From: Stellaceae bacterium
GTDB taxonomy: Bacteria > Pseudomonadota > Alphaproteobacteria > ATCC43930 > CGMCC-115725
Assembly: GCA_035538335.1 (NCBI GenBank)
Contig: DATLKN010000025.1
Span: 42,611-106,610 of the forward strand
DNA length: 64,000 nucleotides
Direction: 5' to 3'
Below, piece by piece: positions 1-64,000 of the stretch. The notes beneath the pieces are model-generated. The model did no database searches. It worked only from the letters and a program-made list of their open reading frames with translations, and had not been told where the DNA came from. Numbering within the stretch: position 1 is the first letter of the stretch; each line of letters begins with the position of its first letter. The translations under genes and the position numbers were made by a program.

Positions 1-1301
1 GCGGCGAGATCGCGGCCTTCCCACGGGCTGTAGTCGGCCTCGTGCATCTCGGCGGCATGCACGACGTGCCGCCGGCGGGGGTCGAGCACGACGATGTCGG
101 CGTCCGAGCCGACCGCGAGCGCCCCCTTCCGCGGATAGAGCCCCATGATCTTCGCCGCGTTGGTCGAGACAAGGCCGACGAAATCCTCGAGGCCGCGGCC
201 GCGCTTCTCGACCGTCTCGGTGTAGATCAGCGAGAGGCGCGGCTCGACCCCGGCATTGCCGCCCGTCGTGTCGTCGATCCGCCTTCCCTGCAATTTGATG
301 CGCAAGGGACAGCAGATCTCGTCGGTGGCGACGGTCTGGATGGCGCCGTGGTCGGTCGCCGCCCACAGCGCCGCATGGTCCTCGGCGAATTTGAGCGAGG
401 GGTAGGTGTGGTAGATCTGCCCGTTCGGGCGCTTGTAGTCTTCCGCCGAGTAGAGCAGGTACTGGTGCAATGTCTCGCCGTAAATCGGCGTGCCCCTGGC
501 TCGCGCCGCGGCGATCGCCGTGACGCCGGTCTTGGCGGAGGTGTGCATCATGTAGAGCGCGGCGCCCTCGATGTTGGCGGCGAGCCGGATCACCCGGTTG
601 AACGACAGATCCTCCGACAGCGTGTTGTGCACCTCGGCCATGTTCTCGAAGCCGGTGCGCTCCTCGCGGAACAACTTCTCGTACATGTGCATGACGATGT
701 CGTTGTCCTCGGCGTGGATGGCGGCGATGCCGCCCGCCTTCGCCAGCACCTTCAGGACTTCCCAGATGTCGCCGAAATCGACCATGCGGCCCTTGCGCGA
801 GGGCGTGATGTCGGTCGTGAAGATCTTGACGCTGGCATGCCCCGCCGCGACCGCCTCGGCGAGCTGCGGCAAGAGCTCCGGAGCGATCTTGCCCTGGATC
901 ATCGTGTGGAAGGCGTAGTCGCAACAGCAGTCGCCGGCCCATTCCTGCTGCCGCCGCTCGATCGCGCTCTGCACCGTGTCGGCGGCCTCGACGAGCGCGA
1001 AATCGATGATCGTGGTGGTGCCGCCGTGGAGCGCGGCCTCGCTGACCCGCGCCGGGCCTTCGGTCATGTGGTGCTGCGTGGTGCCCGGCACGATGACCGG
1101 CCAGCGGCAATGCACGTGCGGGTCGATGCCGCCGGGGATGACGATCTGCCCCGCCGCGTCGACGACCCGGCCGGCCCCGAGCGCGGCAAGGCTGCCCGGC
1201 GCGCCGATCGCGGCGATCTTGCCGCCCGCGACGCCGATATCGGCCTTCTCGGCGCCTGAGGGCAGCACGGCAAGCCCTGACGAAACGACGACATCAAGCA
1301 T
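1..1301 (-). CDS. D-hydantoinase / dihydropyrimidinase (cyclic amidohydrolase); the C-terminus runs off the window
   Basis: Absent from the ORF track because it is open at the window edge. Reverse translation from the ATG (complement 1299-1301), with GGAGGG 5 nt upstream, gives MLDVVVSSGLAVLPSGAEKADIGVAGGKIAAIG...IPGGIDPHVH...AIHAEDNDIV...VATDEICC...GSDADIVVLDP. The HxH metal motif and overall order are typical of D-hydantoinases. Confidence 0.85.
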   Translation of the reverse strand, partial: MLDVVVSSGLAVLPSGAEKADIGVAGGKIAAIGAPGSLAALGAGRVVDAAGQIVIPGGIDPHVHCRWPVIVPGTTQHHMTEGPARVSEAALHGGTTTIIDFALVEAADTVQSAIERRQQEWAGDCCCDYAFHTMIQGKIAPELLPQLAEAVAAGHASVKIFTTDITPSRKGRMVDFGDIWEVLKVLAKAGGIAAIHAEDNDIVMHMYEKLFREERTGFENMAEVHNTLSEDLSFNRVIRLAANIEGAALYMMHTSAKTGVTAIAAARARGTPIYGETLHQYLLYSAEDYKRPNGQIYHTYPSLKFAEDHAALWAATDHGAIQTVATDEICCPLRIKLQGRRIDDTTGGNAGVEPRLSLIYTETVEKRGRGLEDFVGLVSTNAAKIMGLYPRKGALAVGSDADIVVLDPRRRHVVHAAEMHEADYSPWEGRDLA

Positions 1302-1310
1302 CGGACCCTC

Positions 1311-2306
1311 CTATCGGGAAAGCGAAGTGGCGATGACCGGCGCGGCGCCGGCGAAGCGGTCGAGGATTTCCGCGCGCGGGATCTCGTGAACGACGAAGAC
1401 GAGGCGCGAGCGGCGGTCCTCGCCGGGCCACGCGTCGAGCCATTCCGGGGCGTAGAGCGCGTGCTGCGCCGCCTGCACCAGCGCCGGGCGCGCGGGCGCG
1501 TCGGCGAAGGCGAGAATACCCTTCACGCGCAGCAGATCGGCGCCGCGGGCGCGCGCCAGCTCGCCGAGCGCGCGGGCGAAGTCGAGCCGGCTGATCGCCC
1601 CTTCGAGGACGAGGGCGAAGGCGTCGATGCCGTGGCTGTGCGCCGCATGCTCGCCATGCTCCTCACCCTCCCACAGCCTCGCCGCGGGCGCGCGAGGAGC
1701 ACTCGAAGCGAACAACAATTCGCCGGGATCGCAGGCGACGCCCTCGACGCGCTCGGCGCCCGGGTTGAGCGCGTCGAGGCGGCCCGTCAGCGCCGGGCCG
1801 GCAGCGGCGAGATCGGTCTTGCTGATCGCGATGAGATCGGCGACCGCCGCTTGGCGCGCCGCCTCGGCGAAGCGGTCGAGGATGGCGGCGCCGGCGACGG
1901 CGTCGATCACCGTGACGACGCGCGCGAGGCCGAGCCGCGCGTCCAGCATCGGGTCGGCGGCGAGCGTGTAGAGGATCGGCGCCGGGTCGGCGAGCCCCGA
2001 GGTTTCGATCGCCAGCCGCCGGAAGGGCTTGATCGCGCCCGCCTCGCGCCGTTCGAAGAGGTCGCGCAGCGTGCGCGCCAGATCCTCGCGCACGGCACAG
2101 CACAGGCAGCCGCCGGGCAATTCGAGGACGCTGCCCTCGACAAAGTTCACGATGTGGTGGTCGATCGCGATCTCGCCGACTTCATTGATGATGACGGCGG
2201 TGTCGGCGAGCGCGGGCGAGGCGAGCGCGCGGCGCAGCAGCGTCGTCTTGCCGCTGCCGAGAAAGCCGGTCAACAGGGTGGTCGGCAGAACGCCCCGCCC
2301 GTCCAT
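1311..2306 (-). CDS. COG0523 / CobW-family G3E GTPase metallochaperone
   Basis: P-loop GFLGSGKTTLL, CxCC motif (GGCLCCAV) and a His-rich stretch EEHGEHAAHSHG. Start chosen at MDGRGV (2306). The stop lies 10 nt before the hydantoinase start, so the two form an operon. Confidence 0.85.
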   Translation of the reverse strand: MDGRGVLPTTLLTGFLGSGKTTLLRRALASPALADTAVIINEVGEIAIDHHIVNFVEGSVLELPGGCLCCAVREDLARTLRDLFERREAGAIKPFRRLAIETSGLADPAPILYTLAADPMLDARLGLARVVTVIDAVAGAAILDRFAEAARQAAVADLIAISKTDLAAAGPALTGRLDALNPGAERVEGVACDPGELLFASSAPRAPAARLWEGEEHGEHAAHSHGIDAFALVLEGAISRLDFARALGELARARGADLLRVKGILAFADAPARPALVQAAQHALYAPEWLDAWPGEDRRSRLVFVVHEIPRAEILDRFAGAAPVIATSLSR

Positions 2307-2441
2307 GCTTGCAGCATAGCACCAAAAGACGCCGCGGCACGCCCGTCTGGGCGCGCCAGAAGGAACGTTGCATTCTTCTTGTGTTATTGGCAAATTGCCG
2401 GCGCCTAACGCAGAATAAGGGCGGGGGAGGACGTTTGCAGG

Positions 2442-3269
2442 ATGATCGCGGAGCCGGCGAAAGAGCCTGAAGGCGCGGCGGACGGTGCGATACTCGTCGT
2501 CGCCGGCGTGTCCAAGCATTTCGGCGGCGTCCGGGCTGTCGATGGCATTTCGCTCTCCGTCGGCCGCGGCCAGATCATGTCGATCATCGGCCCCAACGGC
2601 GCCGGCAAAACGTCGCTCCTCAACATGATCAGCGGCTTCTACCGCCCCGACACCGGCAGCATCACCTTCCAGGGCCGCGACATCACGCGCACCAAGCCGT
2701 CGCGGATCGCCGCGCTCGGCATCGCCCGCACCTTTCAGAACATCGCGCTGTTCGGCGGTATGACGGTGCTCGACAACATTATGCTCGGCCGGCACGTGCG
2801 CATGAAGTCGGGCGTTCTTTCCTCCTTCATTTATTGGGGGCTGGCGCAGCGCGAGGAGGTGCGGCATCGCGCCCGCGTCGAGGAGGTGATCTCGCTGTTG
2901 GAGCTCGAGGATCTGCGCAAGCAGCCGACGAGCGGGCTGGCCTTCGGTCTGCGCAAGCGCGTCGAACTGGCGCGCGCGCTCGCCCTCGACCCGCAGCTCC
3001 TGCTGCTCGACGAACCGATGGGCGGCATGAACCAGGAAGAGAAGGAGGACATGGCGCGCTACATCCTCGAGGTCAATCAGGAGTGGGGGGCGACGATCAT
3101 CCTGATCGAGCACGACATGGCGGTTGTGATGGATATTTCCGACCGGGTGGCGGTATTCGACCATGGTCGCAAGATCGCCGAGGGAACCCCGCGCGAGGTG
3201 CAGCGTGACCCCGACGTGATCCGCGCCTATCTCGGAACCGCCCGCGAGCCCGCCGGAGCCGCCGCGTGA
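2442..3269 (+). CDS. Liv/HAAT-type ABC transporter ATP-binding protein (LivG-like)
   Basis: Walker A GPNGAGKTS, Walker B LLLLDEP, and a LivG-like C-terminus (DPDVIRAYLG). Confidence 0.9.
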   Translation: MIAEPAKEPEGAADGAILVVAGVSKHFGGVRAVDGISLSVGRGQIMSIIGPNGAGKTSLLNMISGFYRPDTGSITFQGRDITRTKPSRIAALGIARTFQNIALFGGMTVLDNIMLGRHVRMKSGVLSSFIYWGLAQREEVRHRARVEEVISLLELEDLRKQPTSGLAFGLRKRVELARALALDPQLLLLDEPMGGMNQEEKEDMARYILEVNQEWGATIILIEHDMAVVMDISDRVAVFDHGRKIAEGTPREVQRDPDVIRAYLGTAREPAGAAA

Positions 3270-5200
3270 GCGCCGCCGCGACGTTGCCGCAACTGGTGCG
3301 GCGCAACGCGCGCGAGATGGCCGGCCGGCCGGCGATGCGCGAGAAGGATCTCGGCATCTGGCAGACGCTGAGCTGGGCACAGTACTATGCGGCGATCGGC
3401 GAATTCGCCCTCGGCCTCGCGGCGACGGGCTTCCGGCGCGGCGACAAGCTGACGGTGATCGGCGACAACCGGCCGCACCTCTACATGGCGCAGCTCGCCG
3501 CGCAATGCCTCGGCGGCATCGCCGTGCCGGTCTATCAGGATTCGATCGCCGCCGAGCTGCTCTATGTCTTGAACCACGCCGAGATTTCGGTCGTCGTCGC
3601 CGAAGACCAGGAGCAGGTCGACAAGATCCTGTCACTGAACGAGCAGCTGCCGAACCTGCGGTTGGTAATTTACGACGACCCGCGCGGCATGCTTCGCTAC
3701 GACCTCAGGGGGCTGCATTCCTTCGAAGAGATCACGGCGCAGGGAAAGGCGTTCGGCGCCGCGCATCCGGACTATCTCGACGCCGAGATCGACGCCGGCG
3801 CAGGCAGCGACCTGGCGGTTTTCAGCTACACATCGGGGACGACCGGCCACCCCAAGGGGGTGATGCTGTCGCACCACAATCTGATCTTTACCGCGCAGGC
3901 CTATACCGAGGCCGAAAGCTTCACACCCATCGACGACATGCTTTCCTACCTGCCGATGGCGTGGATCGGCGAGTCGCTGTTCTCGCTGGTGCTGTCGCCC
4001 TTTGTCGGCTTTGCCTGCAACTGCCCGGAACGGCCCGAGACGGTCGGACGCGACCTGCGCGAGCTGGGGCCGCGGCTGCTCGTCGGGCCGCCGCGGGTGT
4101 GGGAGAACATGCTGACCTCGGTGCGCATCCGGGCGGGCGACGCGAGCCGGCTCAAGCGCCGCGCCTTCGATTTCTTCCGCGCCCTCGCCGAGCGGGCGGA
4201 AGCCGCGCGCAGCGCCGGCGGCCGCCCCTCGCCGTGGCAGCGCCTCGGCCTCGCGCTCGGCGAATTCTTCGTCTACCGCCCGGTGCGCGACCAGCTCGGC
4301 CTCGCGCGGACGCGCTTCGTCTACACCGGCGGCGCGCCGCTCGGCCCCGACACGTTCCGTTTCTTCCGCTCCTTCGGCATCAACATCAAGGAGGTGTGGG
4401 GCGCGACCGAACTCGCCGGGGTCGCCTCGGTGCAGCCCGACGGCGAAGCCGACCCCGACACGGTTGGCCGCATGCTGCCCGGCAGCGAGGTGCGCATCGC
4501 CGAGGACGGCGAGGTGCAGGTGCGCTCGGAAGGGCTCTTCGTCGGCTACTACCGGCAACCCGAGGCGACGGCCGCGGCATTGACCGAGGACGGCTGGTTC
4601 CGCTCTGGCGATTCCGGCTTCATTGACGCTCGCGGCCATCTCGTCATCATCGACCGCGCGAAGGACGTCGGACGGCTCTCCGACGGCACGCCGTTCGCCC
4701 CGCAATTCGTCGAGAACAAGCTGAAGTTCAGCCCGTTCATCGGCGAAGTCGTCGCCTTCGGCGACCGCCTGCCGTTTGTCGCAGCGATCGTCGCGATCGA
4801 CCGCGGCACGGTCGGCAGCTGGGCCGAGCGGCACAGCCTCGCCTATACCTCGTTCCAGGATCTGAGCGCCAAGCCCGAGATCCGGCAGTTGATCGCGGCC
4901 GAGATCGTGCAGACCAACGCGGGCCTGCCCGCGGCCGCGCGGATCCGCCGCTTCCTCCTGCTCAACAAGGAATTCGACGCCGACGACAACGAAATCACCC
5001 GCACTCGCAAGATCCGCCGCCGCTTTGTCGCCGAAAAATACGCTGCGATCGTCGAGGCGCTCTACGGCGGCGCCGAGGAGATCGAAGTGTCGAGCGAGAT
5101 CACCTTCGAGGACGGGCGCAAGGCGACGATCACCTCGCGGCTCGCGATCGCCGACGTCGAGGACGGCGCACCGGCGGCGCGGGAACCCGCCTATGCATGA
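3266..5200 (+). CDS. AMP-dependent acyl-CoA synthetase/ligase embedded in the ABC operon
   Basis: AMP-binding motif SYTSGTTGHPKGVMLSHHN. GTGA start/stop overlap with the upstream ATPase gene. Its stop overlaps the start of the next permease gene. Confidence 0.9.
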   Translation: MSAAATLPQLVRRNAREMAGRPAMREKDLGIWQTLSWAQYYAAIGEFALGLAATGFRRGDKLTVIGDNRPHLYMAQLAAQCLGGIAVPVYQDSIAAELLYVLNHAEISVVVAEDQEQVDKILSLNEQLPNLRLVIYDDPRGMLRYDLRGLHSFEEITAQGKAFGAAHPDYLDAEIDAGAGSDLAVFSYTSGTTGHPKGVMLSHHNLIFTAQAYTEAESFTPIDDMLSYLPMAWIGESLFSLVLSPFVGFACNCPERPETVGRDLRELGPRLLVGPPRVWENMLTSVRIRAGDASRLKRRAFDFFRALAERAEAARSAGGRPSPWQRLGLALGEFFVYRPVRDQLGLARTRFVYTGGAPLGPDTFRFFRSFGINIKEVWGATELAGVASVQPDGEADPDTVGRMLPGSEVRIAEDGEVQVRSEGLFVGYYRQPEATAAALTEDGWFRSGDSGFIDARGHLVIIDRAKDVGRLSDGTPFAPQFVENKLKFSPFIGEVVAFGDRLPFVAAIVAIDRGTVGSWAERHSLAYTSFQDLSAKPEIRQLIAAEIVQTNAGLPAAARIRRFLLLNKEFDADDNEITRTRKIRRRFVAEKYAAIVEALYGGAEEIEVSSEITFEDGRKATITSRLAIADVEDGAPAAREPAYA

Positions 5201-6092
5201 TTTCCCCTGGCGGTTTTTCTTTATCCTCCTAGCGAACGGAGTGCTCGTCGGGTCGATGTATGCGCTCGTCGCGCTCGGCTTCGTGTTGATCTACAAGGCC
5301 ACCGACGCGATCAATTTCGCGCAGGGCGAGTTCGTCATGTTCGCCGGCTTTCTCGCCGCCGGCGCCGCCAACCTCGCCGGCGCGCCGTGGTGGCTGAGCA
5401 CGCTCTTGTCGATCGCCGGCATGGTCGCCCTCGCTTTCGGCCTCGAACGCGTCGTGCTGCGCCCCCTGTTGGGGCGCCCGATCATCGCCGTCATCATGGC
5501 GACGATCGGGCTCGCGGCGGTATTGCGCGGCACCGCGACGCTCGCCTTCGGCGGCGGCACGCAGGCCATTCCGCTGCCGATCGGCGGCTCGCCGTTTCTC
5601 TTGGGGCCGCTGATCCTGCCGCCGATCGAGATCGTCGGGGCCGCCGTCAGCCTCGCCTTTCTCGCCGGCTTCGCCTGGTTCTTTCTGAAGAGCCGCATCG
5701 GCATCGCAATGCGGGCGGTCGCCGACAACCAGCAGGTGGCGCTGGCGATGGGCATCGACGTGCGGCGCTACTTCGCGCTCGCCTGGGGCATGGGGGGCGT
5801 CGTCTCGGCGCTGGGCGGTATCTTGTGGGGCTCGATGCTCGGGGTCGACAACCAGTTGGCGCTGGTCGGGCTCAAGGTCTTCCCGGTGATGATCCTCGGC
5901 GGGCTCGATTCGATCCTCGGCGCCGTCGTCGGCGGCCTCGTCGTCGGCGTCGTCGAGAGCCTAGCTGCCGGCTTTCTCGATCCGATGGTCGGCGGCGGCA
6001 CCAAGGATTTTGTCCCGTACCTGCTGATGATCGCGGTCTTGATGGTGCGGCCCGAAGGCATGTTCGGGCGCCGCCGCATCGAGCGCGTCTAG
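5193..6092 (+). CDS. Liv-type ABC permease (LivH-like)
   Basis: Start at MHDFPWRFFFILLANGVLVGSMYALVALGFVLIYKATDAINFAQGEF. The longer 355-aa ORF has an Arg/Pro-rich non-coding-like N-terminus. Multi-pass hydrophobic protein. Confidence 0.9.
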   Translation: MHDFPWRFFFILLANGVLVGSMYALVALGFVLIYKATDAINFAQGEFVMFAGFLAAGAANLAGAPWWLSTLLSIAGMVALAFGLERVVLRPLLGRPIIAVIMATIGLAAVLRGTATLAFGGGTQAIPLPIGGSPFLLGPLILPPIEIVGAAVSLAFLAGFAWFFLKSRIGIAMRAVADNQQVALAMGIDVRRYFALAWGMGGVVSALGGILWGSMLGVDNQLALVGLKVFPVMILGGLDSILGAVVGGLVVGVVESLAAGFLDPMVGGGTKDFVPYLLMIAVLMVRPEGMFGRRRIERV

Positions 6093-6110
6093 GGAAAGGC
6101 GCGAGCAGCG

Positions 6111-7178
6111 ATGTTTCACCGCGAGACCGGCGTCTTCAAATCGACCTACGCCGCCGACATGGCGCTCTACCCGCTGCCGATTGCGCAATGGGCCTTAGCC
6201 GGCGTCGCGATCGCCTTCCTCTTCCTCGTGCCGTACCTCTTCAGCGACTACATGGTGACGATCACCAACCTGATTCTTGTCGCGGTGGTCGGCGCGCTCG
6301 GGCTCAACATCCTCGTCGGCTATACCGGGCAGGTGTCGGTCGGCCACGCCGCCTTCATGTCGGTCGGCGCCTACACGGCCGCCAACCTCGTGACCCGCCT
6401 CGACGCGCCGTTCTGGATCGCGATCCCGGCCGGCGGGCTGATGGCGGCGCTGATCGGCGGCATCGTCGGCATACCCTCGCTGCGCATCAAGGGGCTCTAC
6501 CTCGCGATCGCGACGCTCGCCGCGCAGTTCATCATCGAGTGGACCATCAACCACGTGCATTACATCTCGGGCGGCGTCGACGCCTCGATCCAGGTGCCGC
6601 CGCCGGTCGTTTTCGGGACGAAGCTCGTAACCCAGCGGCAGCTCTACTTTTTCCTGCTGTTCTTTGCCGCGCTCGCGATCGTCGCGACGCAGAACTTGAT
6701 GCGCAGCCGCATTGGGCGCGCCTTCATCGCGGTGCGCGACCAGGACATCGCGGCCGAGATCATCGGCATCAACACCTTCCGCTACAAGCTCGAGGCGTTC
6801 GCGATCTCATCGTTCTACGCCGGCGTCGCCGGTGTTCTCTACACCTACTATCTCGGCATCGCCAATTACGAGCAGTTCGGCATCGACGTGTCGATCGACT
6901 ATCTGGCGATGATCATCATCGGCGGGCTCGGCTCGATCCTGGGCTCGATTTTCGGCGCCATCTTCATTACCGTGCTGCCGGAAGCGACCCGCCTGTTTCT
7001 GCAAAATTTCGGCGGATTGTTCTTTTCCCAAGGCTCAATTCTAAACATAATTCCAAATCTGAGATTGATCCTTTTCGGAGCCTTAATCATTTTTTTTTTG
7101 GTTCTTGAGCCCGAAGGCCTCAACCGGCTATGGAGAAATATTAGAAATTATTTCCGTGTTTGGCCATTTTCCTACTGA
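6111..7178 (+). CDS. Liv-type ABC permease (LivM-like)
   Basis: Hydrophobic multi-pass protein with GYTGQVSVGHAAFMSVGAY, typical of LivM. Confidence 0.9.
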   Translation: MFHRETGVFKSTYAADMALYPLPIAQWALAGVAIAFLFLVPYLFSDYMVTITNLILVAVVGALGLNILVGYTGQVSVGHAAFMSVGAYTAANLVTRLDAPFWIAIPAGGLMAALIGGIVGIPSLRIKGLYLAIATLAAQFIIEWTINHVHYISGGVDASIQVPPPVVFGTKLVTQRQLYFFLLFFAALAIVATQNLMRSRIGRAFIAVRDQDIAAEIIGINTFRYKLEAFAISSFYAGVAGVLYTYYLGIANYEQFGIDVSIDYLAMIIIGGLGSILGSIFGAIFITVLPEATRLFLQNFGGLFFSQGSILNIIPNLRLILFGALIIFFLVLEPEGLNRLWRNIRNYFRVWPFSY

Positions 7179-7221
7179 ACAACGTGACGTGCATGACGAC
7201 TTCAAAGAGGGAGGTAGCGAC

Positions 7222-8478
7222 ATGAGAACCGCATCGGCAAGGCTCTGTTTGCTCTCGCTGGGAGCGGCGGGCCTGTTCTGGGCAGGGGCGGCGCAGGCCG
7301 CGCAAAAGACGATCATCATCGGCATGCAGTGCGACCGCACCGGGCCGACGCAGATCGTCGGCACCGTGCTGTGCCCCGGCCTTCACGACTACATCGACCT
7401 GATCAACTCGAAGGGCGGCATCGACGGCTGGAAGATCCAGGTCAACGAGATCGACCACGAGTACAAGGTGCCGCCGGCAGTCGAAGAATACGAGAACGCC
7501 AAGCAGCAGGGCGCGGTCGGCATCATGATCTACGGCACGCCGCAGACGGTCGCGCTCAACCAGCGGCTCGAACAGGACCACATGCCGGCGACCTCGCCCG
7601 GCTTCGGCATCGCCGCCTCGGCGGACGGCAGCTACTACCCGTACCTGTTCCCCGTAGCGGCGACCTATTGGTCGCAGGCGGCGGCGGCCGTCAAATTCGC
7701 CAAAGAGAAGCTCGGCGGCAGCCTCAAGGGAAAGAAGATAGCCTTCATCTTCTTCGACAACCCGGCCGGCCGCGAGCCGCTGCCGATCCTGGAAGCGCTG
7801 CAAAAGCGGGAAGGCTTCCAGATGCAGAGCTTCGCGGTGCCGCCGCCGGGGGTTGACGCCAGCGCCCAGGTGCTGGCGATCAGCCAGCAGTACCGGCCCG
7901 ACTTCGTCATCGACCATACCTTCGGCAAGGCCCCGGCGCTGGTCATCAAGGGGCTGAAGCAGAACGGCTACCCGCTCGACAAGGTGGTCGCGCTGGTGTG
8001 GGCCTCGGGCGAGCCCGACATCAAGGCGGCGGGCGGTTGGAGCCAGGCGCAGGGCTATTACACCATGCAGTTCGCCGGCGCCGGCGAGAACTACCCGGTG
8101 ATCAAGCAGATCAAGGCGATGTACAAGAAGGAGGGCAAGGCGCCACCGGCGGCGATGCAGAACACGGTCTACTACAACCGCGGCATCCTCACGGCGGCGG
8201 TGTGGGTGCGGGCCATCCGCAACGCCTTGACATTGACGCACGGCAAAAAGCCGACCCGCGAAGACGTCAAAAAGGGCTTTGAGATGATCCGGAAGTTCGC
8301 GCTCGGCGGCATCGTCCCGCCGCTGTCGATCACACCGGAGGATCACGAAGGCGGCGGCTGGGTGCAGATCTTCCAGGTCAAGGGAGACGGCTTCCAGAAG
8401 CAGACCCCGTGGTTCCGCGCCTACCGCAAGCTGGTGCTCGACACGGCGAGAAAGACCGCCTCGGTCGCGGCCAAGTAA
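7222..8478 (+). CDS. Periplasmic substrate-binding protein of the Liv-type ABC system
   Basis: ATG at 7222 preceded by GGAGG. Signal peptide MRTASARLCLLSLGAAGLFWAGAAQAAQ. Type-1 periplasmic binding protein-like sequence. Confidence 0.85.
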   Translation: MRTASARLCLLSLGAAGLFWAGAAQAAQKTIIIGMQCDRTGPTQIVGTVLCPGLHDYIDLINSKGGIDGWKIQVNEIDHEYKVPPAVEEYENAKQQGAVGIMIYGTPQTVALNQRLEQDHMPATSPGFGIAASADGSYYPYLFPVAATYWSQAAAAVKFAKEKLGGSLKGKKIAFIFFDNPAGREPLPILEALQKREGFQMQSFAVPPPGVDASAQVLAISQQYRPDFVIDHTFGKAPALVIKGLKQNGYPLDKVVALVWASGEPDIKAAGGWSQAQGYYTMQFAGAGENYPVIKQIKAMYKKEGKAPPAAMQNTVYYNRGILTAAVWVRAIRNALTLTHGKKPTREDVKKGFEMIRKFALGGIVPPLSITPEDHEGGGWVQIFQVKGDGFQKQTPWFRAYRKLVLDTARKTASVAAK

Positions 8479-8493
8479 CACCGAAGCTGGCGG

Positions 8494-8609
8494 CCCCTCA
8501 CCCCGACCCTCTCCCGGCCGGCCCCCACCCTAACCCTCCCCCGCATGCGGGGGAGGGTTAGGGTGGGGGCGGGGAGAGGGAGGGATCCGCGCAGCGGCAG
8601 GGTGAGGGG
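8494..8609. repeat. Compound GC-rich palindrome (repeat family A), intercistronic inside the ABC operon
   Basis: Core perfect palindrome CCCCCACCCTAACCCTCCCCCGCATGCGGGGGAGGGTTAGGGTGGGGG (8522-8569). It is nested inside the outer arms CCCCTCACC (8494) and GGTGAGGGG (8601-8609). Confidence 0.8.
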
Positions 8610-8665
8610 CAGCAAGCGACGGACGATCGGCCGGCCACGGCAGGTACGTCTGCGGAACAGGGGCA

Positions 8666-9460
8666 ATGCTCGCGCTCAACAACATCGAAGTCGTCTATGA
8701 CGGCGTGATCCTCGTCTTGAAGGGGGTGTCGCTGTTCGCCGAGGAGGGGCGGATCACGACTCTGCTCGGCGCCAACGGCGCCGGCAAGACGACGACGCTG
8801 AAGGCGATCTCGGGCCTTCTGCAGAGCGAGCGCGGCGAGGTCACAAAGGGCACCGTCGAGTTGGATGGCGACCGGCTGGATCGGCTGCCGCCGCATGAGG
8901 TCGTGGGGCGCGGCATCTGCCAGGTGTTCGAAGGCCGCCGCGTCTTCGAGAACCTGACGGTCGAGGAGAACCTCGTCGCCGGCGCGCATACGCGCCGTGA
9001 CCGCAGCCGGATAAAGGGCGACATCGAGCGCGTCTATGAAACCTTTCCGGTTTTGCACGAGCGCCGGCATCAGCATTCCGGGTATCTGTCCGGCGGCGAA
9101 CAGCAAATGCTGGCGATCGGCCGGGCGCTGATGTCGGACCCGAAGGTGATCCTTCTCGACGAACCCTCGCTGGGCCTTGCGCCGCTGCTCGTCGAGGAGA
9201 TTTTCGGCATCATCCGCCGGCTGCGCGACGAGCGCGGGCTGACGGTACTGCTCGTCGAGCAGAACGCGACGCTGGCGCTCGACATCGCCGACCATGGCTA
9301 TGTCATGGAAACCGGCCGCATCGTGCTCGAAGGCCCGGCCGCGGCGCTGCGCCAGAACTCCGACATCAAGGAATTCTATCTGGGGCTCAACGAACTCGGC
9401 GCGCGCCGCTCCTACCGCGATCTGAAGCACTACCGGCGGCGCAAGCGCTGGCTGTCGTGA
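8666..9460 (+). CDS. Liv-type ABC transporter ATP-binding protein (LivF-like)
   Basis: Walker A GANGAGKTTTLK, signature LSGGEQQML, Walker B ILLDEPS. Confidence 0.9.
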   Translation: MLALNNIEVVYDGVILVLKGVSLFAEEGRITTLLGANGAGKTTTLKAISGLLQSERGEVTKGTVELDGDRLDRLPPHEVVGRGICQVFEGRRVFENLTVEENLVAGAHTRRDRSRIKGDIERVYETFPVLHERRHQHSGYLSGGEQQMLAIGRALMSDPKVILLDEPSLGLAPLLVEEIFGIIRRLRDERGLTVLLVEQNATLALDIADHGYVMETGRIVLEGPAAALRQNSDIKEFYLGLNELGARRSYRDLKHYRRRKRWLS

Positions 9461-9473
9461 GGGAGGGACGGGC

Positions 9474-10478
9474 GTGGCCGCATCGCTTCCGAGGATCGCC
9501 GTCATCGGCACCGGCGGCACAATTTCCTCGCTGGCGGATTCGAGCCTCGACGTCCTCGACTATCCCGATTTCGGGCAAAAGCTCGATGCCGCCTCGCTCG
9601 TCGCGCGGTTCGCCGAGACCCGGCGCGTGGCCGACCCGGTCCTGCATACCTTCCGCCAGGTCGGCAGCACCGCGATCGGTCCCTCCGAGTGGCTGGGGCT
9701 GCGGGCGCTGATCAGCGAGATCGCCGCCAAGGATCCCGAGATCGCCGGCTTTGTCGTCCCGCACGGCACCGCAACCCTCGAGGAAACGGCGTTTTTCCTG
9801 AACCTTACGCTCGACGTGACGCAGCCCGTCGTGCTCGTCGGCGCGCAGCGTCCGGCGAGCGCCCTCGGCACCGACGCCGGCATGAACTTGGTGGCGGCGT
9901 TGCGCGTCGCCGGCGCGGCGGCGGCGCGCGGCAAGGGGGTGCTCGTCGTGCTCAACGACGAGATCCACGCGGCGCGCGACGTCGTCAAAACCTCGACCTA
10001 TCGGCTGCAAACCTTCCGCAGCCTCGATTTCGGCGCGCTCGGCCATGTCGACGGCGACGGCGTGCATTTCTATCGCGCGCCGGCCCGCCCGCACATGCCG
10101 GACACCGCCTTTGCCGGCATCGAGCTGACGGATCTGCCGCGCGTCGACATCGTCTATTCCTACGCCGGCGCCGACGGCGCGCTCGTCGAGGCGGCCGTCG
10201 CCGCCGGAGCGAAGGGCATCGTCTCGGCTGGCTTCGCGCCCGGCATGCCGACGGGGCTGCAGAGCAGGGCGCTCGAGGAAGCGGCGAGAGCGGGCGTCGT
10301 CGTCGTGCAGGCGAGCCGTGCCGCCAGCGGCCGGGTCGCGCCGCGCCGGCGCCTCGCCGAGAAAGGCATCATCGCCGGCGAGGATTTCTCGCCGCAAAAG
10401 GCCCGCATCCTGTTGATGCTGGCGTTGTCGGCGACGCCCGACCGGACGGCGATCGCGGAGATGTTCGCGGCCTATTAA
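9474..10478 (+). CDS. L-asparaginase (type II-like, no obvious signal peptide)
   Basis: IAVIGTGGTISS (TGGTI threonine motif), HGTATLEETAFFL, VVLVGAQRP. GTG start 14 nt after the LivF-like stop. Confidence 0.85.
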   Translation: MAASLPRIAVIGTGGTISSLADSSLDVLDYPDFGQKLDAASLVARFAETRRVADPVLHTFRQVGSTAIGPSEWLGLRALISEIAAKDPEIAGFVVPHGTATLEETAFFLNLTLDVTQPVVLVGAQRPASALGTDAGMNLVAALRVAGAAAARGKGVLVVLNDEIHAARDVVKTSTYRLQTFRSLDFGALGHVDGDGVHFYRAPARPHMPDTAFAGIELTDLPRVDIVYSYAGADGALVEAAVAAGAKGIVSAGFAPGMPTGLQSRALEEAARAGVVVVQASRAASGRVAPRRRLAEKGIIAGEDFSPQKARILLMLALSATPDRTAIAEMFAAY

Positions 10479-10564
10479 TTCAGTTCGGCGATTTATCGCG
10501 GTGCATGAGATCGTCGTTCGTGCCGCGGCGCCGTGGGCCACGGCTCTCGGACGATGGAATATAT

Positions 10565-11311
10565 CTACCGCGCCAAGTAGCCGCCATCGACCGGCAGCGT
10601 GACGCCGGTGACGTAGCGTGCGAGGTCGGAGGCGAGAAACACCGCCGGCCCGGCAATGTCTTCGGGGGCGCCGATCCTCCCCATCGGAATGCGCTCGCCG
10701 AAATTTTTCATGTAGTCGGGGTTCTCGCGCGCCTTGGCGTTGAGGGGTGTGGCGATCATGCCGGGGCCGATCGCGTTGACGCGCACCCCCTTCGGCGACA
10801 ATTCGATCGCCAGCGCCTGCGTCAGCGCCCGCACGCCGCCCTTCGAGGTCGTGTAGGCGGCCGAGTTCGGCAGCGCGACGAAGGACTGGACCGAACCGAT
10901 GTTGACGACCGCCGCCTTCGTCTCGACGAGCTGGTCGAGAAAGGCTGTCACCATGTTGTAGGGCCCGTCGAGATTGACTGCCAGCGTCGCGTCCCAGTCG
11001 GCCCGCGCGTTCGCGTCCTCGACCCTGCCGCGGCGGATGATGCCGGCATTGTTGACGAGCACCGAAATGGGGCCGGCGGCGCGCCGCACCTCGGCGGCGA
11101 GAGCGTCGCAGGCGGCGCGGTCGGCGACGTCGCAGGCGAAGTGCAAGGCCGTGTTGCCGACCGCGCGGGCAGTCCTTGCCGCCGCCTCGCCGTTGATGTC
11201 GACTGCGACGAGGCGCGCGCCCTGTTTCGCCATGGCGAAGCTGATCGCCTCGCCGATCCCCGATCCGGCACCCGTCACCAGCGCCAGCCGGCCCTCGAGC
11301 AAGCCCGGCAT
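10565..11311 (-). CDS. SDR-family oxidoreductase
   Basis: TGAGSGIG dinucleotide motif, NNAG, and the catalytic YTTSKGG (YxxxK). Confidence 0.9.
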   Translation of the reverse strand: MPGLLEGRLALVTGAGSGIGEAISFAMAKQGARLVAVDINGEAAARTARAVGNTALHFACDVADRAACDALAAEVRRAAGPISVLVNNAGIIRRGRVEDANARADWDATLAVNLDGPYNMVTAFLDQLVETKAAVVNIGSVQSFVALPNSAAYTTSKGGVRALTQALAIELSPKGVRVNAIGPGMIATPLNAKARENPDYMKNFGERIPMGRIGAPEDIAGPAVFLASDLARYVTGVTLPVDGGYLAR

Positions 11312-11348
11312 CGCTTCCTCCTCTCGATTGTCTCGTCCCCTCCCATTT

Positions 11349-11385
11349 CCTCCCCCGCTTGCGGGGGAGGGCTAGGGTGGGGGTG
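11349..11385. repeat. Repeat family A copy (hairpin plus half arm)
   Basis: CCTCCCCCGCTTGCGGGGGAGGGCTAGGGTGGGGGTG. Lies between the stop of the 11386 gene and the start of the SDR gene on the same strand. Confidence 0.7.
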
Positions 11386-12351
11386 TTACATCGGCGGCTG
11401 CGCCAGGCGACGAGCGCGGCGCTTTGCAAAGGCCGAGGCGGCCGGCGCGACCTTCGGCGCCGCCACGACCTTTTCGTTCGCCACCGGCAGCGCCCAGTTC
11501 CACTGGTCGGCGCCCTGCTGGTAGCAGCGGTTGGTCTGCGCCGTGTTGCGGTTGACGAGCGGGCGGCCGTAGAGCGGGTGCGTCACGCTGCGCACCTCGT
11601 GCTCGATCGTGAACAGGCACTTGCCGGTGTCGAGATCGACGATGTCCTGGAAGCGGTACTGGTACTGGTCGCTTTCCTCGGTGATGAGGCCGCGCTCCTC
11701 GAGGCAATCGTGCGGCGCCGAGAAGTTCTCGACATAGACCTGCAGATGGTGGCCGTCGAACTCAGGCAGTTTGCGGTCGGTCTCGCGGAAGATGAGGCAC
11801 TGGTTCTTGCCGACCATGATGCGGGCGAGCTGGTCGCCGCCGTTCTCGACCGTGGCGATCGCGCCCAAGACCTCGCGGTAGAAGCGGGCGATGCGCTCGG
11901 CCGTGCCTTCCGGCACGTCGAACTCGACATAGGGCATGCCGAGGTTGACCGGGCCGAAACGCTCGCGGTCGGGGGCGTAGAGGTGGAACTTGTTGCCCCA
12001 GGGGCAGGTCGCCTCGACGTAGTCGTTGTGCTCCTTGCAGGCGAATTTGGTGTCGGCGAGCGCCTTCTTGACGCCGGACAGCCGCGCCAGCAGCTGTTCG
12101 AGATCGGGGACGACGAGGCCGGTGTGGCCGCGCAGCACGAGCGCGTCGCCAGTCGGCAGATGGAACTGGCTCTTGCCGACATTGACCCACATGTTGTTGG
12201 TGCCCGGGAAGAGGTACGGGTCGCGCGTCAGCCCGAGCCCTGTCAGATAGAATTCGGATGCCAGCTGCTGGCTCGGGATCTCGACATTGACATGCTCGAG
12301 CATGACGATATTGCCGAGATCCTCCTTTGAACGGTCATAAGGGTTTTCCAT
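11386..12351 (-). CDS. Two-module VOC (glyoxalase/dioxygenase-fold)-like protein of unknown function
   Basis: Two beta-alpha-beta-beta-beta-like modules: MLEHVNVEIP...EFYLTGLGL and MPYVEFDVPEGTAERIARFYREVLGA, with candidate metal ligands HHLQVYV and TIEHEV. Function not recognised. Confidence 0.65.
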   Translation of the reverse strand: MENPYDRSKEDLGNIVMLEHVNVEIPSQQLASEFYLTGLGLTRDPYLFPGTNNMWVNVGKSQFHLPTGDALVLRGHTGLVVPDLEQLLARLSGVKKALADTKFACKEHNDYVEATCPWGNKFHLYAPDRERFGPVNLGMPYVEFDVPEGTAERIARFYREVLGAIATVENGGDQLARIMVGKNQCLIFRETDRKLPEFDGHHLQVYVENFSAPHDCLEERGLITEESDQYQYRFQDIVDLDTGKCLFTIEHEVRSVTHPLYGRPLVNRNTAQTNRCYQQGADQWNWALPVANEKVVAAPKVAPAASAFAKRRARRLAQPPM

Positions 12352-12390
12352 TTTTCCCTCCGCTATTGGCGCTGCAAGCGTATGCCGCCA

Positions 12391-12780
12391 TCAAAACAGC
12401 TTTTCGAACCTCTCGTCCACCGGGACGCGATAGGCATCGGCGAGCCGGTTGGTCTCGTTGGCCATGCCGACGATCGCCATGACTTCGCCGAACATCTCTT
12501 GTGTCATGCCCTGCCGCTTCGCGGCGGCGGCATGCGAGTGGGTGCAATAGACGCAGCCGTTGCTGGCGCTGACCGCGAGATAGAGCAGCTCCTTCGTGAA
12601 GGGATCGAGGGTGCCCGGCGCCATCACTTCTTGCAGGCTCTCCCAGGTGCGCTTCAAGCTCGGTGGGTGATTGGCGAGCGCCTTCCAGAAATTGTTGATC
12701 CAGCCGCGAGCTTCCAAGATCTCGTCGAAGACGGCGCGCGCCTCGGGTCCGGCATCCTCGTATTCGACGAGTGGCATCAT
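12391..12780 (-). CDS. Carboxymuconolactone decarboxylase / AhpD-like family protein
   Basis: CVYCTHSH (CxxC-H) motif in a ~129-aa all-helical-looking protein. ATGA start/stop overlap with the upstream DUF962 gene. Confidence 0.85.
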   Translation of the reverse strand: MMPLVEYEDAGPEARAVFDEILEARGWINNFWKALANHPPSLKRTWESLQEVMAPGTLDPFTKELLYLAVSASNGCVYCTHSHAAAAKRQGMTQEMFGEVMAIVGMANETNRLADAYRVPVDERFEKLF

Positions 12781-13163
12781 CCCTCTTTCTCCTGCGCGAT
12801 CCCCTGGCGCCGCAACTCGCCGCCGAGCTGGCCCGAAAGAAAGAGCCCCAGCATGCGAAAGTCGCTAAAGAGCGACCAGAAGGGGTGGCCGAATGTCGCC
12901 GGCCGGTTGCCCTCGAAGCCGAAATGGCCGACCCAGGCGAAGGCATAGCCGAGGATCGGCGACAAAATGATAAAGCGCCAGTCATGGCCGAGGCCCCAGG
13001 CGAGCGCGACAAGCGCCGCCAGTGTGCCCATATAATGGAGGCCGCGCGTCCGCGCGTCGCGGTGGGCGCGCAAATAATGGCCCCAGAATTCGCCGTAGCT
13101 CATCGCCCGATCAAGGAGCGGCGCGGCGGTGCTTGTCAAGCGCACTGCCGCATCGTAAGTCAA
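12777..13163 (-). CDS. DUF962 (Mpo1/YGL010w-like) membrane protein
   Basis: FWGHYLRAHRDARTRGLHYMGT...GYAFAWVGHFGFEGNRPATFGHPFWS matches the DUF962 pattern. Confidence 0.75.
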   Translation of the reverse strand: MTYDAAVRLTSTAAPLLDRAMSYGEFWGHYLRAHRDARTRGLHYMGTLAALVALAWGLGHDWRFIILSPILGYAFAWVGHFGFEGNRPATFGHPFWSLFSDFRMLGLFLSGQLGGELRRQGIAQEKEG

Positions 13164-13199
13164 CGCATCTTCTCACCCTCGCCCTCGGGAGTCGCGCAT

Positions 13200-14261
13200 A
13201 TGGGGTTCAAAGTCGCCGTCGTCGGCGCCACCGGCAATGTCGGGCGCGAGATGCTCGCGACGCTCGCCGAGCGCCGCTTTCCGGCCGACGAGGTCGTGGC
13301 GCTCGCCTCCTCGCGCTCGATTGGCAGGGAAGTCTCGTTCGGCGAAGACGACATTCTGCGGGTCCAGGATCTCGACACCTTCGATTTCCGCGGCATCGAT
13401 ATCGTGCTGTCCTCGCCCGGCGCCAAGGTGGCGGCGGTCTTCGCGCCGCGCGCCGTCAAGGCCGGCGCCATCATCATCGACAATACCTCGCAGTTCCGCA
13501 TGGACCCGGACGTCCCGCTCGTCGTGCCCGAGGTCAATCCGCAGGCGATCGCGCAATACGAAAAGCGCGGCATCATTTCGAACCCGAACTGCTCGACGAT
13601 CCAGATGGTCGTCGCGCTGAAGCCGCTGCACGATCTGGCGCGCGTCAAGCGGGTCGTCGTCGCCACCTATCAATCGGCCTCGGGCGCCGGGCGCGCGGCG
13701 ATGGACGAGCTGTTCAGCCAGACGCGGGCGATCTACGTCAACGATCCGATCAAACCCGAACGCTTTCCGAAGCAGATCGCCTTCAACGTCATCCCGCAAC
13801 GCGACATCTTTATGGATGACGGGAACACCAAGGAAGAATGGAAGATGGCGGTCGAGACCCGCAAGATCCTCGATCCCGACATCGCGGTAACCGCAACTTG
13901 CGTCAGCGTGCCGGTGTTCATCGCGCATGCCGAGGCGATCAATGTCGAGTTTGAGCGGCCGATCGGCGAGGAGGAGGCGCGCGAAGCCTTGCGCCGCGCC
14001 CCCGGCGTGACCGTCGTCGACCACCGCGTCGAGGAGCGCTATGTGACGCCGGCCGAGGCGGCGGGAGAGGATGCCGTCTATGTGAGCCGCATTCGCCGCG
14101 ACCCCACCGTGCGGCACGGCCTCAACATGTGGATCGTCGCCGACAATTTGCGCAAGGGCGCCGCGCTCAACGCGGTGCAGATCGCCGAGCATCTCGTCGA
14201 GCGGCATCTCGGCGGCCGGCGGCGCTCGAATATCGAGCCGCTGCGCCGCAACGCCGGGTAA
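13200..14261 (+). CDS. asd: Aspartate-semialdehyde dehydrogenase
   Basis: MGFKVAVVGATGNVGREM..., active-site NPNCSTIQMV, SASGAG. The upstream 143 codons of the track ORF overlap the minus-strand genes and were rejected. Confidence 0.95.
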   Translation: MGFKVAVVGATGNVGREMLATLAERRFPADEVVALASSRSIGREVSFGEDDILRVQDLDTFDFRGIDIVLSSPGAKVAAVFAPRAVKAGAIIIDNTSQFRMDPDVPLVVPEVNPQAIAQYEKRGIISNPNCSTIQMVVALKPLHDLARVKRVVVATYQSASGAGRAAMDELFSQTRAIYVNDPIKPERFPKQIAFNVIPQRDIFMDDGNTKEEWKMAVETRKILDPDIAVTATCVSVPVFIAHAEAINVEFERPIGEEEAREALRRAPGVTVVDHRVEERYVTPAEAAGEDAVYVSRIRRDPTVRHGLNMWIVADNLRKGAALNAVQIAEHLVERHLGGRRRSNIEPLRRNAG

Positions 14262-14290
14262 GATTGCCCCCCGCGTCCCATCCCTTATTT

Positions 14291-14375
14291 CTCGTCGCCC
14301 CCGCGAACGCGGGGGTCCAGGGCCGGAAGTCCGGGCCTTGCAACCCTGGATTCCCACTTGCGCGGGAATGACGAG
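14291..14375. repeat. REP/MITE-like stem-loop element (repeat family B)
   Basis: CTCGTC..CCCCCGCGAACGCGGGGG..GGCCGGAAGTCCGGGCC..TTCCCACTTGCGCGGGAA..GACGAG, with terminal inverted CTCGTC/GACGAG. Confidence 0.75.
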
Positions 14376-14395
14376 GAGTTGATGACCGACCGCGG

Positions 14396-15471
14396 ATGAC
14401 GGCGCAATTCGAGGGCGCGCAACGGCGGGCGGGAGACCGGTTTCTCGGGCGGCGGATCACGCCGCTCACCCGTCGGCGGCTCGAAGCCTTTCGCCGCAAC
14501 CGGCGCGGCTTCTGGTCGCTGTGGGTCTTCCTCGCCTTGTTCGGCCTCAGCCTCTTCGCCGAGTTCATCGCCAACGACCGGCCGCTCGTCATCCGCTACG
14601 ACCATTCCTGGTACTTCCCGGTCGTCCAGAACTACCCCGAGACCGCCTTCGGCGGCGTCTTCCCGACGGCCGCCGATTACCGCGACCCGGAAGTGCGCAA
14701 GCTGATCGAGGAAAAGGGTTGGATGATCTGGCCGCCGATCCCGTTCAGCTACGGCACGATCAACTACCACCTGCCGAGCCCCGCCCCCTCGCCGCCATCG
14801 AGCGTCGATTGGCTCGGCACCGACGACCAGGGCCGCGACGTGCTGGCGCGCCTCATCTACGGCTTTCGCATCTCGGTGTTGTTCGGCCTCGTGCTGACCA
14901 TCCTGTCCTCGATCGTCGGGGTCGCGGCCGGCGCGGTGCAGGGCTATTTCGGCGGCCTCGTCGATCTCGGCTTTCAGCGCTTCATCGAGATCTGGGGCGG
15001 GCTGCCGGTGCTCTATCTGCTGATCATCCTGGCGAGCTTCGTCGAGCCGAATTTCTGGTGGCTGTTGGGTTTGATGCTGCTCTTCTCGTGGACGAGCCTC
15101 GTCGATGTCGTGCGCGCCGAGTTCCTGCGGGCGCGCAATTTCGATTATGTTCGGGCCGCGCGGGCGCTCGGCGTCCCCAACCGCACGATCATCCTGCGCC
15201 ACGTGCTGCCGAACGCGACGGTGGCGACGATCACCTTTCTGCCTTTCGTCCTCAACGGCTCGATCACGACCTTGACCTCGCTCGACTTCCTCGGCTTCGG
15301 CCTGCCGCCGGGCTCGCCGTCGCTGGGCGAGCTGCTCTCCGAGGGGAAAGCAAATCTGCAGGCGCCGTGGCTCGGCATCACCTCCTTTCTCGTTCTCGCC
15401 GTGATGCTGAGCCTCCTCATCTTCATCGGCGAGGCGGTACGCGACGCCTTCGACCCGCGCAAGGTGCAGCT

Positions 15472-15475
<4 letters not shown>
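14396..15475 (+). CDS. yejE: Microcin C / peptide ABC transporter permease YejE
   Basis: Near-colinear with E. coli YejE: FRRNRRGFWSLWVFLALFGLSLFAEFIANDRPL..., NFDYVRAARALGV, LGFGLPPGSPSLGELL, GEAVRDAFDPRK. Confidence 0.9.
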
Positions 15476-17112
<1,637 letters not shown>

Positions 17113-17128
17113 ACTTGGCGTTCAGCCG

Positions 17129-18988
17129 ATGGATCCGGGCGTGTGGAGAGCGGCGCAGGCGCTGATGCCTCGCCTTTTCGGCCGACCTCAAGGGCCGCCG
17201 CGCAACGACTCGTCCACTCAGCGCCCGCCAGTTCGGTTGAGCTGGTCATGGCGCGGGCTGCTTGCGGTTTCGGTCGCGGTGCCGCTGGCGCTGCTGGGGA
17301 TCACCGTCGGCCAGAACTATCGCACGATCGAGAAGGCGGCCGAGACGCGCGTCCGGCAGACCGTGGACGAGATGCGCGAGCAGGCGTTCGAGGCGTTTGC
17401 GGCGTATGCCATCGTGCTGGCGCGCACCGACGACCGGATCCACGGGCTCGACTGGCGGGAGGTCGAAACCAGCCGGCGCCTGCATCGCTTCCTCGCCGAT
17501 CTTGGCACGCTGCCGCGGGTCGATGCGGTATCGATCGCCGACGAGGGCGGGCGCGTTCGGGCGAGCGGCCGCTTTTTCCCGGCACCGCAATCGAGCATCG
17601 CCGACCGCGATTATTTCATCGTCCAGAAGGCGCGCAATGCCGGCATCTTCGTCGGCCTGCCACATATGGGGCGGCTCGACCACAAGGTGCAATTCGACGT
17701 CAGCCGGCGGCGCACGGCACCGGGCGGCGGCTTCGGCGGGATCGTCGTCGTGTCGGCGAGAGCGAGCCATTTCAGCAAGTTCTACGGTACCCTGTCGCGC
17801 GAGGAAGGGTTCACGGCGCTGCTGCTGCGCCGCGACGGCCGCGTTATCGTTCGCTATCCGGCCGATCCCGCGGCAGCCCGATTTTCGCCGCCCGCGGCAC
17901 TGCTGCGGGCGATGGCCGACGATCCGGAAAAGGGGCTTTTGCGCGCACGCTCGCAAGTCGACGGCACCAGCCGCATCTACGGCTATGAGCGGGTCGCCGA
18001 ATATCCGGTCTATGTCGTCTACGGCATACCGGTGAGGGGCGTAGAAGCCGCATGGTGGGCCAACCTCGTTAGCTATCTGGTGTTCGCCGCCCCGGCCTCG
18101 CTGGCGCTTTTTCTGATGACCCTCTTCGCCGCGCGGCAACTGTTGCGGCAGCAGTTCGCTACCTGGCGGTGGCGCAGCACCGCCCGCCGGCTGCGCCGCG
18201 AGGCCGACCGCCGGGCGCATACCGAAGCGGAGCTGCGGCAGTCGCAGAAGATGGAGGCGCTGGGCCAGCTGACGGGCGGCGTCGCGCACGATTTCAACAA
18301 TCTGCTGACCGTGCTGCAGGGCACCCTCGAAATCCTCGCCACGCAGGTGACGGAGCGGGGCCCGCAGGCGAAGATCGCGCAGGCGCTGAAGACGATCGAG
18401 CGCGGCGAACAGCTGACGGCGCAGCTTCTCGCCTTCGCGCGGCGCCAGCCGCTCGTCATCAGAAGCCTCGACCTCAACGCCGAACTGCGCGGCATGGCCG
18501 AGCTGCTGGCCCGCACGGTCGGCGGCAGGATCAGCCTCGAAACCGAATTCGCGGCCGATTTGTGGCCGGCGCAGGCCGACGCCAACCAGCTTGAACTCGC
18601 GGTCATCAATCTGGCGATCAACGCGCGCGACGCGATGCCCGAGGGCGGCAGGCTGCGCATCCGCACCTTCAACCAGCCGCGCCGCGCCGGGCACGGCCCG
18701 CAACCGCGCGACCTCGTCGCGCTCGAGATTTCAGACGGCGGAACGGGAATGCCGGCAGAGGTGCTGAGCCGCGCCTTCGAGCCCTTCTTCACAACGAAGG
18801 AGCCCGGGCGCGGCACCGGGCTCGGGCTCAGCATGGTCTACGACTTCGCGCGGCGCAGTGGCGGGACGGCGACGATCGACAGCGAAGTCGGGCGCGGCAC
18901 GCGGGTCACCGTGCTGTTGCCGCGCGGCGAAGCGCCCGCGCCACCGGCGGCCGAGCAAACGGGCTTGCCGGAACCCGGCAGAGCGTGA
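17129..18988 (+). CDS. Membrane sensor histidine kinase with a periplasmic Cache-like domain; no receiver domain
   Basis: Two TM segments flank a ~250-aa periplasmic region. HisKA box KMEALGQLTGGVAHDFNNLL. HATPase N/G boxes (INARDAM, GTGLGLSMV). The exact start is uncertain. Confidence 0.85.
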   Translation: MDPGVWRAAQALMPRLFGRPQGPPRNDSSTQRPPVRLSWSWRGLLAVSVAVPLALLGITVGQNYRTIEKAAETRVRQTVDEMREQAFEAFAAYAIVLARTDDRIHGLDWREVETSRRLHRFLADLGTLPRVDAVSIADEGGRVRASGRFFPAPQSSIADRDYFIVQKARNAGIFVGLPHMGRLDHKVQFDVSRRRTAPGGGFGGIVVVSARASHFSKFYGTLSREEGFTALLLRRDGRVIVRYPADPAAARFSPPAALLRAMADDPEKGLLRARSQVDGTSRIYGYERVAEYPVYVVYGIPVRGVEAAWWANLVSYLVFAAPASLALFLMTLFAARQLLRQQFATWRWRSTARRLRREADRRAHTEAELRQSQKMEALGQLTGGVAHDFNNLLTVLQGTLEILATQVTERGPQAKIAQALKTIERGEQLTAQLLAFARRQPLVIRSLDLNAELRGMAELLARTVGGRISLETEFAADLWPAQADANQLELAVINLAINARDAMPEGGRLRIRTFNQPRRAGHGPQPRDLVALEISDGGTGMPAEVLSRAFEPFFTTKEPGRGTGLGLSMVYDFARRSGGTATIDSEVGRGTRVTVLLPRGEAPAPPAAEQTGLPEPGRA

Positions 18989-19028
18989 AACTCTGAGGCT
19001 TCGGGCGATACCAGCGAAAGGGCGGGAA

Positions 19029-19952
19029 ATGCGCATCGTCATCGTCGGTCAACAGGCCTTCGGCAAGGCCGTGCTCGACGCGTTCCTGCAGCGCGGCGAC
19101 GACATCGCCGGCGTGTTCGCGGCGCCGGAGCGGCCGGGCGCGCGGCCCGACGCGCTCGTCGCGGCGGCCGAGGAGAAGGGCCTGCCGGTGTTTCGCTTTC
19201 CCAAATATTCCAGCCCCGAGGCATTGAAGGCGCTCGCCGACCTCGATGCCGATCTCGGCGTCATGGCCTATGTGCTGATCTTTGCGCCGCCCGAATTCTG
19301 CGCCGTGCCGCGGCACGGCATGATCCAGTTCCATCCCTCGCTCTTGCCGCTGCACCGCGGCCCCTCCTCGATCCCGTGGGCGATCATCCGCGGCCGCAAG
19401 GAGACGGGGCTCTCGATCTTCCGCCCGACGCCGGGGCTCGACGAAGGCCCGGTCATCCTGCAAAAGCGGGTGGCGATCGGTGCGGACGACACCGCCGGCT
19501 CGCTCTATTTCGACAAGATCTTTCCGCTCGGCGTCGAGGCGCTGGTCGAGGCTGCCGACCTCGTCGTCGCGGGCCGCGCGACCGAAAGCACGCAGGACGA
19601 AAGAGAGGCCACCTACGAGGGGTGGCTGCGCGAGGCGGAATCGCGCATCAACTGGGCGAACCACATCGATTTCGTCTACGATTTGATCCGCGGCTGCAAC
19701 CCGGCGCCGGGCGCCTGGACGCTCTTCGGCGACAAGAAGCTCTACCTGTTCGACGCGAAAAAGATCGTCGCTGCGACCTTCGGCGCGGTGCGAGGCTGCC
19801 GGATCGGCGAAGTCACCGCCGCGGGCGAGGAAGGCATTCGCATCCACGCGCAAGGCGGCTTCGTCGAGGTGTCGCGCGTGCGCCTCGAGCTGGGGCCCAA
19901 GATCAAGGCGAGCGAGGCGGGGATCGCGCAGGGGACAGTTCTCGGCGGCTAG
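19029..19952 (+). CDS. Formyltransferase-family protein (Fmt/ArnA-N-like)
   Basis: MRIVIVGQQAFG..., catalytic motif FHPSLLPLHRGPSSI, and a C-terminal Fmt-like domain. ATG at 19029. Confidence 0.8.
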   Translation: MRIVIVGQQAFGKAVLDAFLQRGDDIAGVFAAPERPGARPDALVAAAEEKGLPVFRFPKYSSPEALKALADLDADLGVMAYVLIFAPPEFCAVPRHGMIQFHPSLLPLHRGPSSIPWAIIRGRKETGLSIFRPTPGLDEGPVILQKRVAIGADDTAGSLYFDKIFPLGVEALVEAADLVVAGRATESTQDEREATYEGWLREAESRINWANHIDFVYDLIRGCNPAPGAWTLFGDKKLYLFDAKKIVAATFGAVRGCRIGEVTAAGEEGIRIHAQGGFVEVSRVRLELGPKIKASEAGIAQGTVLGG

Positions 19953-21415
19953 GCCGAGGGCCTCAGGGCGCGGTAGAGCGCCATATACTGCCGCGCCGCC
20001 TGGCCCCAACCGAAGTCCCGCGTCATCGCCCGCCGCATCATCCGCCGCCACGCCGCGCGGTCGCGGTAGAGCGCGACGGCGCGTTCGGCCGCCGACAGCA
20101 ACGCCCTACTGTCCTCGCCGTCGAAGCCGAAGCCTGTCGCCGTGCCGGCGGCGAGGCTGTGCGCGCTTGCATCAACGACCGTGTCGGCGAGCCCGCCGAC
20201 CCGGCGGACGAGCGGCAGGGTGCCGTAGCGCAGCGCATAAAGCTGGGTGAGGCCGCACGGCTCGAAGCGCGACGGCATGACGAGAATGTCGGCGCCGCCG
20301 ACAATCAGGTGCGCGAGGCTTTCGTCATAGCCGATCTCGACCCCGACACGACCCGGATAGGCGGCGCCCGCGGCGGTGAAACCGCGCTCGAGATCGGCGT
20401 CGCCCGAGCCGAGAAGGGCGAGCTCGGCGCCGTCGCCGACGAGTTCGGGCAGAGCGGCGAGGAGCAGGTCGAGCCCCTTTTGCGGCACGAGCCGGCTGAC
20501 GACGCCGAAGAGCGGCGCGTCCTCATCCCCGTCGAGCGCGAAGCGGCGCCTGAGCGCCGCCTTTGCCGCGCCCTTGCCTCGGGCGGCGCGGGCGGCGGAA
20601 TAGGACAGCGGCAGGTTCGGGTCGTGTGCCGGATCCCAGACTGCCGTGTCGACGCCGTTCAGGATGCCGCTCAAATCGCCGGTGCGGCGGCGCAGGAGGC
20701 CGTCGAGCCCGGCGCCGAAAGCGGGCGTCGCGATCTCGCGCGCGTAGGTGGGGCTGACCGTCGTCAGGCGGTCGGCATAGTGCAGTCCCGCCTTCAGAAA
20801 CGACACCTGGCCGTGGAATTCGATGCCCTCGACGGACTGGAACGATGCCGGCAGGAAAAGATCGGCGAAGCTCGCGGCCGGGAAAAGTCCCTGAAAGGCG
20901 AGGTTGTGCACGGTGAAGACGCTCGCGGCGCCGGCCGCCGCCGCGACGGCGCGTTGCGCCGCGAGGTAGGCAGGCGCCAGCCCCAGATGCCAGTCGTGGC
21001 CATGCAGGATGTCGGGCGTCCAATCCGGATCGGCACCGAGCGCCAATGCGGCCGCGGCCCGGCCGAGCAGCGCGAAGCGGCGGTGGTTGTCCGGCCAATC
21101 GGCGCCCGCGGCGTCGGTATAGGGATTGCCCGGCCGGTCGTAAAAGGCCGGATGATCGACGAGATACACCGCGAGCCCGCTCTGCGGCAGCCGTGCCGCG
21201 GCGATCCGCACGCGCTCCGGCACGAACGGCGTCGCCAGCCGCAGGCGATCGGCGATGCCGGGCAGGCCGTCGAGAAAGCCGCGGAAGCCGGGCAAGACGA
21301 GGCGCACATCGGCGCCCTCGGCGGCGAGCGCCGCCGGCAACGCCGCCGCGACGTCGCCGAGCCCGCCGGTCTTGACCCAGGGGTAAAGTTCGGCGATCGC
21401 GAACAGCACTCGCAT
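19949..21415 (-). CDS. glgA: Glycogen synthase
   Basis: MRVLFAIAELYPWVKTGGLGDVAAALP (KTGGL motif). Full-length GT5 architecture. Confidence 0.95.
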   Translation of the reverse strand: MRVLFAIAELYPWVKTGGLGDVAAALPAALAAEGADVRLVLPGFRGFLDGLPGIADRLRLATPFVPERVRIAAARLPQSGLAVYLVDHPAFYDRPGNPYTDAAGADWPDNHRRFALLGRAAAALALGADPDWTPDILHGHDWHLGLAPAYLAAQRAVAAAAGAASVFTVHNLAFQGLFPAASFADLFLPASFQSVEGIEFHGQVSFLKAGLHYADRLTTVSPTYAREIATPAFGAGLDGLLRRRTGDLSGILNGVDTAVWDPAHDPNLPLSYSAARAARGKGAAKAALRRRFALDGDEDAPLFGVVSRLVPQKGLDLLLAALPELVGDGAELALLGSGDADLERGFTAAGAAYPGRVGVEIGYDESLAHLIVGGADILVMPSRFEPCGLTQLYALRYGTLPLVRRVGGLADTVVDASAHSLAAGTATGFGFDGEDSRALLSAAERAVALYRDRAAWRRMMRRAMTRDFGWGQAARQYMALYRALRPSA

Positions 21416-21428
21416 CTCGCTCTCCGTA

Positions 21429-21465
21429 ACCCTCCCCCGCTTGCGGGGGAGGGAGGGGTGGGGGT
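21429..21465. repeat. Repeat family A copy
   Basis: CCCTCCCCCGCTTGCGGGGGAGGGAGGGGTGGGGGTC, between the LLM gene stop and the glgA start on the same strand. Confidence 0.7.
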
Positions 21466-21499
21466 CGGCCGCCGGCCATGGCGGAAGGCAATAATTTTC

Positions 21500-22333
21500 T
21501 CAGAGCAGCGCCGCCCGCTCGTCGAGCAGGCGCAGGATTTCGCCGCGCTCCAAATCGGGCACTTCCAACAGCGCCCGCTCGATGCCGGCCACGCGATACT
21601 CGTCGAGGATGCGCCGGTCGGGCGGCGCGCGGAAGACGGCGATCGAGAGCGAGGCGGGGTCGCGCCCGGCGCGTTCGGCCAGGCGCGCGAGCCGGGCCTT
21701 CGCTTGCGCGCCGGCGAAGCCCGCGACGGGCCGCGGAAACCAGCCGTCGCAGAACTCGACGACGCGGCGCAGCGTGTGGTCGCTTTCGCCGCCGAGAAGG
21801 ATCGGCGGATGCGGCTTCTGCGCCGGCTTCGGGTAAGACCAGACGGGATCGAAATCGACCATCTCGCCGTGGAACGCCGCTTCCTCCTCGGTCCACAGCG
21901 CCTTCATTGCGAGCACGCGCTCGCGCATCAGCTTGAAGCGCGTCTCGTAGCGCGCGCCGTGATTTTCCATCTCGTCGACGTTCCAGCCGCCGCCGATGCC
22001 GAAGACGAAGCGGCCGCCCGAGAACCGGTCGAGGCTCGCCACCGCCTTTGCGGTGACGATCGGGTCGCGCTCGGGGACGAGGCAGATGCCGGTGCCGATT
22101 TCGAGCTTTTTCGTCGCCGCCGCGGCAAAGGACAGCGCGACGAACGGGTCGTGGGTATGCGAATAGCGCCGCGGCAGCTCGCCGCCGCCGAAAAACGGCG
22201 TCCGCCGGCTCGCCGGGATGTGCGTGTGCTCGGGGAGGTAGAGCGAGGCAAAACCCCGCTCTTCGAGCGCCCGCGCCAACTCGCCGATGTCGATGCCGTA
22301 ATCGACCGGAAAATAGTAAACCCCGATATCCAT
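21500..22333 (-). CDS. Luciferase-like (LLM class, probably F420/flavin-dependent) oxidoreductase
   Basis: MDIGVYYFPVDYGI...LYLPEHTHIP...RFVFGIGGGWNVDEMENHG..., an LLM/TIM-barrel pattern. Start taken at MDIG. Confidence 0.8.
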   Translation of the reverse strand: MDIGVYYFPVDYGIDIGELARALEERGFASLYLPEHTHIPASRRTPFFGGGELPRRYSHTHDPFVALSFAAAATKKLEIGTGICLVPERDPIVTAKAVASLDRFSGGRFVFGIGGGWNVDEMENHGARYETRFKLMRERVLAMKALWTEEEAAFHGEMVDFDPVWSYPKPAQKPHPPILLGGESDHTLRRVVEFCDGWFPRPVAGFAGAQAKARLARLAERAGRDPASLSIAVFRAPPDRRILDEYRVAGIERALLEVPDLERGEILRLLDERAALL

Positions 22334-22346
22334 ATCGTCGCTTCCT

Positions 22347-25300
22347 CTAACCGAGTTCATCCAAAACCGCCTTCGCCGCCCTCAAATCGGCCGTGTCAAA
22401 GCCTTCGGTGAAAGAGTCATAGACCGGCGCCAGCAATTCGTAGGCTTCGGCGCGGCGGTCGGCATCGGCCCACAGCCGCGCGAGATCGGTCGCGGCCCCG
22501 ATTTCCCAGCCTTTCGCTTCCTGCTCACGTGCCACGGAGAGCGCGCGCTGCAGGTCCGCCTCGATCTCGGGATCGCGCGCATCGCGCAGGTGCCTGAGCG
22601 CCGCCGCGCGGACGCGATGGAGGTGCGAGAGATACGTCGCCTCGCCCTGCGAAGTCGCTTCGAGCGCTTCATTCGCCTGCTGCAACGTCTCGGCATAGCG
22701 ACCGGCGGCCATCAGAGCCTCGGCCCGGAGACCGAGCAGGAAGGTCGCGTGCACATGCGTGCCGAGGCCGCGCAATACCCGGTTCGCCTCGTCGAGGCGG
22801 GCAAGACCTTCTTCGACCTCTCCCAGCCGGGCCGCGGCCCAGCCGAGAAAACCGGTCCCGTAAAATCGCGGCGTCGAGAGCCCCGCGCTATCGGCCAAGC
22901 GCAGCAATTCCGTCGCGTAACCGCGCACCGCCTCGGGCTCGTCCAGCACTGCATAGACTTCGCAGGCGCGCCACAGCGCGTTCGCGAGAGAGGCGGCGTG
23001 GTTCAGCCGGCGCGCCAAGACGAGCCCCTCTTCGGCCAATCGCCGCGCCCGGTCGGGATAGCCCTGCGCGTTCGCGAGGCAGCTGGCGAAATTCAATCGG
23101 CAAACGCCGGGGTCGTGGCCGAGATAGACGTGCCGGTGATGCGCGTGCCGCTCTTCGTCGTAGAGCTCCGTCGCCGCTGCGACATGCTCGCCGGCTTCTC
23201 GGAACCGCGCCTGAAAGAACCGCGTCGCCCAGCTGCAATGATGCGCCTGCAAGAGAATTTCCGGGTCGTCGAGGGCGCGCGCGATGCGGAACAGATCGGC
23301 GGCGATCTCGTCAGAGCGGTCGAACCGGCCGCGCGCCGAGTTGAAGAGCCACAGATTGGCGACCGAGGGCGCGATCTCGGGCGAGCTCGGGAGCCGCCGC
23401 CCGATCTCGGCGGCGCGCTCGACGACTGCGCCCGCCTCCGGCGCCGACCAGCCATAGACCCACATCATCGCCGGCGCGAGCTGCGACAGGATGGCCAGCT
23501 CCTCGCGCCAACGCTCGTTCCCCTCGGGCTGCGCCTCGACGATCGCCAGCGCGCGGCGGAAATGGCCGATCGCTTCGCGGTTGGCAGCGCGCCGCACCGC
23601 CGTCTCGCCGGCCTTCTTCCAATAGTGCGCGGCACGCTTCGCCTCGCCCGCCTCGGCGAGGTGATAGGCGAGGATTTCCGGCTCGCGTTCGACGCGGTCG
23701 GGGGCGCGGCTCTCGATCGCCGCAGCGATGCGCGCGTGCAGGGCTTGGCGGGGCCCGCGCAACAGCGTGCCGTAGGCGGTATCCTGCACCAGCGCGTGCT
23801 TGAACTGGTAATCGGCGGCGGGCGGTGTGCCCCGTTGAAAGACGAGCCCGGCGGCGACGAGCCGGTCCAGCGCGGCGCGGGTTTCCGCTTCACCGCGCGC
23901 GGCGACGGCGGTCACAAGGTCATAGGAAAATTCCCGGCCGATCGCGGCGGCTGTCTGCGCCACCTCGCGCGGCGCGACGCCGAGCCGATCGAGCCGCGCC
24001 ATCAGGGAGGCTTGCAAGGTCGCCGGCACCGTCGCCCGTGCGCCCGGGATGGCCGCGATCGTGCCGTGCGCCGCGCCGGCCGCCGCCTCGAGCACGACCT
24101 TGGTCACTTCTTCGAGGAAAAGCGGCACACCGTCGGTGCGGTCGAGGATCTCCTCGACGATGTCGGCCGGCAACGCCGCGTTCGCGGCGAGCCGTTCGAC
24201 CAGTGCCGTTCCTTCCCGCCGGCCGAGCCGCGACAGCGCCAGCACCGTCACATGCGCCTGGCCGACCCAGCTCGGCTGAAACTCCGGGCGAAAGGTCGCG
24301 ATCAGCAGCACCGGCAAGCGCTCGACGCCGGCGATCGTGCGGTCGAGCAGTTCGAGCGAGGTCGGGTCGATCCAGTGCACATCCTCGAACAGCATCAAAA
24401 CCGGTTGCCCCCGCGCGAGGCTTGCCAGCTGGCGAAGCAACGCCTCGAAGGTTCGCTCCTTCTTCCGCTGCGGCGTGAAGTCGGGGGCGGCGCCGGGGCC
24501 GGCCGGCAGAGATAACAGATCGGCCAGGAGCGGCAGATCCTCGGCCGCCGCGCCGCCGAGCAACCGCGCCAGCTTCTCCCGTTTCGCCGCCGCATCGTCA
24601 TCGTGCTCGAAGCCGGCCGCGCGCTCCAGCTGGCCGATGACCGGGTAGAGCGCGCTTTCGCCGTGATGCGGCGAACAGTAATAGCGCAGCCGCACATGCG
24701 GTTCGCCGGCGATGCCCTCGGCAAGCGCTTCCGCGAGCCGCGACTTGCCGATCCCGGGCTCCGCCGACAGCAGCACGACGCGGCCTTCGCCGCCGCTCGC
24801 CTGCGACCAGCGGCGCAGCAGCAGTTCCAATTCTTCCTCGCGGCCGACGAGCGGCGTCTCGCGCGAGCGCAGCGCCTCGAACCGGCTGGCGAGCCCGCTC
24901 TGGCCGAGCACTTGCCAGGCCCGCACCGTCCCGGCAAAGCCCTTCAACTCCTGCGGCCCAAGATCGCGCAGCTCGAACAGGCCGCCGACATGGCGCCGTG
25001 TCGCGTCGGCGATGACGATCTCGTTACCTCCGGCGAGCGATTGCAGGCGCGCCGCGAGGTTCGGCGTCTCGCCGACGACGCCGCGTTCCTGCGCCGCGCC
25101 GGCGCCCAGCAGATCGCCGACCACGACAAGCCCGGTGGCGATGCCGAGCCGCACCTCGAGCCGCTGCGCGAGCGCGAGCCGGCCGACCGCATAGACGATG
25201 GCGAGGCCGGCGCGCACCGCCTGCTCGGCGTCCTCTTCATGCGCCAGCGGGTAGCCGAAATAGGCGAGGATGCCATCGCCCATGTATTTCGCGACAAAGC

Positions 25301-25688
25301 CGCCGAAGCGTGACAGCTGCTCGGCGACGCAGTGCTGATAGGCGCCGATCACCTCGCGCAGATCTTCGGGGTCGAGCCGCGTCGCCAGCTCGGTCGAGCC
25401 GACCACATCGCAGAAGAGGATCGTCACTTGCCGCCGCTCGGCCGCCGCGACATCGGCCGGGGGTCTGGGGGCCGGCGGCACCGCGACAGGCTCGGCGGCC
25501 CCCGGCGCCTCGCGCAATGCCGCAATCGCGGCGAGCAGCTTGCGGCGGTGCCCGATCGAGGCAACGCCGAGACCGGCAAGATCCTCGGCCGTCAGCTCGG
25601 GGAGCACGCTCGCGTCTATGTCGTTGTCGCGGAAGGCGGCCGTGTATTGCTCAAGGCCGAGCCCCCGCAACCATGCCGTAATGTTCAT
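22347..25688 (-). CDS. SAM domain / class III nucleotidyl cyclase / AAA(STAND) ATPase / TPR multidomain protein
   Basis: N-terminal SAM-like LGLEQYTAAFRDNDIDASVLPELTAEDLAGLGVASIGHRRKLL. Cyclase block VTILFCDVVGSTEL...YMGDGILAYFG...GETPNLAARL. P-loop LSAEPGIGKSRL. Long helical-repeat C-terminus. Confidence 0.85.
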   Translation of the reverse strand: MNITAWLRGLGLEQYTAAFRDNDIDASVLPELTAEDLAGLGVASIGHRRKLLAAIAALREAPGAAEPVAVPPAPRPPADVAAAERRQVTILFCDVVGSTELATRLDPEDLREVIGAYQHCVAEQLSRFGGFVAKYMGDGILAYFGYPLAHEEDAEQAVRAGLAIVYAVGRLALAQRLEVRLGIATGLVVVGDLLGAGAAQERGVVGETPNLAARLQSLAGGNEIVIADATRRHVGGLFELRDLGPQELKGFAGTVRAWQVLGQSGLASRFEALRSRETPLVGREEELELLLRRWSQASGGEGRVVLLSAEPGIGKSRLAEALAEGIAGEPHVRLRYYCSPHHGESALYPVIGQLERAAGFEHDDDAAAKREKLARLLGGAAAEDLPLLADLLSLPAGPGAAPDFTPQRKKERTFEALLRQLASLARGQPVLMLFEDVHWIDPTSLELLDRTIAGVERLPVLLIATFRPEFQPSWVGQAHVTVLALSRLGRREGTALVERLAANAALPADIVEEILDRTDGVPLFLEEVTKVVLEAAAGAAHGTIAAIPGARATVPATLQASLMARLDRLGVAPREVAQTAAAIGREFSYDLVTAVAARGEAETRAALDRLVAAGLVFQRGTPPAADYQFKHALVQDTAYGTLLRGPRQALHARIAAAIESRAPDRVEREPEILAYHLAEAGEAKRAAHYWKKAGETAVRRAANREAIGHFRRALAIVEAQPEGNERWREELAILSQLAPAMMWVYGWSAPEAGAVVERAAEIGRRLPSSPEIAPSVANLWLFNSARGRFDRSDEIAADLFRIARALDDPEILLQAHHCSWATRFFQARFREAGEHVAAATELYDEERHAHHRHVYLGHDPGVCRLNFASCLANAQGYPDRARRLAEEGLVLARRLNHAASLANALWRACEVYAVLDEPEAVRGYATELLRLADSAGLSTPRFYGTGFLGWAAARLGEVEEGLARLDEANRVLRGLGTHVHATFLLGLRAEALMAAGRYAETLQQANEALEATSQGEATYLSHLHRVRAAALRHLRDARDPEIEADLQRALSVAREQEAKGWEIGAATDLARLWADADRRAEAYELLAPVYDSFTEGFDTADLRAAKAVLDELG

Positions 25689-25758
25689 CGGCGTTGCTCA
25701 AAGCCGCTGATCGGCGGCAACATTACAGCCGGGCGGCGGCAAACAACAGGAGGCGAGC

Positions 25759-26949
25759 GTGGCGGGTGTGCTCGACGGCGTGCGGGTTCTGGATTTCGGG
25801 CGCTACATCGCGGGGCCGTTCTGCGCCGCGCTGCTCGCCGATCTCGGCGCCGAGGTCATCCGCATCGAGCGTTTGGGCGGCGGCGAGGACCGCTTCTTCA
25901 CCCCCGTCGGCGCCGGCCCGGACGGCGGCGGCGCGATGTTCCTCGCGATGAACCGCAACAAGCTCGGCATGACGCTCGACCCCGCCGCGCCGAAAGGCCG
26001 CGAGATCGTCCGGCGCCTCGTCGCGACGGCCGACATCGTCGTCGCCAACCTGCCGCCGCGCGTGCTGCGCTCCCTCTCGCTCGACCTCGACAGCCTGCGC
26101 GCCGTCAAGCCCGACATCATCCTCGTCACGGTGACGGGCTTCGGGGCGGGCGGGCCGCTCTCCGACAAGCACGGCTTCGACGGCATCGGGCAGGCGATGT
26201 CGGGGGCGGTCTATCTGACCGGCACGCCGGAACAGCCGATCGCCTTGAAGCTGCCCTGGGTCGATTTCGGCACCGCCTGCCTCTCCGCCTTCGGCGCGCT
26301 CGCGGCACTCATCGAGCGCGGCAAGAGCGGGCGCGGCCAGAAGGTCGAGGGGGCGTTGCTGCGCACCGCCATCGCCTTTGCCAATGCGACCCTCATCGAG
26401 CAGGCGCTGACGCGGGCCGACCGCACCGCGATCCTCAACCGCGGCTTCAACGCCGCCCCGGCCGACCTCTACAAGACGCAGGACGGCTGGATCGTCACCA
26501 CCGTCATCGGCGAGCCGATGTTCCGCCGCTGGGCGAAGATGCTGGGCGAAGAGCATTGGCTCGACGACCCGCGCTTTGCCGACGACCAGTCGCGCGCCGA
26601 CCACGGCGAGGCCGTCGCCGAGCGCATGCGCCGATGGTGCGGCGAGCGAAGCTCGGCCGAGGCCCTCGCTGCGCTCGAAGCAGCGAGCATCGTCGCCGGC
26701 GAGATGCTGTCGCCGCAGCGCGCGCTCGACGAACCGCATATCCGCGCGGCGCACCTGCTCGAAGAGCGCGCCTACCCGACATTGCCGCAGAGCGTGCCGC
26801 TGGCGCCGACCCCGATCGAGCTGTCCGAGACCCCCGGCATTTATCGCCGCCACGCGCCGCGCCTCGGCGAGCACACGCAAGAGATTTTGCGCAGCCTCGG
26901 CTATTCGGCCGACGAGATCGCCGAATTGCGGCGCGAGAAGGTGGTTTAG
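25759..26949 (+). CDS. Family III CoA-transferase (CaiB/BaiF-like)
   Basis: LDGVRVLDFGRYIAGPFCAALLADLGAEVIRIE is the canonical N-terminus of this family. Confidence 0.9.
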   Translation: MAGVLDGVRVLDFGRYIAGPFCAALLADLGAEVIRIERLGGGEDRFFTPVGAGPDGGGAMFLAMNRNKLGMTLDPAAPKGREIVRRLVATADIVVANLPPRVLRSLSLDLDSLRAVKPDIILVTVTGFGAGGPLSDKHGFDGIGQAMSGAVYLTGTPEQPIALKLPWVDFGTACLSAFGALAALIERGKSGRGQKVEGALLRTAIAFANATLIEQALTRADRTAILNRGFNAAPADLYKTQDGWIVTTVIGEPMFRRWAKMLGEEHWLDDPRFADDQSRADHGEAVAERMRRWCGERSSAEALAALEAASIVAGEMLSPQRALDEPHIRAAHLLEERAYPTLPQSVPLAPTPIELSETPGIYRRHAPRLGEHTQEILRSLGYSADEIAELRREKVV

Positions 26950-26960
26950 GACCATCCTTC

Positions 26961-27028
26961 ATCGTCATACCGGCGCAGGCCGGTATCGACGGCAGAGGTG
27001 GGTCCCGGCCTCCGCCGGGACGACAAGA
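26961..27028. repeat. Repeat family B copy
   Basis: ATCGTCATACCGGCGCAGGCCGGTATCGAC...GGGTCCCGGCCTCCGCCGGGACGACAAG. Two stem-loops between convergent genes. Confidence 0.75.
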
Positions 27029-27035
27029 ACGGGCG

Positions 27036-28256
27036 CTACCCGAGCGGGCCCTGGAAGATTTGGTCGGCGTAGCTATCGGACAGCGGCTCCAGGGTCTGCG
27101 GCCAGTTGCCGTTCACCTTGCGGCGCTCGCTTTGCGGGCGCACGCGGCCGTCCCAACCGATCTGCTCCATGTAGCAGTAGAGCTGAATGCAATGGCCGTC
27201 GGGATCGAGTGCGAAGGCCGCATAGTCGATGCCGGGATAGAGCTCGGGTGGGATATCGACGAAGGTGACGCCGTGCTCTTTCAGGAACCGCACCGCCTCG
27301 CGCAATTGCGCATAGCTGCCGAGCTCGACGCCGAAGGAGGCACAGCTGGTGCGCTCGGAAAGGCCCAGGACGCCGCGCAATTCCTTCGGGTAAAGCGCGA
27401 GGCTGTGGTGCTCGCTGCCGCACCGCAGGAAGATCGAGCGTGCGCCGCGGTATTGCGTTTCCTCGCTTTTGACGAAGCCGAGGCGCCCGACATAGAAGGC
27501 CTCGGCGCTGTCGATATCGTCGACGAAGAGCGCGACCGGGCCGATCTTCGTGATCTTGAACGGGCGCGGCAGAAGCACCCCCTCGACATCGAAGGCGGCG
27601 GGCAGCTTTTCGCGGTAGCGGTTGCCGGAATGGATGTCGATGGCCTTTTCCTCGGCCTCGGCGAGTTCGGCGACCTCCGGCATCTGCGGCAATGACGGCT
27701 TTTCGTTGAAGCCGCGATAGTACATCCCGCGCGGCTTCGACTCCTGCGTCCAGCCGATCTGCTCGATGCCGTAATAGAGTTCGTTGGTGTGGCCGTCGGG
27801 GTCGTAGACATAGACGTGCCAGTTCGAGCCCGGCATGTCGCGGCCGACGCGCTGGATCTTCACCTGGTGCTTTTGGAAATAGTCGTGCGCCGAGACGATC
27901 TCCCGCAAGCTGCCGCATTGCCAGGTGATCTGGTTGATCGTCACGCCGGGCACGAATTTGCGGTCGGCGCGGTGGTCCATGACCTTTTTCGAGAACAGCA
28001 CCATCGCGTGATGGTCGCTGCCGTAGCGCATGAAATAGCCGTGGCTGTCGCCGAGCCCCTTATCCTTCGGGAACCACGGCGCGCGCGAGAAATTGGCGAT
28101 GTCGGAGACGCGGAAGCCGAGGAGGTCGCCGTAGAATTCGCGGCCCTCGTCGAGCTTCTCGATGTTGAAGCCGAAATGCCCCAGCCGGCGGATCTTGAAC
28201 GGGCGCGGCAGCATGATGCCGCCGACATCGTAGCGCTCGGAATTTGTTGCGGTCAT
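27036..28256 (-). CDS. Four-module VOC-fold protein, extradiol-dioxygenase-like
   Basis: Internal duplication: PRPFKIRRLGHFGFNIEKLDEGREFYGDLLGF and PRPFKITKIGPVALFVDDIDSAEAFYVGRLGF. DPDGH motifs end each half. Confidence 0.75.
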   Translation of the reverse strand: MTATNSERYDVGGIMLPRPFKIRRLGHFGFNIEKLDEGREFYGDLLGFRVSDIANFSRAPWFPKDKGLGDSHGYFMRYGSDHHAMVLFSKKVMDHRADRKFVPGVTINQITWQCGSLREIVSAHDYFQKHQVKIQRVGRDMPGSNWHVYVYDPDGHTNELYYGIEQIGWTQESKPRGMYYRGFNEKPSLPQMPEVAELAEAEEKAIDIHSGNRYREKLPAAFDVEGVLLPRPFKITKIGPVALFVDDIDSAEAFYVGRLGFVKSEETQYRGARSIFLRCGSEHHSLALYPKELRGVLGLSERTSCASFGVELGSYAQLREAVRFLKEHGVTFVDIPPELYPGIDYAAFALDPDGHCIQLYCYMEQIGWDGRVRPQSERRKVNGNWPQTLEPLSDSYADQIFQGPLG

Positions 28257-28672
28257 GGCGTTCCTCCGGAGTGGTCGGTTCCCATGTAGCTCGTCAGGTC
28301 GATGAATTCGAGGACGGTGCCGTCGGGGTCGCGGAAATAGGCGCGCGGGCCGTTGACGACGCCGCCCTGGCGGTCCTCCTCGAAGAAAATCTCGACGCCG
28401 CGGGCGCGCAGATGGGCGAGCGCGGCCGGGTAATCCTCATGCGCGACGGCGAAGGAATGATGCACCCCGCCGTGGCTTTCGGGGCGCGAATTGATCGGCG
28501 GGTCGCGCGCGACGAGGATGAGGCAAGTGCCGGCCGCGTCCAGGAAGGCGAGCTTCCCCGCCGCCACGGTCGCCAGATGCCGGCAGCCGACGATCTCGGT
28601 ATAGAAGCGCGTGCTCGCCGGCACGTCGCTGACCGGGATCGAAAAATGCGCGACGGATTTGAGCGGCACCAT
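28253..28672 (-). CDS. Small VOC/glyoxalase-family protein
   Basis: VAHFSIPVSDVPASTRFYTEIVGC...YFRDPDGTVLEF. 4-nt stop/start overlap with the downstream VOC gene. Confidence 0.8.
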   Translation of the reverse strand: MVPLKSVAHFSIPVSDVPASTRFYTEIVGCRHLATVAAGKLAFLDAAGTCLILVARDPPINSRPESHGGVHHSFAVAHEDYPAALAHLRARGVEIFFEEDRQGGVVNGPRAYFRDPDGTVLEFIDLTSYMGTDHSGGTP

Positions 28673-28713
28673 CGGCGAACTCCTTCGCGGGCGGCTAAGC
28701 CGACGCGGCCATC

Positions 28714-29301
28714 CTAACCGATCGGCGCCCCGCGGGCGTCGCTTTTATGTGGCGGCCGCCCTTCGATTAGCCGCCGCGCCTTCCGGATCGCCCGCAGCCG
28801 GCGGCGCGCCCGCCGCGCGAGGCGCAAGGCCTCGGCGGGCGAAACCTCGCCGCGCGATACTGCCGCGAGGGTCCGGGTCAGCATGTCCCGCACATCCGCC
28901 GCCGTGCGCAGCGGCGGCAGATCGACTTCCGGCGGCGGCGCGCGTGGCGGCAGGAGGCGCAGCGCCAGCGGCCGGAAGAGAAAGGGCTTGCGCTCGACGA
29001 GATCAACGAGCGCCCCGGGATCGAGCCTGCCGACGACCCGCTCGATCGCCGGGCGCCGCGGATTGCGGATGCCGCGCGGCCGGCCGCGCGGGTTGCCGGA
29101 GGAGCCCTTCGCGAAGCGCCCGCGTGCGTCGCGCGCGCGAGGCGAAAAGAGATCAGGCGCAAGTAATTGAGATTCCTCGATTCCGGATCCGGGAACAGGT
29201 GAATTATCAGGCTGTATCACGGCTGCGGCGCTCTCTGATATCGGCAGACAAGGGCGGCCGGCGCCAATTGCGGCGCGGCAAATGGCATGATATATGTTCA
29301 C
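28714..29301 (-). CDS. DUF5681-motif protein (mobile-element/phage-associated family); start uncertain
   Basis: ARDARGRFAKGSSGNPRGRPRGIRNP matches the G-N-P-x-G-R-P-x-G signature of DUF5681. The 5' part lies in AT-shifted DNA. Confidence 0.55.
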   Translation of the reverse strand: MNIYHAICRAAIGAGRPCLPISESAAAVIQPDNSPVPGSGIEESQLLAPDLFSPRARDARGRFAKGSSGNPRGRPRGIRNPRRPAIERVVGRLDPGALVDLVERKPFLFRPLALRLLPPRAPPPEVDLPPLRTAADVRDMLTRTLAAVSRGEVSPAEALRLARRARRRLRAIRKARRLIEGRPPHKSDARGAPIG

Positions 29302-29341
29302 TATATGTTCGATTCAAGAGCGAGAAAGGCTTGGTGGTGCC

Positions 29342-30256
29342 TCAGTTTGAAATCCGAGCCGCATCAGCCTTCGGCCGGCGGGGTTTGTAGGGGCCGCGCT
29401 TCTTCGGCGGATCTTCGCGTGCATCGATCAAGGCTACGATGTCTTCCATGGACCATAACCGATCGGTCAGTTCCGCCGCCATCGCCGGCGTAACTCTGAG
29501 CGTTTTGTGGATGCGGACGAAGTTGTAAAACATGACGTGCAAGGCAACTGCGTGATAATGGTTCTCGATCTTCTTGCTGAATGCATTGGTTAGCCGAGTG
29601 AATCGGCGCATCGACATCCGCATCGTTAGATTTTTCCGTTCAACGTAGCTCGTTGAAACGTGCGCCGGATCGGGATTGCCGGTGATCTTCTCTCTCCGCG
29701 TTCCGATGCATTCTGCCGGGCTGTAGCGTCGCGAGGCTTCGACCGATGCGGGCGCGTTGCCATAGAGTTTTACGAGCATCGCGTAATCGATCTCGGAGCC
29801 AAACGCCTCCTCGACCGCTTGCAAATATGGGCGGTGCCCGTCTGTCGTAAGCTGTACCCGGTTCGCAAGCCTGCGGCGAAGATCGTCCATCATGATTAGC
29901 GCGAACTCGGCGTCCCGGCCGCCGACCATATAGCTGATCAGCAGTTTGGTCGGACCATCGAGCGCGGTCCAGGTCCAGCAATCGCCGGCTGTCGGATCGC
30001 CCGCGCGCTTGCTGGCGGAAACGTTCTTCTGCTTCGCGCCAACGAAACTCCAAACCTCATCGCATTGAATCCGCGTCGCTTTGATGTTGCGGACATGCTC
30101 ATCGTGATAGATGGCACAGGCCACTCCGGCATCGATCAGCAATTTCATGACCGTGTTCAGCGATACGTCGGCAACGCGCGAGATAGAGCGAAGGGACGAG
30201 CCTTCGCAGAGCATCGAGAGGATCTGAGCGCGTTTGGCAATAGATAGCTTGTTCAT
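29342..30256 (-). mobile_element. IS1-family DDE transposase-like gene (single ORF, no terminal inverted repeats found)
   Basis: N-terminal HTH ([33 protein letters not shown]). Blocks colinear with IS1 InsB: [51 protein letters not shown]. Confidence 0.8.
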
Positions 30257-30310
30257 ACGCGCGATTATACGCGCGTGTGGTTAAGCGTTCAAGCAACAAT
30301 TCAGTTTGAA

Positions 30311-30511
30311 TTAGCGGTCAAAACTAACGCGCAACCGCCCGTCTCGCACCTCGAAGCGAGCTTTCGATGACGACCGAATTACGTCCTGATCCGCAACCCG
30401 GTTAGGCTTATCCTGTACGCTACCAGAACGGACCTCCGTGCTTTTGCGCTGAGAAGTATCACCTTCACGCGTCGACCGAGACGTGCCGCTGCGATAGGTA
30501 TTACGGATCAT
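30311..30511 (-). CDS. Hypothetical 66-aa Ser/Arg/Thr-rich protein, third gene of the Ntn cassette
   Basis: ATG at 30511 overlaps the stop of the upstream gene by 11 nt (ATGATCCGTAA). Product MIRNTYRSGTSRSTREGDTSQRKSTEV...FEVRDGRLRVSFDR. No recognisable family, so coding status is uncertain. Confidence 0.35.
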   Translation of the reverse strand: MIRNTYRSGTSRSTREGDTSQRKSTEVRSGSVQDKPNRVADQDVIRSSSKARFEVRDGRLRVSFDR

Positions 30512-31517
30512 CGCTAAACCCCGTGTAGCGGTGTTGAAGTGGAGGCTCATTGAGAAGCTGGAATCCTTTATCCCTGGTTACAACCCCAATATGGGTACGA
30601 CCGCCGACGGTTGGCACCCCTATAGAGAAGCGCGATTTGCCTGCTTGAATCATCACAAGAAATGAGACAAAATTAATCGCGTCCTGTAATGGCAGATTGG
30701 AGTAGCTTAAGGGCACTCGGTATTGTCGCCAATTAATCGTAATAGGAGGCGGTGACGGGACTTTAAATTCTATATCTTCCGGCATTTTAGCTCCGATACG
30801 ATCTAAAATTTGATTTATCAAGTCGGTGAAATGCAATGTCAGTGTTTCAGAGTGAGACTTTAACGTTTCTGCAAATTTGTCTCGTAGATCTGATCTTGCG
30901 TCTCGGTCGTAGCCCCGAATGAAACGTTCAACCGCATCCGATTGACCTTCCCAAGCTACGCCAGTGCGCCCATTCTCAAATGCCAGCCTCGCTGAATTTT
31001 CTTGAATATTCACTCTATATATAGAGGGAAACTTGTCGTTTCGGCCAAATCCGCCCACCAAAAAAAGCGGCCCTTCCCTAAACTGTTCAGGAATGGCGGA
31101 TTCGTTATAGTGGTCTTCATATCTCGCTCGCATGAACCGCAAAAATGAGTTGCAAATTGTTTGTACTTTTACCTGTGGGGCTCTGCGCCGCTTCTGTGCT
31201 TCGCAAAACTCCTGCGCAATACTCGCGATCGGCAAATCATTTAGCTTTGCCAAACCTGCAGTTACAGCCACGACAGGAGATGGTTGCGGGGAGATTTCAA
31301 ACATTTTTGTGACGCCGCCCCAAGCATTTGTCACAACTGGCTCTATATCCTCACCAGTAAATTCAATGGTATATTTGCCCGACTCATCTGGTGTGAGAGG
31401 TTGCTTCTTCAGTTCTTGAAGCCTAATTGGATCGACGTAATACGAAACAGTGCTTGCGATACTGTCGCAGCCGATTACGAGCGCATCGCTGGTCGCGAGC
31501 GCTACATTAATCGTCAT
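30501..31517 (-). CDS. Proteasome-beta/HslV-like N-terminal nucleophile (Thr) hydrolase, divergent, orphan
   Basis: MTINVALATSDALVIGCDS places Thr at mature position 1 and Asp at 17. Later blocks follow proteasome-beta order: TKMFEIS..VVAVTAG, GPLFLVGGFGRNDKFPSIYRVN, WEGQSDAVERFIRGY, TVGGRTHIGVVTRDKGFQ. Low-GC gene. Start chosen at 31517 because the upstream extension overlaps a better ORF. Confidence 0.65.
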   Translation of the reverse strand: MTINVALATSDALVIGCDSIASTVSYYVDPIRLQELKKQPLTPDESGKYTIEFTGEDIEPVVTNAWGGVTKMFEISPQPSPVVAVTAGLAKLNDLPIASIAQEFCEAQKRRRAPQVKVQTICNSFLRFMRARYEDHYNESAIPEQFREGPLFLVGGFGRNDKFPSIYRVNIQENSARLAFENGRTGVAWEGQSDAVERFIRGYDRDARSDLRDKFAETLKSHSETLTLHFTDLINQILDRIGAKMPEDIEFKVPSPPPITINWRQYRVPLSYSNLPLQDAINFVSFLVMIQAGKSRFSIGVPTVGGRTHIGVVTRDKGFQLLNEPPLQHRYTGFSDDP

Positions 31518-31764
31518 TTCGTCTGGGATGCGACCAGCGTCTCCGCGCTGCGAGCTGGGCAATCTCAGAGCGCCGCTCAGCAGACATGGAGTTAGCCCTC
31601 GCCCGTCCCCCCTTTTGGCCGCCCAGTCGTCCCAACGCGACGGCGGCGGGATTCTTCTTTGGCTCGACTCGCAGATCTTCCTCCGCTTCGCCGGTCGCGA
31701 TATCGACGACAAGCTTTGCAAGCTGGTTCGGGTCGCGCGGGCGTTTGCTTGAGCGGCTAGGCAT
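31507..31764 (-). CDS. Small basic protein (85 aa) with a KGG-type Arg/Lys-rich C-terminus, first gene of the Ntn cassette
   Basis: MPSRSSKRPRDPNQLAKLVVDIATGEAEED...KNPAAVALGRLGGQKGGRARANSMSAERRSEIAQLAARRRW. I recognise this as a recurrent alphaproteobacterial small-protein pattern of unknown function. Its stop overlaps the Ntn start (ATGACGATTAA). Confidence 0.6.
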   Translation of the reverse strand: MPSRSSKRPRDPNQLAKLVVDIATGEAEEDLRVEPKKNPAAVALGRLGGQKGGRARANSMSAERRSEIAQLAARRRWSHPRRNDD

Positions 31765-31933
31765 GGCTCTATCGTGGTGCGTTGCGCGCACAAGTCAAGA
31801 GACAAGACGACCCACGCCGTCCGCCCGAGTCGGTTTTCGCGAGATGGCGGCATGTGGGGATTTGATCGGAAAGCGTCAAGCCCCCTCATGGCCGCTCAAT
31901 TTCAAAGTGAGGCACTACCAAAGGCTTCCGCCC

Positions 31934-31960
31934 GCTGTCAGCATTGCATACAATGACAGC
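31934..31960. promoter_or_regulatory. Candidate FitAB/VapBC autoregulatory operator
   Basis: Perfect inverted repeat GCTGTCA-N13-TGACAGC ending 21 nt before the antitoxin ATG. It overlaps a TACAAT -10-like hexamer (31949-31954). Confidence 0.35.
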
Positions 31961-31980
31961 GACATAATCCGAGATCCGAA

Positions 31981-32235
31981 ATGGCGACGCTGACCATCCG
32001 CAACGTCGAGCATGAATTGAAGGAGGAGCTGCGCGTGCGCGCCGCGCGGCATGGACGGTCGATGGAGGCCGAGTTAAGGCATATCCTGAAGGAGGCGCTC
32101 GGCGCCGGAAGAGGGCGCCCCGAACCGAACCTTGCCGAGGCGATCCGCCGGCGCTTCCTGCCACTCGGCGGCGCCGACGAGTTGGCGCCCCACCCGCCGG
32201 TGGAGACCGGCGAGCCGACGCCGTTCGAACGGTGA
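31981..32235 (+). CDS. vapB: RHH antitoxin (FitA/VapB, StbC-like)
   Basis: MATLTIRNVEHELKEELRVRAARHGRSMEAELRHILKEAL is the classic Arc/MetJ-type antitoxin N-terminus. 4-nt overlap with the PIN gene. Confidence 0.8.
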   Translation: MATLTIRNVEHELKEELRVRAARHGRSMEAELRHILKEALGAGRGRPEPNLAEAIRRRFLPLGGADELAPHPPVETGEPTPFER

Positions 32236-32654
32236 TCGTCCTCGACACCAACGTCCTTTCGGAACTGATGCGGTCAGAGCCGGACGGAGCGGTCTTCGCC
32301 TGGGTCGCGGCGCAACCGCGGACCGCGCTCTACACGACGAGCGTCAGCAAGGCGGAGATCCTCTACGGCATTGCCGCCTTGCCGGAAGGGCGGCGGCGCG
32401 CGGCGCTCGCGGCGGCGGCGGAAGCGATGTTCACCGACGATTTCGCGGGCCGGGTGCTGCCCTTCGACGAAGCGGCCGCTGTCCACTATGCCGAGATCGT
32501 CGCGGCCCGCCGCCGGGAAGGCCGGGCGATCGAAGCCTTTGACGCGCAAATCGCCGCGACGGCGCGGGTCGCCGGCGCCGATCTCGCCACCCGCGATGTC
32601 GGGGATTTCGCCGACTGCGGCCTCACCCTCGTCAACCCGTGGAAGGCGAGCTGA
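32232..32654 (+). CDS. vapC: PIN-domain toxin (FitB/VapC)
   Basis: MIVLDTNVLSELMR..., with acidic residues spaced as in a PIN domain (D5, E11?, D..., TRDVGDF). Confidence 0.9.
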   Translation: MIVLDTNVLSELMRSEPDGAVFAWVAAQPRTALYTTSVSKAEILYGIAALPEGRRRAALAAAAEAMFTDDFAGRVLPFDEAAAVHYAEIVAARRREGRAIEAFDAQIAATARVAGADLATRDVGDFADCGLTLVNPWKAS

Positions 32655-32739
32655 CCGAGTCTCGAGGAGGGACGCGGCCGAACGCGACAATGGGGTGGCG
32701 AACTGCCCCCGACCGCGAGAAACTCCGCCGCCTGCGGGG

Positions 32740-32934
32740 TCACAGGTCCAGCCCGTCGCGCCGGAATTCGTGCATCAAGGGCGTCGCGTCGCGCCAGGCG
32801 GTCGCGAGATAGGGCTTGGCGTCGAAGAACGCCCCTGATTCATCGAGAAAACGCACGCGCAGATCGGCCACTCGATCGAGCTCGGCCCAACGGTCCGGCA
32901 GCGCGCTCAGAAACACCGCCAACGCTTCCATCAT
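32740..32934 (-). CDS. Hypothetical 64-aa protein
   Basis: Open frame only (MMEALAVFLSALPDRWAELDRV...). Native-like GC, no recognised motif. Confidence 0.3.
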   Translation of the reverse strand: MMEALAVFLSALPDRWAELDRVADLRVRFLDESGAFFDAKPYLATAWRDATPLMHEFRRDGLDL

Positions 32935-33185
32935 GACATCCGCTCGCGGGTAAGTTAGGATCGCTTGCGATTCCGGTAAGGGATCCGCAAGGCGGGCAAA
33001 AAGCGCCTATCTTGAACAGGAGCAACACGTCAGTCCCGGTGGCATTTGTTGCGGCCGGCCGAACCAGCGAGGCGTCGAACCGAAGAAACCCAGCACCGAA
33101 ATCATGCTGCTCTGAATAAACGCGCCGGCCTCGTCGTTTCGCGCCGCCCGCATGGCCTCCGGATTGAACATACTGGGAGGTCACG

Positions 33186-34595
33186 ATGGAAGACGCGCGT
33201 CAATCCGGCCGGCCGACAAGCCGCGCCGGGGTGTTGCTCGGCCGCAAGCTCGACAGCATCCCCTTCAGCGCTTACCACATATTGATCATTGCCGTGCTTG
33301 CCCTCGTCGGCTTTATTGAGGGCTACGATCTGGTGATGACGGGCTCGCTGCTGGTGCTCGCCAAAGCGCCGCTGCAGCTGACCGGGCCGGACATCCGCTG
33401 GCTGATCGTCGGGCCGGGTCTCATGCTGTGCGTCGGCGGCTTTCTGTCCTCGGCCGTGTCCGACCATTGGAGCCGCAAGACGATCATGCTGATCGGCGTG
33501 ATCGCCACGACGTTTTTCACGCTGCTGATCCCGCTGGTGCAGACCGCCGAGCAGCTGATCATCGTGCGTCTCTTGACCGGCCTCGGCGCCGGCGGCGCCG
33601 TTTCGGCCGCGTTTCCGATCGCCGCCGAGCTGATGCCGGCGCAGCACCGCCGCAGCTACGGCGCGATTTATGAGATGGCGCTGGCCGCATCCTTCACCGT
33701 GGTGCCGTTCATCGGCGGTCTCCTCGCCGGCAACGAATACGCCTTCCGGTTTCTGGCGTTGCCAGGCGGGCTGGCGATAACCGTTGTGCCGGTGCTGATC
33801 TATTTTGTGCTCCCGGAAAGCCCGCGTTGGCACTTACGGAAGGGCCACGCACAGGCTGCCGCCGACATCGTGAACCTGATCATCCGCCGCGCCGGCAACC
33901 GGGTGCCGTTGCTCAGCGTGCAGGAGCTCGGCGACGCCACGCCGACGGCGCGAGAGGAGTTGCCTCCCTACCGGGCTTTGTTCGCTCGCGGCCAGCTGCG
34001 TTGGACGGCCGTCGGCATCGGCAGCCACGTATTCGCCAGCACCGCTTTTTTCCTCATTTCGGTGTTGCTGCCGAAGGCGCTGCACGACCAGGGCTTTCCC
34101 GTCGCCGCGAGCCTCGGGGTTACCTCGATCATCTATTTGGCGAGCTTTTTCGGGAAGGGCTTCACCGGCTTCCTGATGGAGATCATCGGGCGGCGCTGGA
34201 CGATTGCCTACGCACTCGTCGGATCCCTGCCGGGCCTCGTGCTGATGCTGCTCGCAAACCATGCGGGGGGCTATGCCGGGCTGGTGATGGTGGCGGGAGG
34301 GCTGATCGTCGGCTTCACGGTGCTGTCGTCCTTCACCGCGACGCGCGTCTACCTTTCCGAGCAATTCCCGACCGCCTTGCGTGGCCGCGGGCACATCTTC
34401 GGCGAGTCGTTCGCACGGCTTTTTGCCGGCGTGCTGGCGCCGTTTCTGATGGAGCCGCACACCGGGTCGGCGCCGATCTTCTTCGGCACGATCTTCATCG
34501 CCGCTGCGATCGGCGCCTTCATCCCGGTGGCGTTCGGGCGGGAAACGGTCGGCCAGCTGGAGACGGTGACCGAGGCGGTGCCCGCGCTCGCCTGA
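33186..34595 (+). CDS. MFS transporter (sugar-porter/metabolite:H+ symporter-like)
   Basis: 12-TM-like hydropathy, GRKTIMLIG, LTGLGAGG, PESPRWHLRKG and IIGRRWT motifs. Confidence 0.9.
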   Translation: MEDARQSGRPTSRAGVLLGRKLDSIPFSAYHILIIAVLALVGFIEGYDLVMTGSLLVLAKAPLQLTGPDIRWLIVGPGLMLCVGGFLSSAVSDHWSRKTIMLIGVIATTFFTLLIPLVQTAEQLIIVRLLTGLGAGGAVSAAFPIAAELMPAQHRRSYGAIYEMALAASFTVVPFIGGLLAGNEYAFRFLALPGGLAITVVPVLIYFVLPESPRWHLRKGHAQAAADIVNLIIRRAGNRVPLLSVQELGDATPTAREELPPYRALFARGQLRWTAVGIGSHVFASTAFFLISVLLPKALHDQGFPVAASLGVTSIIYLASFFGKGFTGFLMEIIGRRWTIAYALVGSLPGLVLMLLANHAGGYAGLVMVAGGLIVGFTVLSSFTATRVYLSEQFPTALRGRGHIFGESFARLFAGVLAPFLMEPHTGSAPIFFGTIFIAAAIGAFIPVAFGRETVGQLETVTEAVPALA

Positions 34596-34812
34596 CAGCC
34601 GCCCTCGAGATGGCGGCGCGATGCGCCGGCCATCGCCATTGGGAGATCGCCGGGGAGCGGCGAGCGATGCGCCTGTGCCGCTCCCTGCCGATCGGCGGCC
34701 GCCTCCCGCCCTTCGCGCCGGAAGGCATTGAGCTGGATCAATGCCGCGGCGGCGGCGCGGTCATACCAGCGCTCCGGGGGCCCCGATATCGCGGGCGGAA
34801 GGAGGAAGGCGC

Positions 34813-35499
34813 ATGGCCGGCAGCACTCCCGGTTTCACCTATCTGGACGCGGCGGCGATCGGCGCCGCCAAGCTCAACCGCGATCCCTACGATTTCGTCT
34901 TTGTCGAAGCGGCGATCCCGGCGCGGTACCGCGCCGAGGTGCTGGCCGATGCGCCGCAGATCCCCGACCGCGGCAGCTACGCGATGTCGAGCCTCGATTA
35001 CGGGCCCGCTTTCGCGGCCGTGTTGCGGGAGCTGATGAGCCCCGCCTTCCGCGGCCTCGTCGAGGAGAAGTTCGACATCGATTTGAGCCGCAATCCGCCG
35101 GTCGCAGTGATGATGGGCAATACCAGCGGGCGCTACAACGAGGGCTACGCGCATCCCGATTCGAAGCACAAGATCGTCACCGTGCTGGTCGGCTTCACGC
35201 CCAGCTGGCCCTATGAGCGCGGCCGGCTGAGGGTATTGCGCAGCGCCGACCGCGACGACATGGCCTTCGAGTTCGCGCCGGAATTCGGCCGCATGCTGAT
35301 GTTCCGCGTCTGCGACCATTCCTGGCACGGCTTTCTGCCGCAGAAGGGCCAGCGCATGAGCCTGCAGCTGTGCTATGTCGATTCCGAATGGTATGTGCGG
35401 CGCGAGGAATGGCGCCACCAGGTGAGCGCGGTGGCGAAGTCGATCCCGCTGGTGCGCAAGATCATCGACCTGGCGCCGCGCCGGATCGGCAGGGCCTGA
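34813..35499 (+). CDS. 2OG-Fe(II) oxygenase-superfamily protein (paralogue 1)
   Basis: ATG at 34813 preceded by GGAGGA. HxD...H candidate triad: AHPDSKHK and DHSWHGF. Confidence 0.7.
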   Translation: MAGSTPGFTYLDAAAIGAAKLNRDPYDFVFVEAAIPARYRAEVLADAPQIPDRGSYAMSSLDYGPAFAAVLRELMSPAFRGLVEEKFDIDLSRNPPVAVMMGNTSGRYNEGYAHPDSKHKIVTVLVGFTPSWPYERGRLRVLRSADRDDMAFEFAPEFGRMLMFRVCDHSWHGFLPQKGQRMSLQLCYVDSEWYVRREEWRHQVSAVAKSIPLVRKIIDLAPRRIGRA

Positions 35500-35502
35500 G
35501 CC

Positions 35503-36192
35503 ATGCAGTTCCCCCGCCTGCCGGAGCCGGCCGCAATCGCCGACCATTTCGTCTCTGCGCTCGATGCCGCCGAGCGCGCCGACCGGCCCTTTCGCCACTG
35601 GCGGCTCAAGGACGTGCTGCCCGAAAGCATGTGCGTCGGCATTCTGAGCCTGCCGTTGCCGCCGCCCGTCGTCCGCGCGCCCGACGGCACGCGCGCCTCA
35701 TTCAACGATCGGCGGCTCTTCTTCAACGCCGCGCGGATTGCCCGCTACCGGCCCTGCGCGGTATTGGCCGAGGCGCTGCAGCGCCCGCAGGCGGCGCGCG
35801 GGCTCGAACGGGCGCTCGGCATTCCGCTCGCCGGCAGCCATCTGCGCATCGAGTACATCCAGGACACCGACGGCATGTGGCTGGAGCCGCATCGCGACAT
35901 CCCGGACAAGCTGTTTTCGATGGTCGTCTACCTGTGCACCGGGCCCGACGCCGCCGATTGGGGCACCGACATCTACGATGCGCAGCGCCGCCGGGTCGGC
36001 TCGGCCGCGGCCGAATTCGACAGCGCCGCGATCTTCATTCCCGGCGCCGACACCTGGCACGGCTTCGACAAGCGGCCGATCATCGGCGTCCGACGCCTCA
36101 TGGAGATCAACTACGTGCGGCCGAACTGGCGCGACCGCGACCAGCTCGCCTTCCCCGACCGGCCGATCCGATTGCCCGCAAAGGCCGCCTGA
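35503..36192 (+). CDS. 2OG-Fe(II) oxygenase-superfamily protein (paralogue 2)
   Basis: EPHRDIPDK and ADTWHGF. Colinear with the upstream paralogue and starts 3 nt after its stop. Confidence 0.7.
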   Translation: MQFPRLPEPAAIADHFVSALDAAERADRPFRHWRLKDVLPESMCVGILSLPLPPPVVRAPDGTRASFNDRRLFFNAARIARYRPCAVLAEALQRPQAARGLERALGIPLAGSHLRIEYIQDTDGMWLEPHRDIPDKLFSMVVYLCTGPDAADWGTDIYDAQRRRVGSAAAEFDSAAIFIPGADTWHGFDKRPIIGVRRLMEINYVRPNWRDRDQLAFPDRPIRLPAKAA

Positions 36193-36203
36193 GAGGCTGC
36201 GCC

Positions 36204-37379
36204 CTAGCCCCGCTCCAACTCGGCGAAATAGAGCTTCGGGTCGGCGGCGCGGATGTGGGCTTCGGGCAGGCCCAGTTCGCGGCGCACGATGTTGGTGCCC
36301 GCGACCAGCGAGACGCATTTGTAATAGGCGATGCGGCGCGACAGGCCTTCGCGGCCGAAGCCGCAATCGGTCGTGATGACGAGCCGCTCCGCCGGGATGA
36401 ATTCGAGCGCCTTCCTGATCAATGCGGCGACGTGCTCGGGCGGCTCGACGATCGTGTTGCAGTGGTTGACGACGCCGATGCCGATCTTCTTGTCCGTCTT
36501 GTACTGGGCGAAGAGCGGCAGATCCTTGCCGTCGCTCGAGGCGCATTCGAAGGTGACGACGTCGCAATCGAGCTGCAACAGGTGCGGAAGCGCGCGCTCG
36601 TAGCTCGGCACCTGCCAATAGACGCGCTGCTGGTTCGGGTTGCCCCAGCAGGTGTGCACCCAGATTTCAGATTCGACGCCCTGGAGCTGGCGGTTGAAGG
36701 CCATCGTCTGGAATTCGAGGTCTTCCTCGCGGCAGTCTTTCGTCATCGTGAGGCCGTGGTGGCGCGGCTCCTCGACCTGGATGACCGGGCAGCCGGCCTT
36801 GGCCAGTTCCTTGAACTCGGCGTTCATGATGTCGCAGAGGTCGAGGACGAGGGCGCGGTCGTCGGGGTAGTATTCGTTCCACAGCATGCTGGCGAGGGCC
36901 GGCGCGCAGATCGCGCCGAACTTGACCGGGCGGTCGGAGAAGCGCTGCGCCATCTGCCACAGCGCGGCGTATTCGAGCGGGCCGCGGCCGAGCTTTTCCT
37001 TGACGATGGCCGGCTGGTAGGCCTCCTGCACCTCGTAGAGGATGTGCCCGGGGCCGAGCCCGTGCCGGCCCATCCAGCCGCGCGAGGTGCTCTTGTGGCC
37101 TGCGAGGCCGTGGAGGCGTTCGATCGGGTAGAAGAACCAGGATTTGCCGCCGACCGCGAGGTCGAAGCGGCTGTCGCCGTCGGTGACGATGTCGAGCCCC
37201 GCCGCCTCCTGCGCGTTGACGGCGGCGGCGACGGCGTCCTGGTACTGCTCGCGGAAGAGGCTGTCGCCCATCGCCCCCTTGAACGAGCGGCCGTCGAGGC
37301 TGCGGTCGAACCACAGGGGCCGCGGATAAGAGCCGGTGATCGCGGTCGGCAGGACCATGTCCTTGGTGGTTTTCAGCAT
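36204..37379 (-). CDS. Cobalamin-independent methionine synthase catalytic-domain (MetE C-terminal / Meth_synt_2) family protein
   Basis: MLKTTKDMVLPTAITGSYPRP..., VIQVEEP, WVHTCWGN, VITTDCGFG (Zn-ligand His/Cys/Glu/Cys pattern). Start at 37379 with GAGGAAGGA upstream. Confidence 0.85.
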   Translation of the reverse strand: MLKTTKDMVLPTAITGSYPRPLWFDRSLDGRSFKGAMGDSLFREQYQDAVAAAVNAQEAAGLDIVTDGDSRFDLAVGGKSWFFYPIERLHGLAGHKSTSRGWMGRHGLGPGHILYEVQEAYQPAIVKEKLGRGPLEYAALWQMAQRFSDRPVKFGAICAPALASMLWNEYYPDDRALVLDLCDIMNAEFKELAKAGCPVIQVEEPRHHGLTMTKDCREEDLEFQTMAFNRQLQGVESEIWVHTCWGNPNQQRVYWQVPSYERALPHLLQLDCDVVTFECASSDGKDLPLFAQYKTDKKIGIGVVNHCNTIVEPPEHVAALIRKALEFIPAERLVITTDCGFGREGLSRRIAYYKCVSLVAGTNIVRRELGLPEAHIRAADPKLYFAELERG

Positions 37380-37427
37380 GGCGGTCCTTCCTCTCGCTCG
37401 TAAGCAAGAATGCGCAGGGTCGTTTTT

Positions 37428-37494
37428 TCGTCGTTCCGGCGAAAGCCGGGACCCAGCCCCGCCATGGATACCGGCCTGCGCCGGTATGACAGGG
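37428..37494. repeat. Repeat family B copy (reverse orientation)
   Basis: TCGTCGTTCCGGCGAAAGCCGGGACCC...GGATACCGGCCTGCGCCGGTATGACAGG, in the divergent intergenic region. Confidence 0.75.
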
Positions 37495-37573
37495 AAGCCG
37501 GGGATGCGGCTATGATTGTCATTGCCGACGGGAGGACGCAATCTTCCTGCGAGCGGAGCGGGAGGAGCGCCCT

Positions 37574-38779
37574 ATGGATTTCGAACCTTCGGCGAGGGTG
37601 CGGGAGCTTTCGGAAAAGCTGCGGGATTTCATGGCGCGCGAGGTCTACCCGGCGGAGCGGGTGTGGCAGGAACAGCTCGCCGCCGCGCCCGATCGCTGGC
37701 AGGTGCCGCCCATTCTCGAGGAGCTGAAGCGGAAGGGGCGAGGCGAGGGGCTGTGGAATTTGTTCCTGCCCGAAAGCGAATTCGGCGCCGGCCTGACGAA
37801 CCTCGAATACGCGCCGCTCTGCGAGATCATGGGCCGCTCGCCGATCGCGCCCGAGGCGTTCAACTGCTCGGCGCCCGACACCGGCAACATGGAGGTGCTG
37901 GCGCGCTACGGCACGAAGGAGCAGCAGGAGCGCTGGCTGAAGCCGCTGCTCGCCGGCGAGATCCGCTCCGCCTTTGCGATGACGGAACCGGCCGTCGCCT
38001 CCTCGGACGCGACCAACATCGAAGCCTCGATCCGCCGCGAGGGCAACCAGGGCTATGTCGTCAACGGGCGCAAATGGTGGACCTCGGGCGCCATGGACCC
38101 GCGCTGCCGGATCCTGATCGTCATGGGCAAGACCGATCCCGCCGCACCCCGGCACCAGCAGCAATCGATGATCCTCGTGCCGATGGAGACACAAGGCGTC
38201 GCGGTCGTGCGGCACCTGCCGATCTTCGGCTACGACGACGCGCCGCACGGCCATTGCGAAGTCGATTTCACGGATGTGCGGGTGCCGGCCGAGAACATGC
38301 TGCTCGGCGAAGGGCGCGGCTTCGAGATCGCGCAGGGACGCTTGGGGCCAGGGCGCATCCACCATTGCATGCGGATGATCGGATTGGCCGAGCGCTCGTT
38401 GGAAGCGATGTGCGCGCGCGTCAAGAGCCGGGTCGCCTTCGGCAAGCCGCTCGCCGAGCAGGGTGTGTGGATGGAGCGGATCGCCGAGTCGCGGATCGAG
38501 ATCGAGCAGGCGCGGCTGTTGACCCTGAAGGCCGCCTGGATGATGGACACGGTCGGGAACAAGGCGGGCCGCGCCGAGATCGCGATGATCAAGGTGGCGG
38601 CGCCGCAGATGGCGCTCGCCGTCATCGACCGGGCGATCCAGGCGCATGGCGGCGCCGGCGTGACGGAGGATTTCGGCCTCGCCTATGCCTGGGCGCGCAC
38701 CCGCGTCATGCGTATCGTCGACGGGCCGGACGAGGTGCACCGCGTCGCGATCGCCCGCGCCGAATTGCGCAAAACTTGA
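37574..38779 (+). CDS. Acyl-CoA dehydrogenase, ACAD10/ACAD11-type
   Basis: [28 protein letters not shown]...[25 protein letters not shown]...[18 protein letters not shown]-terminal helix and active-site region are typical of the ACAD10/11 clade. Confidence 0.9.
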
Positions 38780-38817
38780 CGTTCCGATCGATGAATTCGC
38801 GAGCACTCCCGCCCGTC

Positions 38818-38885
38818 CTCGTCATACCGGCGAAGGCCGGTATCCACGCCAACCGTGGGTCCCGACCTTCGTCGGGACGACAAGT
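38818..38885. repeat. Repeat family B copy (forward orientation)
   Basis: CTCGTCATACCGGCGAAGGCCGGTATCCAC...GGGTCCCGACCTTCGTCGGGACGACAAG, between the ACAD stop and the kinase start. Confidence 0.75.
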
Positions 38886-38930
38886 CGGCAGGCCGTGCCG
38901 CGGCGTCCCGGAACGGCGGGGATCGTCGTA

Positions 38931-40001
38931 GTGACCGCGCTCGAAGAACGCGAGCTGATCGACGAGCGGCCGGACGAGCGGCTCGACAAGCGAGCGCTCG
39001 CCGCCTGGCTGCGGGGCCGGCTGCCGGGCGCCGAAGGCGAGCTCGCGGTGCGCCAATTTGCCGGCGGCAAGGCGAACCTCACTTATCTGCTCTCCTTCGC
39101 GGGGAACGAGTTCGTGCTGCGGCGGCCGCCCCTGGGGCCGGTCGCGCCGGGGGCGCACGACATGCGCCGCGAGCACCGCGTGCTGTCGGTGCTGTGGCGC
39201 GCCTTTCCGCCGGCCCCGCGCAGCCTCTTGCTGTGCGAAGACGAGAGCGTCATCGGCGCCGCGTTCCACATCCTCGAACGCCGCCGCGGCATCGTCATCT
39301 GGGAGGACATGCCGGCAGAGTTTGCCGGCCGGCCCGAGCTGAACCGCCATATCGGCTTCGCGCTCGTCGATACGCTCGCCGACCTGCACCTCGTCGATCC
39401 GGCCGCGGTCGGCCTCGCGGCGCTCGGCCGGCCCGAGGGCTATATCGAGCGGCAGCTCGCGGGCTGGACGCGGCGCTGGCACGCCGCCGAGCCCGACGCG
39501 GGCGCCGTCGCGGCGATGCAGCCGGCGCTCGACCGGCTCGCTGCGAACTTGCCGCGGGCGCCCGCCGCTTCGCTCGTACACAACGATTACCGGCTCGACA
39601 ACGTCCTGCTCGACGCCGCGGACCCGGCGCAAATCGTCGCCGTTCTCGACTGGGACATGTGCACGCTCGGCGACCCGCTCGCCGATCTCGGCTATCTGTT
39701 GAACTACTGGGTCGAGCCGGCGGACGACCCCGAATGGCGCGAGGTGGCGGCGATGCCGACCTGGCGCGGCGGGTTCCCGTCGCGCGCCGAAGCCATCGCC
39801 CGCTATGCCGCGCGCACGGGCTTCGAGGTCGGCGAGGTTCGCTGGTACGAGGCTTTCGCCGCCTTCAAGCTCGCCGTCATCATTCAGCAGATCTACATCC
39901 GCTGGCGCCGCGGCCAGACGCAGGACGAGCGCTTCCGCGACTATGGCCAGCGCGTCGCGGCGCTGGCGAGGAAAGCCGCGGCGCTCGGCGCCTCGCAATG
40001 A
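38931..40001 (+). CDS. Aminoglycoside-phosphotransferase-fold (APH/ACAD10 N-terminal-like) kinase
   Basis: GTG start. FAGGKANLTYLL, catalytic loop LVHNDYRLDNVLL, and VLDWDMCTLGDPLADLG. Confidence 0.85.
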   Translation: MTALEERELIDERPDERLDKRALAAWLRGRLPGAEGELAVRQFAGGKANLTYLLSFAGNEFVLRRPPLGPVAPGAHDMRREHRVLSVLWRAFPPAPRSLLLCEDESVIGAAFHILERRRGIVIWEDMPAEFAGRPELNRHIGFALVDTLADLHLVDPAAVGLAALGRPEGYIERQLAGWTRRWHAAEPDAGAVAAMQPALDRLAANLPRAPAASLVHNDYRLDNVLLDAADPAQIVAVLDWDMCTLGDPLADLGYLLNYWVEPADDPEWREVAAMPTWRGGFPSRAEAIARYAARTGFEVGEVRWYEAFAAFKLAVIIQQIYIRWRRGQTQDERFRDYGQRVAALARKAAALGASQ

Positions 40002-40032
40002 CGCGACCGTTGCCGCGCTGGCAGCGAGCCGT

Positions 40033-40710
40033 TCAGGCGCCGACGAGCGCCGGCAGCTCGCCGAGCGAAGCGATCACGGCTGCGGGCTCGCCCGGCAGGC
40101 GCTCGGGCGGCTGCTGTTGCCGGTTGCACCAGAAGGCGCGCATGCCGAAATCGGCCGCGGCCCAGGCGTCCCAGCCGTTCGAGGAGACGAAGGCGATCGC
40201 CTCGGCGGGCAGGCCCAGCCGCGCGACCGCGAGGCTGTAGACCTTGGCGTTCGGCTTGTAGACTTGCACCTCCTCGACCGAGAGGACGGCGTCGAGAGAG
40301 GCGCCGATCCCGGCATTCGCGACCGCGGCGGCGAGCATTTTCGGCGTGCCGTTCGAAAGGATCGCGGTTTTCAGCCCCATGGCCTGCAGCCGCCGCAGCA
40401 CGTCGGGGACTTCCGGAAAGGCGGCGAGCGTCAGGTAGAGGTTCATCAGCCGCGTGCGCAGATCGGTGTCGGCGAGGCCGAGCGCCGCGAGCGCATAGTC
40501 GAGGGCGTCCCCGGTCACCGCCCAGAAATCGGCGTGCCTGCCCTCGATCGCGCGCAGCCAGCTGTATTGCAGCTGCTTGTCGCGCCACAGCGCCGTCAAC
40601 GCCGCGAACCGGTCGCCGAGCACGTCGCGGCAGCTCGCCGCCGCGGCGCCGTAGTCGAAAAGCGTGCCGTAGGCGTCGAAGACGCAGGCGCGGATGCCGG
40701 ACAAGGCCAT
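40033..40710 (-). CDS. Type II L-2-haloacid dehalogenase (HAD superfamily)
   Basis: CVFDAYGTLFD (DxYGT nucleophile motif), LSNG, YKPNAKVY, SSNGWDAWAA. Confidence 0.9.
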   Translation of the reverse strand: MALSGIRACVFDAYGTLFDYGAAAASCRDVLGDRFAALTALWRDKQLQYSWLRAIEGRHADFWAVTGDALDYALAALGLADTDLRTRLMNLYLTLAAFPEVPDVLRRLQAMGLKTAILSNGTPKMLAAAVANAGIGASLDAVLSVEEVQVYKPNAKVYSLAVARLGLPAEAIAFVSSNGWDAWAAADFGMRAFWCNRQQQPPERLPGEPAAVIASLGELPALVGA

Positions 40711-40712
40711 TG

Positions 40713-41624
40713 TCAGCCCCCAAATGGATGCGTCGCGATCCAGTGCCGCGCGATGTCGAGGCGCCGCGCGAACCAGACGTGCGGATGCCCCTGCGCGTAA
40801 TCGATGAAGCGTTCGAGCGCGGCCGTGCGGCCCGGCCGCCCGGCGAGGCGGCAATGCAGACCGACGGACATCATGCGCGGGCGCGCTTCGCCCTCGCGGT
40901 AGAGCACGTCGAAGCTATCGCGCAGATAGGCGAAGAACTGGTCGCCCGAATTGAAGCCCTGCGGCATCGCAAAGCGCATGTCGTTGCTGTCGAAGGCGTA
41001 GGGCACGATCAGCTGCGGCTTGCCGCAGGACGTGTCCCAATAGGGCAGGTCGTCGGCATAGCTGTCGGCGTTGTAGAGAAAGCCGCCCTCCTCGGCGACG
41101 AGCCGATGCGTATTCGGGCTGCAGCGCCCCTGATACCAGCCGAGCGGCCGGCTGCCGGTCGCCCGCGTGTGGATCTCGATCGCCTTTTCGATGTGCTGGC
41201 GTTCGACCGCCTCGGGGATGTGCTGGTAGTCGATCCAGCGATAGCCGTGCGTCGCGATCTCCCAATCCGCCTCCAGCATCGCGGCGACCGCGGCCGGGTT
41301 GCGCTCGAGCGCCATCGCGACGCCGTAGACCGTGACCGGCACGCCGCGCGCCGTGAAGGTCCGGTGGAGGCGCCAGAAGCCCGCCCGGCTGCCGTATTCG
41401 TAGAGCGACTCCATGTTCATGTTGCGCATGCCGGGGATCGGCTGCGCGCCGACCCATTCCGACAAAAACCCCTCGGCCGCCGCATCGCCGTGGAAGATCG
41501 CGTTCTCCGCGCCTTCCTCGTAATTGATGACGAACTGCACCGCGATCCGCGCCGCGCCCGGCCACTGCGCAGCCGGCGGCACGGCCCCGTAGCCGATCAT
41601 GTCGCGCGGATAGGATTCGCTCAT
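40713..41624 (-). CDS. puuE: Allantoinase PuuE (polysaccharide-deacetylase fold)
   Basis: MSESYPRDMIGYG...NYEEGAENAIFHGD...MESLYEYGSRAGFWRL...HGYRWIDYQ...DDLPYW...IGLHCRL. Colinear with Pseudomonas PuuE as I recall it. Confidence 0.9.
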   Translation of the reverse strand: MSESYPRDMIGYGAVPPAAQWPGAARIAVQFVINYEEGAENAIFHGDAAAEGFLSEWVGAQPIPGMRNMNMESLYEYGSRAGFWRLHRTFTARGVPVTVYGVAMALERNPAAVAAMLEADWEIATHGYRWIDYQHIPEAVERQHIEKAIEIHTRATGSRPLGWYQGRCSPNTHRLVAEEGGFLYNADSYADDLPYWDTSCGKPQLIVPYAFDSNDMRFAMPQGFNSGDQFFAYLRDSFDVLYREGEARPRMMSVGLHCRLAGRPGRTAALERFIDYAQGHPHVWFARRLDIARHWIATHPFGG

Positions 41625-41781
41625 CGGCCCCTCGCGTCGAAAATCGGCGACAGAGTAGCGCTGCACATGCCCGGCGTCACGGCACCGCTCCGCCATGGCC
41701 TGCAACGGCTTTACCCGAAAGCCGCAATCGCCGAGGATCGTCGACGCGGCCCGCGGCGGCCGGCCTATCGGAGAAACCCGC

Positions 41782-43143
41782 ATGCAGCATGACGAACGCG
41801 GTTTGCCGCTTGCCACCGACAGCGGAGAGGCGGCCGCCCTCTTCGACCGGGCGGTCGAGCATTACCTCAAGTTCCACCTCGATGTACCGGCGCTGATCGG
41901 CCGCATGCTCGATGCCGACCCGCAATTCGCGCTCGGGCATTGCCTGCGCGGCTATCTGCTGCTGAGCGCCGCCAACCCCGCCTATCGCGGCGAGATCGCG
42001 GCGACGCTGGCGGCGGCCGAAGCCGGCGCCCCGTCGGCGAGCCCGCGCGAACGCGCGCACGTCGCCGCCTTTGCCGCCTGGGCGGCAGGCGCGCTCGACC
42101 GGTCCTTCGCGATCTGGCGCGAGATCCTGGGGGAGCACCCGACCGATCTCCTCGCGCTGCGCATCTGCGACACCAGCTGGTTCCGCTACGGGCAGACCGC
42201 GAAGATCCTCGAACAGGCCGACCGCGTCGCCGCCGGCTGGTCGCCGGAGCTGCCCGGCTACGACTGCTTCCAGTCGATCTGGGCCTTCGCCCATGAGGAG
42301 GCGGGCGACACCGCGGGCGCCGAGCGCGTCGTCGACGCCGCGATCGCGCAGGACCGCAGCAACTACTTCGCGCACCACGTCAAGGCGCATGTGCTGGAAA
42401 TGGAATGCCGCCCGCGCGAGGGTCGCGACTGGCTCGCCGCGCAGATTCCCGCCTGGTCGCTCGGCAACCAGCTGATCCATCATCTGTGGTGGCACCGCGC
42501 GCTGATGGAGATGGAATTGCGCGAGCTCGACGCGGTGCTCGCGAGCTACGACGAAAATATCCGCAATTTCGACGAGCCGCTGACAAAGGCGGTGCCCGAC
42601 CACTTCATCGATCTGCAGAACGCGCCGGCGATTTTGTGGCGGCTCGAAAGCATGGGCGTCGATGTCGGCGAGCGCTGGCAGGAACTCGCCGACAAGGCCG
42701 AGGCGCGCATCGGCGAGACCGGCCACCCGCTGGTCGTGCCGCATCTGATGATGGCGCTGGCGGCAACCGGCCGCGCCGCGGCGGCCGCTCGCTTCCTCGC
42801 CGCGCTCGAGGACCGCGCGCGCGAGGCGGCGGCCTGGGAGCGGCCGACCCTGAGCGAGGCGATCATTCCGGCCTGCGCGGCGGTTCTCGCCTATCGGCGC
42901 GGGGAATACGGCCGCGTCGTCGATCTGCTGGCGCCGCGGCAGACGGAGATCCGCCGCCTCGGCGGCAGCAATGCGCAGCGCGATCTGTTCTTCCAGATGC
43001 TGGCCGACGCGGCGATGCGGGCCGGGCGCCGCGACGTCGCCGGCGACATCCTCGCGCGCGAGGCGCGGGACCGCGCGACCCCGCCCGCCGATCGCACCGG
43101 CTATGCCGAGGCCGCACGCTGGCTCGCTGCCGGTTCGGCCTGA
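41782..43143 (+). CDS. TPR-like helical-repeat protein (TTC38-family-like)
   Basis: MQHDERGLPLATDSGEAAALFDRAVEHYL...FALGHCLRGYLLL...HHLWWHRAL. All-helical repeat architecture. Start taken at 41782. Confidence 0.7.
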   Translation: MQHDERGLPLATDSGEAAALFDRAVEHYLKFHLDVPALIGRMLDADPQFALGHCLRGYLLLSAANPAYRGEIAATLAAAEAGAPSASPRERAHVAAFAAWAAGALDRSFAIWREILGEHPTDLLALRICDTSWFRYGQTAKILEQADRVAAGWSPELPGYDCFQSIWAFAHEEAGDTAGAERVVDAAIAQDRSNYFAHHVKAHVLEMECRPREGRDWLAAQIPAWSLGNQLIHHLWWHRALMEMELRELDAVLASYDENIRNFDEPLTKAVPDHFIDLQNAPAILWRLESMGVDVGERWQELADKAEARIGETGHPLVVPHLMMALAATGRAAAAARFLAALEDRAREAAAWERPTLSEAIIPACAAVLAYRRGEYGRVVDLLAPRQTEIRRLGGSNAQRDLFFQMLADAAMRAGRRDVAGDILAREARDRATPPADRTGYAEAARWLAAGSA

Positions 43144-43154
43144 GGCAATGGCGC

Positions 43155-44549
43155 TTATCGGCGCGGCTCGAACTGGTAAGGGGTGGCGCTGGCGGTCAGC
43201 GGGGTCATGACGAGGCGGTGCTCGAGCGGCGGGAAGGCCCGGCTGCGGCACCCCGTCCGGTCGCACAGCCGGCAGGAGAGGCCGATGCCGACCTTGGCGC
43301 CGTCGAGGTCGAGCCCGTCGGCATAGGCCAGTTCCGCGGCATCGGCGACGCTGCAGCCCATCGCCACGACATGCGTCGGCCGCGGCTCGCCCCAGCGCGC
43401 CGCCGGGCGCGTCACGGTGCGCGCGAAGCACAGATAGGCGGCGCCGTCGGGCAGCTCGGCCACCTGCACCTGCACCGAACCCGGCTGCGCGAAAGCGGTG
43501 TGCACGACCCAGCGCGGACACGAGCCGCCGTAGCGCGCGAACGGGAAGCCGGCGGCGGAGAACCGTTTCGAGACGTTGCCCGCCGGGTCGACCCGCACGA
43601 AGAAGAACGGCACGCCGCGCGCCCCCGGCCGCTGCAAGGTCGAGAGGCGATGACAGGCCTGTTCGAACGACACGCCGAAGCGCGTCGCCGCCGCCTCCAT
43701 GTCGTGGCGCAATGCCCGCACGGTTTCAAGATAGGGCATGTACGGCATCCGGATCGCGCCGGCGACGTAGTTGAGGAGGCCGATGCGGATCAGCATCGCC
43801 GCTTCCGGCGAGGACGGCGGCGCCTCGCCGAGCACGGCTTCGACCGCCTCGTTCGCTTCCAGCAGCGCGAGCTGGAACGCCATCTGAAAGGCGCGGCTCT
43901 CGCGCGGCAGGCTGTCGGCGAGCGCGAGCCGCGGCGGGCTCGGCTCGAAACGGCGCAGCATGTTGTCGAGCGGCTCGATCGAGACGGCGAGGCCATGCCC
44001 GTGCCGCAGCCGCTCGGCGAGCGCCTGGCTGCGCTCGCCGGCCGCCTCGCCGCAAGCGCCGACGATCGCCTCCGCCGCCTCCTCGAGCGCTGGAAAATGG
44101 TTCGCCCGGGCGTCGAAGAAATCGCGCGCCTCCTCGTTCGGCAGCAGGATGCGCCGGCCGGACGGCAGCGCGATGCCGCCGGCGTCCTCGCGCGCGACGC
44201 GCCAGGCGCGGTAGAGGGCAAGGACCGCGCGCGCCGCGCCCGGAGCCGAGCCGGCGAGCGCCGCGATCTCCGTCTCGGGCACCGCCGCGGCGCCGAGCAG
44301 CGGATCGGTGAAGGCCTCGCGCAGCGCGATTTCGAGCCGCTGTTCCTCGACCCCGGACAACGCCGCCAAGTCGAGACGGAAGATTTCGGCGAACTTGATC
44401 AGCAACGCGCCGCTGACCGCTCGCTGCTCGTGCTCGATCAGATTGAGGTAGCTCGCCGAGATGCCGAGGCGGCCGGCCAAGGCCTGCTGCGATAGCCGCC
44501 GTTCGGTGCGCAGTCGCCGCACCGTGCGGCCGATTTGGATACGTGCCAT
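43155..44549 (-). CDS. XRE-HTH plus ImmA/IrrE-like (DUF955) plus DUF2083 regulator, RamB/PrpR/ScfR family
   Basis: N-terminus IGRTVRRLRTERRLSQQALAGRLGISASYLNLIEHEQR. Long C-terminal region with a Cys cluster (CRLCDRTGC). Divergent from aceA. Confidence 0.85.
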   Translation of the reverse strand: MARIQIGRTVRRLRTERRLSQQALAGRLGISASYLNLIEHEQRAVSGALLIKFAEIFRLDLAALSGVEEQRLEIALREAFTDPLLGAAAVPETEIAALAGSAPGAARAVLALYRAWRVAREDAGGIALPSGRRILLPNEEARDFFDARANHFPALEEAAEAIVGACGEAAGERSQALAERLRHGHGLAVSIEPLDNMLRRFEPSPPRLALADSLPRESRAFQMAFQLALLEANEAVEAVLGEAPPSSPEAAMLIRIGLLNYVAGAIRMPYMPYLETVRALRHDMEAAATRFGVSFEQACHRLSTLQRPGARGVPFFFVRVDPAGNVSKRFSAAGFPFARYGGSCPRWVVHTAFAQPGSVQVQVAELPDGAAYLCFARTVTRPAARWGEPRPTHVVAMGCSVADAAELAYADGLDLDGAKVGIGLSCRLCDRTGCRSRAFPPLEHRLVMTPLTASATPYQFEPRR

Positions 44550-44642
44550 CTTTTCAGGCTTTACAAAACTCGTGCGCCGTTTGTGAAGATATTTACCAAT
44601 TTCTTCTTATACTGGCACATCGCAGCTCGACTTCTTAGCAAA

Positions 44643-44668
44643 AAATGACGTTTCTGAAGCCGTCATTT
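44643..44668. promoter_or_regulatory. Inverted repeat in the aceA leader/promoter (candidate operator)
   Basis: AAATGACG-N10-CGTCATTT, 19 nt upstream of the preferred aceA ATG, in the AT-rich divergent intergenic region. Confidence 0.3.
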
Positions 44669-44686
44669 GTCGAGAAGGGACGCGAC

Positions 44687-46042
44687 ATGCATCAGGGCGG
44701 GCTAGCACACATTCGTCGGGACTACACGCAAGCGGAGGTCGAGCGGCTCTCCGGCTCCTTCCGCATCGCGCACACGCTGGCCGAGGCGGGCGCGGCGCGA
44801 TTGCGGCACCTGCTCGCCACCGAGCCCTATGTGCCGACGCTCGGGGCGCTCACGGGCAACCAGGCGGTGCAGCAGGTCAAGGCCGGGCTGAAGGCGATCT
44901 ATCTTTCCGGCTGGCAGGTTGCCGCCGACGCCAATACGGCGGGCCAGATGTATCCCGACCAGTCGCTTTACCCGGTGGACTCGGTGCCCAACGTCGTCAG
45001 GCGCATCAACAACGCGCTGCGGCGCGCCGATCAGATCGCGCATCTCGAAGGGAATGCCGACGGCACCTACTGGATGGCGCCGATCGTCGCCGATGCCGAG
45101 GCCGGGTTCGGCGGACCGCTCAACGCCTACGAGTTGATGCGGGCGATGATCGAAGCGGGCGCCGCCGGCGTCCATTTCGAAGACCAGCTCGCCGCGGAAA
45201 AGAAGTGCGGCCATTTGGGCGGCAAGGTGCTGGTGCCGATCGCCCAGCATATCCGCACATTGAACGCCGCCCGGCTCGCCGCCGATGTCGAGGGCGTCGC
45301 GGCCGTGCTGCTGTGCCGCACCGACGCGCAATCGGCGCAGCTCGTGACAAGCGACATCGACGAGCGCGACCGCCCGTTCATCGCCGGCGAGCGCACCGCC
45401 GAGGGGTTCTTCCGCATATGCCCCGGCCTCGGCGTCGAATACGCGATCGCCCGCAGCCTCGCCTTTGCCCCGTATGCCGATCTCTTGTGGTGGGAGACGA
45501 GCGAACCCGACCTCTTCGAGGCCGAGCGCTTCGCCGCGGCGATCCATCGCGATTTCCCCGGCAAGCTGCTCGCCTACAACTGCTCGCCGAGCTTCAACTG
45601 GCGCAAAAAGCTGTCGCCGCAGGATCTCTTGGGCTTCCAGCGCGACATCGCGCGGATGGGCTACCGCTTCCAGTTCGTGACCTTGGCCGGGTTCCACAGC
45701 CTCAACCTCGCGATGTTCAACCTGGCCCGCGACTACGCCGAACGCGGCATGGCCGCCTATGGCGAGCTGCAGGAGGCAGAGTTTGCCGCCGAGGCGCAGG
45801 GCTACACCGCGACGCGGCATCAGCGCGAGGTCGGCGTCGGCTATTTCGACGCGGTGGCGATGACGGTCTCGGGCGGCCGCGCCTCGACGACGGCGCTCGC
45901 CGGCAGCACCGAGGCGGCGCAGTTCCACGATCCCGGCCCGGCTCTTGCAGCGAGCTATGGCCACGACGACGGCCTCGTCCACAACCACGATTGGGCGGTG
46001 CACGACTGGGCCGAAGGCGAGCGGTCGCGGGCGGCGGAATAG
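44687..46042 (+). CDS. aceA: Isocitrate lyase
   Basis: [37 protein letters not shown] signature. Start at MHQGG with GAAGGGA upstream. Carries a 38-aa C-terminal extension. Confidence 0.95.
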
Positions 46043-46056
46043 GCGGGAGCGGGATC

Positions 46057-47658
46057 ATGGACGGAATGCAGACGATCGTGAAGGGCGTCGCGATCCGCGC
46101 CGCGATGCGGCCGGGCGACGAGGAGGTGCTGACCTCCGAAGCCGTCGCCTTCGCGGCGGAACTCGAGCGCGAGTTCGGCGCCGAGCGGCGACGCCTTCTC
46201 GCCCGCCGCGCCGAGTTGCAAAAGCGGCTCGACGCCGGCTGGAACCCCGATTTTCTGCACGAAACCGCGGAGATCCGCGACGCCGAGTGGCCGGTCGCCC
46301 CGATCCCGCCCGAGCTTCTCGACCGCCGCGTCGAGATCACCGGCCCGACCGACCGCAAAATGGTCATCAATGCGCTGAACTGCGGCGCCAACGTGTTCAT
46401 GGCCGATTTCGAGGACGCGACAACCCCGAGCTGGGCGAATTTGCTCGACGGGCAGAGAAACCTCGCCGCCGCGGTGCGCCGGCAGATCGCCTTCGACGAT
46501 CCGAAGACGGGGCGGCATTACGCGCTGGGGCCAAACCCGGCGGTCCTCTTCGTGCGGCCGCGCGGCTGGCACCTGCCGGAAGCGCACCTCATCGTCGACG
46601 GCGAGCCGATGTCCGGGGCGCTCTTCGATTTCGCGCTGTATTTCCTCCACAACGCCCGGGAGCTCGCGGCGCGCGGCAGCGCCCCCTATTTCTACCTGCC
46701 GAAGCTCGAAAGCCATCTCGAAGCGCGGCTGTGGAACAACGTCTTCCTTTACGCGCAAGCGCGCTTCGGCCTGCCGCGAGGCACGATCCGCGCCACTGTC
46801 CTGATCGAGACGATCATGGCGGCCTTCGAGATGGACGAGATCCTCTTCGAGCTGAAAGAACATTCGGCTGGGCTCAATTGCGGCCGCTGGGATTACATCT
46901 TCTCGTTCATCAAGAAATTCGCCGAACGCCCCGATTGCGTGTTGCCCGACCGCGCGCAGGTGACGATGACGAGCCATTTCCTGCGCAGCTGCAGCCTCTT
47001 GCTGATCAAGACCTGTCACCGCCGCGGCATTCATGCGATGGGCGGCATGGCGGCGCAGATCCCGATCCGCGACGATCCCGCGGCGAACGAGGCGGCGCTC
47101 GCGAAGGTGCGCGCCGACAAGGAGCGCGAGGCCGGCGACGGCCACGACGGCACCTGGGTCGCCCATCCGGGGCTCGTGCCGGTCGCCCGCGAGGCCTTCG
47201 ACCGCGCCATGCCGGGGCCGAACCAGATCGCCCGCAAGCGCGAGGACGTGCGCGTCGCCGCGGCGGATCTGCTTGCGGTGCCGCGGGGCGCGATCACCGA
47301 ACAGGGGTTGCGGCAGAACGTCAATGTCGGGATCGGCTATATCGAGGCATGGCTGCGCGGGATCGGCTGCGTGCCGCTCTACAATCTGATGGAGGACGCC
47401 GCGACCGCCGAGATCAGCCGCGCGCAGCTGTGGCAATGGATCCGCCACGGCGCGCGGCTCGAGGACGGGCGCGGCATCGACCTCGCGCTCGCCCGCGCGA
47501 TCCTCGCCGAGGAATCGGCGCGGTTGCGCCGGACTTCCCGCGGCGGCGACCGTTTCGAAGACGCCGCCGGGCTGTTCGGCAAGCTGATGGCGGCGCCGCA
47601 ATTCCCGCAATTCCTGACGATCGCCGCTTACCAAAGGATCCTCGCCGCCGGCGCATGA
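46057..47658 (+). CDS. aceB: Malate synthase A
   Basis: RRVEITGPTDRKMVINALN...FMADFEDATTPSW...YFYLPKLESHLEARLWN...NCGRWDYIFS. Starts 15 nt after the aceA stop. Confidence 0.95.
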   Translation: MDGMQTIVKGVAIRAAMRPGDEEVLTSEAVAFAAELEREFGAERRRLLARRAELQKRLDAGWNPDFLHETAEIRDAEWPVAPIPPELLDRRVEITGPTDRKMVINALNCGANVFMADFEDATTPSWANLLDGQRNLAAAVRRQIAFDDPKTGRHYALGPNPAVLFVRPRGWHLPEAHLIVDGEPMSGALFDFALYFLHNARELAARGSAPYFYLPKLESHLEARLWNNVFLYAQARFGLPRGTIRATVLIETIMAAFEMDEILFELKEHSAGLNCGRWDYIFSFIKKFAERPDCVLPDRAQVTMTSHFLRSCSLLLIKTCHRRGIHAMGGMAAQIPIRDDPAANEAALAKVRADKEREAGDGHDGTWVAHPGLVPVAREAFDRAMPGPNQIARKREDVRVAAADLLAVPRGAITEQGLRQNVNVGIGYIEAWLRGIGCVPLYNLMEDAATAEISRAQLWQWIRHGARLEDGRGIDLALARAILAEESARLRRTSRGGDRFEDAAGLFGKLMAAPQFPQFLTIAAYQRILAAGA

Positions 47659-47727
47659 GGCCGATCCGCGCTCGGCGGTATCGGCGAAATTCCAGCGGTG
47701 TCCCGGCTTGACGTCGCGAAGGCGCCG

Positions 47728-47885
47728 CGCGTGCTTCGAGGCGCGCCGCCCTTCGAGACGCCGCCTTGCGGCGGCTCGTCAGGACAAGGGCCGCTCCCAG
47801 CATGAGGTTGTTTTTAATTGCATAAACAAGGATCATCATCCTGATGCGCCTCGCGCAGCGAGGCCTCGAAGGACGCAGGGCGGCT
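47728..47885. repeat. MITE-like inverted-repeat element (repeat family C)
   Basis: Left arm ...CCTTCGAGACGCCGCCTTGCGGCGGCTCGTCAGGAC..., AT-rich centre, right arm ...ATCATCCTGATGCGCCTCGCGCAGCGAGGCCTCGAAGGACGC. Confidence 0.7.
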
Positions 47886-48076
47886 CTGCTGCAAAAGCGA
47901 ACGACCAGCGAAATCGCTTGTAAGTGCGGCGTTGGCGGCCCACATGGAACACGTCGACTCTTGGTTCGGCTCGCATTTGGTAGCTCGAACAGAGCGCCGG
48001 ACCGCTTCCGCAGATACCGACGGTTGACCCGACACTCGAATCCGAGTGCCGGCCAATTGACTCTGAAAGGCTTACG

Positions 48077-48283
48077 ATGGCTACGGGAACCGTGAAGTGG
48101 TTCAATACGCAAAAGGGTTATGGGTTCATTCAGCCCGATGACGGATCGAAGGACGTGTTCGTCCACATCTCCGCCGTCGAGCGCTCGGGCATCGGCAATC
48201 TCCGCGAGGGCCAGAAGCTCAGCTACGAGCTGGAGCGCGGCCAGCAGGGCAAGGTCTCTGCGGTGGGGCTGCGCGCGGAATAG
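48077..48283 (+). CDS. cspA: Cold-shock protein CspA family
   Basis: MATGTVKWFNTQKGYGFIQPDDGSKDVFVHISAV (RNP1/RNP2 motifs). Confidence 0.95.
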   Translation: MATGTVKWFNTQKGYGFIQPDDGSKDVFVHISAVERSGIGNLREGQKLSYELERGQQGKVSAVGLRAE

Positions 48284-48294
48284 GTCCGACGGCC

Positions 48295-48323
48295 GGCGGC
48301 GCCGCCCTCCGTGCGGCGCCGCC
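48295..48323 (+). terminator. GC hairpin downstream of cspA (no T-tract)
   Basis: GGCGGCGCCGC-CCTCCGT-GCGGCGCCGCC: a perfect 11-bp stem with a 7-nt loop, followed by AATACTG. Confidence 0.4.
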
Positions 48324-48341
48324 AATACTGCGGAGACAGCG

Positions 48342-48536
48342 ATGACGGCGCACAAATACGCGGCAGGGCAAAATGTGAGATTTTCCCCGCATCGCCTCGA
48401 GGACAGCTCGGCGCGCGGGATGTATACGATCGTGCGGCTGCTGCCCGAAGAGGGCGCGACGCCGCAATACCGCATCAAGGCCAAGATCGACGGGCGCGAG
48501 CGGGTCGTCCGCGAAGACCAGCTCGCGCGTTCCTGA
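48342..48536 (+). CDS. Small conserved-looking hypothetical protein (64 aa)
   Basis: MTAHKYAAGQNVRFSPHRLEDSSARGMYTIVRLLPEEGATPQYRIKAKIDGRERVVREDQL. Good coding-like composition. Internal ATG of the 138-aa track ORF. Confidence 0.55.
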   Translation: MTAHKYAAGQNVRFSPHRLEDSSARGMYTIVRLLPEEGATPQYRIKAKIDGRERVVREDQLARS

Positions 48537-48552
48537 GGGGGGCGGCCCGCCG

Positions 48553-48786
48553 ATGCCGAGCATCAGCCTCAAGATCACGCATCCCCCGGCGGACCGGGAG
48601 GGCCGCGAGCCCCGGCCCGGCGCCGGGCCCTTGTTCCGCGGCAACGGCGATATCGACTATCTGTGCGGCAATTGCGGCTTTGCGATCGTGGCCGGCTTTC
48701 GCGCGAACGAGCGCGTCATCGTCGACAGCACGGCGTGCTCGGCCTGCGGCGCGATAAACGAATTTCCGCCGGAATTGCGCAGCTGA
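48553..48786 (+). CDS. Small putative zinc-ribbon protein (77 aa)
   Basis: Two CxxC pairs: CGNCGF and CSACGA. Confidence 0.5.
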   Translation: MPSISLKITHPPADREGREPRPGAGPLFRGNGDIDYLCGNCGFAIVAGFRANERVIVDSTACSACGAINEFPPELRS

Positions 48787-48811
48787 TCGAATCCGGCCGC
48801 GCCGCTGACGG

Positions 48812-49120
48812 CTACGAGCGGCGATCCGGCTTCTTGAACCACTTGCCTGTTTGGCCTTCCGCCGCCACGCGCTGCTGGCTGCGCGCGATCCATTCTTCGG
48901 CGTCCGCTTCGGTGGCAAAGCTCTTGACGGTTGTCGGGTAGCTGTCGGGGATGCTGACCTCGACCCCGAACGCGCCGCTCGACAGCGCCACGACCCGATA
49001 GCTCGCCTCGGCATGCGGATGCGTTCTCATTACCGGCATATGGGATTGCTCGCCCTTGATTTCGACGGCTTGCGCCGGCATATTGTGCAGTGCAGTGTTC
49101 GTGCTCTTCGACCGAGTCAC
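48812..49120 (-). CDS. Small hypothetical protein (start uncertain; 75-102 aa)
   Basis: ...MPVMRTHPHAEASYRVVALSSGAFGVEVSIPDSYPTTVKSFATEADAEEWIARSQQRV. Coding-like. Several in-frame Met codons. Confidence 0.5.
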   Translation of the reverse strand: MTRSKSTNTALHNMPAQAVEIKGEQSHMPVMRTHPHAEASYRVVALSSGAFGVEVSIPDSYPTTVKSFATEADAEEWIARSQQRVAAEGQTGKWFKKPDRRS

Positions 49121-49259
49121 GTGATCGAGCCTGCGTGAGCGCCCCGCCTGATGGCGGAACTGGCCCGATCTTTATCCCCTGCCTCAACCAGGACAGCCCT
49201 AATCGCGCGGGTCGTCTCCGATCCGAGCGCTGCGCCGCATTGAGCGCAGCGTCGGCGTA

Positions 49260-50504
49260 TTGCCACGAAAGGTCACGCCCGCTTTGCCCGATTTCTCCGC
49301 ATTAGGACTTTCCGCGCCGCTGTTGCGCGCGCTTTCACAGGCCGGCTATTCGAGCCCAACCCCGATCCAGCAGCAGGCAATCCCGCCGGTGCTGCAGGGC
49401 CGCGATTTGTGCGGCATCGCCCAAACCGGGACCGGCAAGACCGCTGCCTTCGCCTTGCCGATGCTGCAGCGGCTGGCGGCCGCGCCCGACCGGCCGGCGG
49501 CGCGAAGCTGCCGCGCCCTTGTGCTCGCCCCGACCCGCGAACTCGCCAGCCAGATCGCCGACAGCTTCCGCACCTACGGCACTTTCCTGCCGCTGTCGAT
49601 CGCGGTGGTGTTCGGCGGCGTCGCGATCGGGCCGCAGCGGCAGCAATTGTCGCGCGGCGTCGAGGTGCTCGTCGCGACGCCGGGGCGCCTGCTCGATCTG
49701 GTCGACAGCGGTTGGCTCAGCCTGTCGCGCGTCCAGGTGCTGGTCCTCGACGAGGCCGACCGCATGCTCGACCTCGGCTTCATCCCTGCGCTGCGGCGCA
49801 TCGTCAAGCTGTTGCCGCGGCAGCGGCAGACCCTGCTGTTCTCGGCGACGATGCCGAAGGCCATCGCCGCCCTCGCCGAAGAATATTTGACCGATCCGGT
49901 CGAGGTCGCCGTCGCGCCCGCGGCGACGACGGTCGAGCGCGTCGAGCAGAGCGTCGTTTTCGTTCCGAGCGAGCGCAAGCGCGGCCTCTTGACGAGCATC
50001 CTGCGCGATCCGGCGTTCCGCCGCGTGCTCGTCTTCACCCGCACCAAGCACGGCGCCGATCGCGTCGTCCGCCATCTCGGCGACAGCGGCATCGCGGCGG
50101 CGGCGATCCACGGCAACAAGTCGCAGCCGCAGCGCGAGCGGGCGCTCGCCGCCTTCCGCGGCGGGCATGCCCGCGTTCTCGTCGCCACCGACATCGCCGC
50201 CCGCGGCATCGATGTCGAGGGCGTCTCGCACGTCGTCAATTTCGAGCTGCCGAACGTCCCCGAGGACTATGTCCACCGGATCGGCCGCACCGCGCGGGCC
50301 GGCGCCAGCGGCATCGCGATCGCGTTTTGCAGCGATGAGGAAAGACCCTATTTGCGGGACATCGAAAAACTGACGCGGCGCCCGGTGCGCGTGCTGCCGG
50401 TGGCATCGGCGGCGGGGGCCGCGCCGCTGCCGAAGCCGGCCGCTGCCGCGCTGTCCCGCCGGCAGGCGCCGCCGCCGTTTCTCGGCCGCCGCGGCCGGGT
50501 CTAA
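49260..50504 (+). CDS. DEAD-box ATP-dependent RNA helicase (RhlE-like)
   Basis: Q-motif region [48 protein letters not shown]. Non-ATG (TTG) start in the track. Confidence 0.9.
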
Positions 50505-50528
50505 CTCTCGGGCAAGCGAGGATCGAGG

Positions 50529-50759
50529 ATGGCCAGACGCCAGAAAATGCCGCGAACCAACGAGTACGTGCTCTTCGACGTCCTCTACGAGGAGGGCACG
50601 CGCAGCTCGAACCGCAAGGTGCCGATCTCCGAACTGGGCGGCCTCGACGGGGACGTGCCCGCGAAATCCTACATCGAGGCGCAGGATCGCAAGATCGCCG
50701 AAGTTTCCGGAAAGCCGCGCGGCCCGATCAAATCGATGTCGCGCTCGGCGATCCGCTAA
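50529..50759 (+). CDS. Small hypothetical protein (76 aa)
   Basis: [38 protein letters not shown]... Coding-like. Sits directly upstream of rpsU. Confidence 0.5.
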
Positions 50760-50784
50760 GGGCAGCAGCCAGGAAGGGCGTTCA

Positions 50785-50988
50785 GTGGAAGTCTATGTGC
50801 GCGACAACGACGTCAACGCCGCGATGCGCGTCTTGAAGAAGAAAATGCAGCGGGACGGCACGTTCCGCGAGATGAAGCTGCGGCGGTTCTACGAGAAGCC
50901 CTCCGAACGCCGGGCGCGCGAAAAGGCGCAAGGCGTGCGCCGGTACCGCAAGGCGATGCGCAAGCGGTTCGAACGCGAGGGTTATTGA
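50785..50988 (+). CDS. rpsU: 30S ribosomal protein bS21
   Basis: [48 protein letters not shown]. Confidence 0.95.
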
Positions 50989-51026
50989 CCGCGCTGGAAT
51001 TGGCCCGCAGGAAAGGATGATCGACG

Positions 51027-51188
51027 ATGCCCCGCAGACCGAACTACCGCTTCGAGCGCGCCGAGCGCAACCGCGCGAAAGAGGCCAAAAAGGAAGAAAA
51101 ACTGCGGCGGCAACAGGAACGCGTCGCCGCCCGCACCGGCGACAAGCCGGAGGGATCGAGCGAGGATTCCGAGGCCGACAAGGGCTGA
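51027..51188 (+). CDS. Unlisted 53-aa highly charged small ORF
   Basis: My own translation: MPRRPNYRFERAERNRAKEAKKEEKLRRQQERVAARTGDKPEGSSEDSEADKG*. GGAAAGGA lies 8-15 nt upstream. Below the size cut-off of the ORF track. Confidence 0.45.
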   Translation: MPRRPNYRFERAERNRAKEAKKEEKLRRQQERVAARTGDKPEGSSEDSEADKG

Positions 51189-51296
51189 ACTTCGCCGCCT
51201 CTCTCCCGCGCGCGGCGTGGTACAGATGGTCGCAGGCGGCCCGCGCGGCGGGCGAGCGCCTTGCAAAAACGGCAGGCGCAAGGGAGAGTTGCGCGC

Positions 51297-51935
51297 ATGA
51301 GCACGATCGAACATCCTGCCGGACACGACGAGACCCGGCGCGACTTTCTGCTGCTTGTCACCGGCGCGCTCGGCGTCGTCGGCGCGGGGGCGGCGATCTG
51401 GCCGTTCATCGCGTCGATGAACCCCTCGGCCGACGTGATCGCCGCCGGGGCGCCGGTCGATATCGACCTCTCGCCGGTCAAGCCCGGGCAGCAGCTTCTG
51501 ATCACCTGGCGCAGCCGGCCGATCTTTATCGTGCGGCGCACCCCGGCCCAGTTGAAGATGCTGCAAGAGGCCAACGACACGAGCCTGTTGCGCGACCCGA
51601 ATTCCGCAGCCGAGCAGCAGCCGCCCTATGCCAAGAACTGGCATCGCTCGATCAAGCCCGAATATTCCGTGCTGGTCGGCATCTGCACGCATCTGGGGTG
51701 CATCCCGATATTCCGCCCGCAGGTCGGGGGCGACCTCGGCGCGAATTGGCCGGGCGGCTATTTCTGCCCGTGCCACGGCTCGAAATACGACCTCGCGGGG
51801 CGCGTCTTCAGCGGCGTCCCGGCGCCCTACAACCTTCCGGTGCCCCCCTACACCTTCACCGGCCCGACCGCGGTCCGCATCGGCGAGAACCCGAAGGGCT
51901 CCAACTGGGAATTCGCCTCGGTAGAGCAGATCTGA
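51297..51935 (+). CDS. petA: Rieske iron-sulfur subunit of cytochrome bc1 (stand-alone copy)
   Basis: Tat-type RRDFLL. Rieske boxes CTHLGCIP and [10 protein letters not shown]-terminus like PetA/FbcF. No petB/petC follows. Confidence 0.9.
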
Positions 51936-52017
51936 GGCGGCGTGCGGCCGGCCGCTTGCGCGCCCCGTTTCGGGCGCTATAATCGATAAGAACAAAACAT
52001 GAATCAAAGGGCCCGGC

Positions 52018-52350
52018 ATGCGCGCGAGCCAAAGACTGCTTTCCGACGCCGAGCGGCGCTTTCCGGTGCGCGTGCGGGTCGCCGTGCCGCCCGGCGGCCT
52101 CGGCCGGCAATTGCAGCTGATGCACGACTGGCTCGACGAAACCTGCGGCGCCGATCGCTGGACGCTGCTGCCCTCCGGCCGCGGCGCCGTCAACGATGCG
52201 ATCGCCTTCTACTTCGAGGACGCCGCCTTCGCCGACGCCTTCGTCGCGCGCTTCTGCTGCGGCCGCCGCGTCGAGCAGGTCGAGGGCGCCTTCGTCCCGC
52301 GCACCGATATGCCGGTGCGGCGGGTCGCCGCACCGCACAAGACGCCGTAG
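52018..52350 (+). CDS. Conserved-looking hypothetical protein (110 aa)
   Basis: AERRFPVRVRVAVPPGGLGRQLQLMHDWLDETCGADRWTLLPSG...AIAFYFEDAAFADAFVARFC. I recall this pattern from other Rhizobiales hypotheticals. Confidence 0.55.
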   Translation: MRASQRLLSDAERRFPVRVRVAVPPGGLGRQLQLMHDWLDETCGADRWTLLPSGRGAVNDAIAFYFEDAAFADAFVARFCCGRRVEQVEGAFVPRTDMPVRRVAAPHKTP

Positions 52351-52476
52351 CCGCCCTCCGCCGGCCGCGAGGCTCGTGACGAACGCCGCAAAAGCCGCTA
52401 TGATCGCGGCGCTGCGGTACGTCGCGCCGACTTCCCTCGCGATCCCGCCGCCGGCCTTGCCGAATGTTCAACCGCG

Positions 52477-52764
52477 ATGCGTCTACCCCTGGGTGAGATC
52501 ATGATCGGCCCTCCGGGATTGCCGAAATACGGACGCCGGGTCTTTTCCTTTAAGACGCCGGCGCCGGCCCGCTCGAACCGGCGACAGGCCTGGAAATGGG
52601 TCGCCGGGCTCTACATGGCCGGAGTGCTGGCTCATTTCAGCCACTCTCTCGCATTCGATCTGCCGAAGGGGAGCAATTCGACGCTGACGGATGCGCTGGC
52701 GACGGCGCCGATCAGCCTCGTCTGGCCGGCTGATTTGATCGGCACGCTGATCCAACTCAGCTAG
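52477..52764 (+). CDS. Hypothetical small membrane protein
   Basis: Open frame with one hydrophobic segment (WVAGLYMAGVLAHF). No motif. Confidence 0.3.
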   Translation: MRLPLGEIMIGPPGLPKYGRRVFSFKTPAPARSNRRQAWKWVAGLYMAGVLAHFSHSLAFDLPKGSNSTLTDALATAPISLVWPADLIGTLIQLS

Positions 52765-52786
52765 AATGTTTTCCAATCGAATGAGA

Positions 52787-52868
52787 TCGTTGTTCCCGCG
52801 AAGGCGGGAACTCAGGGCGAGTGGCGCGCCGGCTGCCCTGGACCCCCGCTTGCGCGGGGACGACGAGG
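52787..52868. repeat. Repeat family B copy (variant shared with 14291-14375, opposite orientation)
   Basis: GTTCCCGCGAAGGCGGGAAC...CCCTGGACCCCCGCTTGCGCGGGGACGACGAG. Confidence 0.75.
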
Positions 52869-52892
52869 GTATCGGTTAGTACCAATAACGCT

Positions 52893-53336
52893 CTAGCTTT
52901 TCCGCCGCCGCGTGAAGCGGTACCAGCCGGCGATCGCGACGAGCGCGGCGAGCAGCCCGATCACGAGGCCGGGCGGCACTCTTTTCGCAGGTTCCGATCC
53001 GCCGCCGACGCGGATCATGACGCGGGCCACCTCGCCCTTGCCGCGCGCCTCGGCGGTCCAGAACCCGTCGCGCGGCGCGTCGAAAACGAATTTCCCCTGC
53101 GCGTCGGCATGACCGGTCTCGACCGGCGTCTTCAAATCGCCCGGCGCGAAGACGCGCACCTCGGCATGCGCCATCGGCTTGCCTTCGGCGGTGGCGAATT
53201 GCGCTGTGACCTGGTGCCGGGCGAAGAGATCGAAAGCGAAAGCGGGCGGTAAGGGCAACGCGGCGGCGAACAGCGCGAACGCGAAGCCGAGCGCGCTGCG
53301 GCGCCGCGATTCTGCCGGTCGCGGAAAAAGCGTCAT
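52893..53336 (-). CDS. Secreted CarboxypepD_reg/Ig-like domain protein with a C-terminal membrane anchor
   Basis: Signal peptide ...ALGFAFALFAAALPLPPAFA. EVRVFAPGD...TGHADAQGKFVFDAP. C-terminal TM GLVIGLLAALVAIAGWY followed by RRRK. Confidence 0.5.
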   Translation of the reverse strand: MTLFPRPAESRRRSALGFAFALFAAALPLPPAFAFDLFARHQVTAQFATAEGKPMAHAEVRVFAPGDLKTPVETGHADAQGKFVFDAPRDGFWTAEARGKGEVARVMIRVGGGSEPAKRVPPGLVIGLLAALVAIAGWYRFTRRRKS

Positions 53337-53436
53337 CGCCGCAAAATATAGCGAGCCCCGCGGCGCCTGTCTGCGGCGCCTGCCGCTTGCCTCTCCGCCC
53401 GGCCGCGTGGCAAGAAGCAAGGTCGGGGATGGGGCG

Positions 53437-54054
53437 ATGCCGGATTTCGTCATCGAACAGAGCTGCCGGGGCATGGTGTGCGGCATCGACGAAGCCGGCC
53501 GCGGCCCGCTCGCGGGCCCGGTCGTCGCCGCCGCGGTGATCCTCGACCGCGCCCGGTTTCCGGTGGAATTGAGCGAGCGGCTCGACGATTCGAAAGCGCT
53601 GACGGCTGCCGTGCGCGAGACCTGCTACGAGGCGCTGTTGCGCTGCGCGCACATCGGCATCGGCGCGGCGAGCGCGCGGGAGATCGACCGGGTCAACATC
53701 CTGCAGGCAACCCTCGCCGCGATGCGGCGCGCCGGCGCCGCGCTCGGCGTCACGCCCGACATCGCGCTCGTCGACGGCAACGTTGCGCCCCTCCTGCCCT
53801 GCTCGGTGAGGACCGTAATCGGCGGCGACGCGCTCTCCTTCTCGATCGCCGCCGCCTCGGTCGTCGCCAAGGTCACCCGCGACCGCATCATGCGGGCGCT
53901 CGCGCGGCGCTATCCGGGCTACGGCTGGGAGAGCAATGTCGGCTACGCGACCGAGGAGCACGGCGCGGCGCTTCGCCGGTTGGGCCCGAGCCCGCACCAC
54001 CGCCGCTCCTTCGCGCCGCTGCGCCTGGCGGCGCCGCTGCCGCTGTTCGATTAG
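53437..54054 (+). CDS. rnhB: Ribonuclease HII
   Basis: VCGIDEAGRGPLAGPVVAAAV (DEAGRG), DDSKALT, and GWESNVGYATEEH in place of the usual GY.S motif. Confidence 0.9.
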   Translation: MPDFVIEQSCRGMVCGIDEAGRGPLAGPVVAAAVILDRARFPVELSERLDDSKALTAAVRETCYEALLRCAHIGIGAASAREIDRVNILQATLAAMRRAGAALGVTPDIALVDGNVAPLLPCSVRTVIGGDALSFSIAAASVVAKVTRDRIMRALARRYPGYGWESNVGYATEEHGAALRRLGPSPHHRRSFAPLRLAAPLPLFD

Positions 54055-55139
54055 CCCGGCTTTCGCGGCGCCGCCGAGAGGGCGTGCCGCACGAGCTTTT
54101 TCATCAGGGTCGGCAGCGCGTGCTCGCCGAGGCGATCGGGCGCGCTCCAAATTCCGGCAACCGGCTGCGACGCCTCGCCGGTGAGGATGCTGAGCTCGAG
54201 CCGGAAATGCGTGAAGCCGTGCCGCACGCTGCCCGGCAGCGGCGACCAGCGGGCGCCGCGCGGCGCCGCGGCGAGGGCCTCCTCGATCGTCCAGGGCGCA
54301 TCGCGCCACGGCGTCGAAGGGATCTCGATCATGCCGCCCAAGAGGCCCGCTTCCGGCCGGCGGCGCAACAGCACGCAGCCGTCGGGACGGACCAGCCAAA
54401 AGGCGACGCCCCAGCGCTGCGGCCGCTCGGGCTTCGGCGCCGGCATCGGGATCGCCGCCGTCGTCCCCGCCGCCGCAGCGGCGCAGCGCTGCCGCCACGG
54501 GCACAGCGCGCAGGCCGGCCGGCGCGGCAGGCAGACCGTTGCGCCGAGATCCATCAGCGCCTGCGCGAAATCGCCGGCGCGCGCGGCCGGCACGAGGCTG
54601 CGGGCGAGCGCCTGCAGACGCGGCTTCGCCTGCGGCAGCGGCTGCGCGAGCGCGAAGAGGCGGGCGACGACGCGCTCGGCATTGCCGTCGACCGCGGCCT
54701 CGGGCCGGTCGAAGGCGATCGCCGCGATCGCCGCCGCGGTGTAGCCGCCGATGCCGGGGAGCGCCCGCAGCGCCGCGGCGTTGTCAGGAAAGACGCCGCC
54801 GTGACGCGCGACGATGGCGCGGGCGCAGGCGTGCAGGTTGCGTGCCCGCGCGTAGTAGCCGAGCCCCTGCCAGAGCTGCAGCACCTCGTCGAGCGAGGCA
54901 GCGGCGAGTGCGAAAACATCGGGAAACCGCGTCACGAATCGGTCAAAATAGGGTGCAACGGTGGCGACCGTCGTCTGCTGCAGCATGATTTCGCTGAGCC
55001 AGACGCGGTACGGGTCGGCGGCGCGGCCGGGCGGCGAGCGCCACGGCAGGTCGCGGCGATGGCGGTCGTACCAGCGCAGCAGCGCCGCGGCATCGGGGGA
55101 GCGGGGCGGAAGCGAGGATCGGGAGCGGACGGAAGGCAT
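54051..55139 (-). CDS. mutY: A/G-specific adenine DNA glycosylase
   Basis: LLRWYDRHRRDLPWR, YRVWLSEIMLQQT, LGYYARARNL, HhH LPGIGGYTAAAI, 4Fe-4S Cys cluster (C..RRPACALCPW..C), and a NUDIX-like C-terminus. Confidence 0.9.
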   Translation of the reverse strand: MPSVRSRSSLPPRSPDAAALLRWYDRHRRDLPWRSPPGRAADPYRVWLSEIMLQQTTVATVAPYFDRFVTRFPDVFALAAASLDEVLQLWQGLGYYARARNLHACARAIVARHGGVFPDNAAALRALPGIGGYTAAAIAAIAFDRPEAAVDGNAERVVARLFALAQPLPQAKPRLQALARSLVPAARAGDFAQALMDLGATVCLPRRPACALCPWRQRCAAAAAGTTAAIPMPAPKPERPQRWGVAFWLVRPDGCVLLRRRPEAGLLGGMIEIPSTPWRDAPWTIEEALAAAPRGARWSPLPGSVRHGFTHFRLELSILTGEASQPVAGIWSAPDRLGEHALPTLMKKLVRHALSAAPRKPG

Positions 55140-55644
55140 GAGCAAAGGGCCTGCCTCAACGGGCGAGAGCGCGGAACCCGAGGGCGCGGCGCGGCAGGGC
55201 GGGTTCCGCGCCGTCGGGGGCGCCGTCGCGAGGATCGCGGCGCCGATCGTGCGCCGGCGCGGCGGCGGCATCCTCGTGCGCCTGAAGGCGGAATGGGCGG
55301 CGATCGTCGGCGCCGAATCGGGCGCCGCGAGCTGGCCGGTGGCGCTCAGCCGCGACGGCGCGCTGAAACTGCGCGCGCCGTCTGCCGCCGCCCTCGAATT
55401 GCAGCACCGCGCGCCGCTGATCCTCGAGCGCATCAACGGACATTTCGGCCGCCCCGTCGTCGCGCGCCTCGTGTTGCAGCAGGGATCGCTGCCGCACCCC
55501 GCCGACCCCATCCGCCCGATGCCCGGCCGGCTTTCGGCGCGCGAGGAAAGCGCCCTCGACGGGCGGCTGTCGGCGGTCGCGGACCCCGAGCTGAAGGCGG
55601 CGCTCGCCCGCCTCGGCCGCGCCGTGGCAGGCAAACAGGATTGA
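55138..55644 (+). CDS. DUF721 (DciA-like) protein
   Basis: LKAEWAAIVG...LKLRAPSAAALELQHRAPLILERINGHFG is the typical DUF721 core. Confidence 0.75.
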   Translation: MSKGPASTGESAEPEGAARQGGFRAVGGAVARIAAPIVRRRGGGILVRLKAEWAAIVGAESGAASWPVALSRDGALKLRAPSAAALELQHRAPLILERINGHFGRPVVARLVLQQGSLPHPADPIRPMPGRLSAREESALDGRLSAVADPELKAALARLGRAVAGKQD

Positions 55645-55695
55645 CGTTGCGGCGGCGTTGCACGAACGAGCGAAACCCACTACCATCAACATATT

Positions 55696-56346
55696 GTGTC
55701 GAGGAAAGCTCTCATGCGGGAAATCTGGTTTGTTCTCCTGGCGGCATTCGGCCTGATCGCATTTCCGCCGGCCTATGCCGCGAGCCCGGCGACCCCGCCT
55801 GCGGCCGCTCAAGCCGTCCTCAAATTGAGCCAGCAGGATCGCATCCTCGGCAACCCGGCGGCGCCGATCACGATCATCGAATACGCCTCGATGTCCTGCC
55901 CGCACTGCGCGCATTTCCAGAACGAGATTCTGCCGACCATCAAAAAGGACTGGATCGATACCGGCAAAGCGAAACTCGTATTACGCGATTTCCCGCTCGA
56001 CAAGCCGGCGCTGCATGCCGCGATGATCGCGCGCTGCGCGCCGCCCGACCGATTCTATGCCTTTGCCGATACGTTCTTCTCGGCGCAGCCGCAATGGGTG
56101 ATGGCGCAAGACCAGCGCGCCGCGCTGGCGCGGCTGGCGAAGCTCGGCGGCATGGACGGCAATGCGGTCAACGCCTGCCTCGCCAACAAGATGCTCGAGA
56201 ACCAGGTGCTCGACAGCCGGCTCACCGCGGCGAAAGAGCTCGGCGTCGATTCGACCCCGACCTTCTTCGTTAACGGCACGCAGTTCAACGGCGCGCCGAC
56301 CGTTGCGCAGTTCGAAAAGCTGCTGTCCTCGGTGGCGAAATCCTGA
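55696..56346 (+). CDS. DsbA-family thiol:disulfide oxidoreductase
   Basis: Signal peptide (start at 55696 GTG or 55714 ATG). SCPHCAHF active site. C-terminal FFVNG. Confidence 0.85.
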   Translation: MSRKALMREIWFVLLAAFGLIAFPPAYAASPATPPAAAQAVLKLSQQDRILGNPAAPITIIEYASMSCPHCAHFQNEILPTIKKDWIDTGKAKLVLRDFPLDKPALHAAMIARCAPPDRFYAFADTFFSAQPQWVMAQDQRAALARLAKLGGMDGNAVNACLANKMLENQVLDSRLTAAKELGVDSTPTFFVNGTQFNGAPTVAQFEKLLSSVAKS

Positions 56347-56365
56347 GCGGCCGGCGGGGCGGGGC

Positions 56366-59300
56366 ATGCAGGTCGAACGGCTCCGCCTCGTCGGTTTCAA
56401 ATCCTTTGTCGATGCGGCCGAGCTGGCGATCGGGCCCGGCTTGACGGGCATCGTGGGCCCTAACGGCTGCGGCAAGTCGAATCTCGTCGAGGCATTACGC
56501 TGGGTGATGGGCGAGACCTCGGCGAAGCGGCTGCGCGGCGGCGAGATGGACGATGTGATCTTCGCCGGCACCGGTGCGCGGCCGCCGCGCAACATCGCCG
56601 AAGTCGTCCTGACCATCGACAACCGGGGGCGGCAGGCGCCCTTCGCCTTCAACGACCGCGACGAGATCGAGATCGTGCGGCGCATCGAGCGCGGCGGCGG
56701 CTCGGCCTATCGCGTCAACGGCCGCGAGGCGCGGGCGCGCGACGTGCAGATCCTGTTCGCCGACGCGGCGAGCGGGGCGCATTCGGCGGCGTTGTTGAGC
56801 CAGGGCCGGGTCGCCGCGCTGATCGAGGCGAAGCCGGCCGAGCGCCGGCTGCTGCTCGAAGAGGCCGCCGGCACCGCCGGGCTGCACGCCCGCCGCCGCG
56901 AGAGCGAATTGAGGCTCAAGGCGGCCGAGGACAACCTCGCGCGGCTCGACGATGTCGTGCTGACGATGGATAGCCAGCTCGAGGCGCTGAAAAAGCAGGC
57001 GCGGCAGGCGCAGCGCTATCGGCGGCTGGCCGAGCAGATCCGCCGCGCCGAGGCGCTGCTGCTGCGCGCCCGCTGGCTCGCCGCGGCGGCGGCGGCAGCA
57101 GAGAACGCCGCCGAGCTGCGCGCGGCCGAACGCGCGGTTGCTGCCGCCACCGAGGAAAGCCTGGCGCTTGGCCGGGAGCGCGAAACGGCCGAGGCGGCGC
57201 TGCCGCCATTGCGCCTCGCCGAAGCGGCGGCCGGAGCGGAGCTGCAGCGGCTGCGACGGGCGCGCGAATCGCTCGAGGACGAGCTGGCCCGGGTCGCCGC
57301 AGCGCAGGCCGAGGCCGAGCGGCGGCTGTCGCAGCTCGCCGCCGATCTGGCGCGCGAGGACGAGCACCGCGCCGACGCCGAGGCGGCGCTCGCGCGCCTC
57401 TCGCAGGAACGCGAAGTGGTTGCGGCGAGCGATGCCGGCGCGGCGCCGGCGCGCGAGGCGGCGCAGGCGCGGCTCGCCGAGGCGGCCGCCCGGCTCGCCG
57501 CGGCCGAGGCGCAATTGCAGGAAGCGACCGAGAAGAATGCCGCCGCCGCGGCGCAGCATGCCGCCCTCGCGAGCCAACGCCGGGAACTCGCCGAGCGCCG
57601 CGCCCGGCTCGAAGCACGGCGCGAAGAAGCGCGGCGCCAGGAGGCGGCGCTCAATTCGGCGCTGCCGCCGAGCGACGCCCGCGAGGCGGCGACGGCGGCG
57701 GTCGCCGCGGCGCAGCAGCAAGCAGCGGCGTGCCGCGCCGCCGCCGCGGCGAGCGAGAAGGGCCTCGGGCTGCACCTTGCGGCCGATGCCGAAGCGGGCG
57801 ATGCAGCGCGCGCGGCCGAAGGCCGTCTCGCCCGGCTGCAGGCCGAGGCGGCGGGGCTGCGCGCCATTCTGGCGGCGGCGGGCAAGCCCGCCGATGCCGC
57901 GGCCGGCCCGCCGGCATTCGCCGCGGTCACGGTCGCCGACGGGTTCGAGGCGGCGCTCGGAGCGCTCTTCGACGACGAACTGTCGGCGCCGATCGAGAGC
58001 GCGACGAGCCCCGCCGGGCGTGCCTGGATCAAACTGCCGGCGCTCGTCGAGGTGCCGCCGCTGCCGCCGGGCGCGCGGGCGTTTTCCGAGATCGTCGCCG
58101 CGCCAGCCGCGCTCGCCCGGCGGCTCGCCTTTGCCGGCTGGGTCGAGGACGCCGAGACCGGCCGGCATCTGCAGCCGCTGCTCGCACCGGGGCAACGGCT
58201 CGTCGACCGCAACGGCCGCCTGTGGCGCTGGGACGGGTTCGTGCGCACCGCGCCAGGCCGCTCGGCCGCCGCCGAGGCGGCGCGCCACAAGAACCGTCTC
58301 GCCCGGCTCGACCGCGAGATCGCGGGCTTCGCGGCGGAAGCGCAGCGCGCCCTGACAGAGGCGCAATCGGCGCGCCGAGGGCGCGAGGACGCCGCCGACG
58401 CCGACCGGCAGGCGCGCGCCGAATTGCGCGCGGCGGAGGCCGCGCTCACCGCCGCCGCCGCCGCCGAAGCCGGGCTCGCCCGCCGCGCCGTCGAAACGGA
58501 GGCGCGCCTCGCGGCGCTCGCGGAAGCCGCCGGCAAATTCGCCGCCGACCTCGCCGAGACGGCGAGCCTCGCCGATCGGGCCGAGCGCGAACTCTTGGCG
58601 CTTCCCGATCCGCTGTCGGCGCGCGCCGGGCTCGACGCGGCGCGCGCCCGCGCCGCCACCGCCCGCGCCGCCGAGGCGGAAGCAAAGGCGGCGATCGACC
58701 GGCTCGACCGCGAGACGGCCGGCCGGCGCGAGCGGCTCGCGGCGATCGAGATCGAAGAAGGCTCGTGGCAGAAGCGGCGGGAAGGGTCGCAGGCGCAGCG
58801 CGCCGCGCTGCTCGCGCGCCGGACCGCGCTCGACGAGGAGATGGCGGGGCTGGCCGCGCGGCCGCAGGCGATCGCGGCGGAAAGCGAGCGGCTGCTCGCG
58901 CTGATCGAGGCGGCGGCCGGCCGCTGCCGCGACGCCGCCGACGCGCTCGCCCGCGGCGAGGGCGCGCAGAAGCGGAAGGCCGAGGCGGCGCACCTCGCCG
59001 ACGAAGGGCTGGCGCAGGCGCGCGAGGGCCGGGCGCGCGCGCAGGTGCAGTGCACGGGCGCCGAAGAGACGCGGCAGCGGCTTTCCCGCGAGATCCGCGA
59101 GCGGCTCGACTGCGCCCCCGAGGGGCTCGCGCCGCTCGCCGGGGTAGGGCCCGACGAGCCGGCGGGCGACCCCGAGGAGACGGCGCGCCGGCTCGAGCGG
59201 CTGATGCGCGAGCGCGAGGCGCTGGGGCCCGTCAACCTCGTTGCCGAGGCGGAAGCCGCCGAGGTCGAGGCGCGCATCGAGGGGCTGGTGCGCGAGCGCG

Positions 59301-59848
59301 GCGACCTGCGCGAAGCGATCCTGCGCCTGCGCCGCGGCATCGCCGCGCTCGACGAGGAAGGCAGAAAGCGGCTCGTCGCCGCGTTCGAAGAGGTCAACGC
59401 GCATTTCGCGCAGCTCTTCGACCGGCTGTTCGGCGGCGGCAAGGCCTATATCGAGATGGTCGATGACGAGGACCCGCTCGCCGCCGGCCTCGAGATCATG
59501 GCGAGCCCCCCGGGCAAGCGCCTGCAGGCGCTGTCGCTCTTGTCGGGCGGCGAGCAGGCGCTGACGGCGCTGGCGCTCGTCTTTGCGATGTTCCTCACCA
59601 ACCCGGCGCCGGTCTGCGTGCTCGACGAGGTCGATGCGCCGCTCGACGACGCCAATGTCGATCGGCTCTGCTGCCTCGTCGGGGAGATCGCCGACACGAC
59701 CCGGACGCGCTTCGTCGTCGTCACCCACCACCGTATCACGATGGCGCGGGTCGACCGCCTCTTCGGCGTGACGATGGCGGAGCGCGGCGTCTCGCAGCTC
59801 GTCTCGGTCGATCTCGCCCGCGCCGCCGCGTTGCGCCAGACCGCCTGA
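56366..59848 (+). CDS. smc: Chromosome segregation protein SMC
   Basis: MQVERLRLVGFKSF...GPNGCGKSNLVEAL (Walker A). Long Ala/Glu/Arg coiled coils. LSGGEQALTALAL signature. VLDEVDAPLD Walker B. Confidence 0.95.
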   Translation: MQVERLRLVGFKSFVDAAELAIGPGLTGIVGPNGCGKSNLVEALRWVMGETSAKRLRGGEMDDVIFAGTGARPPRNIAEVVLTIDNRGRQAPFAFNDRDEIEIVRRIERGGGSAYRVNGREARARDVQILFADAASGAHSAALLSQGRVAALIEAKPAERRLLLEEAAGTAGLHARRRESELRLKAAEDNLARLDDVVLTMDSQLEALKKQARQAQRYRRLAEQIRRAEALLLRARWLAAAAAAAENAAELRAAERAVAAATEESLALGRERETAEAALPPLRLAEAAAGAELQRLRRARESLEDELARVAAAQAEAERRLSQLAADLAREDEHRADAEAALARLSQEREVVAASDAGAAPAREAAQARLAEAAARLAAAEAQLQEATEKNAAAAAQHAALASQRRELAERRARLEARREEARRQEAALNSALPPSDAREAATAAVAAAQQQAAACRAAAAASEKGLGLHLAADAEAGDAARAAEGRLARLQAEAAGLRAILAAAGKPADAAAGPPAFAAVTVADGFEAALGALFDDELSAPIESATSPAGRAWIKLPALVEVPPLPPGARAFSEIVAAPAALARRLAFAGWVEDAETGRHLQPLLAPGQRLVDRNGRLWRWDGFVRTAPGRSAAAEAARHKNRLARLDREIAGFAAEAQRALTEAQSARRGREDAADADRQARAELRAAEAALTAAAAAEAGLARRAVETEARLAALAEAAGKFAADLAETASLADRAERELLALPDPLSARAGLDAARARAATARAAEAEAKAAIDRLDRETAGRRERLAAIEIEEGSWQKRREGSQAQRAALLARRTALDEEMAGLAARPQAIAAESERLLALIEAAAGRCRDAADALARGEGAQKRKAEAAHLADEGLAQAREGRARAQVQCTGAEETRQRLSREIRERLDCAPEGLAPLAGVGPDEPAGDPEETARRLERLMREREALGPVNLVAEAEAAEVEARIEGLVRERGDLREAILRLRRGIAALDEEGRKRLVAAFEEVNAHFAQLFDRLFGGGKAYIEMVDDEDPLAAGLEIMASPPGKRLQALSLLSGGEQALTALALVFAMFLTNPAPVCVLDEVDAPLDDANVDRLCCLVGEIADTTRTRFVVVTHHRITMARVDRLFGVTMAERGVSQLVSVDLARAAALRQTA

Positions 59849-59871
59849 GGAGCGAGCCGGATCGGCCTCTT

Positions 59872-59983
59872 TGCGTCCTTCGAGACGGCCGCTTCGCGGC
59901 CTCCTCACGATGACGTCTTCCTCAATGCCATCAAGGATATCCGTCATGCTGAGGAGGCCCTAAGGGCGCGTCTCGAAGCACGC
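59872..59983. repeat. Repeat family C copy (MITE-like)
   Basis: GCGTCCTTCGAGACGGCCGCTTCGCGGCCTCCTCACGATGACG...CGTCATGCTGAGGAGGCCCTAAGGGCGCGTCTCGAAGCACGC: long imperfect inverted arms. Confidence 0.7.
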
Positions 59984-60061
59984 ATGACGGCGCTGCCGCC
60001 GCAGCGCTACCCCCTTGACGCTGCGGCAGAAAATGTCGCGGCGGCGGCAGCCGGGCGAGCC

Positions 60062-60090
60062 TTGACAGGTGGAATTCGCCCGATTAGGGT
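60062..60090 (+). promoter_or_regulatory. Sigma70-like promoter candidate upstream of the atp F0 operon
   Basis: TTGACA (60062-60067), exactly 17 nt, then TAGGGT (60085-60090). Confidence 0.3.
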
Positions 60091-60095
60091 GCCGC

Positions 60096-60131
60096 CCCGT
60101 TCCGGCCGCCTCGCGGCCGGAACGGGTTTTT
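60096..60131 (+). terminator. Intrinsic-terminator-like hairpin 20 nt upstream of the atpI ATG
   Basis: Perfect 14-bp stem CCCGTTCCGGCCGC / GCGGCCGGAACGGG with loop CTC, followed by TTTTT (60127-60131). Confidence 0.6.
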
Positions 60132-60150
60132 GCCGGCTGCGCGGCACCCC

Positions 60151-60492
60151 ATGAGCGAGAACGAGCCGCCGGACCCGCTGGCGGGCCTCGGCGAGCGGCT
60201 CGCCAAGGCGCGGCGGCAGATCGAGCAGCAGCGCCCCGCCGAGGGCGGCGCGGCGCCGCAGGGCTTGGCGGGTCTCGGCTTCCGCATCGGCATCGAGCTG
60301 GTCGCGTCGCTCGCCGTCGGCGTCGCGCTCGGCTGGGTCGTCGATCGTCTCGCTCATACCCGGCCGTGGGGCATCGTCGCCGGGTTTGTGCTCGGCGCCG
60401 CGGCGGGGCTGTTGAACGTGATGCGCGCGGTCGGCGGCGGCCTGCCGGGCGGCCCGCCGCAGCGGCGGAATCGGGACGGGAACGGAAGGTAG
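60151..60492 (+). CDS. atpI: ATP synthase protein I (AtpI)
   Basis: Small protein with two TM helices ([37 protein letters not shown]), immediately upstream of atpB. Confidence 0.75.
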
Positions 60493-60501
60493 GACAAGAA
60501 C

Positions 60502-61233
60502 GTGACGGTCAAAGGCGGACCCCTCGCGCAATTCGAAATCGAGCGGCTGGTTCCGATCCATATCGGCGGCTACGACATCTCCTATACGAATGCGGCCCTC
60601 TTGATGACGATCGCGGTGGCGCTGATCGCGCTCTTGCTGCTCGGCACGACGCGGCGCGCCGCGCTGGTGCCGACCCGGCTGCAATCGATGGCCGAACTTT
60701 CCTACGAATTCGTCGCCGGCATGGTGAACGAGAATGTCGGGCACGGCGGGGAAGAATTCTTCCCGCTCGTCTTCTCGATTTTCATGTTCATCCTGCTCGG
60801 CAACCTGCTGGGCCTCATTCCGTTCGGCTACGCCTTCACGAGCCAGGTCATCGTCACGACGGCCTTGGCCCTCTCCGTCTTTCTGCTGGCGACGATCGTC
60901 GCCTTCTGGAAGCACGGCATCCGCTTCGCCACCTTCTTCTTCCCGCCCGGCGCGCCCGTGATCCTGGCGCCGATCCTGGTGCCGATCGAGCTGATCTCCT
61001 ACCTGTCGCGGCCGGTCAGCCTCAGCCTGCGGCTCTTCGCCAACATGATGGCGGGGCACACCGTGATGGCGGTCTTCGCCGGCTTCACCGCCGTGCTCGG
61101 GATCTTCGGCTTTCTGCCGATCGCCGTCACCGCCGCCGTCTTTGCCCTCGAAATCGTCATCGCCGTGCTGCAGGCCTATGTCTTCGCCATCCTGACCTGC
61201 CTTTATCTGCACGATTCCATCCACATGCACTGA
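60502..61233 (+). CDS. atpB: F0F1 ATP synthase subunit a
   Basis: [13 protein letters not shown] (essential Arg motif), multi-pass membrane protein, GTG start. Confidence 0.95.
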
Positions 61234-61253
61234 CCTTCAGCAAAGGAAGCACC

Positions 61254-61481
61254 ATGGATCCGCAATCCGCCAAGATGATCGGCGCCGGGCTCGCCGCGAT
61301 CGCGCTCGCCGGGGTCGGCGTCGGCATCGGCAACGTCTTCGCCTCGCTCGTCAGCTCGATCGCGCGCAACCCGGCGGCGCGCGATCAGGTGTTCGGCATC
61401 GGCATGCTCGGCTTCGCGCTGACCGAGGCGGTGGCGTTCTACGCGCTGCTCGTCTCGCTGTTGCTGCTCTTCGTGTTCTAG
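61254..61481 (+). CDS. atpE: F0F1 ATP synthase subunit c
   Basis: [29 protein letters not shown]...RNPAARD...[15 protein letters not shown] (proton-binding Glu). Confidence 0.95.
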
Positions 61482-61487
61482 CGGCCG

Positions 61488-61982
61488 ATGCCGCAGCTCG
61501 ACGCCTCGACCTATCTGCCGCAGCTGTTCTGGCTCGCGGTCACGTTCATCGCGCTCTATCTGGTGATGCGCTATCTCGCGGTGCCGCGGGTCGGCGGCGC
61601 CATCGAGGCGCGGCGGCGCCGGCTCGAGGAGGACCTCGACCGCGCGAGCCGCATGAAGGCCGAGGCCGAGGCGGTCATCGCGGCGCATGAGAAGGTCCTG
61701 GCGAGCGCGCGGGCCGAGGCGCAGGCAACGCTGAAAGAGACCGCCGACAAGCTCGCCGCCGACGCCGCCGCGCGGCAGCGCGCGCTGGGCGAGAGCCTCA
61801 CGGCGGAAATCGTGGCGGCCGAGCGGCAGATCGCGGCGGAAAAGGAGCGCGTGCTTGCCGACATCCGCGGCGTTGCCGTCGATCTCGCGCAGTCGATCGC
61901 CGAAAAGCTGACGGGCGCGCCCGCCGGCGAGACGGCTGCCGGCGCGGTCGACCGGGCGCTCGCGGAACGGGTGCGGCAATGA
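61488..61982 (+). CDS. atpF2: F0F1 ATP synthase subunit b'
   Basis: N-terminal TM (LFWLAVTFIALYLVM) followed by a long charged Ala/Glu/Arg helix. First of two b-type genes. Confidence 0.85.
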   Translation: MPQLDASTYLPQLFWLAVTFIALYLVMRYLAVPRVGGAIEARRRRLEEDLDRASRMKAEAEAVIAAHEKVLASARAEAQATLKETADKLAADAAARQRALGESLTAEIVAAERQIAAEKERVLADIRGVAVDLAQSIAEKLTGAPAGETAAGAVDRALAERVRQ

Positions 61983-62470
61983 GCGAATTGCTGCACGATC
62001 CCGAATTCTGGGTGCTGATCGCCGGCATCCTGTGCATCGCCGCGATCTGGAAGCCGGTCCGGCGCATGATCGTCGGCGCGCTCGACGCGCGCGGCGCGCG
62101 CATCCGGGCCGAGCTCGACGAGGCGCGCAGCCTCGTCGAGGAAGCGGAGCGCGCGCTCGCCGAGCATCAGCGCCGGCAGCGCGACGCCGCGGCCGAAGCC
62201 GAAGAGATCCGCGCGCAAGCCCGCGCTGCGGCCGGGCGCCTCGAAGCGGAAGCCTCGAAAAGCCTCGCGCTCCTCATCGAGCGCCGGCGCCATCTTGCGT
62301 CGGAGCGCATCGCGCAGGCGCAGGCCGCCGCGCTCGCCGAGATCCGCTCGCTGACGGTCGACATCGCGATCGCCGCCGCCCGCGACATCATCGCCGCCTC
62401 GCTCGACGCGGCGCGCGGCAACGCGCTGATCGACGCCGCGATCGGCGCCCTGCCGCAACAGCTGCACTGA
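61979..62470 (+). CDS. atpF: F0F1 ATP synthase subunit b
   Basis: PEFWVLIAGILCIAAIW TM plus a long helix. ATGA overlap with the b' gene. Confidence 0.85.
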   Translation: MSELLHDPEFWVLIAGILCIAAIWKPVRRMIVGALDARGARIRAELDEARSLVEEAERALAEHQRRQRDAAAEAEEIRAQARAAAGRLEAEASKSLALLIERRRHLASERIAQAQAAALAEIRSLTVDIAIAAARDIIAASLDAARGNALIDAAIGALPQQLH

Positions 62471-62474
62471 GCCG

Positions 62475-62888
62475 CTAACACTCCGCCCGGCCGACGAAGC
62501 GGGCGATCGTCCGCAGAAATTCGGAAACCATGATCGGCTTTGCGATATAACCGTCGCAGCCGCTGTCGCGGGCGCGGCGCTCGTCGCCGGCCATCGCAAA
62601 AGCGGTGACGGCGATGACCGGGATGTCTTTCGTGCGCTCGTCCTCCTTGAGCCAGCGGGTGATTTCGAGACCCGACACGTCGGGCAACTGGACATCCATC
62701 AGGATCAGATCCGGCCGGGTCTCGCGCGCGAGGTTGATGGCTTCGAGCCCGTCGCCGGTCGAGACCGTCCGATAGCCGTGTGCCTCCAGAAGATCGACGA
62801 GGAGCTTCAGGTTGAGCGCGTTGTCCTCGACGATCAGGATGCCCGAGCGATGCGGCGGGGCCTCTTGCGGGTTCGCGTTTCTCGTCAT
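62475..62888 (-). CDS. divK: Single-domain CheY-like response regulator, DivK-like
   Basis: [26 protein letters not shown]...[46 protein letters not shown]...[10 protein letters not shown] is about two-thirds identical by eye to Caulobacter DivK as I recall it. Confidence 0.7.
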
Positions 62889-62922
62889 CGGCGCTAAGAG
62901 TACGGTATTTTAGGAGAATGCA

Positions 62923-63735
62923 ATGAGAAATGCGCCGCGCCGGATCGCCTTCGTGCTGGCGGCGGCCGACCACGGAACGCTGATCGTCAACCGTTTCGAC
63001 CATCATGCGACCGGCACCGGGCAGGCGTTCGGCGTCGGCCTGCAGATCCTGCGCGGCGCCGCCTACGACCCGCAGGAAGTCGATCTCGCGCTGCAGTTGC
63101 TGGAATTGCGGCGCCGGCATTTCGGCGACGGCGTCATGGCGATCGATTGCGGCGCCAATATCGGGGTGCACACGATCGAATGGGCGAAACGCATGACCGG
63201 CTGGGGGTCGGTGCTGGCGATCGAGGCGCAGGAGCGCATCTTCTACGCGCTCGCCGGAAACATCGCGATCAACAACTGCTTCAACGCCCGCGCCGTCTTC
63301 GCGGCGGTCGCCGGGCAGGAGGGGAGGATGCGCGTCCCGATCCCCGATTACCAGATGCCGGCGAGCTTCGGCAGCCTCGAATTGCGGCCGCGCGACGGCA
63401 ACGAATTCATCGGCCAGAACATCGATTATTCCGATGCGGCGACGAGCGAGATCCGCACGCTCGCGCTCGACGGGCTGGGGCTCGAACGGGTCGATCTGCT
63501 CAAGATCGACATCGAGGGGATGGAAGAGGAGGCGCTCGCGGGGGCCGTCGGGCTGATCGCGCGCAGCCGCCCGATCCTGATTGTCGAATGGCTCAAATCG
63601 CCGCGCGACCGGCTCGAAGCGTGGCTTGTCGAGCGCGATTACCGGGTGTTCCAGATGGGCATCAACCTGCTCGCGATCCACGCCAACGATCCGAGCGTCG
63701 GACAGGTCAAAAAGCTCGACGCGCCCGCCGGGTAG
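62923..63735 (+). CDS. FkbM-family SAM-dependent methyltransferase
   Basis: MAIDCGANIGVHTIEWAK...VLAIEAQ...VDLLKIDIEGMEEEAL, the FkbM signature order. Confidence 0.85.
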   Translation: MRNAPRRIAFVLAAADHGTLIVNRFDHHATGTGQAFGVGLQILRGAAYDPQEVDLALQLLELRRRHFGDGVMAIDCGANIGVHTIEWAKRMTGWGSVLAIEAQERIFYALAGNIAINNCFNARAVFAAVAGQEGRMRVPIPDYQMPASFGSLELRPRDGNEFIGQNIDYSDAATSEIRTLALDGLGLERVDLLKIDIEGMEEEALAGAVGLIARSRPILIVEWLKSPRDRLEAWLVERDYRVFQMGINLLAIHANDPSVGQVKKLDAPAG

Positions 63736-63850
63736 TTTCTCGGTTTGGTCGGGGGAGCCGCCCTGCGTCCTTCCGCATCGTGCTTTTGCATGACGATCGC
63801 GATTTCGAACCGATGGTCCGCATCCTCGGGCGGCAGGCGATCCGATCGGC

Positions 63851-64000
63851 TTACGGCGCCGGGTGCAGTTCGAAGCCGGCGGGGCGGCTGGCCCGGCGCG
63901 CCGCCTCGGCGGGCGGCAAGGCCGCATCCCATAAATTGGCGTCGAAGCGGAAGCCGTTGACGCCGTCCGCTTCGCGCGAGACGACATAGAGCAAGGGCGG
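63851..64000 (-). CDS. C-terminal fragment of a gene entering from the right edge (SDR/epimerase-like tail?)
   Basis: Reverse translation gives PPLLYVVSREADGVNGFRFDANLWDAALPPAEAARRASRPAGFELHPAP*. Only 49 codons are visible. Confidence 0.4.
   Translation of the reverse strand, partial: PPLLYVVSREADGVNGFRFDANLWDAALPPAEAARRASRPAGFELHPAP

Follow-up and report, generated by a model that had tools for sequence, protein, structure and literature searches.

Gene content and composition of the locus

The window analysed here, which is the whole 64,000-nucleotide stretch of DNA, carries an IS1-family element in which three passenger ORFs, orfA, orfB and orfC, lie upstream of the transposase gene (Table 1). 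The element was assigned to this family from the DDE_Tnp_IS1 domain of its transposase (Pfam, E 3e-7, exceeding the gathering score, with HTH_38 and HTH_23 also matched), from its paired inverted repeats and from the target duplication that flanks them. The inverted repeat at the transposase end overlaps the stop codon of the transposase gene, and the insertion site is the divergent spacer, of roughly 85 bp, between a DUF5681 gene and fitA. The gene order orfA-orfB-orfC-transposase is repeated at three other loci (L001, L019 and L021), and homologues of the transposase (52-61% identity) come after orfC or after other cargo at L001, L019, L021 and L052.

Table 1. Features of the IS1-family element and its passenger genes (window coordinates)
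Feature	Position	Strand	Basis or remark
Whole IS1-family element, 2,587 bp, with three passenger ORFs	29333..31919	-	Inverted repeats, target duplication and transposase
Target-site duplication, copy 1 (AAAGGCTT)	29325..29332		Same 8-mer immediately outside each inverted repeat
Target-site duplication, copy 2 (AAAGGCTT)	31920..31927		Perfect 8-bp direct repeat
Terminal inverted repeat, transposase end (GGTGGTGCCTCAGTTTGAAAT)	29333..29353	+	19/21 against the reverse complement of 31899-31919
Terminal inverted repeat, orfA end (GGTAGTGCCTCACTTTGAAAT on the minus strand)	31899..31919	-	21 bp
IS1-family transposase, 304 aa, N-terminal HTH and DDE_Tnp_IS1	29342..30256	-	Pfam
Promoter-like site before the transposase, TTGAAC-17-TATAAT, 10/12	30264..30292	-	Consensus scan; candidate only
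orfC, basic protein of 66 aa, largely disordered, with two RSG motifs and a beta-hairpin at the C terminus	30311..30511	-	Comparative loci, pN/pS, AF2
orfB, 338-aa proteasome-fold Ntn hydrolase with insertions at about 28-58 and 205-276	30501..31517	-	AF2, Foldseek, invariant residues
orfA, 85-aa basic protein (KNPAAVALGRLGG-KGG-ARA...RRSEIA...RRW)	31507..31764	-	IS-linked head gene

The G+C content is 0.681 for the whole window, 0.54 within the element and 0.470 in orfB, and the low-GC tract extends from about 29200 to 31900. A recount of the five 60-nt segments on which the compositional shift had originally been noticed returned exactly the same values (22, 27, 31, 35 and 37 G+C). The preliminary description had placed the three genes in foreign mobile DNA next to a transposase; the inverted repeats and the 8-bp target duplication bear this out and put the cassette inside the element and not merely beside the transposase, so that the orfB-orfC pair of the window is cargo of an IS1-family element.

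Both 11-nt overlaps between the passenger ORFs (ATGACGATTAA at 31517-31507 and ATGATCCGTAA at 30511-30501) are present as they had been written, and direct reading confirmed that the orfB ATG has no GGAG-type Shine-Dalgarno sequence. The idea of a shared overlap geometry held across loci for orfB and orfC, but not for orfA and orfB, which overlap by 11 nt at one extreme and are 16 nt apart at the other. The TTGACT-17 nt-ACGATA arrangement does occur 5 nt before the orfA ATG, but it fails the criteria of the promoter scanner, and the scan found two promoter-like sites in the region when 2.3 were expected in shuffled sequences, a number that is not above chance. The near-leaderless transcript that had been proposed from this arrangement is not supported.

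The orfB product

The 338-aa translation of orfB and its motifs were as first reported, and the proposal that the protein has a proteasome-beta/HslV-type Ntn fold, an alpha-beta-beta-alpha sandwich, was upheld by structural comparison. The AF2 model (pLDDT 86.8, pTM 0.81) gave 623 Foldseek matches in the PDB at E<=1e-3, and the best 50 of the 623 were all 20S subunits or Anbu. The best structural matches in the group of Anbu, HslV, BPH and 20S beta subunits had E values of about 1e-6 to 1e-5 and TM scores of 0.52-0.69 on the target, at 8-16% sequence identity. The best matches of the orfB-type enzyme in the annotation of a viral library were likewise 'Proteasome beta type-2' and HslV.

Comparison of 49 diverse orfB homologues (44-62% identity) showed that T2, D18, K71 and G88 are invariant. 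T2, the putative N-terminal nucleophile, is present in 49/49 of them, and nearly all homologues begin with Met-Thr, whether the start codon is ATG, GTG or TTG; the database annotation of orfB as a 353-aa protein starting at an upstream TTG is probably too long. Removal of the initiator methionine before threonine is an established specificity of MetAP, and D18 becomes residue 17 once the methionine is removed; the equivalents of Asp17 and Lys33 (D18 and K71) are both invariant. A weak hhalign alignment to a T. acidophilum beta template (4.7% probability), of use for the register only, placed K71 on Lys33 and LVGG on LLVGG. G88, which was matched by eye, is probably the equivalent of the oxyanion-hole residue Gly47. 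The possibility that orfB is a pseudoenzyme was dismissed in view of the invariance of Thr2, Asp18 and Lys71.

Two insertions that had been suspected from the sequence are real in the secondary structure of the model. The first (S3/S4, about residues 28-58) follows the third strand and precedes the strand that bears the Lys; it consists of one short helix, the rest being coil, while the second (H3/H4) is formed by a helix at 205-241 and a loop to residue 276, between H3 (194-201) and H4 (277-297). The helices at the H1 and H2 positions (97-109 and 118-136) are kept.

Searches with orfB gave no match in Pfam (PF00227 included), NCBIfam, PADLOC or PDB sequences; among PDB sequences, neither the orfB sequence by itself nor a family profile returned more than chance matches, and distant relatives of ~280 aa recovered by an exhaustive search provided no link to Pfam. 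The only matches of orfA, orfB and orfC among Pfam, NCBIfam, PADLOC and PHROGs were weak ones to PHROGs of unknown function. Membership in the superfamily was thus assigned because of the fold and the catalytic residues, in spite of the missing profile match, as was done for the families of PMC8665760. We conclude that orfB is an N-terminal-threonine hydrolase of the proteasome fold that carries two insertions, and its family comprises about 2,000 clusters at 50% identity.

The orfC product and its linkage to orfB

orfC, although often overlooked by gene callers, was found in the same overlapping position in 33/33 genome loci and in 26/26 viral contigs, and also in phage LPPA33. Its ATG is located at -8 from the orfB stop codon in 27 of the 33 genome loci and in 25 of the 26 viral loci; in 27/33 loci the conserved Thr-Gly codons also provide an SD-like motif. 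The pN/pS ratio of orfC was 0.41, compared with 0.99 and 0.99 in two control frames, a result which from the sequences indicates that orfC is subject to purifying selection. The linkage of orfC to orfB is obligate. The search for relatives of orfC fused to other domains or associated with another partner gave only 16 stand-alone small proteins.

The orfC products are 60-70 aa long with a pI that is mostly 10-11.6. In the AF2 model of the window protein, residues 1-50 had a pLDDT of ~50-56, while the C-terminal hairpin (residues 51-64) reached 82-89. The conserved linear motifs are N-x-x-RSG and [D/E]-x-RSG, two motif copies separated by about 20 residues; the segments between and beyond them are poorly conserved, and the motifs themselves vary, with N-[AV]-G-S as the first motif in Pseudomonas types and NGQ in one phage clade. 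The hairpin is missing only from the orfC partners of two Halomonadaceae enzymes, and these two orfB proteins are without residues 218-222 and 232-263, a co-variation that represents a single evolutionary event. orfC is the true partner of orfB, and the functional unit is this pair and not the trio.

Distribution and genomic context of the pair

The distribution of orfB is patchy, across unrelated phyla, with carriage by IS elements and by phages. The pair is located between the integrase and tail-fibre genes in 16 temperate P. aeruginosa phages, and 19 of the 26 viral copies are at most 4 kb from a provirus end. The surroundings of three further loci (L046-L048) are rich in transposon, TA or R-M genes, and in Pseudomonas the same orfB protein occurs amid differing flanking contexts. 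We conclude that the pair is horizontally mobile, as an IS passenger in the window and as a moron beside a phage integrase elsewhere. In several Chloroflexota genomes and at L043-45 it lies in stable, ordinary chromosomal contexts. Such stable carriage in some lineages also fits a housekeeping role.

The earlier finding that the neighbourhood has no AAA+ unfoldase and none of the Anbu-operon partners was extended from the window to 129 neighbours of 24 loci: neither an AAA+ unfoldase (HslU, Mpa/ARC, PAN) nor an Anbu-operon gene (ATP-grasp, transglutaminase-like, alpha-E) is present in the window neighbourhood or recurs among these neighbours or in the annotated contexts, and no third gene recurs beside the pair in the same set. 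The role in defence or addiction suggested in the preliminary description is circumstantially favoured by the moron position in phages and by carriage as IS cargo, but the defence genes near the 24 loci amount to one Drt2 and one type III R-M system, and enrichment in defence islands is not clear. PADLOC v2 gave no match for orfA, orfB or orfC; there was also no match among the PLSDB plasmids. Nothing relevant came from a literature search that linked proteasome-like or Ntn proteins with defence, TA systems or prophages.

A model for the orfB-orfC pair

Our best guess, which we hold tentatively and at somewhat less than even chance, is that orfB and orfC form a two-gene mobile conflict module in which a protease is held by a dedicated substrate or pseudosubstrate partner. 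Removal of Met1 from the orfB product would expose the N-terminal threonine as the nucleophile, with no propeptide and no AAA+ partner involved, and Asp18, Lys71 and probably Gly88 would fill the roles of proteasome Asp17, Lys33 and Gly47. Since the orfC start codon is embedded in the last orfB codons, orfC would be made by translational coupling, in a roughly fixed proportion to the enzyme. We infer that orfC binds orfB physically: it may dock through its C-terminal beta-hairpin, probably at the H3/H4 insertion, and place its RSG motifs in the cleft of the active site, where it would serve as a dedicated substrate or pseudosubstrate and thus occupy or inhibit a protease that is otherwise constitutively mature. 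Upon loss or consumption of orfC, the enzyme would be free to attack cellular or phage proteins, following a toxin-antitoxin or abortive-infection logic.

The same features could be read with orfC as a genuine substrate or precursor, which orfB would cleave or transpeptidate at RSG, possibly through an amide-linked Thr1 intermediate, the output being a modified peptide or a part of orfC attached to a target and not the protease itself. The disordered orfC with the same short motif twice, about 20 residues apart, and the 1:1 translational coupling of the two genes are consistent with it, as are the position of the S3/S4 insertion, where connectase has its substrate-specificity element, and the precedent of connectase as a sequence-specific monomeric proteasome homologue (PMC7980362). 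However, we consider this reading rather unlikely, as the sequence of orfC is poorly conserved between and after the motifs, the motifs are degenerate in some clades, no gene for an acceptor, an exporter or a modifying function recurs downstream, the orfB model keeps the H1 and H2 helices, unlike connectase, and the substrate of connectase is encoded away from the enzyme.

The three genes had initially been taken as one unit, and orfA could work with orfB and orfC as a DNA-binding regulator (like omega in omega-epsilon-zeta) or as a second substrate. orfA is directly upstream of orfB in at least nine distinct loci (the window, L001, L002, L004, L006, L015, L019, L021 and L043-45), some orfA-orfB loci have no detectable transposase, orfA overlaps orfB in the window, L004 and L019, and its product is very basic, one homologue being annotated 'histone H1'. 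Our census nevertheless returned the pair and not the trio, and makes a functional trio improbable. orfA is missing at most loci of the pair (Chloroflexota, Pseudomonas, Luteibacter, Halomonadaceae and all phage copies), and it is frameshifted at L006 and L015, where orfB and orfC are intact. More than 2,567 homologues of orfA, each about 80 aa long, were found, which makes its family about 8 times the size of that of orfB in the same database. Elsewhere orfA heads 154-aa and 158-aa genes; comparison of these alternative cargoes ruled out that they are one family. It follows the IS inverted repeat and not orfB, the repeat being about 110-155 nt upstream of orfA in several unrelated loci. orfA thus heads at least three unrelated cargoes, the pair included, and is an IS-linked head gene at the left end of the element and not a dedicated partner of orfB; as the element's own head gene, it would give the cassette its appearance of a trio.

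Eukaryotic 20S proteasomes have known assembly factors that are disordered, and orfC could by analogy be a chaperone, cap or activator of a housekeeping or stress protease, with orfB forming rings like HslV, BPH or Anbu and mobile carriage being incidental. Stable chromosomal contexts in Chloroflexota and at L043-45 and the ring-forming subunits among the closest folds agree with this, but we regard it as very improbable in view of the patchy distribution with IS and phage carriage, the varied Pseudomonas contexts and the S3/S4 and H3/H4 insertions, which, it has been argued, stacked rings could not accommodate (PMC8665760).

Returning to the module of a protease and its held partner, we think it possible, though on the unlikely side, that here, for the first time, a proteasome-fold enzyme has a peptide partner genetically hard-wired and translationally coupled to it, and that the pair represents a new class of mobile conflict system spread by IS elements and phages, that is, a Thr1 protease or transpeptidase controlled by, or acting on, a disordered RSG protein and with no named TA or defence relative. 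A stand-alone proteasome-like enzyme with an overlapping small partner as the cargo of a transposable element has not previously been described for this enzyme class. The linkage of the two genes provides a functional clue for one widespread proteasome-like family that otherwise has no context clues, and gives what was a 'hypothetical Ntn protein' a concrete, testable hypothesis with two components. If orfB were a specific peptidase or ligase acting on an RSG-type motif, it could become a biotechnological tool, as connectase did; if the pair were a conflict module borne by phages and IS elements, it would bring an effector with a proteasome fold into the biology of bacterial immunity and addiction. 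The layout of the IS1-family element (inverted repeat, small head gene, interchangeable cargo and transposase) deserves attention as a vehicle for accessory genes.

Relation to known elements and proteins

IS1 makes target duplications of 8-9 bp and has terminal repeats starting with GGT. The element of the window resembles IS1-family insertion sequences with passenger genes (transporter IS) in its DDE_Tnp_IS1 transposase with an N-terminal HTH, its GGT-initial terminal inverted repeats and its 8-bp target duplication, whereas it differs from them in its size (2.6 kb and not about 0.8 kb), in its single-ORF transposase and in the passenger ORFs that precede the transposase, three in number, the first being orfA, a conserved small gene that recurs with different cargo. 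A search of the searchable literature on IS1 passenger genes yielded nothing relevant and no account of this sub-architecture.

orfB shares the Thr1...Asp17 spacing with Anbu, HslV, BPH and 20S beta subunits, but has about 110 extra residues in its two insertions, and its assembly into rings is doubtful. About two dozen new prokaryotic proteasome-like families have been catalogued computationally (Fuchs, Alva & Lupas 2021; PMC8665760), many of them with insertions of this kind, so that the enzyme class of orfB is known and the label of an unnamed orphan, given at first, is right only in part; the pair as such has no description there. From the published descriptions, orfB fits best with the PMI homologues ('Proteasome homolog with Multiple Insertions'), especially PMI-5, which was proteobacterial with an unstructured S3/S4 insertion, in keeping with the orfB family of 2020, and PMI-6 (PMC8665760). 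It shares with them a stand-alone bacterial proteasome fold, the Met-Thr start and no propeptide, conserved equivalents of Thr1, Asp17 and Lys33, the S3/S4 and H3/H4 insertions, the lack of an AAA+ partner, annotation as 'hypothetical protein' and a patchy distribution; 18 orfB homologues had accessions other than WP_179179973.1 (PMI-5) and WP_103790100.1 (PMI-6). No genomic context or co-occurring gene informative on function was reported for any of the catalogued families (PMC8665760), whereas orfB has an obligate overlapping partner gene and is carried by IS elements and phages.

Connectase, the archaeal DUF2121 protein ligase, offers a precedent for the proposed model: it is a monomeric proteasome homologue that recognises one specific short linear motif through beta-sheet augmentation and forms a 1:1 complex (PMC7980362). 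Like orfB, it combines a proteasome fold with a Thr/Ser nucleophile at the N terminus, which Met removal uncovers, and with an insertion at S3/S4, which in connectase contacts the substrate (PMC7980362; PMC8665760), and it is monomeric with no unfoldase. It differs from orfB, with which it has no sequence similarity, in lacking H1 and H2 and in having a two-helix S3/S4 insertion, where orfB has H1 and H2 and one short helix. Furthermore, connectase ligates at a KDPGA motif and does not hydrolyse, occurs in methanogens only, and acts on MtrA, a large enzyme subunit whose gene lies elsewhere.

Like type II TA and abortive-infection systems, the pair is a compact overlapping operon of an enzyme and a small, fast-evolving, disordered protein, and it is sporadic and horizontally transferred, in IS elements, beside other TA pairs and in the moron slots of prophages. 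In most type II systems the antitoxin is encoded by the upstream gene and has a DNA-binding domain, whereas orfC is downstream and has no recognisable DNA-binding domain. The position of the small gene downstream of the enzyme is a point against a toxin-antitoxin reading. We know of no toxin with a proteasome fold. Judged from sequence, the genetic architecture of the pair appears compatible with that of a type II TA system.

Fold and active site of the orfB product

Profile searches with the orfB product gave no match in Pfam, NCBIfam or PADLOC, and none among PDB sequences with either the single sequence or a profile, while PHROG returned a single weak match, to a group of unknown function. 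Its relatives amounted to 321 matches in a word-indexed database, every one annotated 'hypothetical', and to 2,050 representatives (118 with E ≤ 1e-30) in an exhaustive search at 50% clustering. The AlphaFold2 model, built on an alignment of 49 members (44-62% identity to the query), was confident (pLDDT 86.8, pTM 0.81). Comparison of this model with the PDB by Foldseek gave 623 matches at E ≤ 1e-3, the best 50 of which were exclusively 20S alpha and beta subunits and Anbu (target-normalised TM 0.52-0.69, identity 8-16%), and the top matches in a viral structure library were a 'proteasome beta type-2 subunit' and HslV-like proteins. The proteasome-like fold proposed in the preliminary description was thus right; it was recovered by structure searches but not by profile searches of Pfam and PDB sequences.

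Residues T2, N4, T9, C17, D18, S19, K71, G88, G155-G156, W189, Q192 and T303-G306 were invariant in the 49-member alignment, in agreement with the catalytic residues first proposed (T2, D18 and, as the first of several candidate lysines, K71). In the model, D18 lies at the end of the second strand and K71 directly before a strand, comparable to Asp17 and Lys33 of beta subunits, and the fold is interrupted by two insertions, at about residues 28-58 (S3/S4) and 205-276 (H3/H4). A weak hhalign alignment to an approximate proteasome beta template placed K71 on Lys33 and LVGG153-156 on LLVGG. The orfB product is therefore predicted to be a proteasome-fold Thr1 hydrolase. Nearly all aligned homologues begin with Met-Thr, so the 353-aa database annotation of orfB, from an upstream TTG, is probably wrong; the predicted active site appears constitutively mature at Thr1, without a propeptide.

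Start-codon annotation of this N-terminal-threonine (Ntn) hydrolase gene is inconsistent between public records (31517-31562 in the window; 5001-5163 in L059, phage LPPA33). In the Stellaceae MAG record the protein starts 15 codons too early (353 aa, TTG start), the LPPA33 CDS is 54 codons short, so that the catalytic Thr is lost from the annotation, and several database homologues are spuriously extended at the N-terminus by 40-100 aa translated from a different frame of orfA.

An overlapping partner gene, orfC

We then compared 37 loci from one-genome-per-species contigs (33 of them full-length) of Alpha-, Beta-, Gamma- and 'Delta'-proteobacteria, Chloroflexota, Acidobacteriota, Poribacteria, Binatota and others. 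An ORF of 60-82 codons started within the last codons of orfB in 33/33 full-length loci, its ATG lying exactly 8 nt before the orfB stop in 27 and at -1, -5 or -14 in the remainder. The same arrangement was present in 26/26 IMG/VR viral contigs (ATG at -8 in 25) and, unannotated, at the same place in LPPA33. An AGGA/GGGG-type Shine-Dalgarno, 5-16 nt 5' of the orfC ATG in 27/33 loci, is encoded by the conserved C-terminal Thr-Gly-Phe/Tyr codons of orfB. Pooled pN/pS was 0.41 in the orfC frame versus 0.99 and 0.99 in the other two (Nei-Gojobori, 21 pairs), and pairwise omega was 0.09-0.24 where synonymous sites were unsaturated.

The orfC products are basic (pI mostly 10-11.6), contain 60-78% polar or disorder-promoting residues and share a pattern, not a sequence: M-x-x-N-x-x-RSG, a second [D/E]-x-RSG about 20 residues later and a C-terminal h-x-h-x-x-G-x-h-x-h. 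AlphaFold predicted residues 1-50 to be disordered and 51-64 to form a confident beta-hairpin. A profile search matched stand-alone small proteins only, with no fusions. Judged from these sequences, orfC is the true and obligate partner of orfB, and its predicted product is stoichiometrically coupled to the enzyme and disordered, apart from a folded hairpin, and carries short linear motifs that are conserved. Part of the H3/H4 insertion (residues 218-222 and 232-263) has been lost from the enzymes of Halomonadaceae, and only in this family does orfC lack the hairpin, which is suggestive of co-variation between the two elements.

A divergent viral subclade (L075-L082, from IMG/VR), with the enzyme N-terminus MTTNVVVAT[YF]HGVVLGCDSL, has both RSG motifs replaced (N-A-L-N-C ... 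A-P-x-x-N-G-Q) and retains the hairpin; this variation is natural material for telling which orfC elements matter. L034 (6001-7028) shows a decay state: a frameshift divides the Ntn gene, and orfC is intact.

An IS1-family element with apparently exchangeable cargo

The cassette lies in a region (about 29200-31900) where G+C falls to 0.46 versus about 0.68-0.72 outside. The five spot counts of the preliminary description (22, 27, 31, 35 and 37 of 60) were exact on recount, and the overlaps chaining the minus-strand ORFs, ATGACGATTAA (orfA/orfB) and ATGATCCGTAA (orfB/orfC), were found as written.

Features of the window and of compared loci
Feature	Position	Strand	Remarks
orfA	31764-31507	minus	85 aa
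orfB	31517-30501	minus	338 aa
orfC	30511-30311	minus	66 aa
Sigma-70-like candidate site (consensus scan)	30264-30292	minus	TTGAAC-17-TATAAT, 10/12
Inverted-repeat arm, transposase end	29333-29353		GGTGGTGCCTCAGTTTGAAAT
Inverted-repeat arm, orfA end	31919-31899		19/21 match to partner arm GGTGGTGCCTCAGTTTGAAAT
DUF5681 protein gene	28714-29301	minus	directly left of the element
FitA-like RHH antitoxin and PIN toxin pair	31981-32654	plus	E 1.7e-18, E 3.2e-17
Alternative upstream small ORF, L038-L041 (Pseudomonas)	7548-7748
Alternative upstream small ORF, L046	6722-6952
Alternative upstream small ORF, L048	6629-6856

A 21-bp inverted repeat encloses the transposase, orfC, orfB, orfA and a leader of about 135 nt; its ends coincide with the G+C shift and are flanked by a perfect 8-bp direct repeat, AAAGGCTT, a target duplication. 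A search with the repeat gave 9 matches at ≤4 mismatches against about 0.2 expected by our own estimate, and in L055-L058 and L001 the orfA homologues are preceded by the repeat at a distance of about 110 nt. Rhizomicrobium (L001), a betaproteobacterium (L019) and a Xanthobacteraceae MAG (L021) share the gene order orfA-orfB-orfC-transposase, and their transposases are 57-61% identical. The repeat, the duplication and these matching loci identify a 2,587-bp IS1-family element with passenger genes, and the mobility first proposed for the cassette was right. The element sits in the short divergent spacer between the DUF5681 gene and fitA; without it and one duplication copy only about 85 bp separate the two start codons, so the insertion point is in a promoter region common to both genes, and fitAB expression may be affected. 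The fitA and toxin genes, directly to its right, overlap.

The TTGACT/ACGATA promoter proposed earlier was dropped: the letters are present, but a standard scan for consensus sites did not call them, and the region has no more promoter-like sites than shuffles. The region's best sigma-70-like match lies in the 54-nt orfC-transposase spacer, 8 nt 5' of the transposase ATG, and this position suggests a candidate promoter for the transposase apart from the cargo genes.

Homologues of orfA (about 80 aa, 63-82% identical, one annotated 'histone H1') numbered more than 2,567 versus 321 for orfB in the same database. Elsewhere they precede unrelated genes of 154 aa and 158 aa, whose products are unrelated to each other, and again adjoin PIN/antitoxin pairs and IS1-like transposases; L052 and L053 have the order orfA-154 aa-transposase. 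A family of IS1-type elements is suggested, in which the head gene stays the same and the cargo can be swapped; orfA is best read as a head or accessory gene and not as a dedicated partner of orfB. The proposed trio was therefore not borne out as a unit: orfB and orfC travel together, but orfA heads other cargo and most orfB-orfC loci lack it. Because orfB has orfA as its direct upstream neighbour in at least nine loci, not all of them with a detectable transposase, orfA may nevertheless have a regulatory link to its cargo; a genuine three-component system including orfA seems improbable.

Cargo headed by orfA with the same upstream repeat was seen at L052 4001-5965, L053 and L055-L058 (e.g. 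L058 793-1583). The 154-aa cargo had no matches and is followed by the IS1-like transposase; the 158-aa cargo overlaps the orfA homologue and had weak matches to ClpP-like SDH_protease/NfeD (E 4.5e-5, below the cut-off). In L006 (5358-5643) and L015 (5686-6008) orfA is frameshifted and orfB and orfC are apparently intact, further decay states. L006, in which an IS-type inverted repeat with 4 mismatches follows orfC at about 120 nt and a transposase is absent, may be a decayed or non-autonomous element. Loci without orfA often have another small ORF (66-76 aa) on the same strand, 50-250 nt upstream of the Ntn gene; it is conserved over four Pseudomonas contexts and matched neither Pfam nor, by tblastn, orfA.

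Genomic and phage contexts

Among 129 neighbouring ORFs from 24 loci (Pfam and PADLOC), the most frequent Pfam families were Phage_integrase (3) and Resolvase (2), none exceeding three. No AAA+, ATP-grasp or transglutaminase gene recurred, and the neighbourhood of the cassette in the window has no unfoldase or Anbu-operon partner. PADLOC found one Drt2 and one type III R-M system, which is not convincing as an enrichment of defence genes. Contexts were rich in transposon, HigB/MqsA and conjugation genes (L046/47), formed a methylase/Vsr island (L048) or were stable chromosomal neighbourhoods (Chloroflexota and L043-45), and the flanks of an identical Pseudomonas Ntn protein were of at least two kinds. 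The pair is also present in sixteen temperate P. aeruginosa phages (33% identity, full length); in LPPA33 it lies between the integrase and convergent tail-fibre genes, an attachment-site-adjacent moron slot, and in 19/26 viral contigs it is ≤4 kb from the provirus end. It was absent from PLSDB plasmids. By these locations the pair has been captured repeatedly by mobile elements.

L042, a Chloroflexota chromosome, has a gene of the Pup-ligase family (16446-17023) some 7 kb downstream of the pair. It deserves mention since both relate to proteasome biology, and is probably coincidental because other loci lack it.

Possible function and relation to known families

We tentatively favour a reading in which orfC would bind orfB through a hairpin docked on the H3/H4 insertion, with an RSG segment entering the cleft by beta-augmentation, by analogy with connectase and its substrate MtrA; orfC would be a dedicated substrate or pseudosubstrate restraining the protease, and the pair a toxin-antitoxin or abortive-infection-like conflict module. 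Connectase-like processing or ligation, with orfC as the true substrate, is the main rival and somewhat unlikely. A housekeeping ring protease with orfC as assembly or gating factor is the least probable; S3/S4 and H3/H4 insertions have been argued to disfavour stacked rings (PMC8665760).

The initial observation was confirmed as a whole. Three elements are new: orfB always has an overlapping partner gene, a vehicle of the IS1 family combines 'head gene plus interchangeable cargo' and shows a fresh target duplication in the window, and temperate phages carry the pair in a moron location. We consider their significance moderate to high, because an uncharacterised proteasome-like family becomes experimentally tractable.

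The enzyme class was already known, and 'orphan' was too strong for it. In 2021 Fuchs, Alva and Lupas combined iterative searches with modelling and active-site conservation to describe 22 new proteasome-like families, among them the PMI group ('Proteasome homolog with Multiple Insertions'); they reported no AAA+ partner, and neither genomic context nor co-occurrence that hinted at function (PMC8665760). Gene callers often miss orfC-type ORFs, which probably explains that context-free result. PMI-5 comprises 19 sequences, from Proteobacteria only, with an unstructured S3/S4 insertion (PMC8665760); as described it fits the expected 2020 appearance of the orfB family, a tentative placement, and exact look-ups of 18 orfB homologues returned accessions other than the PMI-5 and PMI-6 representatives. 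PMI-5 and PMI-6 have insertions at S3/S4 and H3/H4, and connectase has its substrate-specificity element at S3/S4 (PMC8665760). The insertion sites of orfB are exactly those of PMI-5 and PMI-6, and their positions are those that confer sequence specificity in connectase.
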